From Ignavibacteriota bacterium (GTDB lineage: Bacteria; Bacteroidota; Ignavibacteria; UBA10030): 64,000 bases of DNA. The notes under the pieces are model-generated. The model was given only the letters and a program-made list of their open reading frames with translations, was not told the DNA's origin and made no database searches. A program made the translations under genes and the position numbers. How positions within the stretch are numbered: position 1 is the first letter of the stretch; each line of letters starts with the position of its first letter. Shown here in pieces: positions 1-64,000 of this stretch. The stretch lies in the NCBI GenBank assembly GCA_963701295.1, contig OY969585.1, positions 832,001 to 896,000 of the forward strand, read 5' to 3'.

Positions 1-20
1 CTTTGGATGACTTTCGCCAT
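1..20 (-). CDS. Possible 5' end of a divergent gene running off the window (MAKVIQ...)
   Basis: CAT at 18-20 reads ATG GCG AAA GTC ATC CAA on the minus strand. Too short to verify. Confidence 0.25.
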
Positions 21-198
21 GATAGTGACCTATTCTACAATTTCGTATATTGTCATCGTAATTGCCAGTGTAAACCTGTTCCGCATCTGCGCCCAGGATA
101 GTTAGACGCACGCAGGACACTCCCGGTTTCTTAGAAGTGAGGCATTGCAGCCTAAAAGAAAAAACAGAATAAAGCGTTTCTTTAACGAAAGAAAACCT

Positions 199-1872
199 AT
201 GAGTGACAATAAAATTATTTTTTCTATGATCGGTGTTGGAAAAGTTGTGAAACCGAACCGTCAAATTCTGAAGGATATTTATCTCTCTTTTTTCTACGGT
301 GCGAAGATTGGCGTTCTCGGGTTGAACGGCGCAGGGAAGAGCACACTTCTTCGTATTATTGCCGGTTTTGACAAAGACTATCTCGGTCAAATCACGGCGC
401 AAAAAGGAATCACCTTTGGGTTCTTGCCGCAAGAGCCGGAGCTTGATCCGACAAAAACAGTTAAAGATATCGTGGAAGAAGGTGTGCAGGAAATTATAAA
501 TTTGGTGAAGGAATACGAAGCTGTAAATCTTCAGCTTGCCGAACCAGATGCTGACTACGATACATTACTGGAAAAACAAAGTAACCTTCAGGAAAAGATC
601 GATCATCTGAATGCATGGGATCTCGACAGTAAACTTGAGCAAGCGATGGATGCGCTGCGTTGTCCGCCGCCGGAAACATTCATAAACGTTCTCTCCGGCG
701 GTGAACGCCGTCGTGTGGCCCTCTGCCGTCTCTTGTTACAAGAACCTGATGTGTTGCTGCTCGATGAGCCGACCAACCATCTCGACGCCGAATCCGTTGC
801 CTGGCTGGAACATCATTTAGGTCTTTACCAGGGTACCGTCATCGCTGTCACCCATGATAGATATTTTCTCGACAATGTTGCCGGGTGGATTCTCGAACTC
901 GACCGCGGCGAAGGAATACCTTTTGAAGGTAATTACTCTTCATGGCTCGATCAGAAGAAACGCCGATTAGAAGTAGAAGAAAAACATGAATCAAAACACC
1001 AGCGCATGTTGCAGAGAGAACTTGAGTGGGTGCGTCTAAATCCAAAGGGACGTCATGCAAAAAGTAAGGCACGCATCGCTTCATACGAAAAATTGCTTAC
1101 CGAACAAACAGATAAACGCGACGAAGAGATGGAAATCTATATCCCACCAGGTCCACGGTTGGGGGATGTTGTCATCGAAGCAGCTGGAATATCAAAAGCG
1201 TATGGAGACAGGATTCTTTTCGAGAATATGAACTTCGCACTCCCTCCCGGCGGTATTATTGGTGTCATCGGTCCCAACGGCGCCGGTAAAACCACTCTCT
1301 TTAAACTCATTACCGAACAGGAGCAGCCCAACGAGGGAACAATCAAGATTGGCGATACGGTGAAACTTGCTTACGTCGATCAAATGCGGCCTCTTGATCC
1401 AGACAAAACAATCTGGCAGGAAATCTCTGGTGGAGAAGATCTTATTATGCTTGGCAACCGCGAAGTAAACTCGCGCGGTTATGTGGCACGATTCAATTTC
1501 AGCGGAACCGATCAACAAAAACCAGTCGGAAAACTTTCCGGCGGTGAAAGGAACCGCGTTCATCTTGCAAAAGTTTTGAAGGATGGCGCCAACGTGCTAC
1601 TGCTTGATGAACCAACAAATGATCTTGACGTCAACACACTTCGAGCGTTAGAAGAAGCGCTAACTGGTTTTGCAGGATGTGCCGTAATCATCTCGCATGA
1701 TCGCTGGTTCCTCGATCGTGTGGCGACACATATTCTAGCATTTGAAGGTGACAGCAGTGTCGTGTGGTTCGATGGAAATTATTCGGAATACGAAGAGTAT
1801 CGGAAGAAACAGCTTGGTATTAGTGCCGACCAGCCGCATCGCATGAAGTACAAGAGGCTAACAAGAAGTTAA
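199..1872 (+). CDS. ettA: Energy-dependent translational throttle protein EttA (ABC-F)
   Basis: Two ABC domains (GLNGAGKS, LSGGE, LLLDEPTNHLD; GPNGAGKT, LLLDEPTNDLD), no TM segments, and EttA-typical LKDIYLSFFYGAKIG and ELEWVR..PKGRHAKSKAR. ATG at 199 preferred over TTG at 145. Confidence 0.93.
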   Translation: MSDNKIIFSMIGVGKVVKPNRQILKDIYLSFFYGAKIGVLGLNGAGKSTLLRIIAGFDKDYLGQITAQKGITFGFLPQEPELDPTKTVKDIVEEGVQEIINLVKEYEAVNLQLAEPDADYDTLLEKQSNLQEKIDHLNAWDLDSKLEQAMDALRCPPPETFINVLSGGERRRVALCRLLLQEPDVLLLDEPTNHLDAESVAWLEHHLGLYQGTVIAVTHDRYFLDNVAGWILELDRGEGIPFEGNYSSWLDQKKRRLEVEEKHESKHQRMLQRELEWVRLNPKGRHAKSKARIASYEKLLTEQTDKRDEEMEIYIPPGPRLGDVVIEAAGISKAYGDRILFENMNFALPPGGIIGVIGPNGAGKTTLFKLITEQEQPNEGTIKIGDTVKLAYVDQMRPLDPDKTIWQEISGGEDLIMLGNREVNSRGYVARFNFSGTDQQKPVGKLSGGERNRVHLAKVLKDGANVLLLDEPTNDLDVNTLRALEEALTGFAGCAVIISHDRWFLDRVATHILAFEGDSSVVWFDGNYSEYEEYRKKQLGISADQPHRMKYKRLTRS

Positions 1873-1900
1873 TTTTTAAAATTGCATAGATTTTCTACTG

Positions 1901-1926
1901 ATTGCATCTTCTGTAGAAGATGCAAT
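1901..1926. terminator. Perfect hairpin between convergent genes (likely terminator)
   Basis: ATTGCATCTTC-TGTA-GAAGATGCAAT, 11-bp stem. Confidence 0.55.
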
Positions 1927-2005
1927 AATGACGGCGCTAAGCCAATTAAGTATCTTGACTCATCCGAGGACAATGTGAATACACGCATACGTCCGATGAT
2001 GCCTG

Positions 2006-2536
2006 CTATTGATCGTCATGAACGCTTTTAAGATATTCTTGGAATGAGTACTGAGTATAATATTTTTCGCGAATGTATTTCAGATATCGAATAAATTTCT
2101 TTGGTTCTCTATAACCGCTAAATCGTGAGATAAGTTGAAATCTTTTATCATATACCATTATTGTCGGATAACCATTCACACCTAACATTTTTGCCCATTC
2201 TTGTTCTGTATACTTGTTCGTGCCATTCGTTATCAAATTCGTTGATTCAGCATTGAGTTTGATTGGAACAAAACTCGCTGCAAGTAATTGTTGAACCTCC
2301 GGATGAGCATACACCGCTCGATCCATTTTCTTGCACCACCCGCACCAGTCTGTATAAACATCAACCAGCATGTACTTTCCTGAAGTCTGTGCCGCAATAA
2401 CGCCTTCATCCCACTGATGCCATTGAAGCGATGCAAGCTCATCATCAGTCTGCGCAAATAAAACTACAAAAGGAAGAAAGAAAAACACACAGAGAAAACA
2501 TGAGCATCGATAAGTAAAATAATGATGTCGCACCAT
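2006..2536 (-). CDS. Exported thioredoxin-fold protein (SoxW/DUF255-like)
   Basis: VDVYTDWCGWCKKM (CxxC), GVNGYPT cis-Pro motif, hydrophobic N-terminus. Confidence 0.85.
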   Translation of the reverse strand: MVRHHYFTYRCSCFLCVFFFLPFVVLFAQTDDELASLQWHQWDEGVIAAQTSGKYMLVDVYTDWCGWCKKMDRAVYAHPEVQQLLAASFVPIKLNAESTNLITNGTNKYTEQEWAKMLGVNGYPTIMVYDKRFQLISRFSGYREPKKFIRYLKYIREKYYTQYSFQEYLKSVHDDQ

Positions 2537-2614
2537 AACGACTTCCTCTACAATGAAATTCCTCTGTCGAAAGTGTTGAAATGGGAGAACGGAGTTGAGG
2601 AAACAATTAATATG

Positions 2615-2680
2615 CTATTTCTCCAGCTTCAACAGCATGGCTTCTAGAAGAATTTTTGCCTCGATCATCTCTTTTTGATT
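2615..2680 (-). pseudogene. Orphan diverged copy of the last ~20 codons of the merR-family gene
   Basis: Reads KEMIEAKILLEAMLLKLEK*, versus the MerR end KEMIEVKEFLEDILVKLEK* at 4115-4181. About 49/67 nt identical by manual alignment. Confidence 0.8.
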
Positions 2681-2730
2681 CCCAATTTCTGATTATTCTC
2701 TTTGCCGAGACAGAAAGAAACCTCACATTA

Positions 2731-4013
2731 TTACATTCGTTCACGGAACGGTGTATAATGAGTCAACGTTAGTCCGGTATATACCTGACGCGGACGATAA
2801 ATACGGCTGTCCTTTGCGTCATGAATCTCCTTAAAATTTGCTATCCAGCCCGGCATACGCCCGATCGCAAACATGACAGTGTACATACTAACCGGAATTC
2901 CGATAGCCCGCATAATAATACCGCTGTAAAAATCTACATTGGGATACAGTTTCCGTTCAATAAAATAAGGGTCGCTCAATGCAGCATCTTCCAAACGTTT
3001 AGCAATATCAAGCAGTGGATCTTTCCTTTTCAACACTGCTAATAACTCGTCGCATTTTTTCTTAATAATGCGCGCCCGCGGATCGTAATTCTTGTAGACA
3101 CGATGGCCGAATCCCATTAGACGTTTTCCTGACGTTTTGTCTTTTGCCGCTTCAATGAATCTTGATCCGTTATCGCCTGACTTATGGATTTCTTCAAGCA
3201 TCTCAAGAACAGCCTGATTCGCGCCGCCATGGAGCGGTCCCACAGCGCGCACACACCTGCTGCTGCGCATGCAAACAAATTGGCTTGACTTGATGCTACC
3301 ATCCGTACAGTTGAAGTAGAACAATTCTGTTCGTGATCTGCATGCAACAAGAAAATCAGATCGAGCGCATTCACAACTTCGGGCTGCAATTCGTAATCCT
3401 CATATGGTTCAGAGAACATCATATGGAGAAAGTTTGCGGTGTACTTGTATATTGGTTTAGGATAAATGATCGGAAGTCCAAGCGATTTCCGATAGGAGAA
3501 CGCTGCGATCGTTCGTACTTGAGAAAGAAGTCGCGCAGCTTGCGTCAGAAAAACTTCATCAGGGTTCAATACTTCGGGAAGGAAACAACCTGCAGCATTG
3601 ATCATAGACGAAAGGATCGCCATTGGATGTGCATGTGTAGGAAATCCCTCAAAATGAAATTTCATGTCCTCATGAAGCATCTCATTTTTCGTCAAGAGAT
3701 TTGAAAAGTCCTTCATTTCCTGAGAATTTGGCAGCTTGCCATAGATAATAAGGTAAGCTGTCTCAACGAACGTCGATTTCTCTGCTAATTCTTCTATAGG
3801 TATGCCGCGATAACGGAGGATTCCTTTTTCACCATCAATGAAGGTAATGTTACTAAGGCAGGAACCGGTGTTTCCATATCCTTCATCCAGGGTGATATAT
3901 CCTGTCTTACTTCGAAGTGTTGAGATATCAAGTGATTGTTCACCTTCTGAACCCACAACAATCGGAAATTCGTACACTTTGTTATTCAATTCGAGTTTTG
4001 CAACTTTGCTCAT
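2731..4013 (-). pseudogene. gltA: Citrate synthase, split by a single-base frameshift near 3240 (real lesion or assembly error)
   Basis: The N-part has [11 protein letters not shown] and [12 protein letters not shown]. The C-part has [26 protein letters not shown] and YPNVDFYSG. The junction TGG GAC CGC lacks one G of the expected TGG GGA CCG (W-G-P). Confidence 0.9.
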
Positions 4014-4114
4014 ATCTATTCCTTATTTAATAATATTCCTCTTCCCACAATAATAAAAACCTATTCTTATCGAAAGAATAAGATATGTCACATCCCCCAA
4101 CAACCAACTCTTTT

Positions 4115-4513
4115 CTATTTCTCCAATTTCACTAAAATATCTTCCAGGAATTCTTTTACTTCGATCATTTCTTTTTTGATTTCTTCATCCTGAATTTTTT
4201 TCTTCTGCGGAACGTTGATCAATTCGAGTTGCTCTCCGGTATCCGGTTCCGGGATAAATTCTTTCATCACCTGCTTAGCACCTTCGATAGTATACTTCTC
4301 ATCACGCAGCAGCTGTTTGATGTGCATAATAAGTTTAATATCTTTGTTGGTATAGATACGGTTGCCGGCGCGGTTCTTTGCTGGTTTGAGTTCAGGAAAT
4401 TCTGTCTCCCAGTAACGCAACACGTACTGCTCTAGTCCGATGATCTTGCTGACTTCGCTGATAGAATAATAGAGCTTCTTGATGCTGGAATGTTTCATAG
4501 ACACCTCATTCAT
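4115..4513 (-). CDS. MerR-family transcriptional regulator
   Basis: YYSISEVS..LEQYVLRYWETEF..LKPAKNRAGNRIY HTH signature. Start could be 4498. Confidence 0.9.
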   Translation of the reverse strand: MNEVSMKHSSIKKLYYSISEVSKIIGLEQYVLRYWETEFPELKPAKNRAGNRIYTNKDIKLIMHIKQLLRDEKYTIEGAKQVMKEFIPEPDTGEQLELINVPQKKKIQDEEIKKEMIEVKEFLEDILVKLEK

Positions 4514-4629
4514 AGGTCAGTTTTTCGAAGGAAAAGTAGTAAATGTTGCGGTGAATTGCACTCGGGCAACATTGTAATGCATGTGTCGTAATGATATTGA
4601 GAGAGTTTTTGGAAAATTTTCATTCCAAC

Positions 4630-5514
4630 CTATGCAGGAAGTTCTGTGTGAACGTAGCGGTGGAAATTCTTAGGAAAATTCTTCCGCAACTGCATGGCCA
4701 TCGCGACAAGAATCTTCAGCGGTGAAGACAGCCGGATGCGTTTAGTGAAAACATCATAGTGAGCACGCTCGATACGAAGAAGAAGCAGATAATAGATGTT
4801 TCCCATCGTACGTGCGGCGGTAAAAAGCGGTTTGTCTTCTTCGGCGAGGCATGCTTTTGCGCGGCGAAAATATTCGTGAGCGCGTTCGCACTCGAATTTC
4901 ATCAATTCAACAAAGCGATTGTTATATGTCAAGTTCAACAACTCTTCTTCAGTATACTTAAAGTTCCTTAAATCTTCTAACGGTAAATAAATGCGTCCGT
5001 TCTTGGCATCGGCTTTGATGTCGCGCAGAATGTTTGTGAGCTGTAATGCTATACCAAGGTTGATGGCGTACTGTTTCGTCTTCTCGTTTGTATAACCGAA
5101 GACTTCTGCACAAATCAACCCAACCGTAGACGCGGCGCGATAACAATACTGCTCCAATTCAATGAACGTGCCATACCGAGTGTTCCGTAAATCCATCTCC
5201 ATTCCCTTAATCAATTCATAAAAATGTTCGATGGGAATATGGAACCGATGAATAATGGCCGCGAGTCTGTTTAACAGAGAGTAACGCGAAATGCCGTAGA
5301 GTGATCTCTTAAGTTCCTCTGTCCACTGCAGCAGCAGTGCATGCTTTTCTTTTTCGTCTCCCGCTTCATCGACAATATCATCGGTGAAGCGGCAAAATGC
5401 ATAGATGGTTTCGATGGCGTCGCGTTTCGGGCGCGGCAAAATGAAGAACGAGTAATAAAAACTGCTCTTTCGATTCTGCGAGAAATTCGGTATGACAGAT
5501 ACTGCTGTTTGCAC
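4630..5514 (-). CDS. hpnD: Presqualene diphosphate synthase HpnD (squalene/phytoene synthase family)
   Basis: SSFYYSF, YAFCRFTDDIVD, QLTNILRDIKADA..GRIYLP. Adjacent to hpnC. Confidence 0.82.
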   Translation of the reverse strand: MQTAVSVIPNFSQNRKSSFYYSFFILPRPKRDAIETIYAFCRFTDDIVDEAGDEKEKHALLLQWTEELKRSLYGISRYSLLNRLAAIIHRFHIPIEHFYELIKGMEMDLRNTRYGTFIELEQYCYRAASTVGLICAEVFGYTNEKTKQYAINLGIALQLTNILRDIKADAKNGRIYLPLEDLRNFKYTEEELLNLTYNNRFVELMKFECERAHEYFRRAKACLAEEDKPLFTAARTMGNIYYLLLLRIERAHYDVFTKRIRLSSPLKILVAMAMQLRKNFPKNFHRYVHTELPA

Positions 5515-5523
5515 GATTCTAAG

Positions 5524-6402
5524 TTACGATAAAAATGAACGAAAGAGAAGTCCCAGTTTGTCTAACGTGCTCAGTGCGGGCCGTTGTATCAGCACATTAT
5601 AATCCTGTTTGTGTATTTTCTGCAAAATTCGTGTGCCGCCATTCCACGTGAGTCTCAGCTCTCGCGACAGGTCTTTACCAATCCTTGATAGTAACGGTTT
5701 TCCCTCTACAAAAAGTTCCGCTGTCCTTTGAACTTGAAATGCCATCAATTTGCGGAACCTGCTGTCAAACTTCCGGTTTAACAAATCCTGTTCGGAATAG
5801 GTAAAATCTTTCAAATCCTCCAATGGAAGATAAATGCGGTCTTTTTGCAAATCCACAGATATATCCTGCCAAAAATTGGTCAATTGAAGCGCTGTACAAA
5901 TAGAATCAGACAGCTCCATCATCGTTTCGCTTCGGTAATTGAACAGGAGCAGCACCAATCTCCCGATAGGATTCGCGGAGTTACAGCAATATTCCAGCAA
6001 TTCCTCATACGTTTCGTACCTTTTTACCGTGACATCTGAACGGAAAGCCGTAAGAAGATTTTGAAACAATTCGACAGGAATTTGGAAACGCTCCACTGTC
6101 TCAGCTAAGGCAGCAAAGACACGATGCGTCGGATTACCGTTATAGCATTCATCAAGATACTGTCCCCACTGGGAGAGGTTATCCATCCGTTCTGCGAGAG
6201 TATAACCCGGCTCATCGGCATAGTCATCGGCGATACGGGCAAAAGCATAAATCGCCCAAATGTACTTTCGAATTTCTTTTGGAACAAACCAAGAGGCTAT
6301 TGGAAAATTTTCGTAATGACTTCGTGCAATCTGTTCACAATATCGGAACCCTTCTTCCGATGACCAGTGTTTTCGTTTGGTATGAAGTTTTGAATCGTGC
6401 AT
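5524..6402 (-). CDS. hpnC: Squalene synthase HpnC
   Basis: HYENFPIAS, YAFARIADDYADE, SANPIGRLVL, QLTNFWQD. Confidence 0.88.
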   Translation of the reverse strand: MHDSKLHTKRKHWSSEEGFRYCEQIARSHYENFPIASWFVPKEIRKYIWAIYAFARIADDYADEPGYTLAERMDNLSQWGQYLDECYNGNPTHRVFAALAETVERFQIPVELFQNLLTAFRSDVTVKRYETYEELLEYCCNSANPIGRLVLLLFNYRSETMMELSDSICTALQLTNFWQDISVDLQKDRIYLPLEDLKDFTYSEQDLLNRKFDSRFRKLMAFQVQRTAELFVEGKPLLSRIGKDLSRELRLTWNGGTRILQKIHKQDYNVLIQRPALSTLDKLGLLFRSFLS

Positions 6403-6439
6403 ACTTAAGAGAACGATAGGAATACATTTCTATAGGACT

Positions 6440-6468
6440 AATATGAGAAACGGCAGCGGGAAAAGCAA
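6440..6468 (-). promoter_or_regulatory. Putative sigma70-type promoter for hpnCD
   Basis: Minus strand TTGCTT-N17-CATATT, about 40 nt upstream of the hpnC ATG. Confidence 0.5.
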
Positions 6469-6474
6469 GCCGAT

Positions 6475-8445
6475 TTACTGAATGGTTTCATCTACCGGCA
6501 CAGTGTACACTTCAATCGGTGTGTCAAGCCCTTTGACAAGAACAGGCTCGTGCGGTTCTGTAGGAATCTGACCTTTGATAAGTTCATACGTGCGTTTGGA
6601 AATCATGATACCTTCCACCGGTGCATTAGATTCAAGACGGTTAGCGAGGTTGACATCTGAACCAAGCACGGTGTAGGCAAGCTTTTTTCTCGTTCCCATA
6701 TTCCCTACAACCACTTCGCCTGTGTTGATACCAATACGGATTTTGAGCGGGAACAAACCCTTTTGTATCCACTTCTCTTTCAGTTCGCGGCATTTTTTCT
6801 GCATCTCAATAGCTGCTTTTATGCAACGTACCGCATGGTCGGCTTGCGGTTCTGGAGCACCGAAGAATACCATCAGCCCATCGCCGATATATTTATCGAC
6901 CGTTCCTTCATACTTGAAAACAATCTGAACCATAGCATCAAAATACTCAGCAAGAAAATTTTGAATTTGATCCGGTGACATTATCGAAGAATACGTGGTA
7001 AAGCTTTTTATGTCGGTAAACATGATTGTCAGCTCTTTTTTCTGAACCTCGAAGATCGATTCCGGGTGCGCAAGCTGGCGTTTGACTACCGACGGAGGCA
7101 AGTACGATTCAAAGGACCTGCGTGTGGCTTCTTTTTCCCGTTCCTCGTTGATAAAGCGATAGACAAGCACGCCAAACACTGCTGTCACCGTGATAAGAAT
7201 AGGCCGCACCAAATTAACGATGAGATTGCCATAGAGAAAGACGGCAATAATGAAAACGATGTAGCTAACTAACAGGACGAGAGCACCGACCCAGAGCCCG
7301 CGCGAAGAAAATTTGACAGCAAACACACCGAAAATAATTAATAGGAAAATTTCGACGCCAAGTTTCTCCACCGGATTCGCTTCTATGAGAAAATTCTCAG
7401 TTAAAATCGTATTCATGACATTAGCATGCAGACCTCCCAACGGATACCAACTTTCGACAGGCACTTGTTGTATATCTGAAGCTCCCGTAGACTCTTGATT
7501 CAAGACAATAAGTTTACCTTCAAATTTCGGTTTCCAATCAAACTCCATCGCATCACGATCTTCCGACAATTTATAAATACGAGGCATAGTGTAATGCACC
7601 ATACTTTTCCATGGACCGATAAAGTTGACAATCAGGTTGCAGCGTTCATCAACGGGGATAACAATATCGTGCGGCTGCCGCCCTGGACGAAAGGCTCCTT
7701 TGAGTGTAATGCTTTTCCCGGGATGAACGACAATTCGTTCCGGTACGACATGCAAATAGTCACAAATTGCACGGAACGGAAAGCTGGGATAAAAGCCATC
7801 TTCATAACGAACCAAGAGCGGGGCACGTCGGAAAACACCATCGCGGTCGAATTGCAGACTCAGAAACCCCACGCCGCGCGATGATGCTGCAAATTCCGGA
7901 AATGTGATGATCGGATTTGCACCAAAATACATTCTGCTCACGTCTCCATCGATCTGCACCTTCCATTTTGTTTTTGAAAGATATTCCCAGTGAGACGCTG
8001 GAAGCGGTGATTTTTGTTTTGGTTGTTCATTTTTCAAATCAAAGGCGATGCCGAAATACGCATTTCCTGCCTGTCTATTGCTCACAAAAAAGATTGAATC
8101 TTCTTCTGGGGATAAAGGCGCTCGAAAGATATAGTCCCAAATCTGAGCTGCCGCCTTCATTTCACCAAGATTGCGGACAATCTGTGCATAAGGTTTGCGC
8201 GTTGTGTACGAACTCGTGAGTTCCTGAACAGTACTGTCCGTCTCACAGACATGGACAATAGTATCATCGTATGGAATAAGGGAAGGAAAGTACGTATACC
8301 GAAGTACAAAGAGCCGATCGAACGCCTGGGAATTCCACGTTTCGAAGAGGCTTGGCAGGAGCCAGAATAGAAAATGTCCGAGCAAGAGAGAGAACACGAT
8401 GATGATCACCGTGTCCCTCAACGTTCGTTTCTTACTGATGGTCAA
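6475..8445 (-). CDS. CHASE2-domain class III adenylate cyclase
   Basis: N-terminal TM, CHASE2-like sensor (DRDGVFRRAPL, YPLGGLHANVMNTIL), 3 TMs, then cyclase motifs MFTDIKSFT, DKYIGDG and YTVLGSDVNLANRLE (Lys/Thr ATP specifiers). Probable TTG start at 8445 overlaps the upstream stop. Confidence 0.9.
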   Translation of the reverse strand: MTISKKRTLRDTVIIIVFSLLLGHFLFWLLPSLFETWNSQAFDRLFVLRYTYFPSLIPYDDTIVHVCETDSTVQELTSSYTTRKPYAQIVRNLGEMKAAAQIWDYIFRAPLSPEEDSIFFVSNRQAGNAYFGIAFDLKNEQPKQKSPLPASHWEYLSKTKWKVQIDGDVSRMYFGANPIITFPEFAASSRGVGFLSLQFDRDGVFRRAPLLVRYEDGFYPSFPFRAICDYLHVVPERIVVHPGKSITLKGAFRPGRQPHDIVIPVDERCNLIVNFIGPWKSMVHYTMPRIYKLSEDRDAMEFDWKPKFEGKLIVLNQESTGASDIQQVPVESWYPLGGLHANVMNTILTENFLIEANPVEKLGVEIFLLIIFGVFAVKFSSRGLWVGALVLLVSYIVFIIAVFLYGNLIVNLVRPILITVTAVFGVLVYRFINEEREKEATRRSFESYLPPSVVKRQLAHPESIFEVQKKELTIMFTDIKSFTTYSSIMSPDQIQNFLAEYFDAMVQIVFKYEGTVDKYIGDGLMVFFGAPEPQADHAVRCIKAAIEMQKKCRELKEKWIQKGLFPLKIRIGINTGEVVVGNMGTRKKLAYTVLGSDVNLANRLESNAPVEGIMISKRTYELIKGQIPTEPHEPVLVKGLDTPIEVYTVPVDETIQ

Positions 8446-9133
8446 TGGTAATAGTCTTGCTGAAGAAATTGTTTGCTGAAATTTGCGTGGCAATATCAGC
8501 AACATCTGGACGGCGCACTATTTTTATCGTATCTGTGCTTCGGATATTCCCTCCGATGGTCAACGGTTTCTCTGCAATCGTTGCAAAAGTGGAATACCGT
8601 TTTCGAAGTCCGCGGATTTCCGATACGACTTCATCAGCAAGCGGTTTCCTATTCGAAAGGTCAGCAGAATAGTAATTTCCTAATTTTACCTCAAGATCAA
8701 GAAGTCGTTCGGTCGAGCCTATGAGGAAAAAGACTTCTTTTCCTGTGTTTTTATCCAGCATCATCCAATTACGACCTTTGGGGATGTAATACGGTTTCGC
8801 TACGACATAATCGGTCTGTAATTGACGGATTGAATAAGGAAACAGTAAACTGAGATCCCCTTGTGAATCGAGGTAGACAGCATAGACATAACACTCTTTC
8901 GTTATTTTCACCATCATTTTAATTTCATCTCCACTTTTCAAAATTGTATCACGAGTGATAGGGATGGGGACTGGTGTTTTCCCATTGTATCCCAAGACGC
9001 CAAAAGCCCATTCAAATTCGATGTTCGCATCATTTTGCTGAACCATGGGTGTGGATGCAATTGGTTGTTCGCCGAATCGAAATCCGACCACTAAAAAACT
9101 TAGAATGACCGCAAGAAGAATAATTGAGCGCAT
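8432..9133 (-). CDS. Exported DUF4384-like protein
   Basis: Signal peptide; LKSGDEIK...CYVY..YLDSQG.LSLLFP...YYIP...LDKNTGKEVFFLIGS pattern. Confidence 0.75.
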   Translation of the reverse strand: MRSIILLAVILSFLVVGFRFGEQPIASTPMVQQNDANIEFEWAFGVLGYNGKTPVPIPITRDTILKSGDEIKMMVKITKECYVYAVYLDSQGDLSLLFPYSIRQLQTDYVVAKPYYIPKGRNWMMLDKNTGKEVFFLIGSTERLLDLEVKLGNYYSADLSNRKPLADEVVSEIRGLRKRYSTFATIAEKPLTIGGNIRSTDTIKIVRRPDVADIATQISANNFFSKTITIDHQ

Positions 9134-9149
9134 AATTGAAATCCTTTCC

Positions 9150-11585
9150 TCAGTGAGGAAGAACTGAAATCGTCATCTCTTTATCGTACTCTGTCTGACT
9201 GCGTGTTGGATTCTGCGCGCCATGTGTCTTACGTTTTACCTGTTCTTCTACATATTGCATTAATTCATTGATCGTGACTGTATAGTCATTATTATAGTCT
9301 GCCTTGCCTTCCATACCTTCCAGCAAATAATAGGTAAAGACTCCGTGAGCCATTTCGGGGAATTCCTGCGATACTTCCCCGGATGCACTAGCGGTAAACA
9401 CAACGACACCTTCTTTTGACTTTGACAGATCCGAAAGATATTGATTCACTAAGTTTTCTTCAGTAACACCGACGCCGCGTGTTGCAAAATTTACGCTGAT
9501 ATTACCACTATGACAAGCATCGGAGAACACAATAACGCGCTTTGCATTAATATAACGCGCCAATACGGTCTGAATATCCCACATGGGAAATGCCGTAGTA
9601 CCAAGCGCAGATGGATCGCTATCGCTCGTCAGCAGGTAAATATTTTGCGGACGTGCAGGTTCTGGTGCGCCATGTCCTGCAAAATAAATGAGCACGAGAT
9701 CCATGTCAATTGCCTGATTCAGGAAATTAATAAGCGCATCCCTCACGTTTGCAAGTGTCGCATCTTTATTCAGCAATACTCTCATATGGTCAGAATCATA
9801 TCCGCCGCCTTCAGGTCGCCGGAGAAAATTTGCCAGCGCTTCTGCGTCCTTATCGGCGTACTTTAAACTCGGAATTCCAGGATTCGTATATTCGGATATT
9901 CCCACAATAACCGCCCAGCGCTGCGGACCGGAACCACCCCGCTCCTTTTTTGTCCCGCCAGAAACAGATGAAATTCTAGAAAGTGCCGAGAGAGTACGAT
10001 TAACACTAATCGTTTTTGAAAATTTGTCACCCGCCTTACTTATGATCGATAATTGAATTTGATTATAACCGAGAACAATTGGAATATCTTCCGAAATGAT
10101 ATCGCCTGCTGTCTTGAATCCAGGCTCCTGCCCGTTCACAATATCTACCATGTTGGATGAAATCGAATATGAAGAAATATCGAACCATGTCCGAAATTTA
10201 AGAGGAAGAGAAACCGCACCGGTCTCAGAATTATTTACCGGGTTTTCGATTTCCACTGCTTGATCACTTGACAGCCGCCGAATCTCTCCGTTGAGAGTCA
10301 CCGAATGATGAGCATTATCCGAAACACGGATCTCGTATGGAATCAACCCGATCGAATCAAGCTTCACAAGAGTGCTGAAGCGTTTTGCAGATTTCATTCC
10401 AGCAGGAATTTTTGCCGCATCTTCTGCAGAAATTGCAATGAGCTTAACAGGTGTACCGTTTATTGTCACTTCTTTTACGTTGGTATCGTCATACACCAAA
10501 CCCCGAAGTTCATATTCACGGGCAAAAACTTTTGCAGAGACCGACCCAGCCACAGGCTGTTCCATGACAATGCCCGGATTGATTGAATCAGGTGGAGTAA
10601 GAGCCACCTTCCAGCTCTTCAAGAGGCCTGTACTTGTCCCGGTCAGGAGCGTTTCATCATTGAGAAAAACTGCATAGGTTGTATAACCATCATGCTCGGT
10701 CATGGTCTTCACATTCATCGATGCTGCTAGGTCGAAGATTTTTATTGTGCTATCCGCCGACGTTGAAACAACCCATCGCGTTTTTGGATCAAAGGCTACA
10801 GACCAGATAGGGCCGTTCTGTGCATATCTATTTTTCAATATACCGCATTGTGCATCCCACAGAAGTACCTTTCCATCGGCAGTACCGGTAGCAAGATATT
10901 TTCCATCTGCGCTGTAGCATAATGTCATAATTCTATCTTTTGCATCGTTGAATGTAGAAATCGTCGATAATGTCCCAATGGAAAAGATATTGACTTGACC
11001 CTTCGACAATCCAACCGCACCGTTTTTTGCATCCGGTTGAATAGCAAGCGCGGTAATTTCTTCTTGAAATGCCGGCACAGATCCTATAGCAGTACCGCTG
11101 ACAGCATCGGTAATAGTCACCATTTTGTTTGCGCCTGCAGAAAAAATCCATCCTTCATCTTGGAATACCACCGCATTGACAGCCTGCGAATATATCGATA
11201 GCGATTTTGCTATAGCTCCAGTTGTCATATCGAATAAGAGTACTTGTCCATCGATTGCACCGAGTGCTAATGTTTTCCCGGAGGCGGAAAAAGACAATGC
11301 ATTTATACCTGTTGGCATGCTGATGGGGGACAATTTCTCCTTGAGTGAAAAAATATCATAAAGCCTCAATATCTTTTCCTGTGAGAGAACAGCCAAGAGA
11401 TTTGCTTTTGAAGAAACAACACCACACATAACCGGCCCTTTGAAGGCTTCTACAGATTGAAGCTGTTCTACGTATAATTCCTGCTCGCCGACGTTCAAAG
11501 AACTCAGGCGAGCTTGCTGCGAGTACGCAACAGCAGTGACGGTAAGTATCGTCATCCATATAGAGAAAACAATTCTTCGTCCCAA
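9150..11585 (-). CDS. Exported WD40-repeat / Ig-like / caspase (peptidase C14) protein
   Basis: Signal peptide, about 7 WD40 repeats, beta-rich linker, and a C-terminal caspase with RWAVIVGISEY, YFAGHG (His) and SDACHSG (Cys). AAGGAG RBS precedes the TTG start. Confidence 0.9.
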   Translation of the reverse strand: MGRRIVFSIWMTILTVTAVAYSQQARLSSLNVGEQELYVEQLQSVEAFKGPVMCGVVSSKANLLAVLSQEKILRLYDIFSLKEKLSPISMPTGINALSFSASGKTLALGAIDGQVLLFDMTTGAIAKSLSIYSQAVNAVVFQDEGWIFSAGANKMVTITDAVSGTAIGSVPAFQEEITALAIQPDAKNGAVGLSKGQVNIFSIGTLSTISTFNDAKDRIMTLCYSADGKYLATGTADGKVLLWDAQCGILKNRYAQNGPIWSVAFDPKTRWVVSTSADSTIKIFDLAASMNVKTMTEHDGYTTYAVFLNDETLLTGTSTGLLKSWKVALTPPDSINPGIVMEQPVAGSVSAKVFAREYELRGLVYDDTNVKEVTINGTPVKLIAISAEDAAKIPAGMKSAKRFSTLVKLDSIGLIPYEIRVSDNAHHSVTLNGEIRRLSSDQAVEIENPVNNSETGAVSLPLKFRTWFDISSYSISSNMVDIVNGQEPGFKTAGDIISEDIPIVLGYNQIQLSIISKAGDKFSKTISVNRTLSALSRISSVSGGTKKERGGSGPQRWAVIVGISEYTNPGIPSLKYADKDAEALANFLRRPEGGGYDSDHMRVLLNKDATLANVRDALINFLNQAIDMDLVLIYFAGHGAPEPARPQNIYLLTSDSDPSALGTTAFPMWDIQTVLARYINAKRVIVFSDACHSGNISVNFATRGVGVTEENLVNQYLSDLSKSKEGVVVFTASASGEVSQEFPEMAHGVFTYYLLEGMEGKADYNNDYTVTINELMQYVEEQVKRKTHGAQNPTRSQTEYDKEMTISVLPH

Positions 11586-11860
11586 GGGACACTCCTTATT
11601 CCATACTAGCGCTTTTATAATAGCGATTGACGCAGTATGTTACGTGGTGTTTCGTACGAAAAGAAAAGAACGATCGTACATTCTCATTAGTGAGATGCGA
11701 TACAAGGAGCTATAATTTTGTATCAAAAAGAATCCGAAAATGACGGAGTTTTAGTTAGGATTATTCCTATATGTGCTGATTTTATTGAGCAAATTATCGA
11801 GGATTTTCAAGTAAATATCATTTATACATCCTGAGATCAAAATATCTTAATCAGAGACAT

Positions 11861-12139
11861 TTAAAACTGTTGTGCCGCCTTCACAAAGAGATTGATGAGA
11901 CGGGTGCGAACACTTTTATTTTGCAGCGTAATTTCCGGATTTGATTCGAGCCCGTAGATGATATCGCTGAAGGATGAGAGTGGAATTTGTGACTTTGGAT
12001 TCTGCCGTAAGAAATCCTGCAGATGATTGAGAAACAAGAGGATTTCATCAGCACATCCAATAATTTCGTAATCATCACCCTTTAATAAAATTTTACCAAG
12101 GCTGGAAACCTGAGAAACAAGATGACGTTTTAGAGCCAT
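11861..12139 (-). CDS. Hypothetical protein, coupled to rarA
   Basis: 92-aa ORF with ATG 3 nt after the rarA stop. Confidence 0.6.
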   Translation of the reverse strand: MALKRHLVSQVSSLGKILLKGDDYEIIGCADEILLFLNHLQDFLRQNPKSQIPLSSFSDIIYGLESNPEITLQNKSVRTRLINLFVKAAQQF

Positions 12140-12142
12140 AAA

Positions 12143-13468
12143 TTACCGTTGCTTCTTTTTCCACCATCGATTGAGCCGTTCGCGGATATCTTTTTCTCTT
12201 CCAAGATCTGTGGGTTTATAATAGAGCTTCTCTTTCAAATTATCCGGCAAAAATTGCTGTTCAACAAAGTGACCGGGAAAATCGTGGCTATATTTGTATT
12301 CTTTCCCATAGCCGAGTTCGTTCATCAATTTTGTTGGAGCATTGCGGACATGAAGAGGCACGGGAAGATTCGGAAGATTTCGCACATCACCCCACGCTTC
12401 TTCAATTGCACGGTACGAAGCATTGCTCTTCGGACATGAAGCGAGATATACCGCCGTTTGCGCAAGCACGATACGCGCTTCCGGCATGCCGATGTAATCG
12501 ATTGCGGTGAAACACGATGTCGCCAATGTAAGAGCGTACGGATCGGCGTTACCAATATCTTCTGAAGCAAGCACGATCATCCGGCGCGAGATGAATTTCG
12601 GATCCTCGCCACCGTCGAGCATACGTGCCATCCAATAGACAGCGGCATCAGGATCGCTGCCTCGCACACTCTTGATAAATGCTGAAATAATATCATAATG
12701 TTGTTCGCCTTCTTTGTCATAGAGTGTAAATTTTCGCTGGAAGGCTTCTTCAATTTTCTGTTTGGTGATCGTCACAGAACCATCAGCGGCCGGTTTTATC
12801 AGGCGGATTGCATTTTCTAATCCATTGAGAAGTTTCCGTGCATCACCACCAGATAAAAGCATCAGGAATTCACGATCAACAATTTTGATCTTACGTTTCG
12901 ATAGAATCGTATCGCTTTCCAGAGCATGAGTAAGAATTGCATTCAGCGAATCTCTGTTTAGCGATTCCATGACATACACCTGACATCTTGAAAGAAGCGG
13001 CGATATAACTTCGAACGATGGATTCTCCGTCGTCGCACCTATTAATGTGATTATCCCTTCTTCGACCGAATGTAGCAGCGCATCTTGCTGTGCTTTGTTG
13101 AAACGGTGAATCTCGTCAATAAAAAGGACAGTACGTTTGTTCAGTGACCTGAGATTTTTCTCGGCACGAGCGATAATTTCTCGGACGTCTTTCACACCGG
13201 CGGCGACCGCATTGAGCTGATGAAACTCTGCTTCCACATGATGTGCCACCAAACGTGCTAATGTTGTTTTGCCCACTCCTGGCGGACCCCAGAAAATCAT
13301 GGATGCAATTTCTCCGCCTTCCAGCATTAACCGGAGCGGTTTATCGGGCTGAGTCAGGTGGTCCTGCCCGACAAATTCGTTCAATATTTTCGGGCGAACG
13401 CGTTCCGCTAATGGCGCCAATGGGGGACGAGCAGAACGAGATTCTTCTTTAGAAAACAAATCAGACAT
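12143..13468 (-). CDS. rarA: Replication-associated recombination protein A (RarA/MgsA)
   Basis: [58 protein letters not shown]. Confidence 0.95.
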
Positions 13469-13556
13469 TGATATGAGAAATTGGGTGATTGAATAACTTT
13501 GTGATTTAATGATTTGGAGATGTCATTTACAGAAACATTCATTCTGCAACATTCTT

Positions 13557-13612
13557 CTATTCACCATTTACTATTCACTGTTCACTATTTACCACTTTCT
13601 ATCTTCTGTCTT
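13557..13612 (+). repeat. Degenerate 7-nt tandem repeat array
   Basis: CTATTCA CCATTTA CTATTCA CTGTTCA CTATTTA CCACTTT CTATCTT CTGTCTT (8 units). Confidence 0.75.
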
Positions 13613-13627
13613 CCACAGTATTTATTT

Positions 13628-14029
13628 TCACTTTCTTCCAATCTTTACCTTCTCTGATTCTTTTCGAGATGTTGTTTCATCCATTTCCAGATGGAACCTA
13701 TGCAGAAAACGATGAAACACCGGTACAACCAAAAAGCCGACAGCGATGATAAACATAAGTCCGCAATACATGGAATAGATGCCCGCAAAGATTTTTCCGG
13801 CATCGTTGTGAAACTCGTTCACAGGGCACATCCCGCCCATCAACATCGAAGCGTTCACAAAAGCATCGACCCACGAAAAATTCCCGAAGATTCGATATCC
13901 AACCATTCCTGTCAGCAATGAGACAGTCACGAATCCGGCAGAAAGAAGCGCAAAGGGAATCATCCGCTTTATGAATTCCAAACGCGGCAACAGGGGTTTG
14001 CTGCGGTACTCAAACACGCTGCTCTTCAT
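13628..14029 (-). CDS. Small two-TM membrane protein (ion-channel pore-like family)
   Basis: TM1, GY....FSWVDAF.NASM.MGGM.PV, then GKIFAG.Y and TM2, ending HRFLHRFHL. Confidence 0.65.
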   Translation of the reverse strand: MKSSVFEYRSKPLLPRLEFIKRMIPFALLSAGFVTVSLLTGMVGYRIFGNFSWVDAFVNASMLMGGMCPVNEFHNDAGKIFAGIYSMYCGLMFIIAVGFLVVPVFHRFLHRFHLEMDETTSRKESEKVKIGRK

Positions 14030-14041
14030 AGAGAATAATCC

Positions 14042-14386
14042 TTATTTCTCTTTTTTCACCTGATAGACCGTTTCGCCTTCCCGCTTCATTCCGTACTTTT
14101 CACGGGCGATTTTTTCGATCGTTTTCTTATCCCCCTCCAACGCTTTGATCTGTTCCTGGAGCCGTTTAGTTTCTAAACTATCGGCTTTGAGTTTTTCGAT
14201 CCATTCATTGTGCTGCGATTCAAGACTGAGTCGTTTGAGAATCCCTTTATTATCAAATATAAGGTAGAGAAAGAGAAAGAAGAGAATAATGAGAAGTATC
14301 GTGCGTCTTTTGTTTTTTGCCGCCTTCTTTGCAATTCGTTTCAGGAAGTGATCCGGCTGGATGTTTCTATAGAATTGATTGTCCAT
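14042..14386 (-). CDS. ftsB: Septum formation initiator FtsB/DivIC
   Basis: Single TM, coiled coil, IEKIAREKYGMKREGETVY. ATG at 14386. Confidence 0.85.
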   Translation of the reverse strand: MDNQFYRNIQPDHFLKRIAKKAAKNKRRTILLIILFFLFLYLIFDNKGILKRLSLESQHNEWIEKLKADSLETKRLQEQIKALEGDKKTIEKIAREKYGMKREGETVYQVKKEK

Positions 14387-14397
14387 CAGACTACTAC

Positions 14398-15540
14398 TTA
14401 TGTATACCAATTATTTTTCGGATGGTATGTTGTTTTGAGTTTCTTTTTTGTGGTATGCCGTTCGATTGCAAGCTGAATTAATGTATCTAACAATGCGGAA
14501 TAGGACAGTCCGGAAGCCTGCCAGAGTTTCGGATACATGCTGATGGAAGTAAAACCGGGAAGAGTATTGATCTCGTTGAGAACAATATGATTTGTTTTTC
14601 GATTCACGAGAAAATCAATGCGAGCCATACCTGCACAATCCAAGATCCGAAATGCATTCAACGCATACATTTGTATTTTCTTTGCAATACTTTTCGGTAG
14701 TTTTGCAGGGATGATTTCCGTTGTCTTTCCATCAACATACTTCGCATCGTAATCATAAAATTCATTCGATGGAACAATCTCGCCTAAGACCGATGCAGTG
14801 GGATTGTCATTGCCCAATACACTACATTCAATCTCGCGTGCGTTTTTTACTCCACGTTCCACTAATATTTTTCTATCAAACTGCGCCGCTTGTTCTATCG
14901 ATGCAAGTAATTCCTTACGGCAGCCTGCTTTACTAATACCAATACTCGAGCCGGAGTTCGCCGGTTTAATAAAAAGCGGATATTTTAATTTTCGCTCGAT
15001 CTTTGTAACATATTTTTGCTGCTGTACTTTGTATATTTCATATACAAACCAGACGGCAGGTGATACAGGAATATGTGCCTTCAGTAATAATTCTTTTTGA
15101 ACAATTTTATCCATTCCGACTGCTGAGCTGAGCACTCCAGCGCCAACATACGGAATATCTGCGAGTTCCAATAATCCCTGAAGCGCGCCGTCTTCACCAT
15201 AAGTGCCATGAATTAAAGGGAAAATAACATCGAGCGGCCTCCCGGCACTGCCGCTCTCACCGAGAACAACCAACGATTGCTTGCGTGGGTCAGGTACAAG
15301 CATGTGCTCCGGTTCGTTATCGATAGATTTTTTTTCTTTCAGCAGGCGAAGAGTTTTTCCAGAGCTGAGCCATTGTCCGGTTGAGGCTATTCCGATAGGA
15401 ACAACTTCATATTTCTCTTTATCCAGCGCATTGATGACAGATGAGGCGGAGACAAGCGAAACTTCATGCTCGACTGATCGCCCGCCAAAAATGATACCGA
15501 TGCGGATTCTGTGATTAACTGGTTCTTGGCTTTTTGTCAT
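14398..15540 (-). CDS. ddl: D-alanine--D-alanine ligase
   Basis: [47 protein letters not shown] at 15540 preferred. Confidence 0.95.
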
Positions 15541-15728
15541 AGACAATTGACTATTTTTCTGACTTGGACATTCCATATTTCTACGTACTTCGTGAATATG
15601 ATAGGGAAAAGAGTGGAGAGGTGCAACGAATTCCGGAGTGACGTATTGCGTTTCGATGGAAAACTCAGTAGGTTTTTTCAATTGGATCATTCATCAGGCT
15701 TATCATTTATTACTGGAGATCGATTTTC

Positions 15729-17255
15729 ATGAGCAGCCCACTGTTCGCAAAAAAACCACTATCCCTCCTCCTCGAAGAAATGAAGGGAGAGAATCGCTTA
15801 CGCCGTGTACTCGGGCCCGTAACCCTTACCAGTCTTGGAGTTGGGGCTATTATTGGAACCGGTATTTTTGTATTAACAGGTGTCGGTGCACATGATAAAG
15901 CAGGCCCAGCATTGATTCTTTCCTTCGCTACAGCAGGAGTCGCATGTGTTTTTGCCGCACTCTGCTATGCAGAATTTGCTTCGATGGTGCCTGTTGCAGG
16001 TTCGGCTTACACCTATGCATACGCAACACTCGGCGAACTTTTTGCTTGGATTATCGGATGGGACTTAGTTCTAGAATATGCTGTCGCTTCAGCGGCAGTT
16101 GCACACGGGTGGTCTGCCCATTTTCAAGATCTTCTTAAGAGTTTCGGTATTGTCATTCCCTTTTCACTTTCTACTGCACCAATTGACTTCAATACAGGAA
16201 CCAGCCGTTTCTTTGCTACCGGATCGTACTTTGACCTCACTGCTGTCATTATCACAGCGATGATCACTACTATCTTAGTAAAAGGAATAAAAGAAAGTGC
16301 CGTATTCAACACGACCATGGTTATCATCAAGCTTGTAATCGTGCTTTTTGTGATCGTCGTTGGAGTCTTCTATATTGATCCGAATAACTGGCATCCGTTT
16401 GCTCCTTACGGGCTTACCGGTATCAGTTTCTTCGGGCATACATTGTTCGGACAAACTGCCAGCAATGGCGTTCCGCTTGGGATGCTCGCAGGCGCGGCTA
16501 TTATTTTCTTTGCTTACATCGGTTTCGATTCAGTTTCCACGCATGCAGAGGAAGCACGAAATCCGCAGCGCGATGTACCAATTGGTATTATTGCTTCCCT
16601 TCTTATTTGCACGGTATTGTATATTGCAGTCTCTGCAATCATTACCGGCATGGTTCGTTATGATCAAATTGATATCAATGCTCCCGTTGCAAATGCTTTT
16701 GCACAAAAGGGATTGCCATGGGCGCAACGCCTTATTGATGTCGGAGCCATTACAGGCATTACATCTGTACTGCTCGTGATGATGTTAAGCCAGCCGCGGG
16801 TACTTTTAGCAATGGCACGTGATGGTATGGTACCTGAGAGTTTTTTTGGCGCAGTGCATTCGAAATTCCGCACACCGTGGAAATCGACCATTCTTACCGG
16901 AATCTTTGTCGCTGCAATGGCAACACTCCTTCCACTTCGTATACTTGCGGAGCTGACAAACATCGGAACTTTGCTGGCATTCGTAATCGTTTGTACGGCA
17001 GTGCTCATTATGCGCAAAACAAATCCTAAAGCGGAACGCCCATTTCGTGCTCCTTTCGTACCTTTTGTGCCCATTGCAGGTATTGTATGTTGTTCGATAC
17101 TCATGTTTTCACTACCGGTAGAAAACTGGTGGCGTTTGTTTATCTGGCTGGGAATCGGTTTCATTATTTACTTCAGCTATGGCCGGCGGCATTGTGTAAC
17201 AGCACGCATCCGTCGTGGCGAAGTGGCTGTGCCAAAGATGGAAGATCCGGTATAA
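15729..17255 (+). CDS. APC-family amino acid permease (CAT/YfnA-like)
   Basis: GVGAIIGTGIF, LCYAEFASMVPVAGSAYTY, FFAYIGFD; many TMs. Confidence 0.92.
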   Translation: MSSPLFAKKPLSLLLEEMKGENRLRRVLGPVTLTSLGVGAIIGTGIFVLTGVGAHDKAGPALILSFATAGVACVFAALCYAEFASMVPVAGSAYTYAYATLGELFAWIIGWDLVLEYAVASAAVAHGWSAHFQDLLKSFGIVIPFSLSTAPIDFNTGTSRFFATGSYFDLTAVIITAMITTILVKGIKESAVFNTTMVIIKLVIVLFVIVVGVFYIDPNNWHPFAPYGLTGISFFGHTLFGQTASNGVPLGMLAGAAIIFFAYIGFDSVSTHAEEARNPQRDVPIGIIASLLICTVLYIAVSAIITGMVRYDQIDINAPVANAFAQKGLPWAQRLIDVGAITGITSVLLVMMLSQPRVLLAMARDGMVPESFFGAVHSKFRTPWKSTILTGIFVAAMATLLPLRILAELTNIGTLLAFVIVCTAVLIMRKTNPKAERPFRAPFVPFVPIAGIVCCSILMFSLPVENWWRLFIWLGIGFIIYFSYGRRHCVTARIRRGEVAVPKMEDPV

Positions 17256-17680
17256 TGATCCGAAAAGCGCTCGTCAGCGACGTTCAAGCAATACAAATAT
17301 TATTTCAGGAACTCACCGGATCTCCAATTTCGGGCGATGAAGTTCTTAACCGGATACAGTTCGTTCAACAAAGCTCTATTGATACATTATTCGTTTATGA
17401 ACACCAGAAGAGCGTTGCCTGCCTGCTTGCTTTCAGGATTCGTGAAAACATCGAGGCAAACAGTCGGTTCGGGGAAATATCTGTTCTTGTCGTCCGACCA
17501 GAATTTCGCAAAAGGGGAATTGGCAAAGAACTCATGGAGTATGCCGAACACCTTGCCCGTGAACAAAACTGCATCGGGACATGGCTTGTCAGCGGATTCG
17601 GAAGAGAAGAAAAAGCACACGCGTTTTATAAATTGCTCGGATATGAGACGACCGGGTATCGGTTTGTGAAACGATTCTGA
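17255..17680 (+). CDS. GNAT-family N-acetyltransferase
   Basis: TAATG overlap with the permease stop; VRPEFRKRGIGKELM acetyl-CoA motif and AHAFYKLLGY. Confidence 0.85.
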   Translation: MIRKALVSDVQAIQILFQELTGSPISGDEVLNRIQFVQQSSIDTLFVYEHQKSVACLLAFRIRENIEANSRFGEISVLVVRPEFRKRGIGKELMEYAEHLAREQNCIGTWLVSGFGREEKAHAFYKLLGYETTGYRFVKRF

Positions 17681-17692
17681 CATGAGAATTCT

Positions 17693-19174
17693 ATGACCAA
17701 TTTAGAAAGTGGACACCAATTCAAACGCGGACTCGGACTGCTTGACTCGACTATGATCGTCATCGGCTCGATGATCGGCTCCGGAATTTTTATCGTGAGT
17801 GCTGATATCGGACGTATTGTCGGAGCGCCGGGATACCTGCTTTTGGTTTGGCTGATCACCGGTGTGATGACGATGATTGCCGCACTCAGTTATGGTGAGC
17901 TCGCGGGTATGATGCCTCACGTCGGTGGACAGTATGCCTATCTCCGTAAAGCATACAATCCATTCATTGCATTTCTTTATGGATGGACATTGTTCCTAGT
18001 TATTCAAACAGGAACAATCGCTGCGGTAGCGGTCGCCTTTGCAAAATTTACGGGCGTTCTGATTCCATGGTTTAGTGAAAAAAACTTCCTTTTTTCCGTC
18101 GGCAAGTTTCACATTACTGCAGCACAAATACTTGCAATGGTGAGTGTCATTCTTTTAACCTCTGTAAACATGCGAGGGTTGCAAGAAGGAAAAATTGTCC
18201 AGAACATTTTCACATTTACAAAAATCATCGCTCTTCTTGGATTTGTTTTTCTCGCATTGTTCATAGGTCAAAACACATCTGCAATTGCTGCAAACTTCAA
18301 TAACTTTTGGAATGCAACCTGGACACAAGCAGCAGACGGCAAGATTCTTTCCATCACTCCACTCTCGGGTATGATGCTTCTCTCCGCCATCGGCGTAGCA
18401 ATGGTCGGTTCTCTTTTCTCTGCTGATGCATGGAATAACATAACATTCACTGCAGGAGAAGTCACAAATCCAAACCGCACTATTCCGTTAAGCCTGGCAC
18501 TTGGAACAGGAACGGTGATACTTATCTATATTCTTGCAAATATCGGTTACTTGTTGGTTCTCCCTTTGGCTGGTTCTCCGGAAGCGACTGATGCGGTGGG
18601 ACGAGGAATTCAATTTGCCGTCAACGACCGAGTCGGAACAGCAGCCGCTTCTGTCATTTTCGGCGAGAGTGCTACAATTATTATGGCAGTGATGATCATG
18701 ATCTCTACATTCGGATGCAATAACGGATTGATACTCGCCGGAGCACGAGTATATTATGCGATGGCAAAAGATAAATTGTTCTTTAAAAGTGCCGGCATAT
18801 TGAACGACAAATCCGTCCCAGGTGCGGCCTTGGTAGTACAATGTATCTGGACATGTCTATTGTGCCTTTCCGGAACATATGGAGATCTGCTCAATTATGT
18901 CGTTTTCGCAGTTCTGTTGTTTTATATTTTGACGGTAATTGGAATTTTTATTTTGAGAAAGAAACAACCGAATGCAAAACGGCCTTACAGAGCATTGGGC
19001 TATCCCATGATTCCGATAGTTTATATTTTCCTCGCTGCTGCTATTTCGATTGACTTGCTCATTTTTAAACCTCAATACACCTGGCCGGGATTGGGTATTG
19101 TGGTGTTAGGAATTCCAGTGTTTTTCTTATGGAGAAGGCAGACCGATGAACATGATAATCTGAAGGTGAAGTAA
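17693..19174 (+). CDS. APC-family amino acid permease (LAT/SteT-like)
   Basis: GSMIGSGIF, LSYGELAGMMP..GGQYAY, LFSADAWNN; many TMs. Confidence 0.92.
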   Translation: MTNLESGHQFKRGLGLLDSTMIVIGSMIGSGIFIVSADIGRIVGAPGYLLLVWLITGVMTMIAALSYGELAGMMPHVGGQYAYLRKAYNPFIAFLYGWTLFLVIQTGTIAAVAVAFAKFTGVLIPWFSEKNFLFSVGKFHITAAQILAMVSVILLTSVNMRGLQEGKIVQNIFTFTKIIALLGFVFLALFIGQNTSAIAANFNNFWNATWTQAADGKILSITPLSGMMLLSAIGVAMVGSLFSADAWNNITFTAGEVTNPNRTIPLSLALGTGTVILIYILANIGYLLVLPLAGSPEATDAVGRGIQFAVNDRVGTAAASVIFGESATIIMAVMIMISTFGCNNGLILAGARVYYAMAKDKLFFKSAGILNDKSVPGAALVVQCIWTCLLCLSGTYGDLLNYVVFAVLLFYILTVIGIFILRKKQPNAKRPYRALGYPMIPIVYIFLAAAISIDLLIFKPQYTWPGLGIVVLGIPVFFLWRRQTDEHDNLKVK

Positions 19175-19423
19175 ATATATATTTTCAAAAAAACTTTTTT
19201 TCATCAGACGATTTCGTCTTCTATCGGAACATGAGAAGCGTGTGCCAGTATAATAGAGGGAAACCGTAAAATCATTGCAGGCGAAGAACATCGTCCTCAT
19301 AAGGATTTTTTGTTTTCTAGAGAGTTTTGTTCTTCTTTGCATAAAAAATTCAGTTTACTTACATTTACAGAATATACTTATTCTCATAGTTATTACTAAC
19401 TCTTCAATAATTTCTTTATATCT

Positions 19424-21346
19424 ATGAAAAATACAAGGCCATTGTTAATTGCAGTGTGCATTATTTTATTATCGACACGATTATATCCACAGACAGTTAA
19501 TTTTACTATTACCATAAACAATTCGCCTACGTTTATAAGCCCTTACATCTACGGTGCCAATCCGCAGTTTACGGCAAACGAGAACTTAGGAGCACGCAGA
19601 CTGGGCGGAAACAGATTAACCGGATATAACTGGGAAAACAATGCTTCAAATGCCGGAACCGATTGGAACAATGAGAGTGACGATTACTTGTCATCCGGAC
19701 TCCCCAATCCGAATGCACCCGGAGCTGTTCTTACTTCTTTTCATGACGATGCTCTCAGCGTCGGCGCTTATCCGCTCATCACTTTGCAAATGGCCGGGTA
19801 TGTGGCAAAAGACGAAAACGGTGAAGTATTAGCATCTGAGACTGCCCCATCTCCGCGATGGGATAAAGTGCAGTTTGTAAAAGGAAGTGCTTTCTCTCTA
19901 AAACCCAGTCTTACAGATACTTCTGTCTATATGGATGAATGTGTAAACTTCTTGGTAAATACATTCGGCTTGGCCAATACCGCTAATGGTGTCAAGGGTT
20001 ATGAGCTGGATAACGAGCCAGCTCTCTGGCCATCGACACATCCGAGAATACATCCTGATACAACGAGATGCATAGAGATTGTCCAGAAAGGTGTTACTCT
20101 CTCAAATGCAGTGAAAATTGTCGATTCAACTGCAAAGATTTTTGGACCAGTGTTGTATGGATTCAGCGCATATTACAATTTCCAGGGTGCTCCTGATTGG
20201 AATTCTGTAAGCAAGGGAAAAAATTATTCATGGTTCATCGATTACTATCTTGATCAGATGAAACAAGCGGAAACAACCTACGGAAAACGGCTGCTGGACG
20301 TACTTGATATCCACTGGTATCCCGAAGCAATAGGGGACAGCAGAATCACGGACACAAGTGCAAATTCTGCAAACGATAAAGCAGCAAGACTTCAAGCTCC
20401 TCGGACATTGTGGGATGCGAAGTACGGCTATTCAGCATCGAATCCAGCTATTGGCGAAAACAGCTGGATCAGCCAATGGGACCAACAATATCTTCCGCTC
20501 ATCCCCAGGCTCATGGCTTCAATCAATAAATACTATCCTGGCACAAAGCTCGCCTTCACCGAATTTACATATGGCGGAGAACATGACATTTCCGGCGCTC
20601 TTGCGACCGCAGATGTTCTAGGCATCTTTGGTAAATATGGTGTGTACTTCGCAACATTCTGGCCTGGCAGTGATAATACATTCTACGTTCAAGCTGCATA
20701 TAGAATTTACAGAAATTATGACGGATCGAAATCCGCGTTTGGCGATGCTTCCATACCCGCCCGTACAAGCGACAGTGTCAACACTTCCATTTATGGATCC
20801 GTGAAAACCGGAAGCAATGAGATACATTTAGTAGTCATTAATAAAAACCTGAGCAGCAGCAGGATGGGCAACTTTACAATATCGAACACTTCCTCTATCA
20901 CGGGAGGAAATGTTTGGATTCTTGATAGTAGCAGCACTCAGATCAGAAATGCAGGTACCGTAGCATCGATTGCAGGCAATTCTTTTTCTTATACATTACC
21001 GGCGGGTTCCGTGTGCCATTTTGTACTACAGACCTCTGGTACATTTGTAGATCAGAATCCGACAACTGCACGGCCTACGAAAATGGAAATACGAACATAC
21101 CCCAATCCATTTAATCCCTCTTGTAAAATTGAGTACACATTACCTGATAATTCTGAATATACTATAGCAATAGTAGATTTAATGGGACGAGTGATAAAAA
21201 CGTATCGCCAACTTTCTCAAAGTGGATCCGTACAATGGGATGGAAGAAACGAACAGAATCAGACCGTTGCATCAGGTGTCTATTGCGTTATCGTACGCGG
21301 AGGGAATCAACAGCCTTTGTCAAAGAAAATTGTACTCATAAAATAG
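19424..21346 (+). CDS. Secreted GH44-like endoglucanase/xyloglucanase with C-terminal sorting (T9SS-like/FlgD-Ig) domain
   Basis: RLGGNRLTGYNWENNASNAG, LDNEPALW and FTEF catalytic Glu motifs, LDIHWYPE; tail YPNPFNPS...VASGVY...KKIVLIK. Confidence 0.85.
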   Translation: MKNTRPLLIAVCIILLSTRLYPQTVNFTITINNSPTFISPYIYGANPQFTANENLGARRLGGNRLTGYNWENNASNAGTDWNNESDDYLSSGLPNPNAPGAVLTSFHDDALSVGAYPLITLQMAGYVAKDENGEVLASETAPSPRWDKVQFVKGSAFSLKPSLTDTSVYMDECVNFLVNTFGLANTANGVKGYELDNEPALWPSTHPRIHPDTTRCIEIVQKGVTLSNAVKIVDSTAKIFGPVLYGFSAYYNFQGAPDWNSVSKGKNYSWFIDYYLDQMKQAETTYGKRLLDVLDIHWYPEAIGDSRITDTSANSANDKAARLQAPRTLWDAKYGYSASNPAIGENSWISQWDQQYLPLIPRLMASINKYYPGTKLAFTEFTYGGEHDISGALATADVLGIFGKYGVYFATFWPGSDNTFYVQAAYRIYRNYDGSKSAFGDASIPARTSDSVNTSIYGSVKTGSNEIHLVVINKNLSSSRMGNFTISNTSSITGGNVWILDSSSTQIRNAGTVASIAGNSFSYTLPAGSVCHFVLQTSGTFVDQNPTTARPTKMEIRTYPNPFNPSCKIEYTLPDNSEYTIAIVDLMGRVIKTYRQLSQSGSVQWDGRNEQNQTVASGVYCVIVRGGNQQPLSKKIVLIK

Positions 21347-21381
21347 CAATCTCCTTTTGTCCGGAAGAATGATCGCTCAGT

Positions 21382-22647
21382 CTATAATTCTTCCATTGTT
21401 TGGCGTGGCCGGATGATACGTACACGATCACCGTTCACAAGAATTTCAGCGGGACGAAGTCGGCCATTGTAATTGGAACTTAGCACAAAACCATATGCGC
21501 CGGTCGTGAGCACTGCAAGATAATCCCCTGCGTTGGTTTTTGGCAACAATCGTTCCCGTGCAAAAAAATCGCTGCTTTCACAGATCGGTCCAACAATATC
21601 AACCTTCTCGTGTTCGTATGTATCAATGGATACTGGAACGATTTGATGATATGCCTGGTAGAGACTAGGCCTCAGCAAGTCGTTCATGCCGCTATCGATG
21701 ATGATAAATTTTTTCGACGAGTTCTCTTTAACAGAAATGACACGGGTTATTAATACTCCGGCGTCTGCAACAATCGAACGCCCCGGTTCAAACCAAAGAG
21801 AACAACCAGATGGCTGCAAAATGGGCAACACTGCTGTAAGAAAATCTGTGGGTGTTGGTATACTAGTATCCGGCGTTTCTTCTTTTGGAAGCGCTTCATG
21901 CACAATGGCATTGGCATACTGAACACCAAAACCACCGCCAAAATCAATATGCGTCAAATTGATGCCGGTTGAACGCAATTTTTCGATCAATCCGACCACA
22001 TAGTTTGCCGTTGCTATAAACGGTTCAACTTTTGCAATTTGTGATCCAATGTGAGTATGAATTCCAATCAGTTCCAGCGATGATAACGAGGCTGCGTACT
22101 GAAATACTTCGAATGCTTTTGATGCTTCGATGCCAAATTTAGTTGTTTGTAGACCCGTGGTAATGTACGGATGGCTTTGTGCATCGATATCTGGATTGAT
22201 GCGAAGTGCAATGCGGGCTTTCTTTCCCATTCGAAGTGCTGCACGTGAGATCATATGCAGTTCTGCTACCGATTCAACATTGAAGGAGAAAATGTCCTGC
22301 TTCAATGCGTATTCGATTTCATCTTCTCGTTTCCCTACACCTGCAAAGACAATCTTGTCCTGAGGGAACCCGGCTTTTAACGCAAGATACAACTCCCCAG
22401 TGGAGACTACATCCGCACCAGCACCTTCTGCAGCAAGTAATCTCAAAATAGAATGATTCGCATTCGCCTTCAGTGCATAACACACGAGGTGATTCGTTTC
22501 TCCCAGCACGCCATGAAGTGATCGATAATTCTCCGTGATTTGGTTCTTGCTATAAACGTATAATGGCGTACCGTACTCTTCCGCTAATTCTTTTAAGGGA
22601 ATGTCTTCACATATGAGAGCGTTTTCTTTATATGTTATATAATTCAT
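21382..22647 (-). CDS. lysA: Diaminopimelate decarboxylase
   Basis: YALKAN (PLP Lys), HTHIGSQ, DFGGGFG, EPGRSIV, GPICESSD. Confidence 0.95.
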   Translation of the reverse strand: MNYITYKENALICEDIPLKELAEEYGTPLYVYSKNQITENYRSLHGVLGETNHLVCYALKANANHSILRLLAAEGAGADVVSTGELYLALKAGFPQDKIVFAGVGKREDEIEYALKQDIFSFNVESVAELHMISRAALRMGKKARIALRINPDIDAQSHPYITTGLQTTKFGIEASKAFEVFQYAASLSSLELIGIHTHIGSQIAKVEPFIATANYVVGLIEKLRSTGINLTHIDFGGGFGVQYANAIVHEALPKEETPDTSIPTPTDFLTAVLPILQPSGCSLWFEPGRSIVADAGVLITRVISVKENSSKKFIIIDSGMNDLLRPSLYQAYHQIVPVSIDTYEHEKVDIVGPICESSDFFARERLLPKTNAGDYLAVLTTGAYGFVLSSNYNGRLRPAEILVNGDRVRIIRPRQTMEEL

Positions 22648-22709
22648 GTACGATTTAAGGTTTTCGATTGATAAGAAAGCATCGTGATATATCTATTTCT
22701 ATTCCTCAT

Positions 22710-23375
22710 TTATGTAAGCAGCCCAATAAGCATATCTAACGGCATGCGCAGTGTGAGTACTACAGAAAAAACAGCATGTTGAAATGGCGCTATTCGCATC
22801 AGCATAATAACAATGAGGATTCCGAAAAATCCGATTTGCCGAAACTGCTCGCCTTTTTTTTCTGGAAGCAACGATGATAATACATGTGAACCATCTAACG
22901 GTGGAACAGGAATCAGATTAAAGACAGCAAGAAAAATATTTAGCGTGATACCGGCGGCAAACATGCGAATCACAAATGTTGCCATTTCACGTTGAAGATC
23001 ACTTTCGACCAATGTTATCGAACCGAAAAAATTCACCAAAAGAATGTAAAAAATCGAACAAAAGCATGCTATCAATAAGTTAGAAAACGGACCAGCGATG
23101 GAGACAAGAATATCGTCCCGGTGATAATTACGAAAATGAGCTGGATTGATTGGGACCGGTTTTGCCCATGCAATAAACACAGATCCAGCAGAGATAAACG
23201 ACAACAATGGAATGGCAATAGATCCGATTGGGTCAATATGGGGAATCGGATTAAATGTTAACCGACCGGCGTCGCGTGCAGTCGAGTCACCCAGACGCAG
23301 CGCCACCCATCCATGCGCTACTTCATGCACGACAATAGAAAAAAGCAGAATCGGTAATACATAAAGAGAATCCAA
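22710..23375 (-). CDS. Site-2 protease (peptidase M50)
   Basis: HEVAHG, AGPFSN, FNLIPVPPLDG. Confidence 0.92.
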   Translation of the reverse strand: MDSLYVLPILLFSIVVHEVAHGWVALRLGDSTARDAGRLTFNPIPHIDPIGSIAIPLLSFISAGSVFIAWAKPVPINPAHFRNYHRDDILVSIAGPFSNLLIACFCSIFYILLVNFFGSITLVESDLQREMATFVIRMFAAGITLNIFLAVFNLIPVPPLDGSHVLSSLLPEKKGEQFRQIGFFGILIVIMLMRIAPFQHAVFSVVLTLRMPLDMLIGLLT

Positions 23376-23397
23376 GAGAATGTCCTTTCAAAAACAA

Positions 23398-23423
23398 TCC
23401 GTCCCGCTGCGATGCGGGACGGG
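23398..23423. repeat. GC-rich palindrome with TCCCGC/GCGGGA core
   Basis: TCCGTCCCGC-TGCGAT-GCGGGACGGG. Confidence 0.7.
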
Positions 23424-23588
23424 CAAAAAATACTATCTGCATTCAATACCTATATATAGGTACCAAAAAATGTGGTGGAATTCAAGAAGTTCCCGTACAT
23501 GAATCATTGCATCTGCGGCACTGTTTTTCTATATTCATTCCATATTTCATGTAACATCCTTATATACTTTGACAGTCCGAGGTTTCCA

Positions 23589-25502
23589 ATGAACATTAGA
23601 TTCTTGTCCTTACTCTCTGGTATCCTTTGCGTTGCTACGATTCTCAATGCTCAGGCACCTTCTATTCAGTTGAAGATTAAAGAAAAATCCGGTTTCTTAG
23701 GTATGGGCGGTCCTCGCACACTGAAGATCGAACTCTCAAATCAAAATCGCCAACAACGATTAACAAGCGACAGCGTTAACAGCGGGGAGTACTTCTTCTT
23801 TCTTGTGACACCCTTAGAAGATTGGAGGCTCGATGAGGATTTTGCAAAGGAAGAGATTTCTAAAATCAGTATTAGTCAAGACGGAAATAAAATCTCCATT
23901 GCATGGAAGAGTGATCTGATCAAGGGGGGAAACAATGCCTTATTGCTTGGATTCTCAAAGACATTCAAGTTTAACCTTCCCTTTTCGTTCCAATATCCGG
24001 TCGATGACGTAATGAATCAGGCAGAGTATATTGTACCACAGGAATTATGGCCAGGGTTTACGACAATCACCGATCTTACGAAGCAAGCCGAAACCGCGAT
24101 AGCTGCGAAACAATTCAAATCAGCTATTGGATTCTACGGGCAGATTCTGGGGAACAAAAACTTGCAGATTTTCCCTCAATATGAAGAATCAAAGAAAAAG
24201 CGTACTCAATGTTTCGATAGTTTTCATAACGAAACTTCTTTATCGTTCCAAGCAGCAGCTACAAATGCACAAATAGATTTGAATTCACGTATAGCTCTTA
24301 TGGATGGGTTTAAGCCGAACTTGAAGATGATACTCGATTCATTACCGCAGGCCGAATGGAACATCGGTTCGCTTGATTCGGCTGTCGCCCCTATTTTAAA
24401 TCAATGCCGAAATTCACTCGCCCATCTCAACAGTTTTCGTGATTCGCTCCAGCATATTTTGGATGATCAGAACGTACGATGGATTATCGAAGGCTCCGCA
24501 ACAGGTAAAAACGGTTACCTCTATGTATACATGATCGAAACATTAGCATCGGCTTTTTCATCTCTCAATTTTGCCGACACACTTGCACTAGAATTGAAAG
24601 TGAAGATATCAGATGAATATCAGACACGGTTGACAAAATATGACATCATGTCGTCTTATGAGACATTCATCCGCATTTGTAACGAACGGTATCAAACACA
24701 TCTTCCTGTTTTCCCGATCGATTTCCTTCCCAACCTCAAGAAAGACAGCATTTCTTTTCCACTGCCCTATTATTCAATACTCAAAGCAGTAAATGATTAT
24801 TACTATGGCGACTTTGCAAGCGCAAAGAAAGAGATCATCCATATCTTCCGCACGAATTACGAACCAGATATCAATAGCCGATTTGACATAATGCGTGTGG
24901 TCATTGCGAACCGCGAACAACGTATTTCACCGGACGTGATGAAGATGTTCGAAGAAGCAGAACAATTGGAAAAAGTAAAAGATCTTCAGAATGCACAAGA
25001 CAAATACCGCCAAATTACATTGATTGCACCAAATTTTGCGTATGGTTTTTTTATGCTCGGAAAATTTTACAGTCGCACAGGTGATCCCATCCGGGCAAAT
25101 TATTCATATCAACGGGCATATCAAATTGACTCGCTTTATTTAAGCGCCTATCGCGAGAGCTATAGTATCTTTCTAAAGCAAAGCAACTTCAAAGAAATTA
25201 TTAACATGTATTCCATAGCACTTTCTAAAGGGAACAATTATTGGGAAATTAATTATACTCTGGGCGTAGCTTTTACCGGTGAGGCAGATCCAGCACGCGC
25301 CATCCAAAGTTTTGAACGCGCACTCGTACTCAATCCAAAAAGCTACAAAACAAATATCCAGATTGGACTCGCGCATCAGAATGTTAAGAACTACCAAAAA
25401 GCACGCGAGTATTTTAACAATGCCATCGGCTTAGATCCTACGCGGCAGGAAGCAGTCGATTATCTGACAAAGTTGAACGAACTCCAGCGAACCGGCAGAT
25501 GA
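23589..25502 (+). CDS. Exported tetratricopeptide-repeat protein
   Basis: Signal peptide (MNIRFLSLL...LNAQ) and C-terminal TPRs (A...Y..A..LNP/LDP). ATG at 23589. Confidence 0.8.
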   Translation: MNIRFLSLLSGILCVATILNAQAPSIQLKIKEKSGFLGMGGPRTLKIELSNQNRQQRLTSDSVNSGEYFFFLVTPLEDWRLDEDFAKEEISKISISQDGNKISIAWKSDLIKGGNNALLLGFSKTFKFNLPFSFQYPVDDVMNQAEYIVPQELWPGFTTITDLTKQAETAIAAKQFKSAIGFYGQILGNKNLQIFPQYEESKKKRTQCFDSFHNETSLSFQAAATNAQIDLNSRIALMDGFKPNLKMILDSLPQAEWNIGSLDSAVAPILNQCRNSLAHLNSFRDSLQHILDDQNVRWIIEGSATGKNGYLYVYMIETLASAFSSLNFADTLALELKVKISDEYQTRLTKYDIMSSYETFIRICNERYQTHLPVFPIDFLPNLKKDSISFPLPYYSILKAVNDYYYGDFASAKKEIIHIFRTNYEPDINSRFDIMRVVIANREQRISPDVMKMFEEAEQLEKVKDLQNAQDKYRQITLIAPNFAYGFFMLGKFYSRTGDPIRANYSYQRAYQIDSLYLSAYRESYSIFLKQSNFKEIINMYSIALSKGNNYWEINYTLGVAFTGEADPARAIQSFERALVLNPKSYKTNIQIGLAHQNVKNYQKAREYFNNAIGLDPTRQEAVDYLTKLNELQRTGR

Positions 25503-25553
25503 ATCTTATGTTTCAAGAAATGCTACTGAAGGAATTCCAAGGTGAACCCTTTT

Positions 25554-25582
25554 TTGCTTTTCATTCAATCGGTTCTTATATT
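25554..25582 (+). promoter_or_regulatory. Putative sigma70-type promoter for tRNA-Leu/tig
   Basis: TTGCTT-N17-TATATT. Confidence 0.6.
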
Positions 25583-25644
25583 GAAATGCCCAATTGCAGG
25601 CGTTTATGAGAGAACGCTCAGCTTATTGGGCATTTTTTACAAAG

Positions 25645-25853
25645 GGGCACATGGCGAAACTGGCAGATGCGTCCCGCAAAACGATTTCGGGTAGATGGCG
25701 AAACTGGCAGACGCGCTAGCCTTAGGAGCTAGTGGAGTAATCCATGGGGGTTCAACTCCCCCTCTACCCACAGAGGTTTGCGGGATGGGGAAACCCATGT
25801 GGGTTCCCAGCCGGAGGCTGATGCGCTTATAGCGCAGAGTCCGTCCGTGCCCA
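25645..25853 (+). pseudogene. Degenerate outer tRNA-Leu-type gene, interrupted in the anticodon arm (by an intact tRNA) and in the T-loop
   Basis: Acceptor GGGCAC/GTGCCC-A, D arm TGGCGAAACTGGCAGATGCG, variable arm TGGG-GAAA-CCCA, T arm GTGGG-TTC[30 nt]GAGT-CCGTC. No anticodon of its own. Confidence 0.8.
25689..25770 (+). tRNA. tRNA-Leu(TAG)
   Basis: Full cloverleaf: GGGTAGA/TCTACCC, D arm, CTAGC-CTTAGGA-GCTAG, variable arm TGGA-GTAA-TCCA, GGGGG-TTCAACT-CCCCC, discriminator A. CCA is not encoded. Lies upstream of tig. Confidence 0.96.
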
Positions 25854-25881
25854 CAAATCGTGTATTATAAATTAAAGGAAG

Positions 25882-27153
25882 TTGAGCGTGGAAGTAATTA
25901 TTCAATCTTTGTCAGATGTCTCACGCGAAGTGGAAATCACCGCCACAACTGAAGACCTTATGCCTCATTTTGATAAAGCATATTTAGAGTATAGAAAAAA
26001 AATCGAAATTCGTGGATTCCGGAAAGGGAAAGCGCCCTTAGACATCGTCAAAAAACTTTATGGCGATTTAATTGAAAACGATTCTCTGAACGAAGTCGCT
26101 ACCGAGATGTACCGCAAAGCCGTAAAAGAAAAAGAATTGAAACCCATCGGCGAACCTGTACTCGTTGACATGGATTATAAACGCGGCGAAAGTTTTCGAT
26201 GTAAGATTCAATATGATATTCGTCCGACCATAGAGGTGAAACAATACAAGGGTATTGCAGTAGAGAAAAGTGTGCATACCATAACCGATGACGAGGTTGA
26301 AAAAGAAATCATTCGTCTGCAACGGATCAATGCTATGATGGAAGAAGTGGAGGTTGTCACCGATCCAGAGCATATTGTCACCGCGACTCTCCAGGACCTA
26401 GATGACAATGGTACTCCGGTAATCGGGAAGAAAAGTGATGATATTCGTTTTTATCTCGCCGATGATCAGCTTGAACAGCCATTTAAGGATACATTACGAG
26501 AAGCGCGAAAGGGCGGTAATTATCGCGTGCAATTTGAACATAAGCACGGTGAGCATGCACATACCGTCAACACACAAATCATCGTCACGAAGATTCAAAA
26601 AGTCACACTCTCGCCGCTGGACGATGCGTTTGTCGCTAAGGTCACAAAAGATAAGTTCGTAACTGTCGATTCATTACGGGCTGGAATTCGGGAAGATATC
26701 ATTTCTTATTGGAAGGAAAAAACCGAACGTCAGGTGATCAATTCGATAACATCTGAAATTATCCGACTTCATGAATTTCAGGTGCCGGAATCGCTTATAC
26801 GCAGTGTGCTTGAAGGACTGTTGGAAGAAGTGAAGAATGAATATCCCAATAAACGATTACCGGATGAATTTGACATCGAGAAATTTAACGAAGAGAACCG
26901 CGCATATGCCATCTATCAGGCAAAGTGGGCATTATTACGCGAAGAGTTGATCAAAGCAGAGAATATCACCGTTTCCGATGAAGACCTTGAAAAGTTGGCA
27001 GAAACAGAATCTGACAAAATTAAAATTCCGAAAGATCGTCTTATCAGCTATTACAAATCTTCCGAACAGATCAAAGATCGCCTTATCGGCGATACGCTAT
27101 TGAAAATTCTTGTGGACTCGGCAAAAATAAGGGAAGTCCCTGAAAAAGCGTAA
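25882..27153 (+). CDS. tig: Trigger factor
   Basis: GFRKGKAP ribosome-binding motif; tig-clpP-clpX synteny. Confidence 0.93.
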
Positions 27154-27173
27154 GAAAAAAGGAAAAAATCATT

Positions 27174-27800
27174 ATGGCATATACTGAAATCTATGATCAA
27201 CTCGTTCCCATTGTCGTAGAACAAACCGGCCGAGGTGAGCGATCATTCGACATTTTCTCGCGGCTGCTGAAAGAACGGATTGTATTCCTCGGCACACCTA
27301 TCGACGATACCGTCGCCAGTCTTACGATTGCCCAGTTATTGTTCCTCGAATCGGATGACCCCGACAAGGACATTCACCTCTACATTAACAGCCCGGGTGG
27401 AAGTGTGTCTGCAGGCCTTGCCATTTATGATACGATGCAGTATATTCGTCCAGATGTTTCCACCATCTGTATGGGTATGGCGGCAAGTATGGCAGCTGTG
27501 CTGCTGGCAGGTGGAATGAAAGGAAAGCGTACAGCACTTCCTAATGCGCGAGTGATGATTCACCAGCCATGGGGCGGCGTGCAAGGTACGGCGTCTGATA
27601 TCAGTATTCAAGCAGAAGAGATTCTCAAAACCAAGAAACGGATTAATGAGATTCTTTCCATGCATACCGGACGTTCACTTGATCAAGTTGAAAAAGACAC
27701 GGATCGAGATTATTACCTTGCTGCCGATGAAGCAAAAGAGTACGGATTGATTGATAATATTCTCGTAAAGCGAGTCGGTGAAGTAAAGAAAGAAAAATAA
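27174..27800 (+). CDS. clpP: ATP-dependent Clp protease proteolytic subunit
   Basis: [34 protein letters not shown]. Confidence 0.97.
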
Positions 27801-27842
27801 TCGTTCACAAATTACCGGTAATGAATAAAAGCCGGATAGGAT

Positions 27843-29102
27843 ATGACACAGAAACCTAGGCAAGGCGAAAAAATTGCGTGCTCCTTCTGCGGACGCACGC
27901 CGGAAGAAGTCAACAGTATCATCGCAGGACCGGATGTCTATATTTGCGACCTCTGCGTTGGAAGTTCCGTTGACATCATCAAGAACAATATGGCGGCAAT
28001 TAATGCGCGGCGGTTTGGCTTCCGTCGTTCACTAACACCTGTTGACATTAAGAAGTCACTTGATGAATTTGTCGTTGGACAAGATCATGCCAAGCGTACA
28101 CTCGCAGTTGCAGTATACAACCATTATAAGCGCATCGATGCAAGTGATCAAATGGCAAATCTCGATGAAGTAGAAATCGAGAAGAGCAACATCCTCCTCG
28201 TTGGACCAACTGGAACCGGTAAAACACTGCTTGCACAAACACTCGCGCGAATTCTTGATGTGCCTTTCGCCATTGCCGACGCAACAACATTAACAGAAGC
28301 TGGCTATGTCGGTGACGATGTTGAAACGATCCTCGTCTATCTTTTACAGAATGCCGATTATAATGTTGAGAAAGCTGAGCGAGGTATCGTTTATATTGAT
28401 GAGATTGACAAAATTGCCCGTAAAGGCGACAGTGCTTCTATTACACGTGATGTTTCCGGCGAAGGTGTACAGCAAGCACTGCTGAAAATCCTTGAGGGCA
28501 CCATCGCCGGTGTCCCACCGAAAGGCGGACGCAAACATCCGGAGCAAAGTCTCATTAACGTCAATACAAAGAACATCCTCTTCATTTGCGGCGGTGCATT
28601 CGATGGATTGGAAAAAATTATCGAGCGGCGTGTGAGTCAAAATCCTGTAGGGTTTGGAGCTGAGCTTAAAGGAAAGAAGAGCAAGTCCCGTGGAAAAATT
28701 TTGCAGCAAGTAGAGCCGGATGATTTGCTCAAGTACGGATTAATTCCAGAATTTATCGGCCGGTTACCCGTTACCGCTTCACTTGATCCTCTTGACGAAA
28801 TTGCGCTCTTGAACATCCTGACACAGCCGCGCAACGCAATCGTAAAGCAATATCAAAAACTCTTTTCACTGGAAGGTGTAGAATTGGAACTTGAGGAGAG
28901 TGCTCTCAAATCAGTTGTCGATAAAGCGATGGAACGGGGCACAGGTGCCCGTGCCCTTCGCTCTATTATTGAGGCAGTAATGCTTGATGTGATGTATCAT
29001 CTTCCCTCGCGAAGCAATGTTTCGAAGTGCATCATCACGAAAGATACTATCCTCAAAGCAAAAGATCCGATTTACCTCTACGAGGAACGAAAGTCGGCAT
29101 AA
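27843..29102 (+). CDS. clpX: ATP-dependent Clp protease ATP-binding subunit
   Basis: CSFC..ICDLC zinc finger, [25 protein letters not shown] loop. Confidence 0.97.
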
Positions 29103-29136
29103 AGCAGTTTTAACAATTTACTGTCAGACATAATAT

Positions 29137-29175
29137 CAACGCCTGTTGGAGTCTCTCTTGCGGGCGTTGTTTTTT
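29137..29175 (+). terminator. Intrinsic terminator after clpX
   Basis: CAACGCCTGT...GCGGGCGTTG followed by a T-run. Confidence 0.7.
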
Positions 29176-29255
29176 AGCAGTATAATCCATCGTAAACTCC
29201 GGTTTGCTTTGGAGAACAACGATATGCATGTTGTTGTAGACGGCAGGAAGTATGT

Positions 29256-30029
29256 TTAGACGACTTCTATTTTTGAATTCACAACTGATTTCATTTCAAA
29301 TATCTTGAAGTGACCCATCCCCCATTTGTTCAACCTGAATTTCAACGCCGTGTTCAGGCAACCCAAACCATATTTCATACTCTGAACAAAATTAATGGAA
29401 GATGCTTCTGGAAAATATTTTGCCGGACACGTTATCTCACCTACACGGAACCCTGCATACAGGATCTGTGAAAGCATCTGATTATCGAAAACAAAGTCAT
29501 TTGAATTATCATCCAAGGAAATCGCTTCCAGGACTTTCCGAGTAAAAGCACGGTAGCCCGTGTGGTATTCCGATAGCTTTTCACCCATCATAACATTTTG
29601 GATGAGTGTTAACAAACGATTATTTATATACTTATATATTGGCATCCCTCCCTGAATGGCTTTTCCTCCAAGGATACGAGAGCCAAGTACAACGTCATAT
29701 TCTCCCGACAAAAGAAGGAACGCCATTGCGGGAATCAGTTTTGGAGTGTACTGATAATCAGGGTGAAGCATTACGACGATATCCGCGCCACTTTGAAGAG
29801 CTGCCCGGTAACAGGACTTTTGATTTCCTCCATAACCAAGATTCTTCGCATGGACGAGCGTACGGATATTAAGACTCTTTGCGACTGCTACCGTGCGGTC
29901 GATACTGGCATCATCAACAAGAAGAACCTCGTCAACAATGTCGAATGGTATTTCGCGATAAGTTGTTACTAGAGTCTTTTCTGCATTATATGCTGGGAGA
30001 ACGACAACGATTTTTTTATTTCGTACCAT
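29256..30029 (-). CDS. Glycosyltransferase family 2 (polyprenol-phosphate glycosyltransferase-like)
   Basis: VVLPAYNA, LVDDAS, NLGYGGNQK, HPDYQY, GYRAF. Confidence 0.9.
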   Translation of the reverse strand: MVRNKKIVVVLPAYNAEKTLVTTYREIPFDIVDEVLLVDDASIDRTVAVAKSLNIRTLVHAKNLGYGGNQKSCYRAALQSGADIVVMLHPDYQYTPKLIPAMAFLLLSGEYDVVLGSRILGGKAIQGGMPIYKYINNRLLTLIQNVMMGEKLSEYHTGYRAFTRKVLEAISLDDNSNDFVFDNQMLSQILYAGFRVGEITCPAKYFPEASSINFVQSMKYGLGCLNTALKFRLNKWGMGHFKIFEMKSVVNSKIEVV

Positions 30030-30090
30030 TGACCTGGAGACCTTTCATTAACTTATCTGCACTTGTTCAATTCTAAGAACAATCCATTTA

Positions 30091-32667
30091 TTAATATGCA
30101 ACGCCTCTATTATTGCTTTGTTTGGTGATCTTAATATCTTGTAATTGTGGTGCTTTTACTTTCAATTCAAATCTATATCCTTCAAGAGGTCCCATCGGGA
30201 ACCATGAAAAGTTCATCTGCCAGCAGTGGAGATCCCGCGTAACGCTGACGGACGGAATGAAGTGTTGTTTACTAACAAAGTCATATTGACCACTGGTAGA
30301 GATCTGCCACTTTTCCGTAAGATTGAAAGAAAGGCTTGCATTCATAGTAGATTGACGAGAATAACTTTGTGGAGTTGGCTGCGATTGGGAGAAGTTAAAA
30401 CTCACGCTGATGTTCCAAGGAATACTGAAGTCTGCATCTTCACGGTCATAAATTGAATAATTAATTTTTTTCTGACCTAAAGAAGTCGCCGTTTGCCCTG
30501 AAGCTCTTTCCTGCTCTTGTATGGTACTATCAGGGATACCTGCGTTGCTCGGCTTCTGTTTCTTCTCGCCTTTGAATGATGTGGATAAACTGAGCGAGAA
30601 CGATGTCAAATCACCAAACTTGCCCACTTCCTTCAGCAAGAACTTGTTGACACGCGCGCCTTTTGTACCATTGGCAGTAACAGCATTTGGATCAAAAGCA
30701 TAAAGATTGTAAACCGCATTTCCTGAAATACCAAGATACTGTCCGATGTCTGTACGAAAGTTAATATTCACAGGACTAAAGTTCAACGAGTCGGCAACAA
30801 AGTTATAGTTTGTACTTGCGCCGATATTGATTAACTGGATTTTGTTTTCTGTTTTCGCGCTGTCATTTTTTTGTATTTTCATCTCAAAATTATTTCCAAC
30901 ATTAAATGATCCCGTCATCGAATACTTCTGCATATTGTCGCCATAAATCTGCTTATTGTAAAAAAGTCCGAATTGAGGTGTAACAGTATGACGAATTGCT
31001 GTTATACCGAACATGTCAGGTTGAAACATTCCAAAAAACTTAGTGCTGACATTTACGCCAGTGTTCACAGTTCCTATTATAGTTTTCGTTCGGGAAGTGC
31101 TGTCAGCGAGCAGACTATCTGTGATATTGCGAATCGGCGTTTCATTTTGTGCCCATGTCCGCGCATCATTGAAAGAAAGCGATGGTGATACATTGAAATA
31201 TCCGAGCTTGGGGGGGGAAATCGAGAAAGTAAGTCCTTGTGAGAGCGATTGTGTCTTGGTGTTGAGAAAATCATTGATGGTTGTAAGATTTTGCTCAGAT
31301 GGTGATGATTTAGCTGAATCTACTACCGTAGGAACTTTTGACTGGCTATTGCTTGCATTCGCATTATAGCTAAAACCCAGCATATCAGTAAAGCTCTGAT
31401 CCGATCCTGCGGTTGAGGTAAGTCCTCTCGTCTTAATCGTTTTACGAAAAGGATAAAGAGTAGTTTGCGTAAATGAAATAGATGGCAGCAATTCGTCTAT
31501 TTCACCGGTATCAAGATGTTGTTCACGATGGGCATTGATGGTCAATGACGAGTTTGATGACTCCCAGCTTTTCCAATACGTAGCATCTGAATAGACAATT
31601 TGCTGGAGAATATCGGTCAAGTTGGTACTAAAGTCTTTGAAGTAATTGGCACTTGTAAATGTAAAATCGACATCCAGATGCGAAGATGGGCTGATTTGTT
31701 GGCCATGGGTAATGTGTACATTGTATTCCCGTGATTTATTATAATTGGGATCACTCGGATCTCCTATTGGAGTGCTTGTAATCCGAGCCGTGATGCTGCC
31801 TCCAAAGTTATAGCGCAGTGCGTAGCGAATGTTTGTTTGATCCTGCCATCGTCCGCGTGAATAGATATCGAACATTGTCGCTATATCCCAATAATCGCTT
31901 ACTGCCCAATAATATCCAATATGGCTCAGGTACCATCCATACGTGGCATCTTCACCATAGGCAGGAGTGATAATACCGGACGAACGTCCGGCATGGGCAG
32001 GAAAGACACCGAACGGCAGCGCAAAAATCGGTACACCGGCAACGAAAAAAAGCACTGGCTCTGCCACTACCTGGTCGCGCACAAATACTTTCATTTTTGG
32101 ACTTTCGAAATAGAAATGCGGATCCTTGGCATCACACGTAGTATACGTGCCATCAGCAATGCAGAGGACACTGGGTTCTACTTTCTTGATCTGCGTACCG
32201 ACATAGTAGCCATTGTCCATCTGCGTGGTGCCGATCGTAATCTTTCCTTTCCGTGTCCGAAAATTGTACCTCACTTGATCGCCGTGATATTCATCGCCGC
32301 CATCGCGCATTATAGGTTTGCCAATGACGGAATCCGCTTTTACCGTATCTGCTACGCCGTATGCAACAAGTGTTGCATCATCCCAATTTACATTCGCCCG
32401 CTCAGATTTCAGACTGATGGTTTGGTACTGCATTTCACTTTTGCCATAGAGATTCATGTACCGCGTGCGGAGGGAATAGATAATGGAATCCTTCGCAGTA
32501 TAATTTACAAGCGTATCGATGCTTGCGTTTTTCGTACGCTTCGTTGTATCATTTTGAGAGACCGGTACTTTCATGGTATCCGCTTTCACCGGTTGCGCAT
32601 TTCCGATGCCGATAACGAAAGTAGAAACAAGGATGCAAGATAGAAGAAACCGTGTCATCGTGAACAC
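30091..32667 (-). CDS. lptD: LPS assembly protein LptD (Bacteroidota-type)
   Basis: Signal peptide, YTTCD..PHF, LPFGVFP...SGII.P.YG, beta-barrel body, RDLHCWQMNFSW. ATG at 32658 is an alternative start. Confidence 0.85.
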   Translation of the reverse strand: MFTMTRFLLSCILVSTFVIGIGNAQPVKADTMKVPVSQNDTTKRTKNASIDTLVNYTAKDSIIYSLRTRYMNLYGKSEMQYQTISLKSERANVNWDDATLVAYGVADTVKADSVIGKPIMRDGGDEYHGDQVRYNFRTRKGKITIGTTQMDNGYYVGTQIKKVEPSVLCIADGTYTTCDAKDPHFYFESPKMKVFVRDQVVAEPVLFFVAGVPIFALPFGVFPAHAGRSSGIITPAYGEDATYGWYLSHIGYYWAVSDYWDIATMFDIYSRGRWQDQTNIRYALRYNFGGSITARITSTPIGDPSDPNYNKSREYNVHITHGQQISPSSHLDVDFTFTSANYFKDFSTNLTDILQQIVYSDATYWKSWESSNSSLTINAHREQHLDTGEIDELLPSISFTQTTLYPFRKTIKTRGLTSTAGSDQSFTDMLGFSYNANASNSQSKVPTVVDSAKSSPSEQNLTTINDFLNTKTQSLSQGLTFSISPPKLGYFNVSPSLSFNDARTWAQNETPIRNITDSLLADSTSRTKTIIGTVNTGVNVSTKFFGMFQPDMFGITAIRHTVTPQFGLFYNKQIYGDNMQKYSMTGSFNVGNNFEMKIQKNDSAKTENKIQLINIGASTNYNFVADSLNFSPVNINFRTDIGQYLGISGNAVYNLYAFDPNAVTANGTKGARVNKFLLKEVGKFGDLTSFSLSLSTSFKGEKKQKPSNAGIPDSTIQEQERASGQTATSLGQKKINYSIYDREDADFSIPWNISVSFNFSQSQPTPQSYSRQSTMNASLSFNLTEKWQISTSGQYDFVSKQHFIPSVSVTRDLHCWQMNFSWFPMGPLEGYRFELKVKAPQLQDIKITKQSNNRGVAY

Positions 32668-32725
32668 AAGATAAATAAATATCGAGAGAAGTGCATCGAA
32701 CGATGGACCGTTGAGAAAAGGTCTA

Positions 32726-33265
32726 TCACCACATCCCTAATTGTGCACACATGAGTGCACCGAAGAGATACTTTTCGTAATTCAGGTTTGCATAGGTATA
32801 GAGACCAATTCCTGCAAACCGTGTCGGACGCCAAAACCATTGCGCTTCCAGCGGCAGACCAACGCTTGTATGAGTAGATATTGACGCAGGTGTTTCATAC
32901 GCAGCACGCACCAATCCAATACCAGCACTGATGGAAATATAGGCTTGTTCTGTCTGCCACAGAGGTCCATACAAAACACCGTAATCGGAAAATTTGTAGA
33001 TCACCTGTGTTTGATCAATCTCTTGAACGGTGGGATTTTTATTCGTCACACCGATTATCCGCGCACTTATCAAGCTGTGCTCAAACTGATAACAGTACAC
33101 CATACCGGCATTCATTGAAAATGTACTGCCGACCAGCGAAGGGCCTGCTCCAAGATTTACCCACCAGGGATGATTTTGATTCTCGATTTGAGACTTGAGG
33201 TACGAGACAGGAGAGACAAGAATGAGAAATCCTGCCATCCATTTCAGACATCGTGACAGCTTCAT
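32726..33265 (-). CDS. Hypothetical exported protein, possible small beta-barrel
   Basis: Signal peptide, alternating beta-strand pattern, C-terminal aromatic residue. Confidence 0.6.
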   Translation of the reverse strand: MKLSRCLKWMAGFLILVSPVSYLKSQIENQNHPWWVNLGAGPSLVGSTFSMNAGMVYCYQFEHSLISARIIGVTNKNPTVQEIDQTQVIYKFSDYGVLYGPLWQTEQAYISISAGIGLVRAAYETPASISTHTSVGLPLEAQWFWRPTRFAGIGLYTYANLNYEKYLFGALMCAQLGMW

Positions 33266-33277
33266 ACAATTCCTTTC

Positions 33278-35434
33278 TTACAGCATTCCATTCCGTTTCC
33301 GAAGAAACCACTCCAGCGCAAATACAAAGATGACGAGTGCAAGCATCCAGCGAGAATTCCAGATTTCGATTTCCGCCGATTTACTGACTTCCCGTGGTCT
33401 GAAATTAGGTAAACTTGTAACATCGTGCAGAAGTGAACTAAATTCATTGCTTTCGTAGTATCGCCCTCCTGTTTGCGCAGCGATCTGTTGTAACAGCGGC
33501 TTATTCATTCGCGTCTCAAGGTACTCCGCATTAAAACCGCCTACAGAGAATGTACCTTGATCCTCTCCGATGCGTGTGCCATTTACTTTCACCGTTGCCG
33601 CAAATTTATATTCTCCCTCCGACAACCGATCATACACACCTTGATATTGACCGCTGCCGAGTGGGTTCAGTACCAGCGGACTCAAATCGTTTCTATGTTG
33701 TACGCTCACTTCGATCTGAGCATCATCCAACGGCTGAAAACTGTCGTCATATACTTGGGCAGTAAATTCCACGGCATCTTGTGATGCAAAAATATGTTTA
33801 GAAGGCTGAACAACAATTCGCCGTGCATCTTCTTGTGTTGTCAACCACCGAATGGCATTACCGAGAAAGCTCTCAAGTACTTTTTCCGTTCCGCTTCCAG
33901 AGCTGGAAAGCATATTCCAGCGCCACAATCCATAGCCAAGCACAGAAACGGATTTCTTCTTATTCACATTTCTTGCAACAATAAAAGGATCTTTCAGCGC
34001 CGCCGATTGGAATCGAACTGTAGCAAGAATCTCTGACTCAACTTTTGCTCGGAATATTCCCTTCGGTTGAAAGACAGGAGGTAGTTTGGACCATACCTCA
34101 AGTGAATTGGCAGCACTACTAATTTTTAAGATCGGGTTATTTCGCTGAGCTTCTGGAACATTGGCGAAGACTTGCAGTTCATTACCGTTAACACTTCCCG
34201 CACTGAACGGTAATACCGGATCGAATATATGCAGCTTGTCGAAATTCATTGTCCTGCTCAGCACAGTCAGCAAAGGCTTCTCAGCGTCCAACACCGCTTG
34301 CGTACTTTGTGAATTGCTGCGTGAGGTTGGGAAACCGATAAGGACCAAACAATCAGTTTCAGTAAATCCTTGTGCCGTCAGTTCACCTTCATAGAACCGT
34401 CCATTTTCCCGTTCGATGTAAGTTTTCAATTCAATATTTTTATCATTTGTCAACATGTTTTGGATACAAGCCACATCTTGGCTTGGTGAACCTGCAATGA
34501 GCGTCACATGCAATTTGCTTTTTAAGACTTTTGTGAAGAAACTCATGCGATTATTTTGTAGCGCAAGTTCACCGGGGAGTTGAGAAATTTCTGCCTCAAA
34601 TTTCTGCGTTCCCTCTTTCTCTGGAGTAAATGAGAGTGGAACAAGATAATCCCGTGTACCGGATTCCAACACCAACGATTTCTCGTCTAGTATTCTTGCA
34701 CTTTCAAGAAGAGACACTTGTACATGCTCTCCACCGAATCCCGTACTGTGCACTATTACATTTACAGGCACTTTAGTGCCGACATAGGTAATCTCATTTG
34801 TTAACACTTTACGAATGAGAATGTCCTTCTGCTCACTCGTATCGCCTACACCGATGGTGAACACTGGTACACCCAATTCCTCTGCTTCGTACAACGGATT
34901 CATTCCGACGGTTGAGTTGCCATCCGTGATGAGTACGACAGCTTGAAGATTGGAAGAAACAGAAGTTCGTTTGATCGACTTTAACGCTTCGGCAATGTCG
35001 GTCACCTCACCGTGCAGTGTTAATGAATCTTCAGCAATCACGCTTAGGTTTTGAACTTTTCCGTTGAAAAGCGAATAATCAACTATTCCGTCTTTACCTA
35101 TCTGCTGCCATACCGCAGAACGAAGGATCGATTTGAGCATCTCATCTCTTCGTCCAGCCTTATCTTCAATTGACATGCTCTGGGAATTATCCACCAACAC
35201 CGCAACAATGGGCCGATCAACTGAGTGCGTAATGAGTGAGAGGAGCGGTTCACCAATAAGTAAAAACAGAAAAAATAATCCTAAACTGCGGAGAGAAATG
35301 AGAACGATCCGTTTTGCCGAAGAAACAGGTGGCAAAGTGACATGATAGACAGCAATTGCTATTGCACTGGAACACATACCAGTGAGTACAAGGAGAACAA
35401 CATGGAATGAAAGAGAGAAGTGCAGCTCTGGCAT
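33278..35434 (-). CDS. Membrane vWA-domain protein (MoxR partner type)
   Basis: Two N-terminal TMs, LVDNSQSM MIDAS, LITDG, VFTIGVG, C-terminal LEWFLRKRNGML. Confidence 0.85.
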   Translation of the reverse strand: MPELHFSLSFHVVLLVLTGMCSSAIAIAVYHVTLPPVSSAKRIVLISLRSLGLFFLFLLIGEPLLSLITHSVDRPIVAVLVDNSQSMSIEDKAGRRDEMLKSILRSAVWQQIGKDGIVDYSLFNGKVQNLSVIAEDSLTLHGEVTDIAEALKSIKRTSVSSNLQAVVLITDGNSTVGMNPLYEAEELGVPVFTIGVGDTSEQKDILIRKVLTNEITYVGTKVPVNVIVHSTGFGGEHVQVSLLESARILDEKSLVLESGTRDYLVPLSFTPEKEGTQKFEAEISQLPGELALQNNRMSFFTKVLKSKLHVTLIAGSPSQDVACIQNMLTNDKNIELKTYIERENGRFYEGELTAQGFTETDCLVLIGFPTSRSNSQSTQAVLDAEKPLLTVLSRTMNFDKLHIFDPVLPFSAGSVNGNELQVFANVPEAQRNNPILKISSAANSLEVWSKLPPVFQPKGIFRAKVESEILATVRFQSAALKDPFIVARNVNKKKSVSVLGYGLWRWNMLSSSGSGTEKVLESFLGNAIRWLTTQEDARRIVVQPSKHIFASQDAVEFTAQVYDDSFQPLDDAQIEVSVQHRNDLSPLVLNPLGSGQYQGVYDRLSEGEYKFAATVKVNGTRIGEDQGTFSVGGFNAEYLETRMNKPLLQQIAAQTGGRYYESNEFSSLLHDVTSLPNFRPREVSKSAEIEIWNSRWMLALVIFVFALEWFLRKRNGML

Positions 35435-35443
35435 CGGTGACGT

Positions 35444-37498
35444 CTACTTGAGAAATACCATTTTTTTAGCAATCACAGTGTCGTTCGTTTTTAGTCGATA
35501 GAAATAGACACCTGATGCGACCTGAACACCTTTGGCATTTGTTCCATCCCATAAAAACGAGTTACGACCTAATTGTGTATCACCACAAAAAATAGTTGTA
35601 ATATGCTGACCAAGAATATTCAGTACCGACAATTCTACATGTTCTGTTTTGGGAGCATCAAAGAAGATTGTTGTACTATTATTAAATGGGTTTGGATAAT
35701 TATTATATAGAACATACGATGTCGGTACTTGATTGACACTAATTGAATAAAGACTTTCCGGTGCATTAAAGGGGAAACGGCTGACGTATCCTGACTGTTC
35801 TCGAGCATAAAAATATCCGTAGACTAAGCTTTCTGTTCCGCTTGGGATGGATACAGTATACTCATTTGCATGACTGGTGGAACTCAACTGTTTGCGAAAG
35901 AATGATCCCGACTGTCCATAACGGTAATAAAACAACAGACTATCAACGACTAACCCTGATGATGCAACGATATTTGTAGTGATCGAAAAGAATGAATTTA
36001 TCCGCATAGCGCTGGGAGTATTACTGAATACAGGTCCATAAAATAACGCAGCAGCAAGTGCATCGACAAATCCGTACCCATAATAATTGTTTGGATATGT
36101 CGCAGTCTGACTTGTCCCTGTAGTAATGTGAACAGCCGTCTGGATCAGCGCCTCACGAACTTGCATTGGTGTTAATTCAGGATGCGTGGAGAGAACAAGT
36201 GCTGCTGCACCAGCAACAAGTGGAGTTGAGCATGATGTGCCACTTGCAGACTCGTATCCTGATGTTGCTGAACCATCTGCCCAATATACCGCCATTCCCT
36301 GTGCTACAACTTCCGGTTTAATACGGCCGTCAGAAGTGGGACCGGTACTGCTGAATGTAACAAGTTCTTCATCTGATGATGTTGCACCGACAGCAATAAT
36401 ACTATCGGCATCGGCAGGAGAATTGATAGTTGTATCCGCATACAGGAATTCATTACCTGATTTCGTGGCATATCCATCGTTCCCCATTGCTGTTACAAGA
36501 AGGACGCCTTTTCGAGCCGCAATTGAAGCGGCCTGCGCGACCTTTGTCGTTCTTCCATTCATATCAGAGGTTGTATAGTACGGCGACGACCAAAATTCTT
36601 TATAACCGAGCGAGGATGATGTAATATCAGCGCCAAGTCGTTCTGCCCATTCAAGACCGGCAACATATGTATCTTCTTCACTATGGAAATCGATGTTGTC
36701 GCCGCTGCTATCCATTTCGGTCTTGGCAAGAAGAAATGAAGCGCCATACGCCGCACCAATGAGTTGACCAGGATAAAATCCACCGACGGCAGAAAGTGTG
36801 CCTGCGCCATGTTCGCCTTGAATAGGATCTTCCCATGGCTGGTGATTTACATCATTGATATTGTGAATGAAGTCATATGTTGAGATCACTTTGATATTTT
36901 TTAGTGCATCATGTATACGATAATTATTAAATCCATCATCTATCATACCGATAAGAACACCTGTACCATTCACGCCAACCGCATGAAGATCAACCACTTT
37001 TATATTCGTCAACTGTGTTGCCGATGGCCCATAGTCTAGACCTTGAGAACCTGATGCTTTCTTAAACGGCGATGGAGGTTGTATATTTGAAGATGGTACC
37101 GGTCTTGGGCGTTTCATCACTGCCACTTGTTCCGTGGTAGCCACTGGAAGCAATTTATTTACTGCTTGAATTTGTTGTTGCGTCCCTTCCACCGAAACAG
37201 CATTAAGCCATCGTGATATAGTCCGTATCCTGACTCCTGTTTGTTTAATTTGAGCAATAACAGCATCCGAAATAGGAAGGTCAAGTTGGTCAATGAGACG
37301 ATCTGGAGGAAGCACTTTCGTACGGCGTTTGAGTGCACGTTCTGAGATACCAAGCAAGGCAGGATTGGTTGATTGAAATGTTGTTGTACCTTTATCGCGG
37401 AAAAACACCCACACGTGCTGGAGAGAAGAAGACTGCGCGCTCGCAACCTCCGACAGCAATATCATCACACAGAGTAGTGTCTGCGTTTGCTTTTTCAT
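35444..37498 (-). CDS. Secreted S8 subtilisin-like protease with C-terminal sorting domain
   Basis: MIDDGF (Asp), HGAGT (His), SGTSCSTP (Ser); NYPNPFN...VASGVYFY tail. Confidence 0.92.
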   Translation of the reverse strand: MKKQTQTLLCVMILLSEVASAQSSSLQHVWVFFRDKGTTTFQSTNPALLGISERALKRRTKVLPPDRLIDQLDLPISDAVIAQIKQTGVRIRTISRWLNAVSVEGTQQQIQAVNKLLPVATTEQVAVMKRPRPVPSSNIQPPSPFKKASGSQGLDYGPSATQLTNIKVVDLHAVGVNGTGVLIGMIDDGFNNYRIHDALKNIKVISTYDFIHNINDVNHQPWEDPIQGEHGAGTLSAVGGFYPGQLIGAAYGASFLLAKTEMDSSGDNIDFHSEEDTYVAGLEWAERLGADITSSSLGYKEFWSSPYYTTSDMNGRTTKVAQAASIAARKGVLLVTAMGNDGYATKSGNEFLYADTTINSPADADSIIAVGATSSDEELVTFSSTGPTSDGRIKPEVVAQGMAVYWADGSATSGYESASGTSCSTPLVAGAAALVLSTHPELTPMQVREALIQTAVHITTGTSQTATYPNNYYGYGFVDALAAALFYGPVFSNTPSAMRINSFFSITTNIVASSGLVVDSLLFYYRYGQSGSFFRKQLSSTSHANEYTVSIPSGTESLVYGYFYAREQSGYVSRFPFNAPESLYSISVNQVPTSYVLYNNYPNPFNNSTTIFFDAPKTEHVELSVLNILGQHITTIFCGDTQLGRNSFLWDGTNAKGVQVASGVYFYRLKTNDTVIAKKMVFLK

Positions 37499-37534
37499 CT
37501 ATGTCTTCTTGGAGCTTCGCAATCACAATGCTGG

Positions 37535-38575
37535 TTATGACTTCACATCGTGAACTAATTTTTCAACAATCTGAATAGCTGAAACACCTTCTGCCTCTGC
37601 ATTGAAGCTTGTCACAAGACGGTGACGCAACACTGGTCCGGCTATTGCTTTCACATCGTCGATATCCGGAGTAAAGCGCCCGCGGAGAATTGCGCGGGCT
37701 TTTGCGCCAAGAATGAGATACTGTGATGCCCGCGGACCCGCTCCCCACCGAATCCAATTCTTGATATAGACTGGTGCATCTGATGATGATGGACGTGTCG
37801 AATCTGCCAGCCGTACAGAATATTCGATGACATTATCTGCCACAGGCACACCGCGCACAAGATTTTGAAATTCAACAATATCATGAGCAGAAAGAATGTG
37901 TTTGACCGATGCATCATATTTGCTCGTAGTGGATTTGACAATTTGAACTTCTTCCGCAAACGACGGATAGTCGAGCCAAAGATTCAGCATGAAACGATCA
38001 AGCTGTGCTTCGGGTAATGGATACGTTCCTTCCTGTTCAATAGGATTTTGCGTGGCAAGAACGAAGAATGGTTCATCGAGCAAATAGGTTTCGCCGGCAA
38101 CTGTCACGTGATGTTCCTGCATTGCTTCTAACAATGCCGCTTGCGTTTTCGGCGGCGTTCGATTGATTTCATCGGCAAGAATCATGTTGGCAAATACCGG
38201 ACCGCGCACGAACTTGAATGCCTTTGCTCTGGTAGATACATTCTCTTCGATAATTTCTGTTCCGGTAATATCGCTCGGCATCAAATCTGGAGTAAATTGG
38301 ATACGGCTGAATTTTAAATCCAATGCTTGCGCCAGTGTTTTAATCAAAAGCGTCTTTGCTAATCCCGGCACACCAATAAGCAGACAATGTCCGCGCGAGA
38401 GCAGCGTAATACAGAGATGTTCAATAACAATATCCTGTCCTACGATCACGTGAGCGATTTCTGATCGCAGATCTTTATATGCTTGTGCGAGTTGGTTTAC
38501 AAATTCGACATCGCCTAATGGTTTTGTGCTTTTCGCCACATGCGTACCTATGATAAGTGTTGTGTACACCGCCAA
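37535..38575 (-). CDS. moxR: MoxR-family AAA+ ATPase
   Basis: GVPGLAKT, RIQFTPDLMPSD, DEINRTPPKTQAALLEAM, NPIEQEGTYPLPEAQLDRF. Start may be GTG at 38539. Confidence 0.93.
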   Translation of the reverse strand: MAVYTTLIIGTHVAKSTKPLGDVEFVNQLAQAYKDLRSEIAHVIVGQDIVIEHLCITLLSRGHCLLIGVPGLAKTLLIKTLAQALDLKFSRIQFTPDLMPSDITGTEIIEENVSTRAKAFKFVRGPVFANMILADEINRTPPKTQAALLEAMQEHHVTVAGETYLLDEPFFVLATQNPIEQEGTYPLPEAQLDRFMLNLWLDYPSFAEEVQIVKSTTSKYDASVKHILSAHDIVEFQNLVRGVPVADNVIEYSVRLADSTRPSSSDAPVYIKNWIRWGAGPRASQYLILGAKARAILRGRFTPDIDDVKAIAGPVLRHRLVTSFNAEAEGVSAIQIVEKLVHDVKS

Positions 38576-39850
38576 TCAAAGGCGGATATCGACGTAAATT
38601 GTCTTTTTCAGTTCATCAAGCCACTCCGCATTGAGCTTATTACGTTTCATGTAAAGTGCAAGTTGCTCAATGCGTTTATAATCATCTTGAATATTGATGG
38701 CATGTGGTAGTGTTCGTTTACGCATCCAAATAATGTGGAATCCATAAGATGCTCCGACCACGGTTCGCTGTGCCTTGCTTATTTCCCCCGCTTTCATATC
38801 CTTAATTTGTCCTGCAAAATCCGGCTGTAACTGATCCACAGTTAAATTACCTAAATCGCCGCCGACTGATTTTGTATCTTCATCTTCTGAATACTTGCTT
38901 GCAAGTTCTGCAAATGATTCACCTTTCAATACTCGTTCCCGTAGAGCCCGCAACGTATCTACGGTTGCAGAATCGCTCGCAGGTCCTTTGTCGATCTTCA
39001 TAAGAATATGCCGTGCATGTACGGATTCCCCTCGCCTGCCCATTAATTGAATGATATGAAATCCAAATTGTGTCCTGACAATTCCAGAGATGTCGCCTTC
39101 TTTCAATCCGAAGACAGTCTCTTCGAATTCTCGTACAAATACTCCGCGCTTTTCCCATCCCAAATCGCCGCCGCTGGCTGCAGATCCAGGATCTGTTGAA
39201 TACCGTTTTGCAAAATCAGCAAAATCACCGCCGGCATGAATACTGTCAAGAATCGATTGCATCAATTGACGTGTTTTTGCTTCCACCGCTGTATCGGGTT
39301 TGGGTACAATATAAATATGGCTCAACTCGAACTCTTCCGGAACCTGCGGCAAGCTATCTCTGAAAGATATAAAGAAGTCCTCCACCTCGCGCCGTGTGAC
39401 AGAGATCGAAGCTTCTCGCTGCTGGCGCACTTTCTGCACCAGAAGTTGATTCTTGATTTCCGTTCTGTATTCAAGTTTGATGCGGCTTATGGATTTACCG
39501 TACATTTGTTCTACTCGCTGCTCGGAACCAACCTGCCGGACAAAATTTGCTATTTGCTGGTTGAGCGCGTGTGTGATTTCGTCATCCGTCACTTCGACGC
39601 TGTCAATCAATGCTTGAGCAAGAACGAGCTTCTCTGAGACCAATCCATCAAGTACTTGAGTACGTAATCCTTTTTGATTCGGATCGATGCGGTTTTGCAT
39701 TGCAAGAAATGACACTCGCTCGTTCAATTCTGATTCTGTGATGATTTCCTTGTCCACAACCGCCACAATACGATCAATCAAGGTCTGAGCCGATAGTGTC
39801 AATGGAATCAGGAGGATTGCCAGCAATAAAAATTTTTGAGCGTACTTCAT
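38576..39850 (-). CDS. surA: Periplasmic chaperone/PPIase SurA
   Basis: DRIVAVVDKEIITESEL N-domain and two parvulin domains (HI..., GGDLG, FGFHII). Confidence 0.85.
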   Translation of the reverse strand: MKYAQKFLLLAILLIPLTLSAQTLIDRIVAVVDKEIITESELNERVSFLAMQNRIDPNQKGLRTQVLDGLVSEKLVLAQALIDSVEVTDDEITHALNQQIANFVRQVGSEQRVEQMYGKSISRIKLEYRTEIKNQLLVQKVRQQREASISVTRREVEDFFISFRDSLPQVPEEFELSHIYIVPKPDTAVEAKTRQLMQSILDSIHAGGDFADFAKRYSTDPGSAASGGDLGWEKRGVFVREFEETVFGLKEGDISGIVRTQFGFHIIQLMGRRGESVHARHILMKIDKGPASDSATVDTLRALRERVLKGESFAELASKYSEDEDTKSVGGDLGNLTVDQLQPDFAGQIKDMKAGEISKAQRTVVGASYGFHIIWMRKRTLPHAINIQDDYKRIEQLALYMKRNKLNAEWLDELKKTIYVDIRL

Positions 39851-39858
39851 ATTTCTTC

Positions 39859-40707
39859 CTATTCTTCGATTTTCGGCTTTCCGGAATCGGACGTCGAGTT
39901 CACGAACACTTCAATTGCATGTTTTGCACGAAGATTTTGAATGAGCTGATCAAATAATTTTCGTCGTCGCTCAACAGTCAATCTTCCGCGGATTTCCTGC
40001 TCCACCATTGGTACTTCTGCAGTCTGTCCTTGTTTGACAAATTTCCAGACAACAAGAATGTAATAACCGTTATCAGTATTAATAGGAAAGGAGAGTTCAC
40101 GGATTGCCACTTTCGTGGCAACTCGCCATAGTTCTGCCGGCATAAACGTCGCTTGCGTTTGATACGATGAATCTATACGCATCAGAATAGAAGTTTCTTG
40201 TTGAATGACAGCAGAACTCCACGGTGTTCCTTTCAAAACAAGATTGCGAAATTCCGTAGCGGCATCTCGATTCTTAAAGAGCGCATAGCTGACCAATGCG
40301 ATGTCGTGCATCAGATTGAATTCCTTGATATGTGCATCGTAGTACTGTCGGATATCCTGTAGAGAGAAGTTTGACAGTTGCTGGGAATAGACTTCTTTAT
40401 CCAGCAGAGCATTGATCGTAAGCTGGCGCCGCACATCTTCCACTTTCTGATTCATCTCATCTGAGCGATCCAACCCACGTTCTACTGCTTCGCGATAAAG
40501 CGATTCTTCCGTCAGCCACCGTTGAATGTACTGCTGAATTTGTGCTGTCGATGGCTCGTATGATGTATCGATATGTGCACGTATTTCTTCTAATGCCAAC
40601 GTTTTATTATCAAGACGGGCAATAGGCGTCTTCCCTGATTCCGTTTTGGAACAACCAGCCGCCATAACAACAAAAAGAGTCGCGAGTAGAAATTTATTGG
40701 GATTCAA
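39859..40707 (-). CDS. Lipoprotein, PPIase/SurA-like
   Basis: Lipobox AAGC; IQRW..E.LY.EA...GL and degenerate rotamase features. Confidence 0.75.
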   Translation of the reverse strand: MNPNKFLLATLFVVMAAGCSKTESGKTPIARLDNKTLALEEIRAHIDTSYEPSTAQIQQYIQRWLTEESLYREAVERGLDRSDEMNQKVEDVRRQLTINALLDKEVYSQQLSNFSLQDIRQYYDAHIKEFNLMHDIALVSYALFKNRDAATEFRNLVLKGTPWSSAVIQQETSILMRIDSSYQTQATFMPAELWRVATKVAIRELSFPINTDNGYYILVVWKFVKQGQTAEVPMVEQEIRGRLTVERRRKLFDQLIQNLRAKHAIEVFVNSTSDSGKPKIEE

Positions 40708-42688
40708 CCCGTTTCCTCTTGAATGCTTCTGTCAGAGCTTCTTTATTGACGGTCACTGGATACTTTTTCTTGAGCGCTTCAATCCATTCTTGCTCACGCT
40801 GTTTCGATGCCATTTCTTGATATCCGCTCGTGACCTCTGGCATTGCTTCCTCGAATGTCTTCACGTGTGCGCTGTCCTTACCCAACGCCTTAATGATAGA
40901 CCAACCTATTTGAAACTTAAATGGAGTCGTGATGCTGTCGACTGCCATTGTTGACGCCTTCAATGACAAATCATTGAATGTGAATGGTTGGAACCCCCAC
41001 ACACCTTTCTTTTCTTGATACCCGGAGCGATTGGTATATTCTTGTGCGACATTCATAAAGTCCTTACCGGATTTCACTTTTTGGTATGCTATTTTCGCCA
41101 GACTATCTGTTTTTGTATAGATTTCGGCAAAGTTGATGCGTTCCGGCCAGCGGTAATTTTCCATGTGCGCATTGTAATATTCCCTCAACAGGGAATCATT
41201 CATCACAACCTTTTTCCATACTTCGTCCTGTTCGATACGATAGAGGAGCGCTCCCTCTTCATATTCCTGCAGGAGTTGAGCGAGTTCAGGATGTCTCTCT
41301 ACAGCATGACGTGTATGTTGTTCGAGCGCTATGACATCGACAACCTTTGTCACGAGTAGCCAAACATTTGCGGGAGTTAAGCGATAGCTTTTATATTCAT
41401 TTGTTGTTATTACTTTATCGGCAAAATCTTTTACTTTAAATGGGCGGCCTGTGCAATGGATCAGCGTTGTTTGCAAAATTTCAATTGAGAGTGTATCTTT
41501 CCAATTTTCATTACCGGCCGTCTTCGTGGTGTCGATCTTGGGAATCAACATATTCACAACTGTAGAATCGATGAGAACATGGTATTGAGCTTTCAACTTC
41601 TCTACGTAATTTTTATACTCATACTGATAACGCGCTTTTTGGTACTGATTCTTAAGATCCTCATGCATTTCTACAAACGGTGGCAATCCTTTTTTTTCTG
41701 TGAGTTTGAAAATATGATAACCATAATTGAACCTCATCGGCTCTGATATAGAATCGATTTGCAACTTGAAGAATACATCTGCAATCGCTGGCGAAATCCG
41801 TTCGTGTTCAAAGAATCCGATGTCGCCATTGTTTGTGGCGCTTTTAAGATCTTGACTGTATTTTTGCACCACTTCTTTAAAACCAGCACCGCTTTTTAAT
41901 CGCTTATATAACATCCAAGCGGTATCACGAACTGCAGCAGTATCGCTTAATGATCCATTGAATCGAAGGAGAATATGGCTTATGCGGACAGATCCTGGAT
42001 TCGGCTGCCGAGCTGTTACTTTTATTACGTGATACCCATATTGAGTGCGTATAGGTCTTTTGGTATACTCTCCAGGTTTCAGTAAAAAACACGCATCACC
42101 GAACTCCGGCACCATCTTATCGCTTATAAAGAAACCGAGATCGCCATAGTTCGACTTCGCTTTTGGATCTTCCGAATACCGAGATGCAAGTGAATCAAAG
42201 GGAGTAGAAGGGATTTGATCGATAACATTCATTGCGCGTATATATGCTATAAGCGTATCTTCGGGTGTTGCATTTCTCTGAAGACGGAAGAGTATGTGAC
42301 TTGCATGTATTTCTTCTTTTTCCCTGTCATAAAGTTTTTGAACGCCCGGTTCTACAACCTCTTTCTCGATCATATAAGACTGAGCAACAGAGGTATTATA
42401 GGAATCCATCTCGCTGACAATAGCAGAATCCTTCTCCAGTCCCTGTGCACGTGCTTCTTTAACCTTAAGCCTAAATTTTACTAGCAGGTCAAGAAATTTT
42501 TGCCGGTCTTCAAACGACGTGGCAGCGCTTGTATCCCAGCCGCCATTGTTTTTAACAAAGTTGTCTTCAAAGCTGCGGAGTGTGATCTTTTCATCACCAA
42601 TAGTAGCAAGAATGGGATTGGATGCCCCGCAACCGATGAAAAGAATAACTATAAAAAGAGAAACTCCGAGAATAAACATGCGTGTCAT
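40694..42688 (-). CDS. Multi-parvulin peptidyl-prolyl isomerase lipoprotein
   Basis: Lipobox FIGC; ASHIL, GDLG, YGYHVIK repeated. ATG at 42688 preferred. Confidence 0.88.
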   Translation of the reverse strand: MTRMFILGVSLFIVILFIGCGASNPILATIGDEKITLRSFEDNFVKNNGGWDTSAATSFEDRQKFLDLLVKFRLKVKEARAQGLEKDSAIVSEMDSYNTSVAQSYMIEKEVVEPGVQKLYDREKEEIHASHILFRLQRNATPEDTLIAYIRAMNVIDQIPSTPFDSLASRYSEDPKAKSNYGDLGFFISDKMVPEFGDACFLLKPGEYTKRPIRTQYGYHVIKVTARQPNPGSVRISHILLRFNGSLSDTAAVRDTAWMLYKRLKSGAGFKEVVQKYSQDLKSATNNGDIGFFEHERISPAIADVFFKLQIDSISEPMRFNYGYHIFKLTEKKGLPPFVEMHEDLKNQYQKARYQYEYKNYVEKLKAQYHVLIDSTVVNMLIPKIDTTKTAGNENWKDTLSIEILQTTLIHCTGRPFKVKDFADKVITTNEYKSYRLTPANVWLLVTKVVDVIALEQHTRHAVERHPELAQLLQEYEEGALLYRIEQDEVWKKVVMNDSLLREYYNAHMENYRWPERINFAEIYTKTDSLAKIAYQKVKSGKDFMNVAQEYTNRSGYQEKKGVWGFQPFTFNDLSLKASTMAVDSITTPFKFQIGWSIIKALGKDSAHVKTFEEAMPEVTSGYQEMASKQREQEWIEALKKKYPVTVNKEALTEAFKRKRVESQ

Positions 42689-42807
42689 AGTTCTTTTTAC
42701 CTCTATTTTTTGATTTTGAGATGATAGGTGCAATACCTTAGTAAGTAAAAAAGTAATCAAAAATGGCTCAGCAAGCAAGAAATTGTACGGGCAAAGCAAG
42801 AAGTAGA

Positions 42808-42829
42808 AAGCCCTCCTCGCGAAGGGCTT
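42808..42829 (-). terminator. Possible terminator after the DUF4340 gene
   Basis: AAGCCCT-N8-AGGGCTT hairpin. Confidence 0.45.
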
Positions 42830-42886
42830 ATCTATCTGTTGAAGTCTCACCACTGTAACTATGTATCACTTTCTACGACTGAATTC

Positions 42887-43777
42887 TTACTTCTTGCTTA
42901 ACTCTACAATCTCCTTCTTCCGTTTCAAAATTTGGTTCGCCCTCCACGGTTCTAGGACAAACCATTGAGATGAATGAGAAGATTGAACAGCATACTTATT
43001 CGTCGTTTTGTTAAGCGAGAAACGAATCTGTACACCGGCATACGTTACCGCCGCCATAATCTTCGGCGATAGTGTGCTGTCAATAAAGTCATCTGCTTGA
43101 AGATTGGAAAGTGAGGAAAGAACACCGTCTATTACCGATCGTTGTACCCTGTCCTTTCCGATAAGCCATGTACTGTCTTTAAATGCTATCGAAAATATTG
43201 TATCACCATATTGGTACTGCACTTCTTTTATGCTTTCCTTCGGTGTGGTGAAAATCGTTTTGTCACGCCAATCTTTTACCGGACGGTTAAACATATAGCT
43301 GTATGCCCCTTCGACAAGGAGAACATCATTGGAATTAAGTCTGCGGGCGTACGACTCAGTGTAACTTGCCGCCATCTTACCAAGAATCAATGATGTCTTT
43401 TCAATCCCTTTTTCATACACCTTTACTTCTGTTCCTGTTTGATCAACTTGAAAGACGGAATGCTTTTCTGGTTTGCTGGAGACAGTGCTTTTAACCTCAA
43501 GGTTTTTTATCTGATGAATGATTTGACCGACATTTGTTTGATTTGCTTTATAGTTGATCGGTTGAGCAATATACCATTCAGTTCCACGTTTTTCTAATAC
43601 AAGAAAAAGCGTTGGTGTTTTGATTTCTATTTTGTCCACTGATACAGAATCGATAACAGTTAAGAAACCCGTACTTGCCGAACTTGCACTTTGTTCTCCG
43701 GGTTTTTGAAGAACAAGAAAGGCAACGATCAACAAAACAACGAACAATCCAATTAGAATGTATGTGTTCTTCTTCAT
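42887..43777 (-). CDS. DUF4340-like membrane-anchored protein
   Basis: N-terminal TM; W....P..Y.A, LILGK....SYAR, WRDK pattern. Follows gldG. Confidence 0.75.
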   Translation of the reverse strand: MKKNTYILIGLFVVLLIVAFLVLQKPGEQSASSASTGFLTVIDSVSVDKIEIKTPTLFLVLEKRGTEWYIAQPINYKANQTNVGQIIHQIKNLEVKSTVSSKPEKHSVFQVDQTGTEVKVYEKGIEKTSLILGKMAASYTESYARRLNSNDVLLVEGAYSYMFNRPVKDWRDKTIFTTPKESIKEVQYQYGDTIFSIAFKDSTWLIGKDRVQRSVIDGVLSSLSNLQADDFIDSTLSPKIMAAVTYAGVQIRFSLNKTTNKYAVQSSHSSQWFVLEPWRANQILKRKKEIVELSKK

Positions 43778-43804
43778 AGCTCTTTACTTTCCACATTCTC
43801 CTAT

Positions 43805-45358
43805 CTACAGTTGGCTTTCTAACGATCGTTTCAACGCGAGGCGCCGTCTCCATCGCAGCAAACCATAACCAATAACAAGGAACGGCGGCAAGATGAGGGC
43901 GCCATACTTTAGAATCTTCTTGGTTCCATCAGAGACCTGTTCCAGTGGAGGTTGATCAATGTCCTTAGAGCGAATCGTAATTAAACCGGCATCGTCGGCA
44001 AGGAAATCTACAATATTGACAAAGAATGTCATATTGCCTCGATTACCGGCGAAGTCGTCTTTCATAAAATCACCGTCACCCACGACAATAATGCGCGTAT
44101 CAGGACTTTTGGTCGTGTGTGGTACCAAAGATTTTCCTTCAAAGAAGCTTTTAAAGGAACCACTCACAACCGCAGCCATCGGAATATTGGATTCTGCCAG
44201 CTCTTCTGGTATATAGCGATGGAACGGATCAACCATAACAAATCCACTTTGTCGCCCGCTGTGTTTAGAAGAACGAACTAAGACTTCTGCTTTCAGTCCT
44301 TTCTTTGCTGCGGGAGTCGTATCAAGCGAGCTTACGAAGTAGAAAATTAGTCCCTGTAAATCTTTTACAATTGGATTTGACCGATCAAAATTGACAGCAT
44401 TGGGAAGATATGGAAATGGTATCTGGCTTCGCATCTGAAATTGACCCTGGTTCTGCATCACGGTTATGTTGGCACATTGTTCATCTCGTACCAAATCGTC
44501 GTTGATGCGGATACCATAATTCTCAAGTATATCTTCCAATCCAATATCCACCGACTGTGCAACCTTATACTGAGCACTAAGATCGACATTCATTTTGTTA
44601 AGCATAAATGCTACTTTTCCGCCGTGCATGAGATATTGATCGATCTGATATTTCGCTGTGTCGGAGAATTTCGTTTGAGGCGCTATGATAAGTAACGTCG
44701 CCAGATCTTGTGGAATCTCAGCAATATTTGAACTCAGATCGACCGGTACTGATTCATATTGTGCATTGATCTCTTGACTCGCTCGCTGCATGCTGTTCAG
44801 CGCCGTTTCCTGATGACCGGTTGTATAACCGATTCTTTTCTTTTCGCGGGAAGTTAATCGTTTGATTGCTGAGCTGATATCATATTCTAGCGAACTAAGA
44901 TTTCGTATGACGGGCAAAACTTCTTTTTTGTCTTCGTACATCATCACTAAGCCGAGGAATGCACGTTTCACTTCATATTTATCTTCCTTCACTATTTGTA
45001 CTTCTACCGGAGGAATTCCTGCCTGCTGCGCCTCGCGTTCATTCTTCTCGCCTTCCGGGTTGATGAACTCGTAATACAGATTACCTTTCGAGTATGCCTT
45101 ATAGTCATTGAGAATATCCAGCACAGCGCGACGATTGTTATTATATGGTTCCGGGAGCTCTTCCGTGAAATATGCCTTTATCGTAATACGGTCATCGAGA
45201 TTGCGTACCAGATTTTTACTTGCATCGGAAAGCGTGTACACTCCTGCTTTCGTCAAGTCGAGACGGCCGAAGATGCGCACAGAAATGAAGTTCACCAAAA
45301 TCAGAATCCCGAGAACTAACAGTACTCGGAGAATTGTTTGAGTTTTTTTAGTATTCAT
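43805..45358 (-). CDS. gldG: GldG-like ABC transporter auxiliary component
   Basis: RLDLTKAGVYTLSDAS, LEYDISSAI, GYTTGHQE, IDQYLMHGG, VVGDGDF. Confidence 0.85.
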   Translation of the reverse strand: MNTKKTQTILRVLLVLGILILVNFISVRIFGRLDLTKAGVYTLSDASKNLVRNLDDRITIKAYFTEELPEPYNNNRRAVLDILNDYKAYSKGNLYYEFINPEGEKNEREAQQAGIPPVEVQIVKEDKYEVKRAFLGLVMMYEDKKEVLPVIRNLSSLEYDISSAIKRLTSREKKRIGYTTGHQETALNSMQRASQEINAQYESVPVDLSSNIAEIPQDLATLLIIAPQTKFSDTAKYQIDQYLMHGGKVAFMLNKMNVDLSAQYKVAQSVDIGLEDILENYGIRINDDLVRDEQCANITVMQNQGQFQMRSQIPFPYLPNAVNFDRSNPIVKDLQGLIFYFVSSLDTTPAAKKGLKAEVLVRSSKHSGRQSGFVMVDPFHRYIPEELAESNIPMAAVVSGSFKSFFEGKSLVPHTTKSPDTRIIVVGDGDFMKDDFAGNRGNMTFFVNIVDFLADDAGLITIRSKDIDQPPLEQVSDGTKKILKYGALILPPFLVIGYGLLRWRRRLALKRSLESQL

Positions 45359-45416
45359 AGAAGTTAAAAATCAGTTTTCAATAGTACATTGGACATTCTC
45401 ACATCGGAAATCGGCA

Positions 45417-46160
45417 TTACCACTTACGTCGTTCCAGTGAGACAACTGAGAGATACAATGAAAATCCAAGAACAGAAAGAAAATACACAACATCCCGCGT
45501 ATCGATCACACCTCGTGCGATGTTAGAGAAATGGAAATCGACGCTCAAAAATTGCAGAATACCTGTCGCAAAGTCGGGCATGACGATCAACATCTTATCA
45601 ATAAAAAAGAGGACGATACAGAAAAATAAGCCAAGCATAAACGCAACGATCTGGTTTTCCGTTAGACTTGATGCCAATAGTCCTACCGCTACATAGACAC
45701 CAGTCATGAGCATCAACCCGAGATATCCTCCAACTACAGGACCATGGTCGATATCACCAAGAAACACAATGATGAGATAATAGACAAGTGTGGGAAGCAC
45801 AGTAATACCAACGAATGCCCATGATGCAAGAAATTTTCCAAGCACGATTTCTGCGTCGTGGAGTGGCTTTGTGGATAGGAGTTCTATTGTACCGGATTTT
45901 CGTTCTTCCGCCAGAAGGCGCATAGTCATCGCAGGAATCACAAAGAGAAAAATAATGCTAGCATATTCAAACATATTCCGGAGCGTCGCAATATTGACAA
46001 GGAAAATGTTGCTAGCGTAGAACCAGCCCATCAGAACAAAAAAGACTACTATAACTACGTATGCAATCGCCGAATTGAAATATGAACGCAGCTCTTTCCG
46101 AAAAATTGTGTTTGTATTGCTTAAGCTTGATAATGCTTTAATGTAATTCTCTATATTCAT
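45417..46160 (-). CDS. gldF: GldF-like ABC-2 permease
   Basis: KELRSYFNS.IAY, TMRLLAEERKSGTIELL, SSLTENQIVA, RGVIDTRD. Confidence 0.85.
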   Translation of the reverse strand: MNIENYIKALSSLSNTNTIFRKELRSYFNSAIAYVVIVVFFVLMGWFYASNIFLVNIATLRNMFEYASIIFLFVIPAMTMRLLAEERKSGTIELLSTKPLHDAEIVLGKFLASWAFVGITVLPTLVYYLIIVFLGDIDHGPVVGGYLGLMLMTGVYVAVGLLASSLTENQIVAFMLGLFFCIVLFFIDKMLIVMPDFATGILQFLSVDFHFSNIARGVIDTRDVVYFLSVLGFSLYLSVVSLERRKW

Positions 46161-46190
46161 ATTTGATTACCTACGATTATTGTGAATCAA

Positions 46191-47147
46191 CTACTCAGAA
46201 GTTGTCAACTTACGGAACACATCTTCCAAACTTGTCGCTTTACGCGACATTTCCAATAAGATCCATTCTTCGGATACCGCCCGTCGGAAAATTTCTTCAC
46301 GAATATCGCTTCCCTTGACGGTATGAATGAAGAACTTATGCAGATCGCCCTCCTGTCCGACGTACTCGACCGACTCAACCTGTGAAATTTCTTTGAACTT
46401 CGGATATATATCCGTCATTGCGTTGACAATCTTGCCTGCCGGTAATTTTATTTCCAGTGAAATCTTTTCCGATCCGCGGAAATTTTGCTGTAATTGCTCA
46501 AGTGTCCCATCGGCAACAATCCCTCCGTCATTAATGATGATGACGCGGTCACATGTTGCCTGTACTTCCGTGAGAATATGCGTGGAAAGCACAACGGTTT
46601 TTGCACGGCCAAGCTGGCGGATGAGATTCCGGATTTCCACAATTTGATTTGGATCAAGACCGCTGGTCGGTTCATCAAGTATAAGAACTTCGGGATCATG
46701 GATCATCGCCTGCGCAAGTCCCACACGTTGGCGAAATCCTTTCGACAATTCGCCGATGTCTTTGTGTCGAACTCCGGCAATACCGCAGACATCGATCATC
46801 TCTTTCAAACGGCTTTTTAACAATCCGTCTTTCAGTCCATGCAAACGTGCAGAGTACTCAAGGTATTCTAGAACGTTCATATCAAAATAGAGCGGATTCA
46901 TTTCCGGCAGATAGCCGATTTTTTTCCGTACTTCAAATGAATGCTCAGCGATATCGAATCCTTCTACTTCCACCGAGCCTGAAGTCGGCAGCATGTAGCA
47001 AGTGATAATCTTCATTGTGGTGGTCTTCCCGGCGCCATTTGGGCCGAGAAAACCGAGAATTTCACCGGTCTTGACATCAAACGAGATGTCGTTCACTGCT
47101 TTCTCGGTGTCATAATATTTCGTCAGGTTTCGTACTGCTATTGCCAT
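46191..47147 (-). CDS. gldA: GldA-like ABC ATP-binding protein
   Basis: GPNGAGKTT, LSKGFRQRVGLAQA, LDEPTSGLDPNQ. Confidence 0.88.
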   Translation of the reverse strand: MAIAVRNLTKYYDTEKAVNDISFDVKTGEILGFLGPNGAGKTTTMKIITCYMLPTSGSVEVEGFDIAEHSFEVRKKIGYLPEMNPLYFDMNVLEYLEYSARLHGLKDGLLKSRLKEMIDVCGIAGVRHKDIGELSKGFRQRVGLAQAMIHDPEVLILDEPTSGLDPNQIVEIRNLIRQLGRAKTVVLSTHILTEVQATCDRVIIINDGGIVADGTLEQLQQNFRGSEKISLEIKLPAGKIVNAMTDIYPKFKEISQVESVEYVGQEGDLHKFFIHTVKGSDIREEIFRRAVSEEWILLEMSRKATSLEDVFRKLTTSE

Positions 47148-47534
47148 AGGTGTCTTATATCTATTGGTTCAGAAAATATCGGTACTAATATTGGTACTTT
47201 GGAGTGCAACAAGTTTATGAAAAATGATGCACATATTCAAGAACCTTTTTCAGATTTTTATTTTTCAGTTATGTGGTACATAATCAGTTCGAATGAATCC
47301 AAATAGACGGAGTGGCTTATCGAAAGGTTCCTTTATCTCTCCAGATATTTGATTTTTTTTGAGTAAGACAACCATGAACAATCGAACGTATTATTGATAC
47401 TCGATGCTAGAGGGAAATCGATGTAAATACTGTTATTTCTTCGAATTTATTGAGTGTTCTTGGTATCATCTTTTTTTGAGACTTCCTGTTCTGAGGGTAT
47501 TTATTCTTCGTTTTCACTATCCACTCCACAGAAC

Positions 47535-49193
47535 TTATTCAATTTGATCCTGATCCCGTATTTGTACGCGGCGTATTTTTCCACTAATGGTTTTCGGCAG
47601 CTCAGCAACAAACTCCACAATCCGGGGATATTTATAAGGAGCTGTTACTTTCTTTACATGCTCCTGCAACTCTCTTGCTAATTCATCGCTTGGATGATAA
47701 TTCTTTGAAGGAACAATCGTCGCTTTCACGATTTGCCCCCGCTCTGGATCCGGAACAGCCGTGATGGCACATTCCAGAACTGCCGGATGTTCCAGAAGAG
47801 CACTCTCAACTTCAAACGGACCGATACGATACCCAGAACTTTTAATGATATCATCTGCTCTGCCAACAAACCAGTAATATCCGTCTTCATCACGCCACGC
47901 CGTATCACCCGTATAATAAATTCCGTTTTGCCAGACTTTTTTTGTAAGCTCATCGTCACGATAATATCCATTGAACATTCCCACAGGTTTTCTTTTATCT
48001 GTACGGATAACAATCTGACCGATCTCACCCACTTCGCACACTTTCCCATCCGGACCAAGAAGATCAATATCATATCCCGGAGATGGTTTTCCCATAGAAC
48101 CCGGTTTCGGTTCCATCCACGGAAACGTTGCGACAGCGACAGTACATTCCGTCTGGCCAAAACCTTCCATCAGTTTGATTCCCATTGCGTCGAAAAATTG
48201 CTTATACACTTCGGGATTGAGGGGTTCACCAGCTACGACACAATACTTCAGATGCCGGAAATTGTATTTCGTCAAATCTTCTTTGATTAAAAACCTATAA
48301 ATGGTCGGCGGCGCACAAAACGAAGTTATCGAATACTTTTCAATCACATGCAGAAGGTTCTTGGGATGGAATTTATCATAATCGTACGTCATTACCGCGC
48401 ACCCAGACAACCACTGACCGTAAATTTTTCCCCACGCCGATTTTGCCCAGCCGGTATCAGCAATCGTAAAATGTAGGCCGTTATCCTTCACGTTCTGCCA
48501 GTACTTCGCCGTAAGAATATGTCCGAGTGGATACGCAAAGTTGTGATTCACCATTTTGGGCATGCCGGTCGTTCCTGAAGTGAAATACAGAAGCATGATA
48601 TCGTCATTACGCACCGCATTGTTGCCTTGAGGTTTTGTAAATATATCCGATGCCTTTTCAATTTCTTCTGTAAAATTCAACCACCCGGCGCGCGTTACGC
48701 CGATCAATGCTTTATGTTTCAAGGTCGGCGATTTCGCTTCCGCCTCTTCAACATGCTGAACCACTTCCGGGTCCGGCACACAGACGATCATTCTCACATC
48801 CGCGGTGCTATTTCGATACACAATATCTTTCGTGCTGAGAAGATGTGTTGCGGGAATTGTGATTGCACCGATTTTGTTTAAAGCCAGCACACAGAACCAA
48901 TATTCATATCGCCGTTTCAGAATAAGCATCACCGGATCGCCCTTACGGATACCGGTGGAGGTAAAGAAGTTCGCCGCCTTATCGCTGTAATATTTCATTT
49001 GTCCGAACGTAAATTTCGCTTCGCCTTCTTTGTCATCGCACCACACCATGGCAATCTTATCCGGTTCGGTACGGGCATACTCATCCACTACGTCAAAGGC
49101 AAAATTGAAATGTTCAGGTATGAGAATTTTAAAGTTTTCGATAAAATCCTGATAGGAATCGAAAGCTGTCTTCGTAAGATAGTTTTCAAGCAT
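47535..49193 (-). CDS. Acyl-CoA synthetase (AMP-forming, ACSM-like)
   Basis: [46 protein letters not shown]. Confidence 0.92.
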
Positions 49194-49214
49194 AATTCAT
49201 CTCTGACTTGATTG

Positions 49215-49769
49215 TTATAAAACAACTGCAAGCATTTTGACGGTTTTGTTGTTGAGGGCTTTCATGGCATGTGTATAGACCGAATCATAATAGATTGAAT
49301 CTCCTTCGTTTAAAATAATCTCATGGCTATCGATGATTATTTTCATCGTTCCTTCAATGACGTAATTAAACTCTTGGCCTGGGTGCGAATTAAATTCCAT
49401 CGGTGCATTTTCTTCATTCGGTTCGATTCTGACTATAAACGGCTCGGCTTCTTTATTTATAAAATTATATGCCAAGTGTTCGTACCTGTATTGCTTTCTT
49501 CGTTCAACGATTAATCCTTTGTCCTTTCGCACGACACAATATACGTGAAGCCGCGGATTCTCTCCGCTGAACAGCGCAGAAAGCTCAATACCGAATTTGT
49601 GCGCGACCTTATACAGAAACCCGATAGGGATATCGACTGTGCCGCTTTCGTAGTTCAGGAACAGTTCGTTGCTAATTCCAAGATCCTTTGCAAGAGTCTC
49701 GGCCGATGTACCGGATATTTCTCTCAACTCTTTGATCCTGCCAGCAATAAGCTGTATTTGTTCTGTCAT
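49215..49769 (-). CDS. XRE-family HTH-cupin transcriptional regulator
   Basis: N-terminal XRE HTH, C-terminal cupin H.GQEF.YV.EG...GDSIYYDS..H. Confidence 0.92.
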   Translation of the reverse strand: MTEQIQLIAGRIKELREISGTSAETLAKDLGISNELFLNYESGTVDIPIGFLYKVAHKFGIELSALFSGENPRLHVYCVVRKDKGLIVERRKQYRYEHLAYNFINKEAEPFIVRIEPNEENAPMEFNSHPGQEFNYVIEGTMKIIIDSHEIILNEGDSIYYDSVYTHAMKALNNKTVKMLAVVL

Positions 49770-50015
49770 AGTGGTGTCCTCGAAGAAAAACCTAAACGGA
49801 ATTATACTTAATGAACTTACTTGAATATATGAATAAAATCAATTTATACAGCAGGTGTTTATGCTATGGAGATCAAAAAATCGTACCGATTTTTCTTCAA
49901 CCCGAGATGATCACCGGATATACTTTATTTCATTCCCCGTTTCTTTTTCTTGATGATGATAGGGATTTTCAGGATTCCTCCCACTCAAAACATTAATTCT
50001 CTACTCTTTTATTTT

Positions 50016-51003
50016 CTATATTTTCATCGCTGCATCTAACACACGTTGGTTTTTTAATCCTTCTTCGCCGGGAATAGGTGATGCAGTGTTATTGAGAATG
50101 GACTCTGAAAAAAGAGATACTTCCTTTTCATATAAATTCGGAACAACGATTGTTTCGTCACGCGACTCGATAGTCTTATCGTTTTCGCCAAGCATAACTT
50201 TTAGTGAAAGCGTATTGCCGCTCCACGAAAAATTTTCTGCGGAGAGAAGGCCTTTTTCCACCGATAACCTCAATATATGTACGTCGTATAGGCGCAGCAT
50301 AAGAGCAGAATATACCTGCCGTTGTTCCCCGTGAGAACTTCAGTGCAAGCTGTGCTGTGGATTCAGTTGTTACCGCGGATGGTTTCGGATCGAGCTGGCT
50401 CTTTATCGATATCACTTCGTCGTCAAGTAAAAATCAAGTGGTATCAAGATAGTGTACACAGATGTCAAAGATCGGTCCACCGCCTGCGATGTTCCGATCA
50501 ACCAGCCAAGGTCAATGTGATAGTTGTCCATCGTAAATAAACTCCGACTTGATGAACGTGAGCTTACCTATGAACCCCAACTGAATCAATTCCTTCATCC
50601 GAATGACGAGCGGCGAGAGACGCACCATATGTGCTACCATGAGCTTTACATTGTTTTTCTTGCATACTTTAATCATCATTTCCGCTTCTGTCACATTGAT
50701 CGCCATCGGTTTTTCTACCAAAACATGCTTGCCCGCCCGAGCGGCGACAAGCACCTCTGGAGCATGTTGTGAATTTGCAGAAACAATGAACACTGCATCC
50801 ACATCTGGATGTTTTACTAATGCTTCTACTGAATCGAACGCGTGCGGGATGTTGGCTGTTCGTGCTTTTTCCTCTGCCGCGACGAACGAACGTTTTTGAA
50901 TTGCCACTAATTCCGAATTGGCTGATGCTTGAATTGCTGGTGCGATTGTGTGCTCCGCAAACAAACCAAACCCAAGAATACCCTAACGCACCTTTTTTTT
51001 CAT
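50016..51003 (-). pseudogene. Gfo/Idh/MocA oxidoreductase pseudogene
   Basis: MKKKVR*GILGFG, GKHVLVEKPMA, SH*PWL..GGGPIFD, DTT*FLL, and a frameshift near 50260 (IG / EKGLLS). Confidence 0.88.
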
Positions 51004-51237
51004 CTAAAATTTCTTTCTTTAATCAATTCACTGTAATAATAAACAAGATTTTTCTTTCATGCAAAGTGGGGCTTGAGATGAAAAGCAATGAGCAAACGGT
51101 GTATAATTGATAGCCCAATAAATTCATTCTAAGAATCAGTCTCGAGGAAACCCTTGAATCCTTTATGATGGTTGCTTACATTGACGCAGTTGTTTTTCTT
51201 TGCCAACAATACGTCGAATGAATTATCAGGAGAACAT

Positions 51238-51708
51238 ATGAGGACCACGGTTTATTTCCTTTTCTGTATACTAGCCTTCATTATAGAAGGATGCACACCG
51301 TTGACACTCCGACCGGCAGATTTTTCATGGCCGATTGAAATAGTGGCGACGCCAGACAGCAGTGGAACCATCCAGATAATACGGTATAAAGTTTCCTTCA
51401 ATAGTAAGCCACTTCTTTTTGAAGAGTTGCAAGATTCCATTCATATTACTACATATTCGTTGCATGTCGTACGCGATCAGAATGGGTACTACTTTATTAC
51501 AGCCAAAGACTTTAAGAGTGTGTATGTCTTTATTCAAGAAAAAGGAGCGCTAAAGCTCGAAAAGAAAATTCCGGTGTCCGAAAAAGGCCTCGAAGCTCCA
51601 GCATTCAACCAGAAAGGATTGTTCATTCAATTGGTTAATGAACAGAAAGAGAACGAACCGTCTCTTCTTTTATCCATCGATGGAATTCAAGAAGGAGAAA
51701 AGAAATGA
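51238..51708 (+). CDS. Hypothetical lipoprotein
   Basis: AGGAG RBS, lipobox-like IEGC, ATGA overlap with the next gene. Confidence 0.7.
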   Translation: MRTTVYFLFCILAFIIEGCTPLTLRPADFSWPIEIVATPDSSGTIQIIRYKVSFNSKPLLFEELQDSIHITTYSLHVVRDQNGYYFITAKDFKSVYVFIQEKGALKLEKKIPVSEKGLEAPAFNQKGLFIQLVNEQKENEPSLLLSIDGIQEGEKK

Positions 51709-52955
51709 AAACGGTACTCCATATCTTTGTTCTTTTTCTTCTTAGTACCTGCTTCTTAAACGCGAGGCAACTATCTGACCGATTGATCGTCAACAAATTT
51801 GAAGAATCAGTGAAAGAATTGCATCTCTTCGCCGATTCCGCGAAGACTATGCAGGATTGCGTTGAGATTAGCACGATGGTGGACGAAATTGAAGTGAAAT
51901 ATGCAGGAAAGAAAGACCTTCTTGATCGTGCTCTCTATCCGGATGATTATAGTAAAACTTTCGAAAAGCTCAGAGCTAAATTAATGATACGCCGGAACGA
52001 TCTTGGCATCATCGAAACACAATATGTCCGCATCACTGAGCTGGAGATGCAGGTCCATGGACTTTCGAATAAAGTTGATAGTCTCAGCCAGGAAAATGAA
52101 AAGCTTATGAAAGATATGGAAAGGCTGTCCATCATTGCTGCTGCCAACAAATCTCATGTTGATTCATTGCAGACGGTTATCAGCAAACTCCAGCAAAATT
52201 TGAAGGAGAGAGATCAATTGATCTTTTCTCTTGTGGATAGCCTCTTTCTGCAATACGACAAGAACATTTCAGATATGACGGATATAGAAAAACAATCTAT
52301 GTCTAGAAAACTCGAACGACACAATGTATTTACCGGTATTAAAAAATCAATAGAGGACAATCTGAAGTTTCTTCAATCAACCAATCTCACGCCGAATGAT
52401 TATGTCGAAATTGCCCGTCAGAACAATCAATTCATGAGCCGATGGAAAGGTGTCAGCCCAAAATTGTCAGACATTTATTTGTCTGGCAAAAAGAAAAAGG
52501 ACGAAGTGGCACAAATAGATTCATTACTGACAGTATGGTCAAAGGAAGTTGATCGTAGCAATTGGGCATCACTCAACACATTATTGAGCCGGAAAGGAAT
52601 AGTTCTTAAGCCATTTAGCAATGGTGATGAATTCACATCGTATTTTACTAAACATATTGATAGCCTGGTTAAAAACACAAATCAAGAACCTGAAGATATT
52701 CGCGCAAAGCAATTTAATACCTTCAACGATTCTGTTTGGAAAAACAATCTAAAACCGACATGGCTGCCGGTTTTAGTGGAATCAGGTAAATTAACTGTGG
52801 ACCAGAAAAATAAAATTGAAGAGTCTGTAGATTCCTGGCACTCCGCTGTTACTCCATCTTCGCCCATCGTGTATGCCGTAATTATTATACTCATCCTCAC
52901 CATTATCTTGGGACTTGCAATGCGTTTTCGTAAAAAACCGTCCGCACAATCATAG
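51705..52955 (+). CDS. Hypothetical exported coiled-coil protein with C-terminal membrane anchor
   Basis: Signal peptide, heptad-rich middle, terminal TM followed by RFRKK. Confidence 0.75.
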   Translation: MKTVLHIFVLFLLSTCFLNARQLSDRLIVNKFEESVKELHLFADSAKTMQDCVEISTMVDEIEVKYAGKKDLLDRALYPDDYSKTFEKLRAKLMIRRNDLGIIETQYVRITELEMQVHGLSNKVDSLSQENEKLMKDMERLSIIAAANKSHVDSLQTVISKLQQNLKERDQLIFSLVDSLFLQYDKNISDMTDIEKQSMSRKLERHNVFTGIKKSIEDNLKFLQSTNLTPNDYVEIARQNNQFMSRWKGVSPKLSDIYLSGKKKKDEVAQIDSLLTVWSKEVDRSNWASLNTLLSRKGIVLKPFSNGDEFTSYFTKHIDSLVKNTNQEPEDIRAKQFNTFNDSVWKNNLKPTWLPVLVESGKLTVDQKNKIEESVDSWHSAVTPSSPIVYAVIIILILTIILGLAMRFRKKPSAQS

Positions 52956-53146
52956 TCGTATGTTCTACTGGTTTCGTTGAATCTTACACATCCATTCCTT
53001 TTCCGAGGGATAGACCTTTTTATACTGACATACGTTGAATCTCTCTCGGATAACTTGTAGATTAGGCGTGACCAGAGTATACATCGTGAAGCATTCGAAC
53101 AAAGTTTTTGTATCATCGTGATCTGAAAGATTTTAAGAAATTCCAG

Positions 53147-54829
53147 ATGAAGCGCCAAAGATTCTTTTCACGTCAGCCATTGCACCTGCTGCAACGTATC
53201 ACCAGCCGGCGGAATGCCATGCTGCTTGTACGATTGTTTATTTCGCTTATTGTCATTCTTGTCCTGTATTCCTTTGTATTTCATTATCTCATGCACGCCG
53301 AAGGACAAGAACACAGTATTGTCACGGGATTATATTGGACACTTTCGACCATGACAACATTGGGACTGGGTGACATCACGTTTGCCAGCGATGAGGGAAG
53401 ATTCTTTACCATCATCGTGGTATGCACAGGAATATTGTTTCTGCTCGTGTTGTTACCCTTTACAATTATTCAACTTTTTCAATCATCAGCAAGAATTCCA
53501 CGAGAGTTGCCCGAAGGGACACACGGTCACGTTGTGTTAACGGAATATAATCCATTGACAAGTGCACTTGTTGAGAGATTGCAGCGGTACAATCAGCCGT
53601 ACGCCGTATTGGTTTCTGATCTTGAAGAAGCAATACAACTTCGGGAGCAGGGAATTAAAACCGTTGCAGGAAAACTCGACGATCCTAATACATTCAAAGA
53701 AATTCGAATTGAGCATGCTGCATTTCTCGTCGCCACAGGCTCCGACATAATCAATACTTCACTAGCATACACCGTCCGCAGCGTTTCAGAAAATATTCCT
53801 ATCATTGCCGCAGCAAGTGGAGGACCGGCAGTGCGCATTTTGGAACGAGCAGGTTGCACACATGTGTTAGCGTTAGATGAAATGATGGGGCAATCACTCG
53901 CGCGCAGAATTATTGCCGGCGATGCAATGGCACATATTATTGGCCAGATCGATGACATGGTGATTGCCGAAGCGGCCGCAGCCGGAACGCCATTGGTCGG
54001 CAAAACGGTTGCACAGACTCTCGCATCGCATCTCGTTGATGCATCCATTGTTGGTCTTTGGGAGGATGGAAAGTTTTCTCTCCCCACGAGCAATACAGTG
54101 ATCACCGCGAAAAACATTCTTGTCATCGCAGGATTGCAGAATCATATTGATCGGTACAACGAGCTCTTTTGTATTTATAATATCAGCAGTGCTCCAATTT
54201 TGATTATCGGAGGCGGCAGTGTTGGATGCGCACTCGCTCAGGTATTGAAGGATCATGATATCGATTCCAGGATTATCGAAAAATCGAGAGTACTGATTTT
54301 AGATGACAAGAGATATATCCATGGCGATGCAATAGACAAACATATCTTGGAACGGTCGGGATTTTTCCAAGCTCCTGCCGTCGCGGTTACAACGCACAGT
54401 GACCCGATCAATATCTACATCACAACATATCTTCGCTATCTACGGAAAGACATCCAAATTATCAGCCGCGCAACATTGGATCGAAATATTCAGACGCTGC
54501 ATTCTGCCGGCTGCGACTTTGTTGTCTCACATGCATCTCTTGGCGCAAATAATATCTTCAACCTCTCAAAGCGCGGCAGCATTCTCATGATTGCTGAGGG
54601 GGTCGATGTATTCCGTGTGAAAACTCCTAAAGCATTGGCCGGCAAGACAATCAAATATGCCTCTATTCGTGAAGAATGCGGCTGCAGTATCATCGGAATA
54701 AACGCTAACGGGTTGCTCATGATCAATCCACATTCCGAGACAATACTTCCTTCCGATGGAAAAATGATTTTTATTGGAACAGTAGAATCTGAAGAAAAAT
54801 TTTTCAGGCAGTATCGACCGGAAGAATGA
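53147..54829 (+). CDS. Two-TM potassium channel with tandem RCK (TrkA-N/TrkA-C) domains
   Basis: LYWTLSTMTTLGLGDI pore; two TrkA-N domains (second IIGGGSVG) each followed by TrkA-C. ATG at 53147. Confidence 0.88.
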   Translation: MKRQRFFSRQPLHLLQRITSRRNAMLLVRLFISLIVILVLYSFVFHYLMHAEGQEHSIVTGLYWTLSTMTTLGLGDITFASDEGRFFTIIVVCTGILFLLVLLPFTIIQLFQSSARIPRELPEGTHGHVVLTEYNPLTSALVERLQRYNQPYAVLVSDLEEAIQLREQGIKTVAGKLDDPNTFKEIRIEHAAFLVATGSDIINTSLAYTVRSVSENIPIIAAASGGPAVRILERAGCTHVLALDEMMGQSLARRIIAGDAMAHIIGQIDDMVIAEAAAAGTPLVGKTVAQTLASHLVDASIVGLWEDGKFSLPTSNTVITAKNILVIAGLQNHIDRYNELFCIYNISSAPILIIGGGSVGCALAQVLKDHDIDSRIIEKSRVLILDDKRYIHGDAIDKHILERSGFFQAPAVAVTTHSDPINIYITTYLRYLRKDIQIISRATLDRNIQTLHSAGCDFVVSHASLGANNIFNLSKRGSILMIAEGVDVFRVKTPKALAGKTIKYASIREECGCSIIGINANGLLMINPHSETILPSDGKMIFIGTVESEEKFFRQYRPEE

Positions 54830-54915
54830 ATGCTTCTTATCCCTCATAGAATCCTTGAAACGAGTTTCCGCAACGATTCTAACGAATTCTCATATCAGCT
54901 ATTTCCGATTGACAT

Positions 54916-56109
54916 TTAGCTGTCTTTTTCAAGAATAAAGGCTGCATCAAGTTCAAACAATAATTCATCCCTGCATACATCCGCCACGACACATACGGAA
55001 GGCGAATTAGAAATACCCATTTGTTCGATGATCTCCTGATAAATCAAAAAATCTTCTTTGCGTTTGATGAACACTGTGGCTTCGCATAGATCCTGAAGTG
55101 TCGCGCCCTCTGATGCTACTAACTCAGAAACCACGCTCAGAGTTTGCCGGATTTGAGCTGCCGGATCGCCCATAAACATACTTTTACCATGTTCGTCAAT
55201 GGAAGCCGTGCCCGAAACTAGAATCAGCTTGCTGCCAGGTTCTTTGACCACCATAGCGCGTGAAAATGCGGAACCATATCGAAAAGGGGAACGCTGTTTG
55301 ACGCCGTAAAGAGGTCGGATTTGAATGGAACTTCCCGGCGATCGATGAATGGCAAATACATCCATTATCGCGGGGAGACTGGAGAAATTTTTACCTTCGA
55401 TGCCAGTGCTAGCAGGAAGGTAAATTTGTTCTGCCTGCATTTTGGAATCGGTATTTCCAAGAAAACCGTAATCTGAATAACAGTGGTTTCTAACCGTATT
55501 AAAATCGACGTACCAATCTAAAATATCAGATATGTAAATCCACGTACGCACAACATCTTGATACGACGCGCCTTCGGCACGGAGAAGTTTCTCCGCCTGA
55601 TTGAACATGGCTTCGGACTGGGATTTTCGGTCTGCGCGTTTTGTATCTTTCGTATTTCCGCCATCAATACTCTGGAGGACGAAAAAAGTGGAGCCGTTGA
55701 GATTCCAAGCACGTCCCTTAGGAATTCCCTGGTCCAGAATTGTCCAAATACGGGTTTCCGAGTCGAGTTTCAGAGCTCTGATCTGGACACCGGCAAATTT
55801 GTTTTCCAGACACGATTCTCCCTCAATGAAAGTGACAGGCGTATTTGTCTCCATTTTATATTTAAGAACTGCGCGGTCGCGAGCTTCGAGGATTTGCTTC
55901 TGAAGTTCAATACTGCCGAAGCATCGTTCATGAATAATTTTGCTCTCGAAAGCAGATAATAGTTCGGCTATCCTTTTATAGATTTCCTCCGCTGATTGTT
56001 CCGGATCTGCATCCAATTTTGTAACAGAGGCACTCATAAATAACTGGTTATGGACGGATGTTACAAAAAATTTAAAGTTTGGATATAATTCAACTGAACG
56101 TTTAACCAT
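54916..56109 (-). CDS. Tandem RidA-fold protein, FkbO/Hyg5 chorismatase-like
   Basis: VVRTWIY...FN.VR, PASTGI, YGSAFSRA, VSGTASID..G, ADVCRDELLFELDA. Confidence 0.75.
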   Translation of the reverse strand: MVKRSVELYPNFKFFVTSVHNQLFMSASVTKLDADPEQSAEEIYKRIAELLSAFESKIIHERCFGSIELQKQILEARDRAVLKYKMETNTPVTFIEGESCLENKFAGVQIRALKLDSETRIWTILDQGIPKGRAWNLNGSTFFVLQSIDGGNTKDTKRADRKSQSEAMFNQAEKLLRAEGASYQDVVRTWIYISDILDWYVDFNTVRNHCYSDYGFLGNTDSKMQAEQIYLPASTGIEGKNFSSLPAIMDVFAIHRSPGSSIQIRPLYGVKQRSPFRYGSAFSRAMVVKEPGSKLILVSGTASIDEHGKSMFMGDPAAQIRQTLSVVSELVASEGATLQDLCEATVFIKRKEDFLIYQEIIEQMGISNSPSVCVVADVCRDELLFELDAAFILEKDS

Positions 56110-56146
56110 TTACTTCCTTCATTTAGCGGTTCATCATACTCCATTT

Positions 56147-57727
56147 CTATGGAGTTTTCACCTGTACATCAGACTTTGCCTTACCGTTGTTTTTGTTTTG
56201 GATTACATTCGAATCTAATTTTGCTGTCAGAGCATCCTTTTCCGAAAAGGCGGCCTTCGCAAGAGTTTGTGGACTAATATGAATTGGCTCTTTAGTGAAT
56301 TCCGGAACGTTATAGAGTTCTAAACAGGTTTCGTAAAATAAAGGATTCTCTTGTGGGAGGACAAACGGTTTGGATGCATTTCCCAACGAATCAATGTGAC
56401 TAAAATATGGCATGGTAAATAAATTATCGTATCGTTTGCTCGAAAATACAATCCATTGACTGTTACTTGACCATGAATGAAACGAATCGGCTCGATCGCT
56501 GTTTATATCTAACTTCTTCCATTTGCCACTTGTTAAGTCCAATAAATATAAATCGGCGCTAGGAAGATAGATCGGGAACTGGCTGTATTGAGCTGCTGTG
56601 AAGAGAACAAAGCGGCCATCGGGTGAAACCCTTGGTTCGGTAATACTTAATCCAATCTCAGCGGAAGAAATTACAGTTTCGAGCTTCCCCCAGGTACGAC
56701 TTACTGGATCATAGGCAATCCTCATCAAATCGTATTTAATTTTATCGTAAGCTAAATCACTGCGTTTGTTAAGATTTTCAAACGATTCCATTTTAGGAGC
56801 GCTACAGAAATATAGGAATTTACCATCAGGTGACCAAGCAGGCCAATTTTCCATGCGCTCAGGGCTGGAAATCTCCGGTGTAGTCGTGATGGTGTTCGTC
56901 GGAATATCGTATAAAACAATGTCCGAATACCGGTCAAGTACATCGCGACATTCACCCGTCTGGTGGAAGAACAGCTGTAATTTGCTGACTGCAAACGCAA
57001 TTAATTCACCGGACGGATGCCAAGCTGGATAAGCAGTTGCTCCGTTGAACTTAGTTTTCGTATCGATTCTTCGAACTTTGCCGTCCACGATTAACAGCAT
57101 TGAAGTACTAGGCGCCCCCCGTAAATGGAGAAGCCATCGATCGGTTCCGTTCTTCCAGAAATTGTGACAGTTCATACAATTGTTCGACGTCAACTCGTTG
57201 AGAAGAATTGGCTTTTCGTCAAAGGTCTCGAGGCTACGCTGAAAAATACCCATTTTTCTAAAATGGTTAAACAGGGGACCGAGTTTTCGATACACAAGAT
57301 AGCCATCCATGGATTCCTGTGCGATCCGGTTCACCACGGAATCGAAGCGAATCCATTGATTAGCTTGATTCTTTATAAAGATGTCCAAGATTAGTTGTTG
57401 TCCAAGGTTCTCCGCGAGCAGCTGTTTCCAAGATTCCATAGGAATCTGGATGTTGCCGGAACTGTTTTGAATTCGAATCGGATCCCCTCGTTTGGATCGA
57501 ATCCGGACGAAATACTCTTGACCAGATTCTTTAATGGAAAAATTAAGAGGTGCGATGTTGGGAGGAATTTCTATGCCGAAATAATCGGGCTCAATGCTCG
57601 CAAGTCGGCCAATGGATTGGACGTCCGTTCTTCCCTCCGGTGTCGTTGAACATCCTGCACACAGAAAGAGAATCCCAACAAATGAAATCCAGTAAACAGC
57701 TGTTTTGATATTACTATTGATATTCAT
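56147..57727 (-). CDS. TolB-like beta-propeller lipoprotein with a CxxCH motif
   Basis: Lipobox CAGC, NCMNCH, PD40-type repeats (YPAWHPSG, PAWSPDG, PRVSPDG, SWSSNS). Confidence 0.8.
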   Translation of the reverse strand: MNINSNIKTAVYWISFVGILFLCAGCSTTPEGRTDVQSIGRLASIEPDYFGIEIPPNIAPLNFSIKESGQEYFVRIRSKRGDPIRIQNSSGNIQIPMESWKQLLAENLGQQLILDIFIKNQANQWIRFDSVVNRIAQESMDGYLVYRKLGPLFNHFRKMGIFQRSLETFDEKPILLNELTSNNCMNCHNFWKNGTDRWLLHLRGAPSTSMLLIVDGKVRRIDTKTKFNGATAYPAWHPSGELIAFAVSKLQLFFHQTGECRDVLDRYSDIVLYDIPTNTITTTPEISSPERMENWPAWSPDGKFLYFCSAPKMESFENLNKRSDLAYDKIKYDLMRIAYDPVSRTWGKLETVISSAEIGLSITEPRVSPDGRFVLFTAAQYSQFPIYLPSADLYLLDLTSGKWKKLDINSDRADSFHSWSSNSQWIVFSSKRYDNLFTMPYFSHIDSLGNASKPFVLPQENPLFYETCLELYNVPEFTKEPIHISPQTLAKAAFSEKDALTAKLDSNVIQNKNNGKAKSDVQVKTP

Positions 57728-59570
57728 TTTGACTATCCGATTGCCTTGAAGAGGGTTTGACGAACATTAAATAATACCAATAGGTGTCGCCAAACCGTAT
57801 TTTCAGATCTTGCTGCGCGCTGTATTTGTCCCCCTTATGTTTGCGAAAAATTTGTTCGTATTCAATAAATCGATTGTAGTTGAGCGGATGAACCAATTGT
57901 TTCAACTGACCCAGATCGAATTTTGGAGTCAATGCCGCGTTGACCATCAGCGCTTCCTGAACGTGGCGAGGAATTTTGAAAGATGTCATAGTACCTATAA
58001 ACGAAATATGATTCCAAATTTCCTTTACATTGCCATTTAATAAATAATATGCGATTAGATATTCGAGCGCCATTTTATTTCTAGGATTCTGCTTCAACAA
58101 CAACCCCAGTTCACGTAAGGACGTTCCTCCGAGCGAGATTAAATCCTCAACCGGCATGCACGAATAAATGTATTTGTACTCGCTGGTGAAAGCGAGTTCC
58201 GATGGATTTTCATTGAGCCGTATGAGATTCTCTGCGGTTTTTTCCTTGAAAGGAACTTTCTTCAGATTCAGGAAAAACCGGTTGGCTGCCTTATGATCAC
58301 CCTTCATCATATATACCATCCCGAGCCGTTTTAAAAGATCGGGAGTGGGCCCCCTATGCTCGAGAGCTTCGTGTGCCCAGTGTTGAGATTCGTTGACCAG
58401 CCCCAGTTTCCAGCTTAAATTGCTCGCTTCTTCCGGCCATGCGAGACACCATGTTTGATTCATTAGAAGGCCCGCAGTTCCTCTAGATTGAGGATAGGCA
58501 AACATACTATCTAGAAGCATATCTGTTTGAAAGAGGGCAAGGTTAGTTTGACATGAAAGTAGAGGATTCTCGTTCGAACAGTGCTGAGTCAACTCGAACA
58601 CGTCTGTCCAATGTTCCTCACGCACAGCTCGGTTGACTTGGAGGACAAGCTTTTTTATATCGCTGGTAGATTCCTTCGCTAACAGAATAGTTCCACTTAA
58701 CAAGAAGAGTGTTCCTACTGTCCATCTCCAGACATAGGCAGGTTTGACAAATTTTTTAAATGGTTTCCGAATTCCAGGTAACTTCGCGATCGAAGCGATT
58801 ATAAGTGTTAGCAGAAAAAAAGCGGGGAGACTATATGCAATGATCCAGGATTCGATCGGATTTTCAAAAGTTAGGTTATGCAGATAAGATTGTCTCAGAG
58901 TGATGAGAAAAACAGACATATATGCCACGAAGGGCAGAAGGGCAGAAATCAACAGAAGTAAAAGGCCGCTTACAATCTTTCTCCTGAAAAGAAGATCCTC
59001 CAATCCGCAGAGAACGGCAAACATCAGAAAAGCGCCACCAGTGGTCCAATATAATAAAACGGTGATGACCAAACCTAATCCGATACGAATCACCGGCTGT
59101 TTCGGTGACCAACGAATGAATAAAACCAAAAAGAATAAATTAATGATTATTGCCAATGAGGCGCTCAGATTAAAATCGTAATTGCTATAAAGAACGAGTA
59201 ATAAACCAGCCGGAATCAAATGGAATGTATGAATTGGACGATTTTCGGTCATGGTTTCTATCCATTTTCTGGTTAAAAACCCAACTATCCAAAAGCAAAT
59301 TGTTAAGACTAAGGCACTTAAAAAATTGGAAAACCAGAATTGCATTAAAAATGCCGAGAGCCAATCGACCAACCCTCCTGGGATTTTTAAAAAGTCACCC
59401 AGAAAACCGATCCCTTTTAAGAAGACAGGTGGGTGCGCTTCGAGAATAAGAACAGGACGAATTCGAAGCAACAGGTAAAAGAAGCACGCCACAAAAACAA
59501 GGCACTCTTGAACCCAAGTACTTACGTATGTGAATCCATGTTTTTCACTAGAGCGGGACATTTTTTTCAC
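57714..59570 (-). CDS. DUF6057-like multi-TM membrane protein with soluble helical C-domain
   Basis: PGG...LS.FL.QFW, about 9 TMs, NLAL......LDSMFAYPQ, N.MALEYL.AY.LL, FGDTYWYY. Confidence 0.7.
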   Translation of the reverse strand: MKKMSRSSEKHGFTYVSTWVQECLVFVACFFYLLLRIRPVLILEAHPPVFLKGIGFLGDFLKIPGGLVDWLSAFLMQFWFSNFLSALVLTICFWIVGFLTRKWIETMTENRPIHTFHLIPAGLLLVLYSNYDFNLSASLAIIINLFFLVLFIRWSPKQPVIRIGLGLVITVLLYWTTGGAFLMFAVLCGLEDLLFRRKIVSGLLLLLISALLPFVAYMSVFLITLRQSYLHNLTFENPIESWIIAYSLPAFFLLTLIIASIAKLPGIRKPFKKFVKPAYVWRWTVGTLFLLSGTILLAKESTSDIKKLVLQVNRAVREEHWTDVFELTQHCSNENPLLSCQTNLALFQTDMLLDSMFAYPQSRGTAGLLMNQTWCLAWPEEASNLSWKLGLVNESQHWAHEALEHRGPTPDLLKRLGMVYMMKGDHKAANRFFLNLKKVPFKEKTAENLIRLNENPSELAFTSEYKYIYSCMPVEDLISLGGTSLRELGLLLKQNPRNKMALEYLIAYYLLNGNVKEIWNHISFIGTMTSFKIPRHVQEALMVNAALTPKFDLGQLKQLVHPLNYNRFIEYEQIFRKHKGDKYSAQQDLKIRFGDTYWYYLMFVKPSSRQSDSQNEYQ

Positions 59571-59754
59571 TTATGTATCAATGAAAGTATTTATTTAAAA
59601 TATACGATTTAATAGCAAGTTTTCAAAGAAGTGTTTCGATTTTTAATTTGTTTTCTTATAATTTTACACTAGGATTGATTTTTTTGTGCTTCAGAACGGA
59701 TTATTATTGCCGTTTAAATTCACTTTTGGGTGAGTACCCATTGAAAATGTATAT

Positions 59755-59783
59755 TTGCATTCCTTCACACTTTCGAGTATTTT
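59755..59783 (+). promoter_or_regulatory. Putative sigma70-type promoter for fba
   Basis: TTGCAT-N17-TATTTT. Confidence 0.45.
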
Positions 59784-59929
59784 AAAGAAGAGTCGGTACG
59801 GCAAAGCCACTCCGTATCGCTCAATACCATAAGCGGTCTCTCATTTTTTTCTGATTCTGAGAGAACCTATTCTTTTTCCATGGTGTTATTAATAATGTGG
59901 CTTCACTCGGAATAACAGAAGATTACTTT

Positions 59930-60922
59930 ATGACAACATACAAAGAATTAGGATTGGTGAATTCGAAAGAATTATTCCAAAAAGCAATTGAAGGTGGATA
60001 TGCAATTCCAGCCTTTAATTTTAACAACCTGGAACAATTACAGGCAATTATCAGTGCATGTGTTGAAACCAAATCGCCTGTGATTCTTCAAGTATCTAGC
60101 GGTGCGCGTAAATATGCCAACCAAACCTTGTTGAAGCACCTCGCAAAAGGCGCAGTGGATTATGCGAAGGAATTGGGCTATGCTATTCCTATCGTGCTAC
60201 ACCTGGATCACGGCGATACTTTTGAACTCTGCAAGTCCTGCATCGAGTCCGGCTTCTCCTCGGTTATGATCGACGGCTCGCATTACCCTTATGACAAAAA
60301 CGCAGAAGTCACTAAGCAGGTGGTTGAATATGCACATAAGTACAATGTAACAGTGGAAGGCGAGCTGGGCGTGTTGGCTGGCATCGAAGACGAAGTCTCC
60401 AGCGCTGTAACACATTATACGAAACCGGAAGAAGTAGAAGATTTTGTGAAGAAGACCGGTGTGGATTCGCTGGCAATTTCCATCGGCACATCGCATGGCG
60501 CTAATAAGTTCAAGCCGGAACAATGTACACGCTCGGCAGATGGTGTGCTCTTGCCGCCACCGCTTCGTTTTGATATTTTGGAAGAAGTGGAAAAACGGAT
60601 CCCTGGATTCCCTATCGTTTTGCACGGTGCTTCTTCAGTGCCGGCTGAGCTGGTGAAGATCATCAACGCGAATGGCGGTAAGCTGAAAGATGCAGTTGGA
60701 ATTCCTGAAGACCAGTTGCGCAAAGCAGCGGCATCGGCAGTCTGCAAAGTGAACATTGATTCGGATGGCCGATTAGCAATGACAGCGGCAATTCGTAAAG
60801 TCTTTGTTGATAGTCCGGCTGAATTTGACCCACGCAAATATCTTGGCCCAGCACGTGATCAACTTAAGGCGCTCTATAAGCATAAGATCGTGAATGTGCT
60901 TGGCAGTAATAATAGAGCGTAA
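59930..60922 (+). CDS. fba: Class II fructose-bisphosphate aldolase
   Basis: LHLDHG, SSVMIDGSH, VEGELG, IGTSHGA, VLHGAS, KVNIDSD, FDPRKYL. ATG at 59930. Confidence 0.95.
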   Translation: MTTYKELGLVNSKELFQKAIEGGYAIPAFNFNNLEQLQAIISACVETKSPVILQVSSGARKYANQTLLKHLAKGAVDYAKELGYAIPIVLHLDHGDTFELCKSCIESGFSSVMIDGSHYPYDKNAEVTKQVVEYAHKYNVTVEGELGVLAGIEDEVSSAVTHYTKPEEVEDFVKKTGVDSLAISIGTSHGANKFKPEQCTRSADGVLLPPPLRFDILEEVEKRIPGFPIVLHGASSVPAELVKIINANGGKLKDAVGIPEDQLRKAAASAVCKVNIDSDGRLAMTAAIRKVFVDSPAEFDPRKYLGPARDQLKALYKHKIVNVLGSNNRA

Positions 60923-60944
60923 CCATATTATCAAGTGTAAACAG

Positions 60945-60967
60945 AAATCCCGCCTTGTGCGGGATTT
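60945..60967. terminator. Hairpin with TCCCGC/GCGGGA core, likely bidirectional terminator
   Basis: AAATCCCGC-CTTGT-GCGGGATTT between convergent genes. Confidence 0.7.
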
Positions 60968-61030
60968 AGTTATGCTTTGACAGGGAATAATTCTTAATCT
61001 GAGTTTACTTTAAAGATATGCAGGAAGCAT

Positions 61031-61618
61031 TCAATCCTTTTTCATAAGCCACTCGCGCAATAGTCTATCCTCTTCCTTTTTGTTCATTGCACTATCTTCC
61101 TCTCGGACATTAAGATCCTTAAATATTTTTCTTGCCCTTGCACGAAAAGCAGGCGTACCATATGGAAGCATTTGATGCACAAGGACATGCAGTTCTTTCA
61201 ACAAATCAGGTTCTTTCTTAGCTATGTTCGCCAAGACAGTCATTGCAAATGCTTGTGGAGCAACAGCGGCTTTTGTATCGGAAATAAAGTTGAAACATAT
61301 ATTCGCGACTGTTCCCTTGAGCGATGCCGGTATTTCTACATATTGTAATATACGTAACACATTGCGTTGGATAGCACTATGGATACTTGGTTCCTGCATT
61401 TTTTTTATCATCGGTTTCAACCACGGTCTAGCCAACTCCAGGTGGCGCTCACAACAATGTCCCACTACCCATGCGGAACGCCTTGAAGTATCTTGATCAC
61501 CATTCAAGAACAATTTCATCAAGTGTGCAAACCGTTTTGAATCTGTTCCGATCCATCTGATAAGTTTTTCAACCTGAGGTTTAGAGCGAAGGATTTTTAT
61601 TTCTGATTCAAGTTCCAT
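61031..61618 (-). CDS. Hypothetical HEAT/ARM-repeat-like protein
   Basis: Helical repeats (SRRSAWVV, IQRNVLRIL, AFAMTVL, AFRARA). Confidence 0.65.
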   Translation of the reverse strand: MELESEIKILRSKPQVEKLIRWIGTDSKRFAHLMKLFLNGDQDTSRRSAWVVGHCCERHLELARPWLKPMIKKMQEPSIHSAIQRNVLRILQYVEIPASLKGTVANICFNFISDTKAAVAPQAFAMTVLANIAKKEPDLLKELHVLVHQMLPYGTPAFRARARKIFKDLNVREEDSAMNKKEEDRLLREWLMKKD

Positions 61619-61683
61619 ACAGGTATAAATTGCCGAGAAAATTCTATTTGATCAAGAACCATAACCTCTCCTGACGGTAAAAT

Positions 61684-61711
61684 AAAAAGGGACGTCTTGC
61701 TGAACGTCCCT
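61684..61711 (-). terminator. Intrinsic terminator after sppA
   Basis: AGGGACGT-N8-ACGTCCCT followed by a T-run on the minus strand. Confidence 0.65.
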
Positions 61712-61749
61712 ACAAAAGCTAATTTTCTTACTTCATCTTTTTATTATAC

Positions 61750-64000
61750 TTATTTCGATTGCCCCATCATATCCAAATCTTCTGTAGGCAGCATGGGCAA
61801 TGATTCACCATTATGCTTTAATCGAAACTTTAGAAGTTCCGTCGTTGGATCGGCTAATGTCTTCGTTTCGGTGCCAAACAATTTCGGTGCGAACATGCTG
61901 AAATCTATCAATCCCTTCTTTGGCATTTCAACGATGGTAACACTCTGATCTTTTTGAATGCCTGCACGTTCCTTCGCAATGTTTATAGCGGTTTCCAGTC
62001 CACCAAGCACATCCACAAGGCCATTCTGCTTTCCATCCAATCCGCTCCAGACTCTTCCTTGTGCTATTGGTTCTATTTCATCGAACTTCTTTTTTCGTCC
62101 AAGCGACACTTTTTCTACGAATTCTTTATACATCGCTTTTATGCCAGCCTCTGCAATGGCCCGCTCTTCTGCGTTTAAGTTCCGATCAGGAATTCCCAAA
62201 CCTATGAATGGCAACCTGAATCCGAACCAAAAATCAGCGTGAGTGCCAACCTTCACAAAATCCGTGGACATACCGAGCGACTCTTTCAATCCCTTATTGT
62301 ACATCCATCCGCCAATAACTCCAATCGAGCCGGTAATAGTACCAGGAGCAGCAACAATGGTATCGGCATACATAGAGAGCCAGTAGCCGCCAGATGCCGC
62401 TACAAATCCCTGCGAGACAATGATCGGCTTTTTACCCTTTGCTTTCTTCATTGCTTCTGCAATATAATCCGATGCCATTGCATCGCCGCCGGGTGAATCG
62501 ACACGGAGTACTATCGCTTTTATGCGCGAATCGTCTACCGCCGCTTCAACATCTCTCACTAACCTGCGAGCCGTTATGCCTTCATCCATATCACAGGCAC
62601 CAAGCGCATAAATGATAGCAATATGTGGCGGCTCACTCCAATGATTATCGTATGGTAAATTGAATTTCACCAGTGAGCCGGAAGAAATGAATGAAGCATC
62701 GTTTCCCGTTTCTTTTTTCACAAGGTCTTTCACGACCTCCCATCTGCCGATTGAATCGATTAGTCCGCTTTCTCTCGCCTGTTGTGCCAAGAACAACACT
62801 TTTGTATTTACAAGCGTATCGAACTGTTGCGATGTCAAATGACGCGATTCACAAATATCGGTTACGGCAATTTTGTACCAATCATCAATAAGCTTCTGCA
62901 ATTGCTCGCGGTCTGCATCGGACATCTTATCCCGTGAAAGACTTTCGGCTGCCGATTTATATTTGAAGAATCGCCATTCATCAAATCCAATCCCAATTTT
63001 TTCCAATGTACCTTTGATGTAGGTCTTGCCAAATAAGTATCCTTCAAGCGTTAACATACCAAAGGGATCCATTACAATTTTATCTGCTACCGACGCAAAA
63101 TGATACAGATCGATTCCGCCGTGGTCAATAAAGATAAAAACTTTCTTTCCGGTTGTTTTGAAGTCCTTCAACTTCTCGCGCAGCTCCCACAGCTTTTCCC
63201 GATTCACTTCCATACCAGAGGTGTTGATGACAATACCGGCCACCGAGGGATCGTTCTTTGCTGCATCGATAGCATCGAGCAAGCTGGTAAGTGTTTGCGT
63301 TTTATCGAACCACTGGAAGCGTTGGTAATCAACTTCTCCGTTCAAATTCATCTCAACATACTTGCTTTGTTTCCCAAAATATGTATTGAAAATATTCCGG
63401 TCGTACGCACCAAGACGAATCCCGTATGAGTTATACGCATATTTCTGATTGGCGTCGTAGTGTGCCTGCGTTTCCAATCCTATATTCCCAAGACTGAATT
63501 GGAATCCGATGGTGAACGCATCCGTGTTGAAATAGCGGCCGGTAATTCGAACGCCGGGCATTGCTTCCACTGCAACACCTGCGCTCCACATATTTTCTTC
63601 CAACAGCGGTGTCCGGGAACGAACATATTCTGCGAAAACTGTCACCAATTCGTTCGAAAACGGACGTCCTGCAAGATCTCCCACGAGTTCATATCCTTTC
63701 GTGTTGAGCGCGCCTGCATATGTAACTCCGGTAGAAACGAATGGCAGGGGACGATACAGCGCGCCTAGGGTGAGGAGACTCGATTTGTCGAACGATGGAT
63801 TATTGGTAATCGTCCATCCATATGATATTCCAGTGCTAAGGGTTTTATCACCCATAGCCAGAGATAGACGATAATCAGCTACTGTTGCTCCTCCCACTTT
63901 CTCGTGCACCATGCCAAATCCTGCGCTGGGCAATCCAACAAACATTCCCCAACGCTCTGTTGGAGCATTCGCATCATTCCATGTGAAAAGAATATCCGGT
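61750..64000 (-). CDS. sppA: Signal peptide peptidase SppA (tandem S49) with long N-terminal extension; 5' end lies outside the window
   Basis: KYKSAAE (Lys), RVDSPGG, AASGGY (Ser), TGSIGV, AQGRVWSG. The frame stays open to the window edge. Confidence 0.9.
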   Translation of the reverse strand, partial: PDILFTWNDANAPTERWGMFVGLPSAGFGMVHEKVGGATVADYRLSLAMGDKTLSTGISYGWTITNNPSFDKSSLLTLGALYRPLPFVSTGVTYAGALNTKGYELVGDLAGRPFSNELVTVFAEYVRSRTPLLEENMWSAGVAVEAMPGVRITGRYFNTDAFTIGFQFSLGNIGLETQAHYDANQKYAYNSYGIRLGAYDRNIFNTYFGKQSKYVEMNLNGEVDYQRFQWFDKTQTLTSLLDAIDAAKNDPSVAGIVINTSGMEVNREKLWELREKLKDFKTTGKKVFIFIDHGGIDLYHFASVADKIVMDPFGMLTLEGYLFGKTYIKGTLEKIGIGFDEWRFFKYKSAAESLSRDKMSDADREQLQKLIDDWYKIAVTDICESRHLTSQQFDTLVNTKVLFLAQQARESGLIDSIGRWEVVKDLVKKETGNDASFISSGSLVKFNLPYDNHWSEPPHIAIIYALGACDMDEGITARRLVRDVEAAVDDSRIKAIVLRVDSPGGDAMASDYIAEAMKKAKGKKPIIVSQGFVAASGGYWLSMYADTIVAAPGTITGSIGVIGGWMYNKGLKESLGMSTDFVKVGTHADFWFGFRLPFIGLGIPDRNLNAEERAIAEAGIKAMYKEFVEKVSLGRKKKFDEIEPIAQGRVWSGLDGKQNGLVDVLGGLETAINIAKERAGIQKDQSVTIVEMPKKGLIDFSMFAPKLFGTETKTLADPTTELLKFRLKHNGESLPMLPTEDLDMMGQSK

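Follow-up and report, generated by a model that had tools for sequence, protein, structure and literature searches.

How does one complete tRNA gene come to lie inside another, and what has become of the outer gene? The question is raised by a locus on the forward strand of contig OY969585.1 of an Ignavibacteriota bacterium (genome G000), at positions 25645-25853 of the 64,000-nucleotide stretch analyzed here (the window; positions refer to it unless a contig of a genome is named).

The nested tRNA-Leu locus

The locus is flanked by a gene for a TPR protein on one side and by tig-clpP on the other. The trigger factor gene tig (25882-27153, plus strand, from the list of open reading frames; Pfam Trigger_N and Trigger_C) is followed by clpP (CLP_protease) and by a gene which we take to be clpX. 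All elements of the nest are on the plus strand, in the order and at the coordinates given in a preliminary description made from the letters of the window. The 5' half of an old resident tRNA-Leu(TAG), tRNA positions 1-26, occupies 25645-25671 and matches the working allele of a relative, G001, at 25 of 27 nt (changes G7A and C24T). At tRNA position 27 the left arm of a cassette begins (25672-25681, TCCCGCAAA, with the TCCCG end), followed by a left linker (25682-25688; the same letters in G005, one change in G012) and an intact incoming tRNA-Leu(TAG) of 82 nt without encoded CCA (25689-25770; ARAGORN, and Rfam RF00005 at 56.5 bits). A right linker and the right arm with the CGGGA end (25771-25785; arm 25777-25785, TTTGCGGGA) stop at tRNA position 43. 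The 3' half of the old tRNA, with its variable arm (25786-25797), T arm and acceptor strand, fills 25786-25853 and equals the G001 allele except for one substitution and an insert in the T loop.

The cassette (25672-25785) is therefore 114 nt of TCCCG arm, whole tRNA of another allele and CGGGA arm, and within these 114 nt there is no open reading frame. Folding of a 221-nt region reproduces the 9-bp stem that had been drawn around the inner tRNA (-97.4 kcal/mol; z = -4.66 against 200 shuffles). This stem is 11-12 bp long in relatives; the right arm is one T shorter here than in relatives and in two sequencing runs. The inner gene is the sole tRNA-Leu(TAG) of the 3.64-Mb single-contig genome among 47 ARAGORN calls, one of which is doubtful (a 1.9-kb 'intron'), and of the 763,006 codons in the long open reading frames of the genome 3,522 are CTA. 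When introns were allowed and the threshold was lowered, ARAGORN returned 3194 calls, which are noise. On the plus strand, no site passed the threshold of a promoter scan. A hairpin and a T run (25589-25638), lying between the tRNA and a promoter-like stretch, form a possible attenuator or leader of tRNA-Leu-tig-clpPX; a like structure with other letters is present in other genera (L016, L018, L019).

The preliminary description placed the inner gene in the anticodon arm of the outer one. The location is correct, but the arm has not been interrupted: comparison of plain and nested alleles shows that a cassette of 114-115 nt stands for exactly 17 nt, positions 27-43, which are gone. Nothing is duplicated and no direct repeat is found at the cassette junctions. 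As for the hallmarks of a MITE of a DDE transposase, terminal inverted repeats (9 bp) are present and a target-site duplication is absent, with a target deletion instead. An intron (group I or bulge-helix-bulge) was rejected, as removing 25672-25785 leaves no anticodon arm and none of the Rfam intron families matches at E up to 1. A check for repeat partners (a motif scan and one repeat family) returned a nine-copy TCCCG-hairpin repeat without link to the nest, presumably an IS110-like element in an integron attC-like array. At C1:223800-246000 and in other clusters of G000, repeats of about 155 nt alternate with single genes; nine near-identical elements are inserted at the repeats, and their non-coding ends hold TCCCG hairpins.

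The layout given for the outer shell also stands, except that a 30-nt two-hairpin insert in its T loop, between C56 and G57 (25807-25836), had been overlooked. This insert has no target duplication. Its unit has five clear copies in the genome, this one included, of which four are in tRNA-like 3' remnants; it is missing from G001, G009 and G010, and G004 has a related insert. The two mismatches reported in the outer T stem are present: the U.U at 50:64 also occurs in the working G001 allele and the other one is new, as is an A.C at 7:66.

The nest is real and no product of assembly or chance. Chimerism, against which the reads were to be checked, is ruled out since the layout recurs in eight other genomes of the genus and contigs assembled from short reads of other strains (best share of words with G000 0.15) cross both junctions, one spanning the left (X2 record 27) and two the right through to the start of tig (X5 records 29 and 30). 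Contigs of related alleles from RNA libraries, possibly DNA, cross the junctions as well (X16 record 21; X17 record 1), and speak to the layout rather than to RNA ends or expression.

A hairpin family in tRNA genes

A second nest in G000 occupies tRNA-Thr(CGT) (C1:2036512-2036745; L035, L090), with 13-bp TCCCG arms and a Thr shell that has a T-loop insert. Its inner and outer acceptor stems differ, its right junction, contrary to that of the Leu nest, lies inside the anticodon loop, and the locus is nested in G010 and plain in G001; in G006, G007 and G032 it holds tandem hairpin copies. Directly behind an intact tRNA-Gln(TTG), a tRNA-Gln copy (C1:2549660-2549775, minus strand) has a short TCCCG hairpin without cargo in place of positions 27-43, plus a T-loop insert. 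Short TCCCG...CGGGA hairpins number 85 in the genome, against 4-45 for 11 control pentamers.

An exact pattern of the Leu D arm followed by TCCCG, which by design fixes the junction, was searched in 185,579 species genomes and yielded 54 loci, assigned by title to Bacteroidota, Ignavibacteria, Nitrospirota, Elusimicrobia, Omnitrophota, Myxococcales, Calditrichaceae and others. Fifteen are full nests, that is, tRNA halves flanking an intact tRNA, which the preliminary description had suggested looking for; 29 are short closed hairpins, and the rest are open-ended, cut by a contig end or due to chance. A wider set of 69 adds 11 metagenome loci, found with a pattern biased to this arm type, and four loci from the class, where a class-wide pattern that misses G000 matched 7 of 301 genomes (L197 and L198 by chance). 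Nests make up 27 of the 69, 26 with TAG and one with CAA. Among the 23 nests classed by script there are 18 different cassettes, whose arms span 6-14 bp; L057, L161, L164 and L165 were recognized as nests by eye. Three loci (L050, L082, L163) are nested two deep with alternating alleles, and L057 is two deep too; the older layers are more decayed.

For short hairpins at 23 Leu loci, the first 10 nt downstream of the hairpin agree with the variable arm of the neighbouring tRNA-Leu at 7.0 of 10 positions, versus 3.7 of 10 (0 of 10,000 permutations), so each host has formed its junction anew. L061 and L064 retain an anticodon stem after the hairpin, which together with the right junction of the Thr nest means that the outcome is not uniform. 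From the inner tRNA to the end of the right arm there are 11-16 nt in most nests, while the left distance ranges from 15 to 106 nt. All 15 nests among the 54 loci are TAG, compared with 2 of 15 short hairpins that have a tRNA-Leu within 135 nt, as if a spare were required wherever the tRNA is essential; this rule was not relied on, because intact genes also have short-hairpin copies next to them and Thr(CGT), redundant by wobble, is nested as well.

Some loci stand apart. At L049:1491-1573, a tRNA-Leu has a TCCCG/CGGGA anticodon stem with a 7-nt loop reading TAG; it may be a gene that acquired an anticodon again after hairpin substitution, or else the stem may have its natural origin in such a gene. 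Behind an intact gene, L041:1349-1861 (three 143-nt units) and L065 carry tandem hairpin-substituted tRNA-Leu copies.

Could the cassette be what is left of a once larger element, with an integrase or transposase gene, that disrupted the tRNA and supplied a whole spare, the arms being its ends? The logic would be that of tRNA-dependent lysogeny as set out in the accessible text of PMC10865867. The tRNA gene is indeed a hot spot for islands: in G004 a 48-kb island with a tyrosine integrase (C55:69045-117147; L031-L033) sits in the anticodon loop of the inner tRNA, G014 and G019 have similar upstream sequence, and the IS110 copies of G000 contain TCCCG hairpins. However, the island in G004 leaves the anticodon loop in place and gives a second copy of the tRNA 5' half, whereas the cassette deletes the arm, which bears out the earlier remark that integrase attachment sites do not give a nested layout. 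Among the 69 loci there is no long version of the cassette, and a scan of viral contigs gave no matches, by which a phage origin was also rejected. Past 5-6 nt the arms vary without restriction, and the loop of many elements measures just 5-20 nt. We consider a remnant unlikely. As observations on the islands themselves, the one in G004 restores the 5' half of the tRNA instead of the usual 3' half, and the attachment-side sequence of G014 and G019 is related to it, with a 5' half matching the allele of each.

Plain, nested and decaying alleles

The genus was represented by 16 genomes, G000 included. Nine are nested (G000, G004, G005, G009, G010 and G012, and in decayed form G003, G008 and G013) and seven are plain (G001, G002, G006, G007, G011, G014 and G015), with one tRNA-Leu(TAG) that consists of the outer halves and a normal anticodon arm. 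The plain G001 allele scores 54.5 bits as a tRNA (RF00005); 13 of 82 positions distinguish it from the inner tRNA. Five relatives share all 82 nt of the inner tRNA, and three share 79-81. In G024, from another genus, the arrangement is reversed, with inner-type outer halves, an outer-type inner tRNA and an unchanged left arm.

In an rpoB tree of 19 genomes (the 16 of the genus and three of the family), the nested state requires at least four changes, a count that by itself does not separate gain from loss. A single clade of nested genomes is rejected (p-AU 8e-5), and nested G012 is sister to plain G014 with 100/100 support. Between G000 and G005 the inner tRNA is identical (82/82) and linkers and arms agree at 32 of 34 positions, while rpoB four-fold sites are 45% identical; for G012 the values are 82/82, 31/34 and 44%. 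The unpaired linker, at about 9 of 11 nt in G005 (p about 0.015) and 8 of 11 in G012 (p about 0.06), adds small evidence for transfer. The 3' part of the shell behaves otherwise: that of G010 matches G001 at 41 of 42 positions against 33-34 for the other clade, and that of G005 matches its own clade at 37-38 of 42 against 31 for G001. Since the 3' part thus resembles the plain allele of its own clade, at least one join on the right side must lie in the 3 nt next to the arm. A cassette that is near-identical across divergent clades, in shells that match local alleles, points to repeated insertion, and we infer with good support that it arrived horizontally more than once, in different clades. 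Upstream of tig, the plain outer-type allele is the resident form, and by this comparison of alleles the outer halves are the local ancestral gene. Of the two origins offered in the preliminary description, the palindrome-bounded mini-cassette bringing a replacement tRNA agrees with these data: the outer halves form one working tRNA in plain relatives, the inner tRNA is of a different allele, and nests are patchy on the tree.

The nest might instead be old and inherited, the plain alleles having arisen by several precise losses. The tree is blind to the direction of change, and G001 is plain at both Leu and Thr in a mostly nested clade, where recombination could have restored both. Yet restoring a plain allele takes two exact deletions, and a dead shell would have needed clade-specific, compensated changes in variable arm and acceptor. 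The basal member of the genus and two of the three family outgroups are plain, and the cassette linkers are much more alike than silent sites. An inherited nest is accordingly very unlikely.

Counted against their nearest plain alleles, six shells carry 21 changes over 390 positions (each substitution and each gap event taken as one; some shared by descent and one or two influenced by the alignment at the insert); over 410 positions of the inner tRNA there are none. The changes strike U8, G19, C61, C62 and stem pairs, and none seen in the six shells is a compensatory pair change. In G003, G008 and G013 the shell is mostly erased around an inner copy that retains 79-81 of 82 positions. The outer copy was nevertheless a tRNA, as described: besides the score of its natural plain counterpart, ARAGORN takes the G000 shell once both inserts are removed, and only with the anticodon arm restored (a test in which the left join is one base out of register); it accepts the shells of four of eight relatives. 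The old gene is very probably a dead, decaying shell around a working tRNA, left behind when a cassette replaced its anticodon arm. The inner tRNA must be cut from the shell transcript, since it is the only tRNA-Leu(TAG) of the genome; this is a necessity and not a function of the shell.

The second origin offered earlier, a shell that is a natural scaffold with a job, here taken as an RNA scaffold or leader selected for release of the inner tRNA or for expression of tig-clpP-clpX, fares poorly. It would account for the stable fold and for the acceptor and arm pairing largely retained in six genomes, and the junction-crossing contigs from RNA libraries, if not DNA, would suit it. Against it stand the pair-breaking changes and T-loop inserts, uncompensated in all six shells, the near-erased shells of three genomes and the greater decay of older layers in double nests, so that we regard it as most improbable.

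An origin by assembly error, or by two independent partial duplications of the 5' half upstream and the 3' half downstream, is already largely refuted. Duplicates of only the 5' or only the 3' half, with hairpins, do occur in G000 and elsewhere. But, as had been argued against a simple tandem duplication, the outer halves pair with each other rather than with the inner tRNA; they are also equal to the plain allele, the acceptor 5' strands of outer and inner tRNA agree in 0 of 23 nests, the arms pair over 6-14 bp, and the layout recurs in many independent assemblies and short-read contigs.

A candidate mobilizer and related systems

A hairpin-flanked, single-domain GIY-YIG gene is absent from the Leu locus and present at three other tRNA loci and one REP cluster of G000, which has four such small genes (PF01541 matches; C1:2356210, 3414978, 3297553 and 2938956). 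Three lie with TCCCG hairpins in split duplicates of tRNA-Ala, tRNA-Cys and tRNA-Leu(CAA) (L120, L121, L123; C1:2356095-2356600, 3414881-3415260 and 3297422-3297860), and two of these run into tRNA letters at their 3' ends. The Ala-linked gene ends in a tRNA remnant in which a TCCCG hairpin stands for positions 27-43, with both junctions as in the Leu nest. The fourth gene (C1:2938400-2939700; L122) is part of a dense cluster of GTCATTGCG repeats, a setting like that of Ssn/SRM; in some repeats of this cluster the inner hairpin is exchanged for a TCCCG hairpin. Tandem arrays of GIY-YIG genes occur in G002 (about 14 genes at 299-nt spacing) and G019 (seven genes).

Taking the best match in 30 of the 38 genomes with a match (41 searched), 28 of 30 GIY-YIG loci have a tRNA within 450 nt and 18 of 30 a TCCCG-type hairpin, which 2% of random windows contain; the query was a tRNA-lodged protein and the loci are kin. 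At nested Leu(TAG) loci tblastn found no GIY-YIG gene (seven loci have such genes, none nested), and neither the 11 metagenome loci nor the other loci searched contained an autonomous cassette with a nuclease gene between its arms. None of the four G000 nucleases reaches the cut-off of an NCBIfam family; they match PF01541 and the UPF0213 structures 1ywl and 1zg2, and we take the tRNA-lodged ones to resemble the SLX1-like subfamily more. ComEC and DprA are encoded in the genome; both are common and no proof of competence.

The accessible text on the Ssn system (Chenal et al. 2025, PMC11893778) describes SsnA of Neisseria as a 94-residue GIY-YIG protein that binds a single-stranded hairpin and cuts beside its stem (TCCCGC/GCGGGA core). 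It acts on transforming DNA and lowers transformation, and works also on a two-strand stem; the activities reported there are cutting and lowered transformation, not joining or mobilizing DNA. The nuclease-gene junctions, the activity of SsnA and the presence of ComEC and DprA together suggest a GIY-YIG and single-strand route. If the cassette replaced the arm, a small GIY-YIG nuclease acting on single-stranded DNA and encoded elsewhere is the likely mobilizer, somewhat better than an even chance in our judgement. For the account as a whole, a cassette standing in place of the 17-nt anticodon arm between decaying host halves and likely pasted as a single-stranded hairpin by such a nuclease, our confidence is a little higher, about two chances in three.

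The events might run as follows. The cassette would be a non-autonomous member of the hairpin family, its stem the nuclease site and its loop free for cargo. Single-stranded DNA entering by transformation would anneal by its conserved tRNA 5' half to the cognate gene; it would be cut at the foot of the stem and, on the other side, joined within 3 nt of the stem. A cargo tRNA that keeps the cell alive would make the swap tolerated and repeatable, giving nested layers, and the usual maturation steps (RNase P cleavage, trimming of the 3' end and addition of CCA) could free the inner tRNA. This scheme leaves the first entry of a whole tRNA into the loop, and the fixed right against variable left spacing, to be explained.

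The resemblance to Ssn extends to the hairpins. The cassette shares with the NTS/SRM repeats a stem core of the TCCCGC...GCGGGA type; hairpins of this kind are spread through the genome and are linked to single-domain GIY-YIG genes of about 90 residues (PMC11893778, accessible text), and CGTC-type REPs have hairpin repeats with the same core (PMC3733652, in the part available). Unlike SRM, it lacks the oriented CGTCAT leader that SsnA needs and a C after the stem, and its flanks are D-arm and variable-arm letters. The Ssn paper proposes its gene-plus-repeat unit as a mobile element; its main text, in which 'tRNA' occurs 0 times, describes no loop cargo, no replacement of a host hairpin and no demonstrated mobility. 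The kinship of the tRNA-lodged proteins to Ssn (CDD cd10448) is putative, the comparison having been made at the level of PF01541 and UPF0213 structures.

Closest in logic is the tRNA-dependent lysogeny of mycobacteriophages, which uses a phage tyrosine integrase and a common core of about 10 bp (Guerrero-Bustamante and Hatfull 2024, PMC10865867, accessible text). There, too, the host tRNA is destroyed and not rebuilt, and a whole tRNA of the same type is supplied and then needed. The cassette differs in its 114 nt, in having inverted arms and neither integrase gene nor common core, in the exact loss of the anticodon arm, in placing the spare inside the broken gene and in events that can stack. 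The one printed look-alike found is in Lak megaphages, where an 'intron' of tRNA-Thr TGT possibly encodes a tRNA of its own (Devoto et al. 2019, PMC6784885, as its accessible text has it): tRNA-like sequence lies inside a tRNA gene and related genomes have plain alleles. Unlike that phage intron, the present cassette leaves no anticodon arm upon removal, its inner copy is a working cognate gene, and it resides in a bacterial chromosome. SegB of phage T4, a free-standing GIY-YIG homing endonuclease, cuts a conserved tRNA motif and spreads neighbouring tRNA genes; in the portion of PMC2330249 at hand this is by a double-strand cut in the T arm and kilobase gene conversion between phages, with no hairpin ends and no nesting. 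Islands in tRNA genes (Islander; PMC4383910, available portion) likewise use conserved landing sites and restore function from the element, but they carry a half copy that makes the split gene whole again and they create a direct repeat; the cassette does neither.

A literature search covering the main texts of mostly open-access papers found the arrangement nowhere described. We regard it as a variant of 'break the host tRNA, bring a spare'; the arrangement is real, and its mechanism we infer. What this case adds is a single genus whose plain and nested alleles are placed on a tree, a count of decay, and matching junctions on nuclease units of the same genome.

tRNA genes are taken to be very stably inherited, and here an essential one has been replaced several times within a genus by a 114-nt piece without genes. 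The swap is likely the work of a family of very small selfish elements, made up of hairpin and nuclease, by which bacterial tRNA genes are exchanged time and again. If small GIY-YIG nucleases are responsible, a large group of uncharacterized proteins would gain a function and a target, and the mobility that the Ssn paper proposed would be at hand; this would also account for the many tRNA fragments full of hairpins in these genomes and point to a minimal enzyme for single-stranded hairpins. More tentatively, and with rather less than an even chance of being right, gene-less hairpins moved in trans by GIY-YIG nucleases of about 90 residues, precisely replacing tRNA anticodon arms and carrying any loop cargo including the cognate tRNA, may form an undescribed class of mobile DNA. 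Such a class would be a main route of turnover and transfer of tRNA alleles across phyla, with nested layers that can be dated, and would offer a compact reaction for single-strand hairpin replacement that is possibly programmable. tRNA alleles can, in any case, misreport ancestry.
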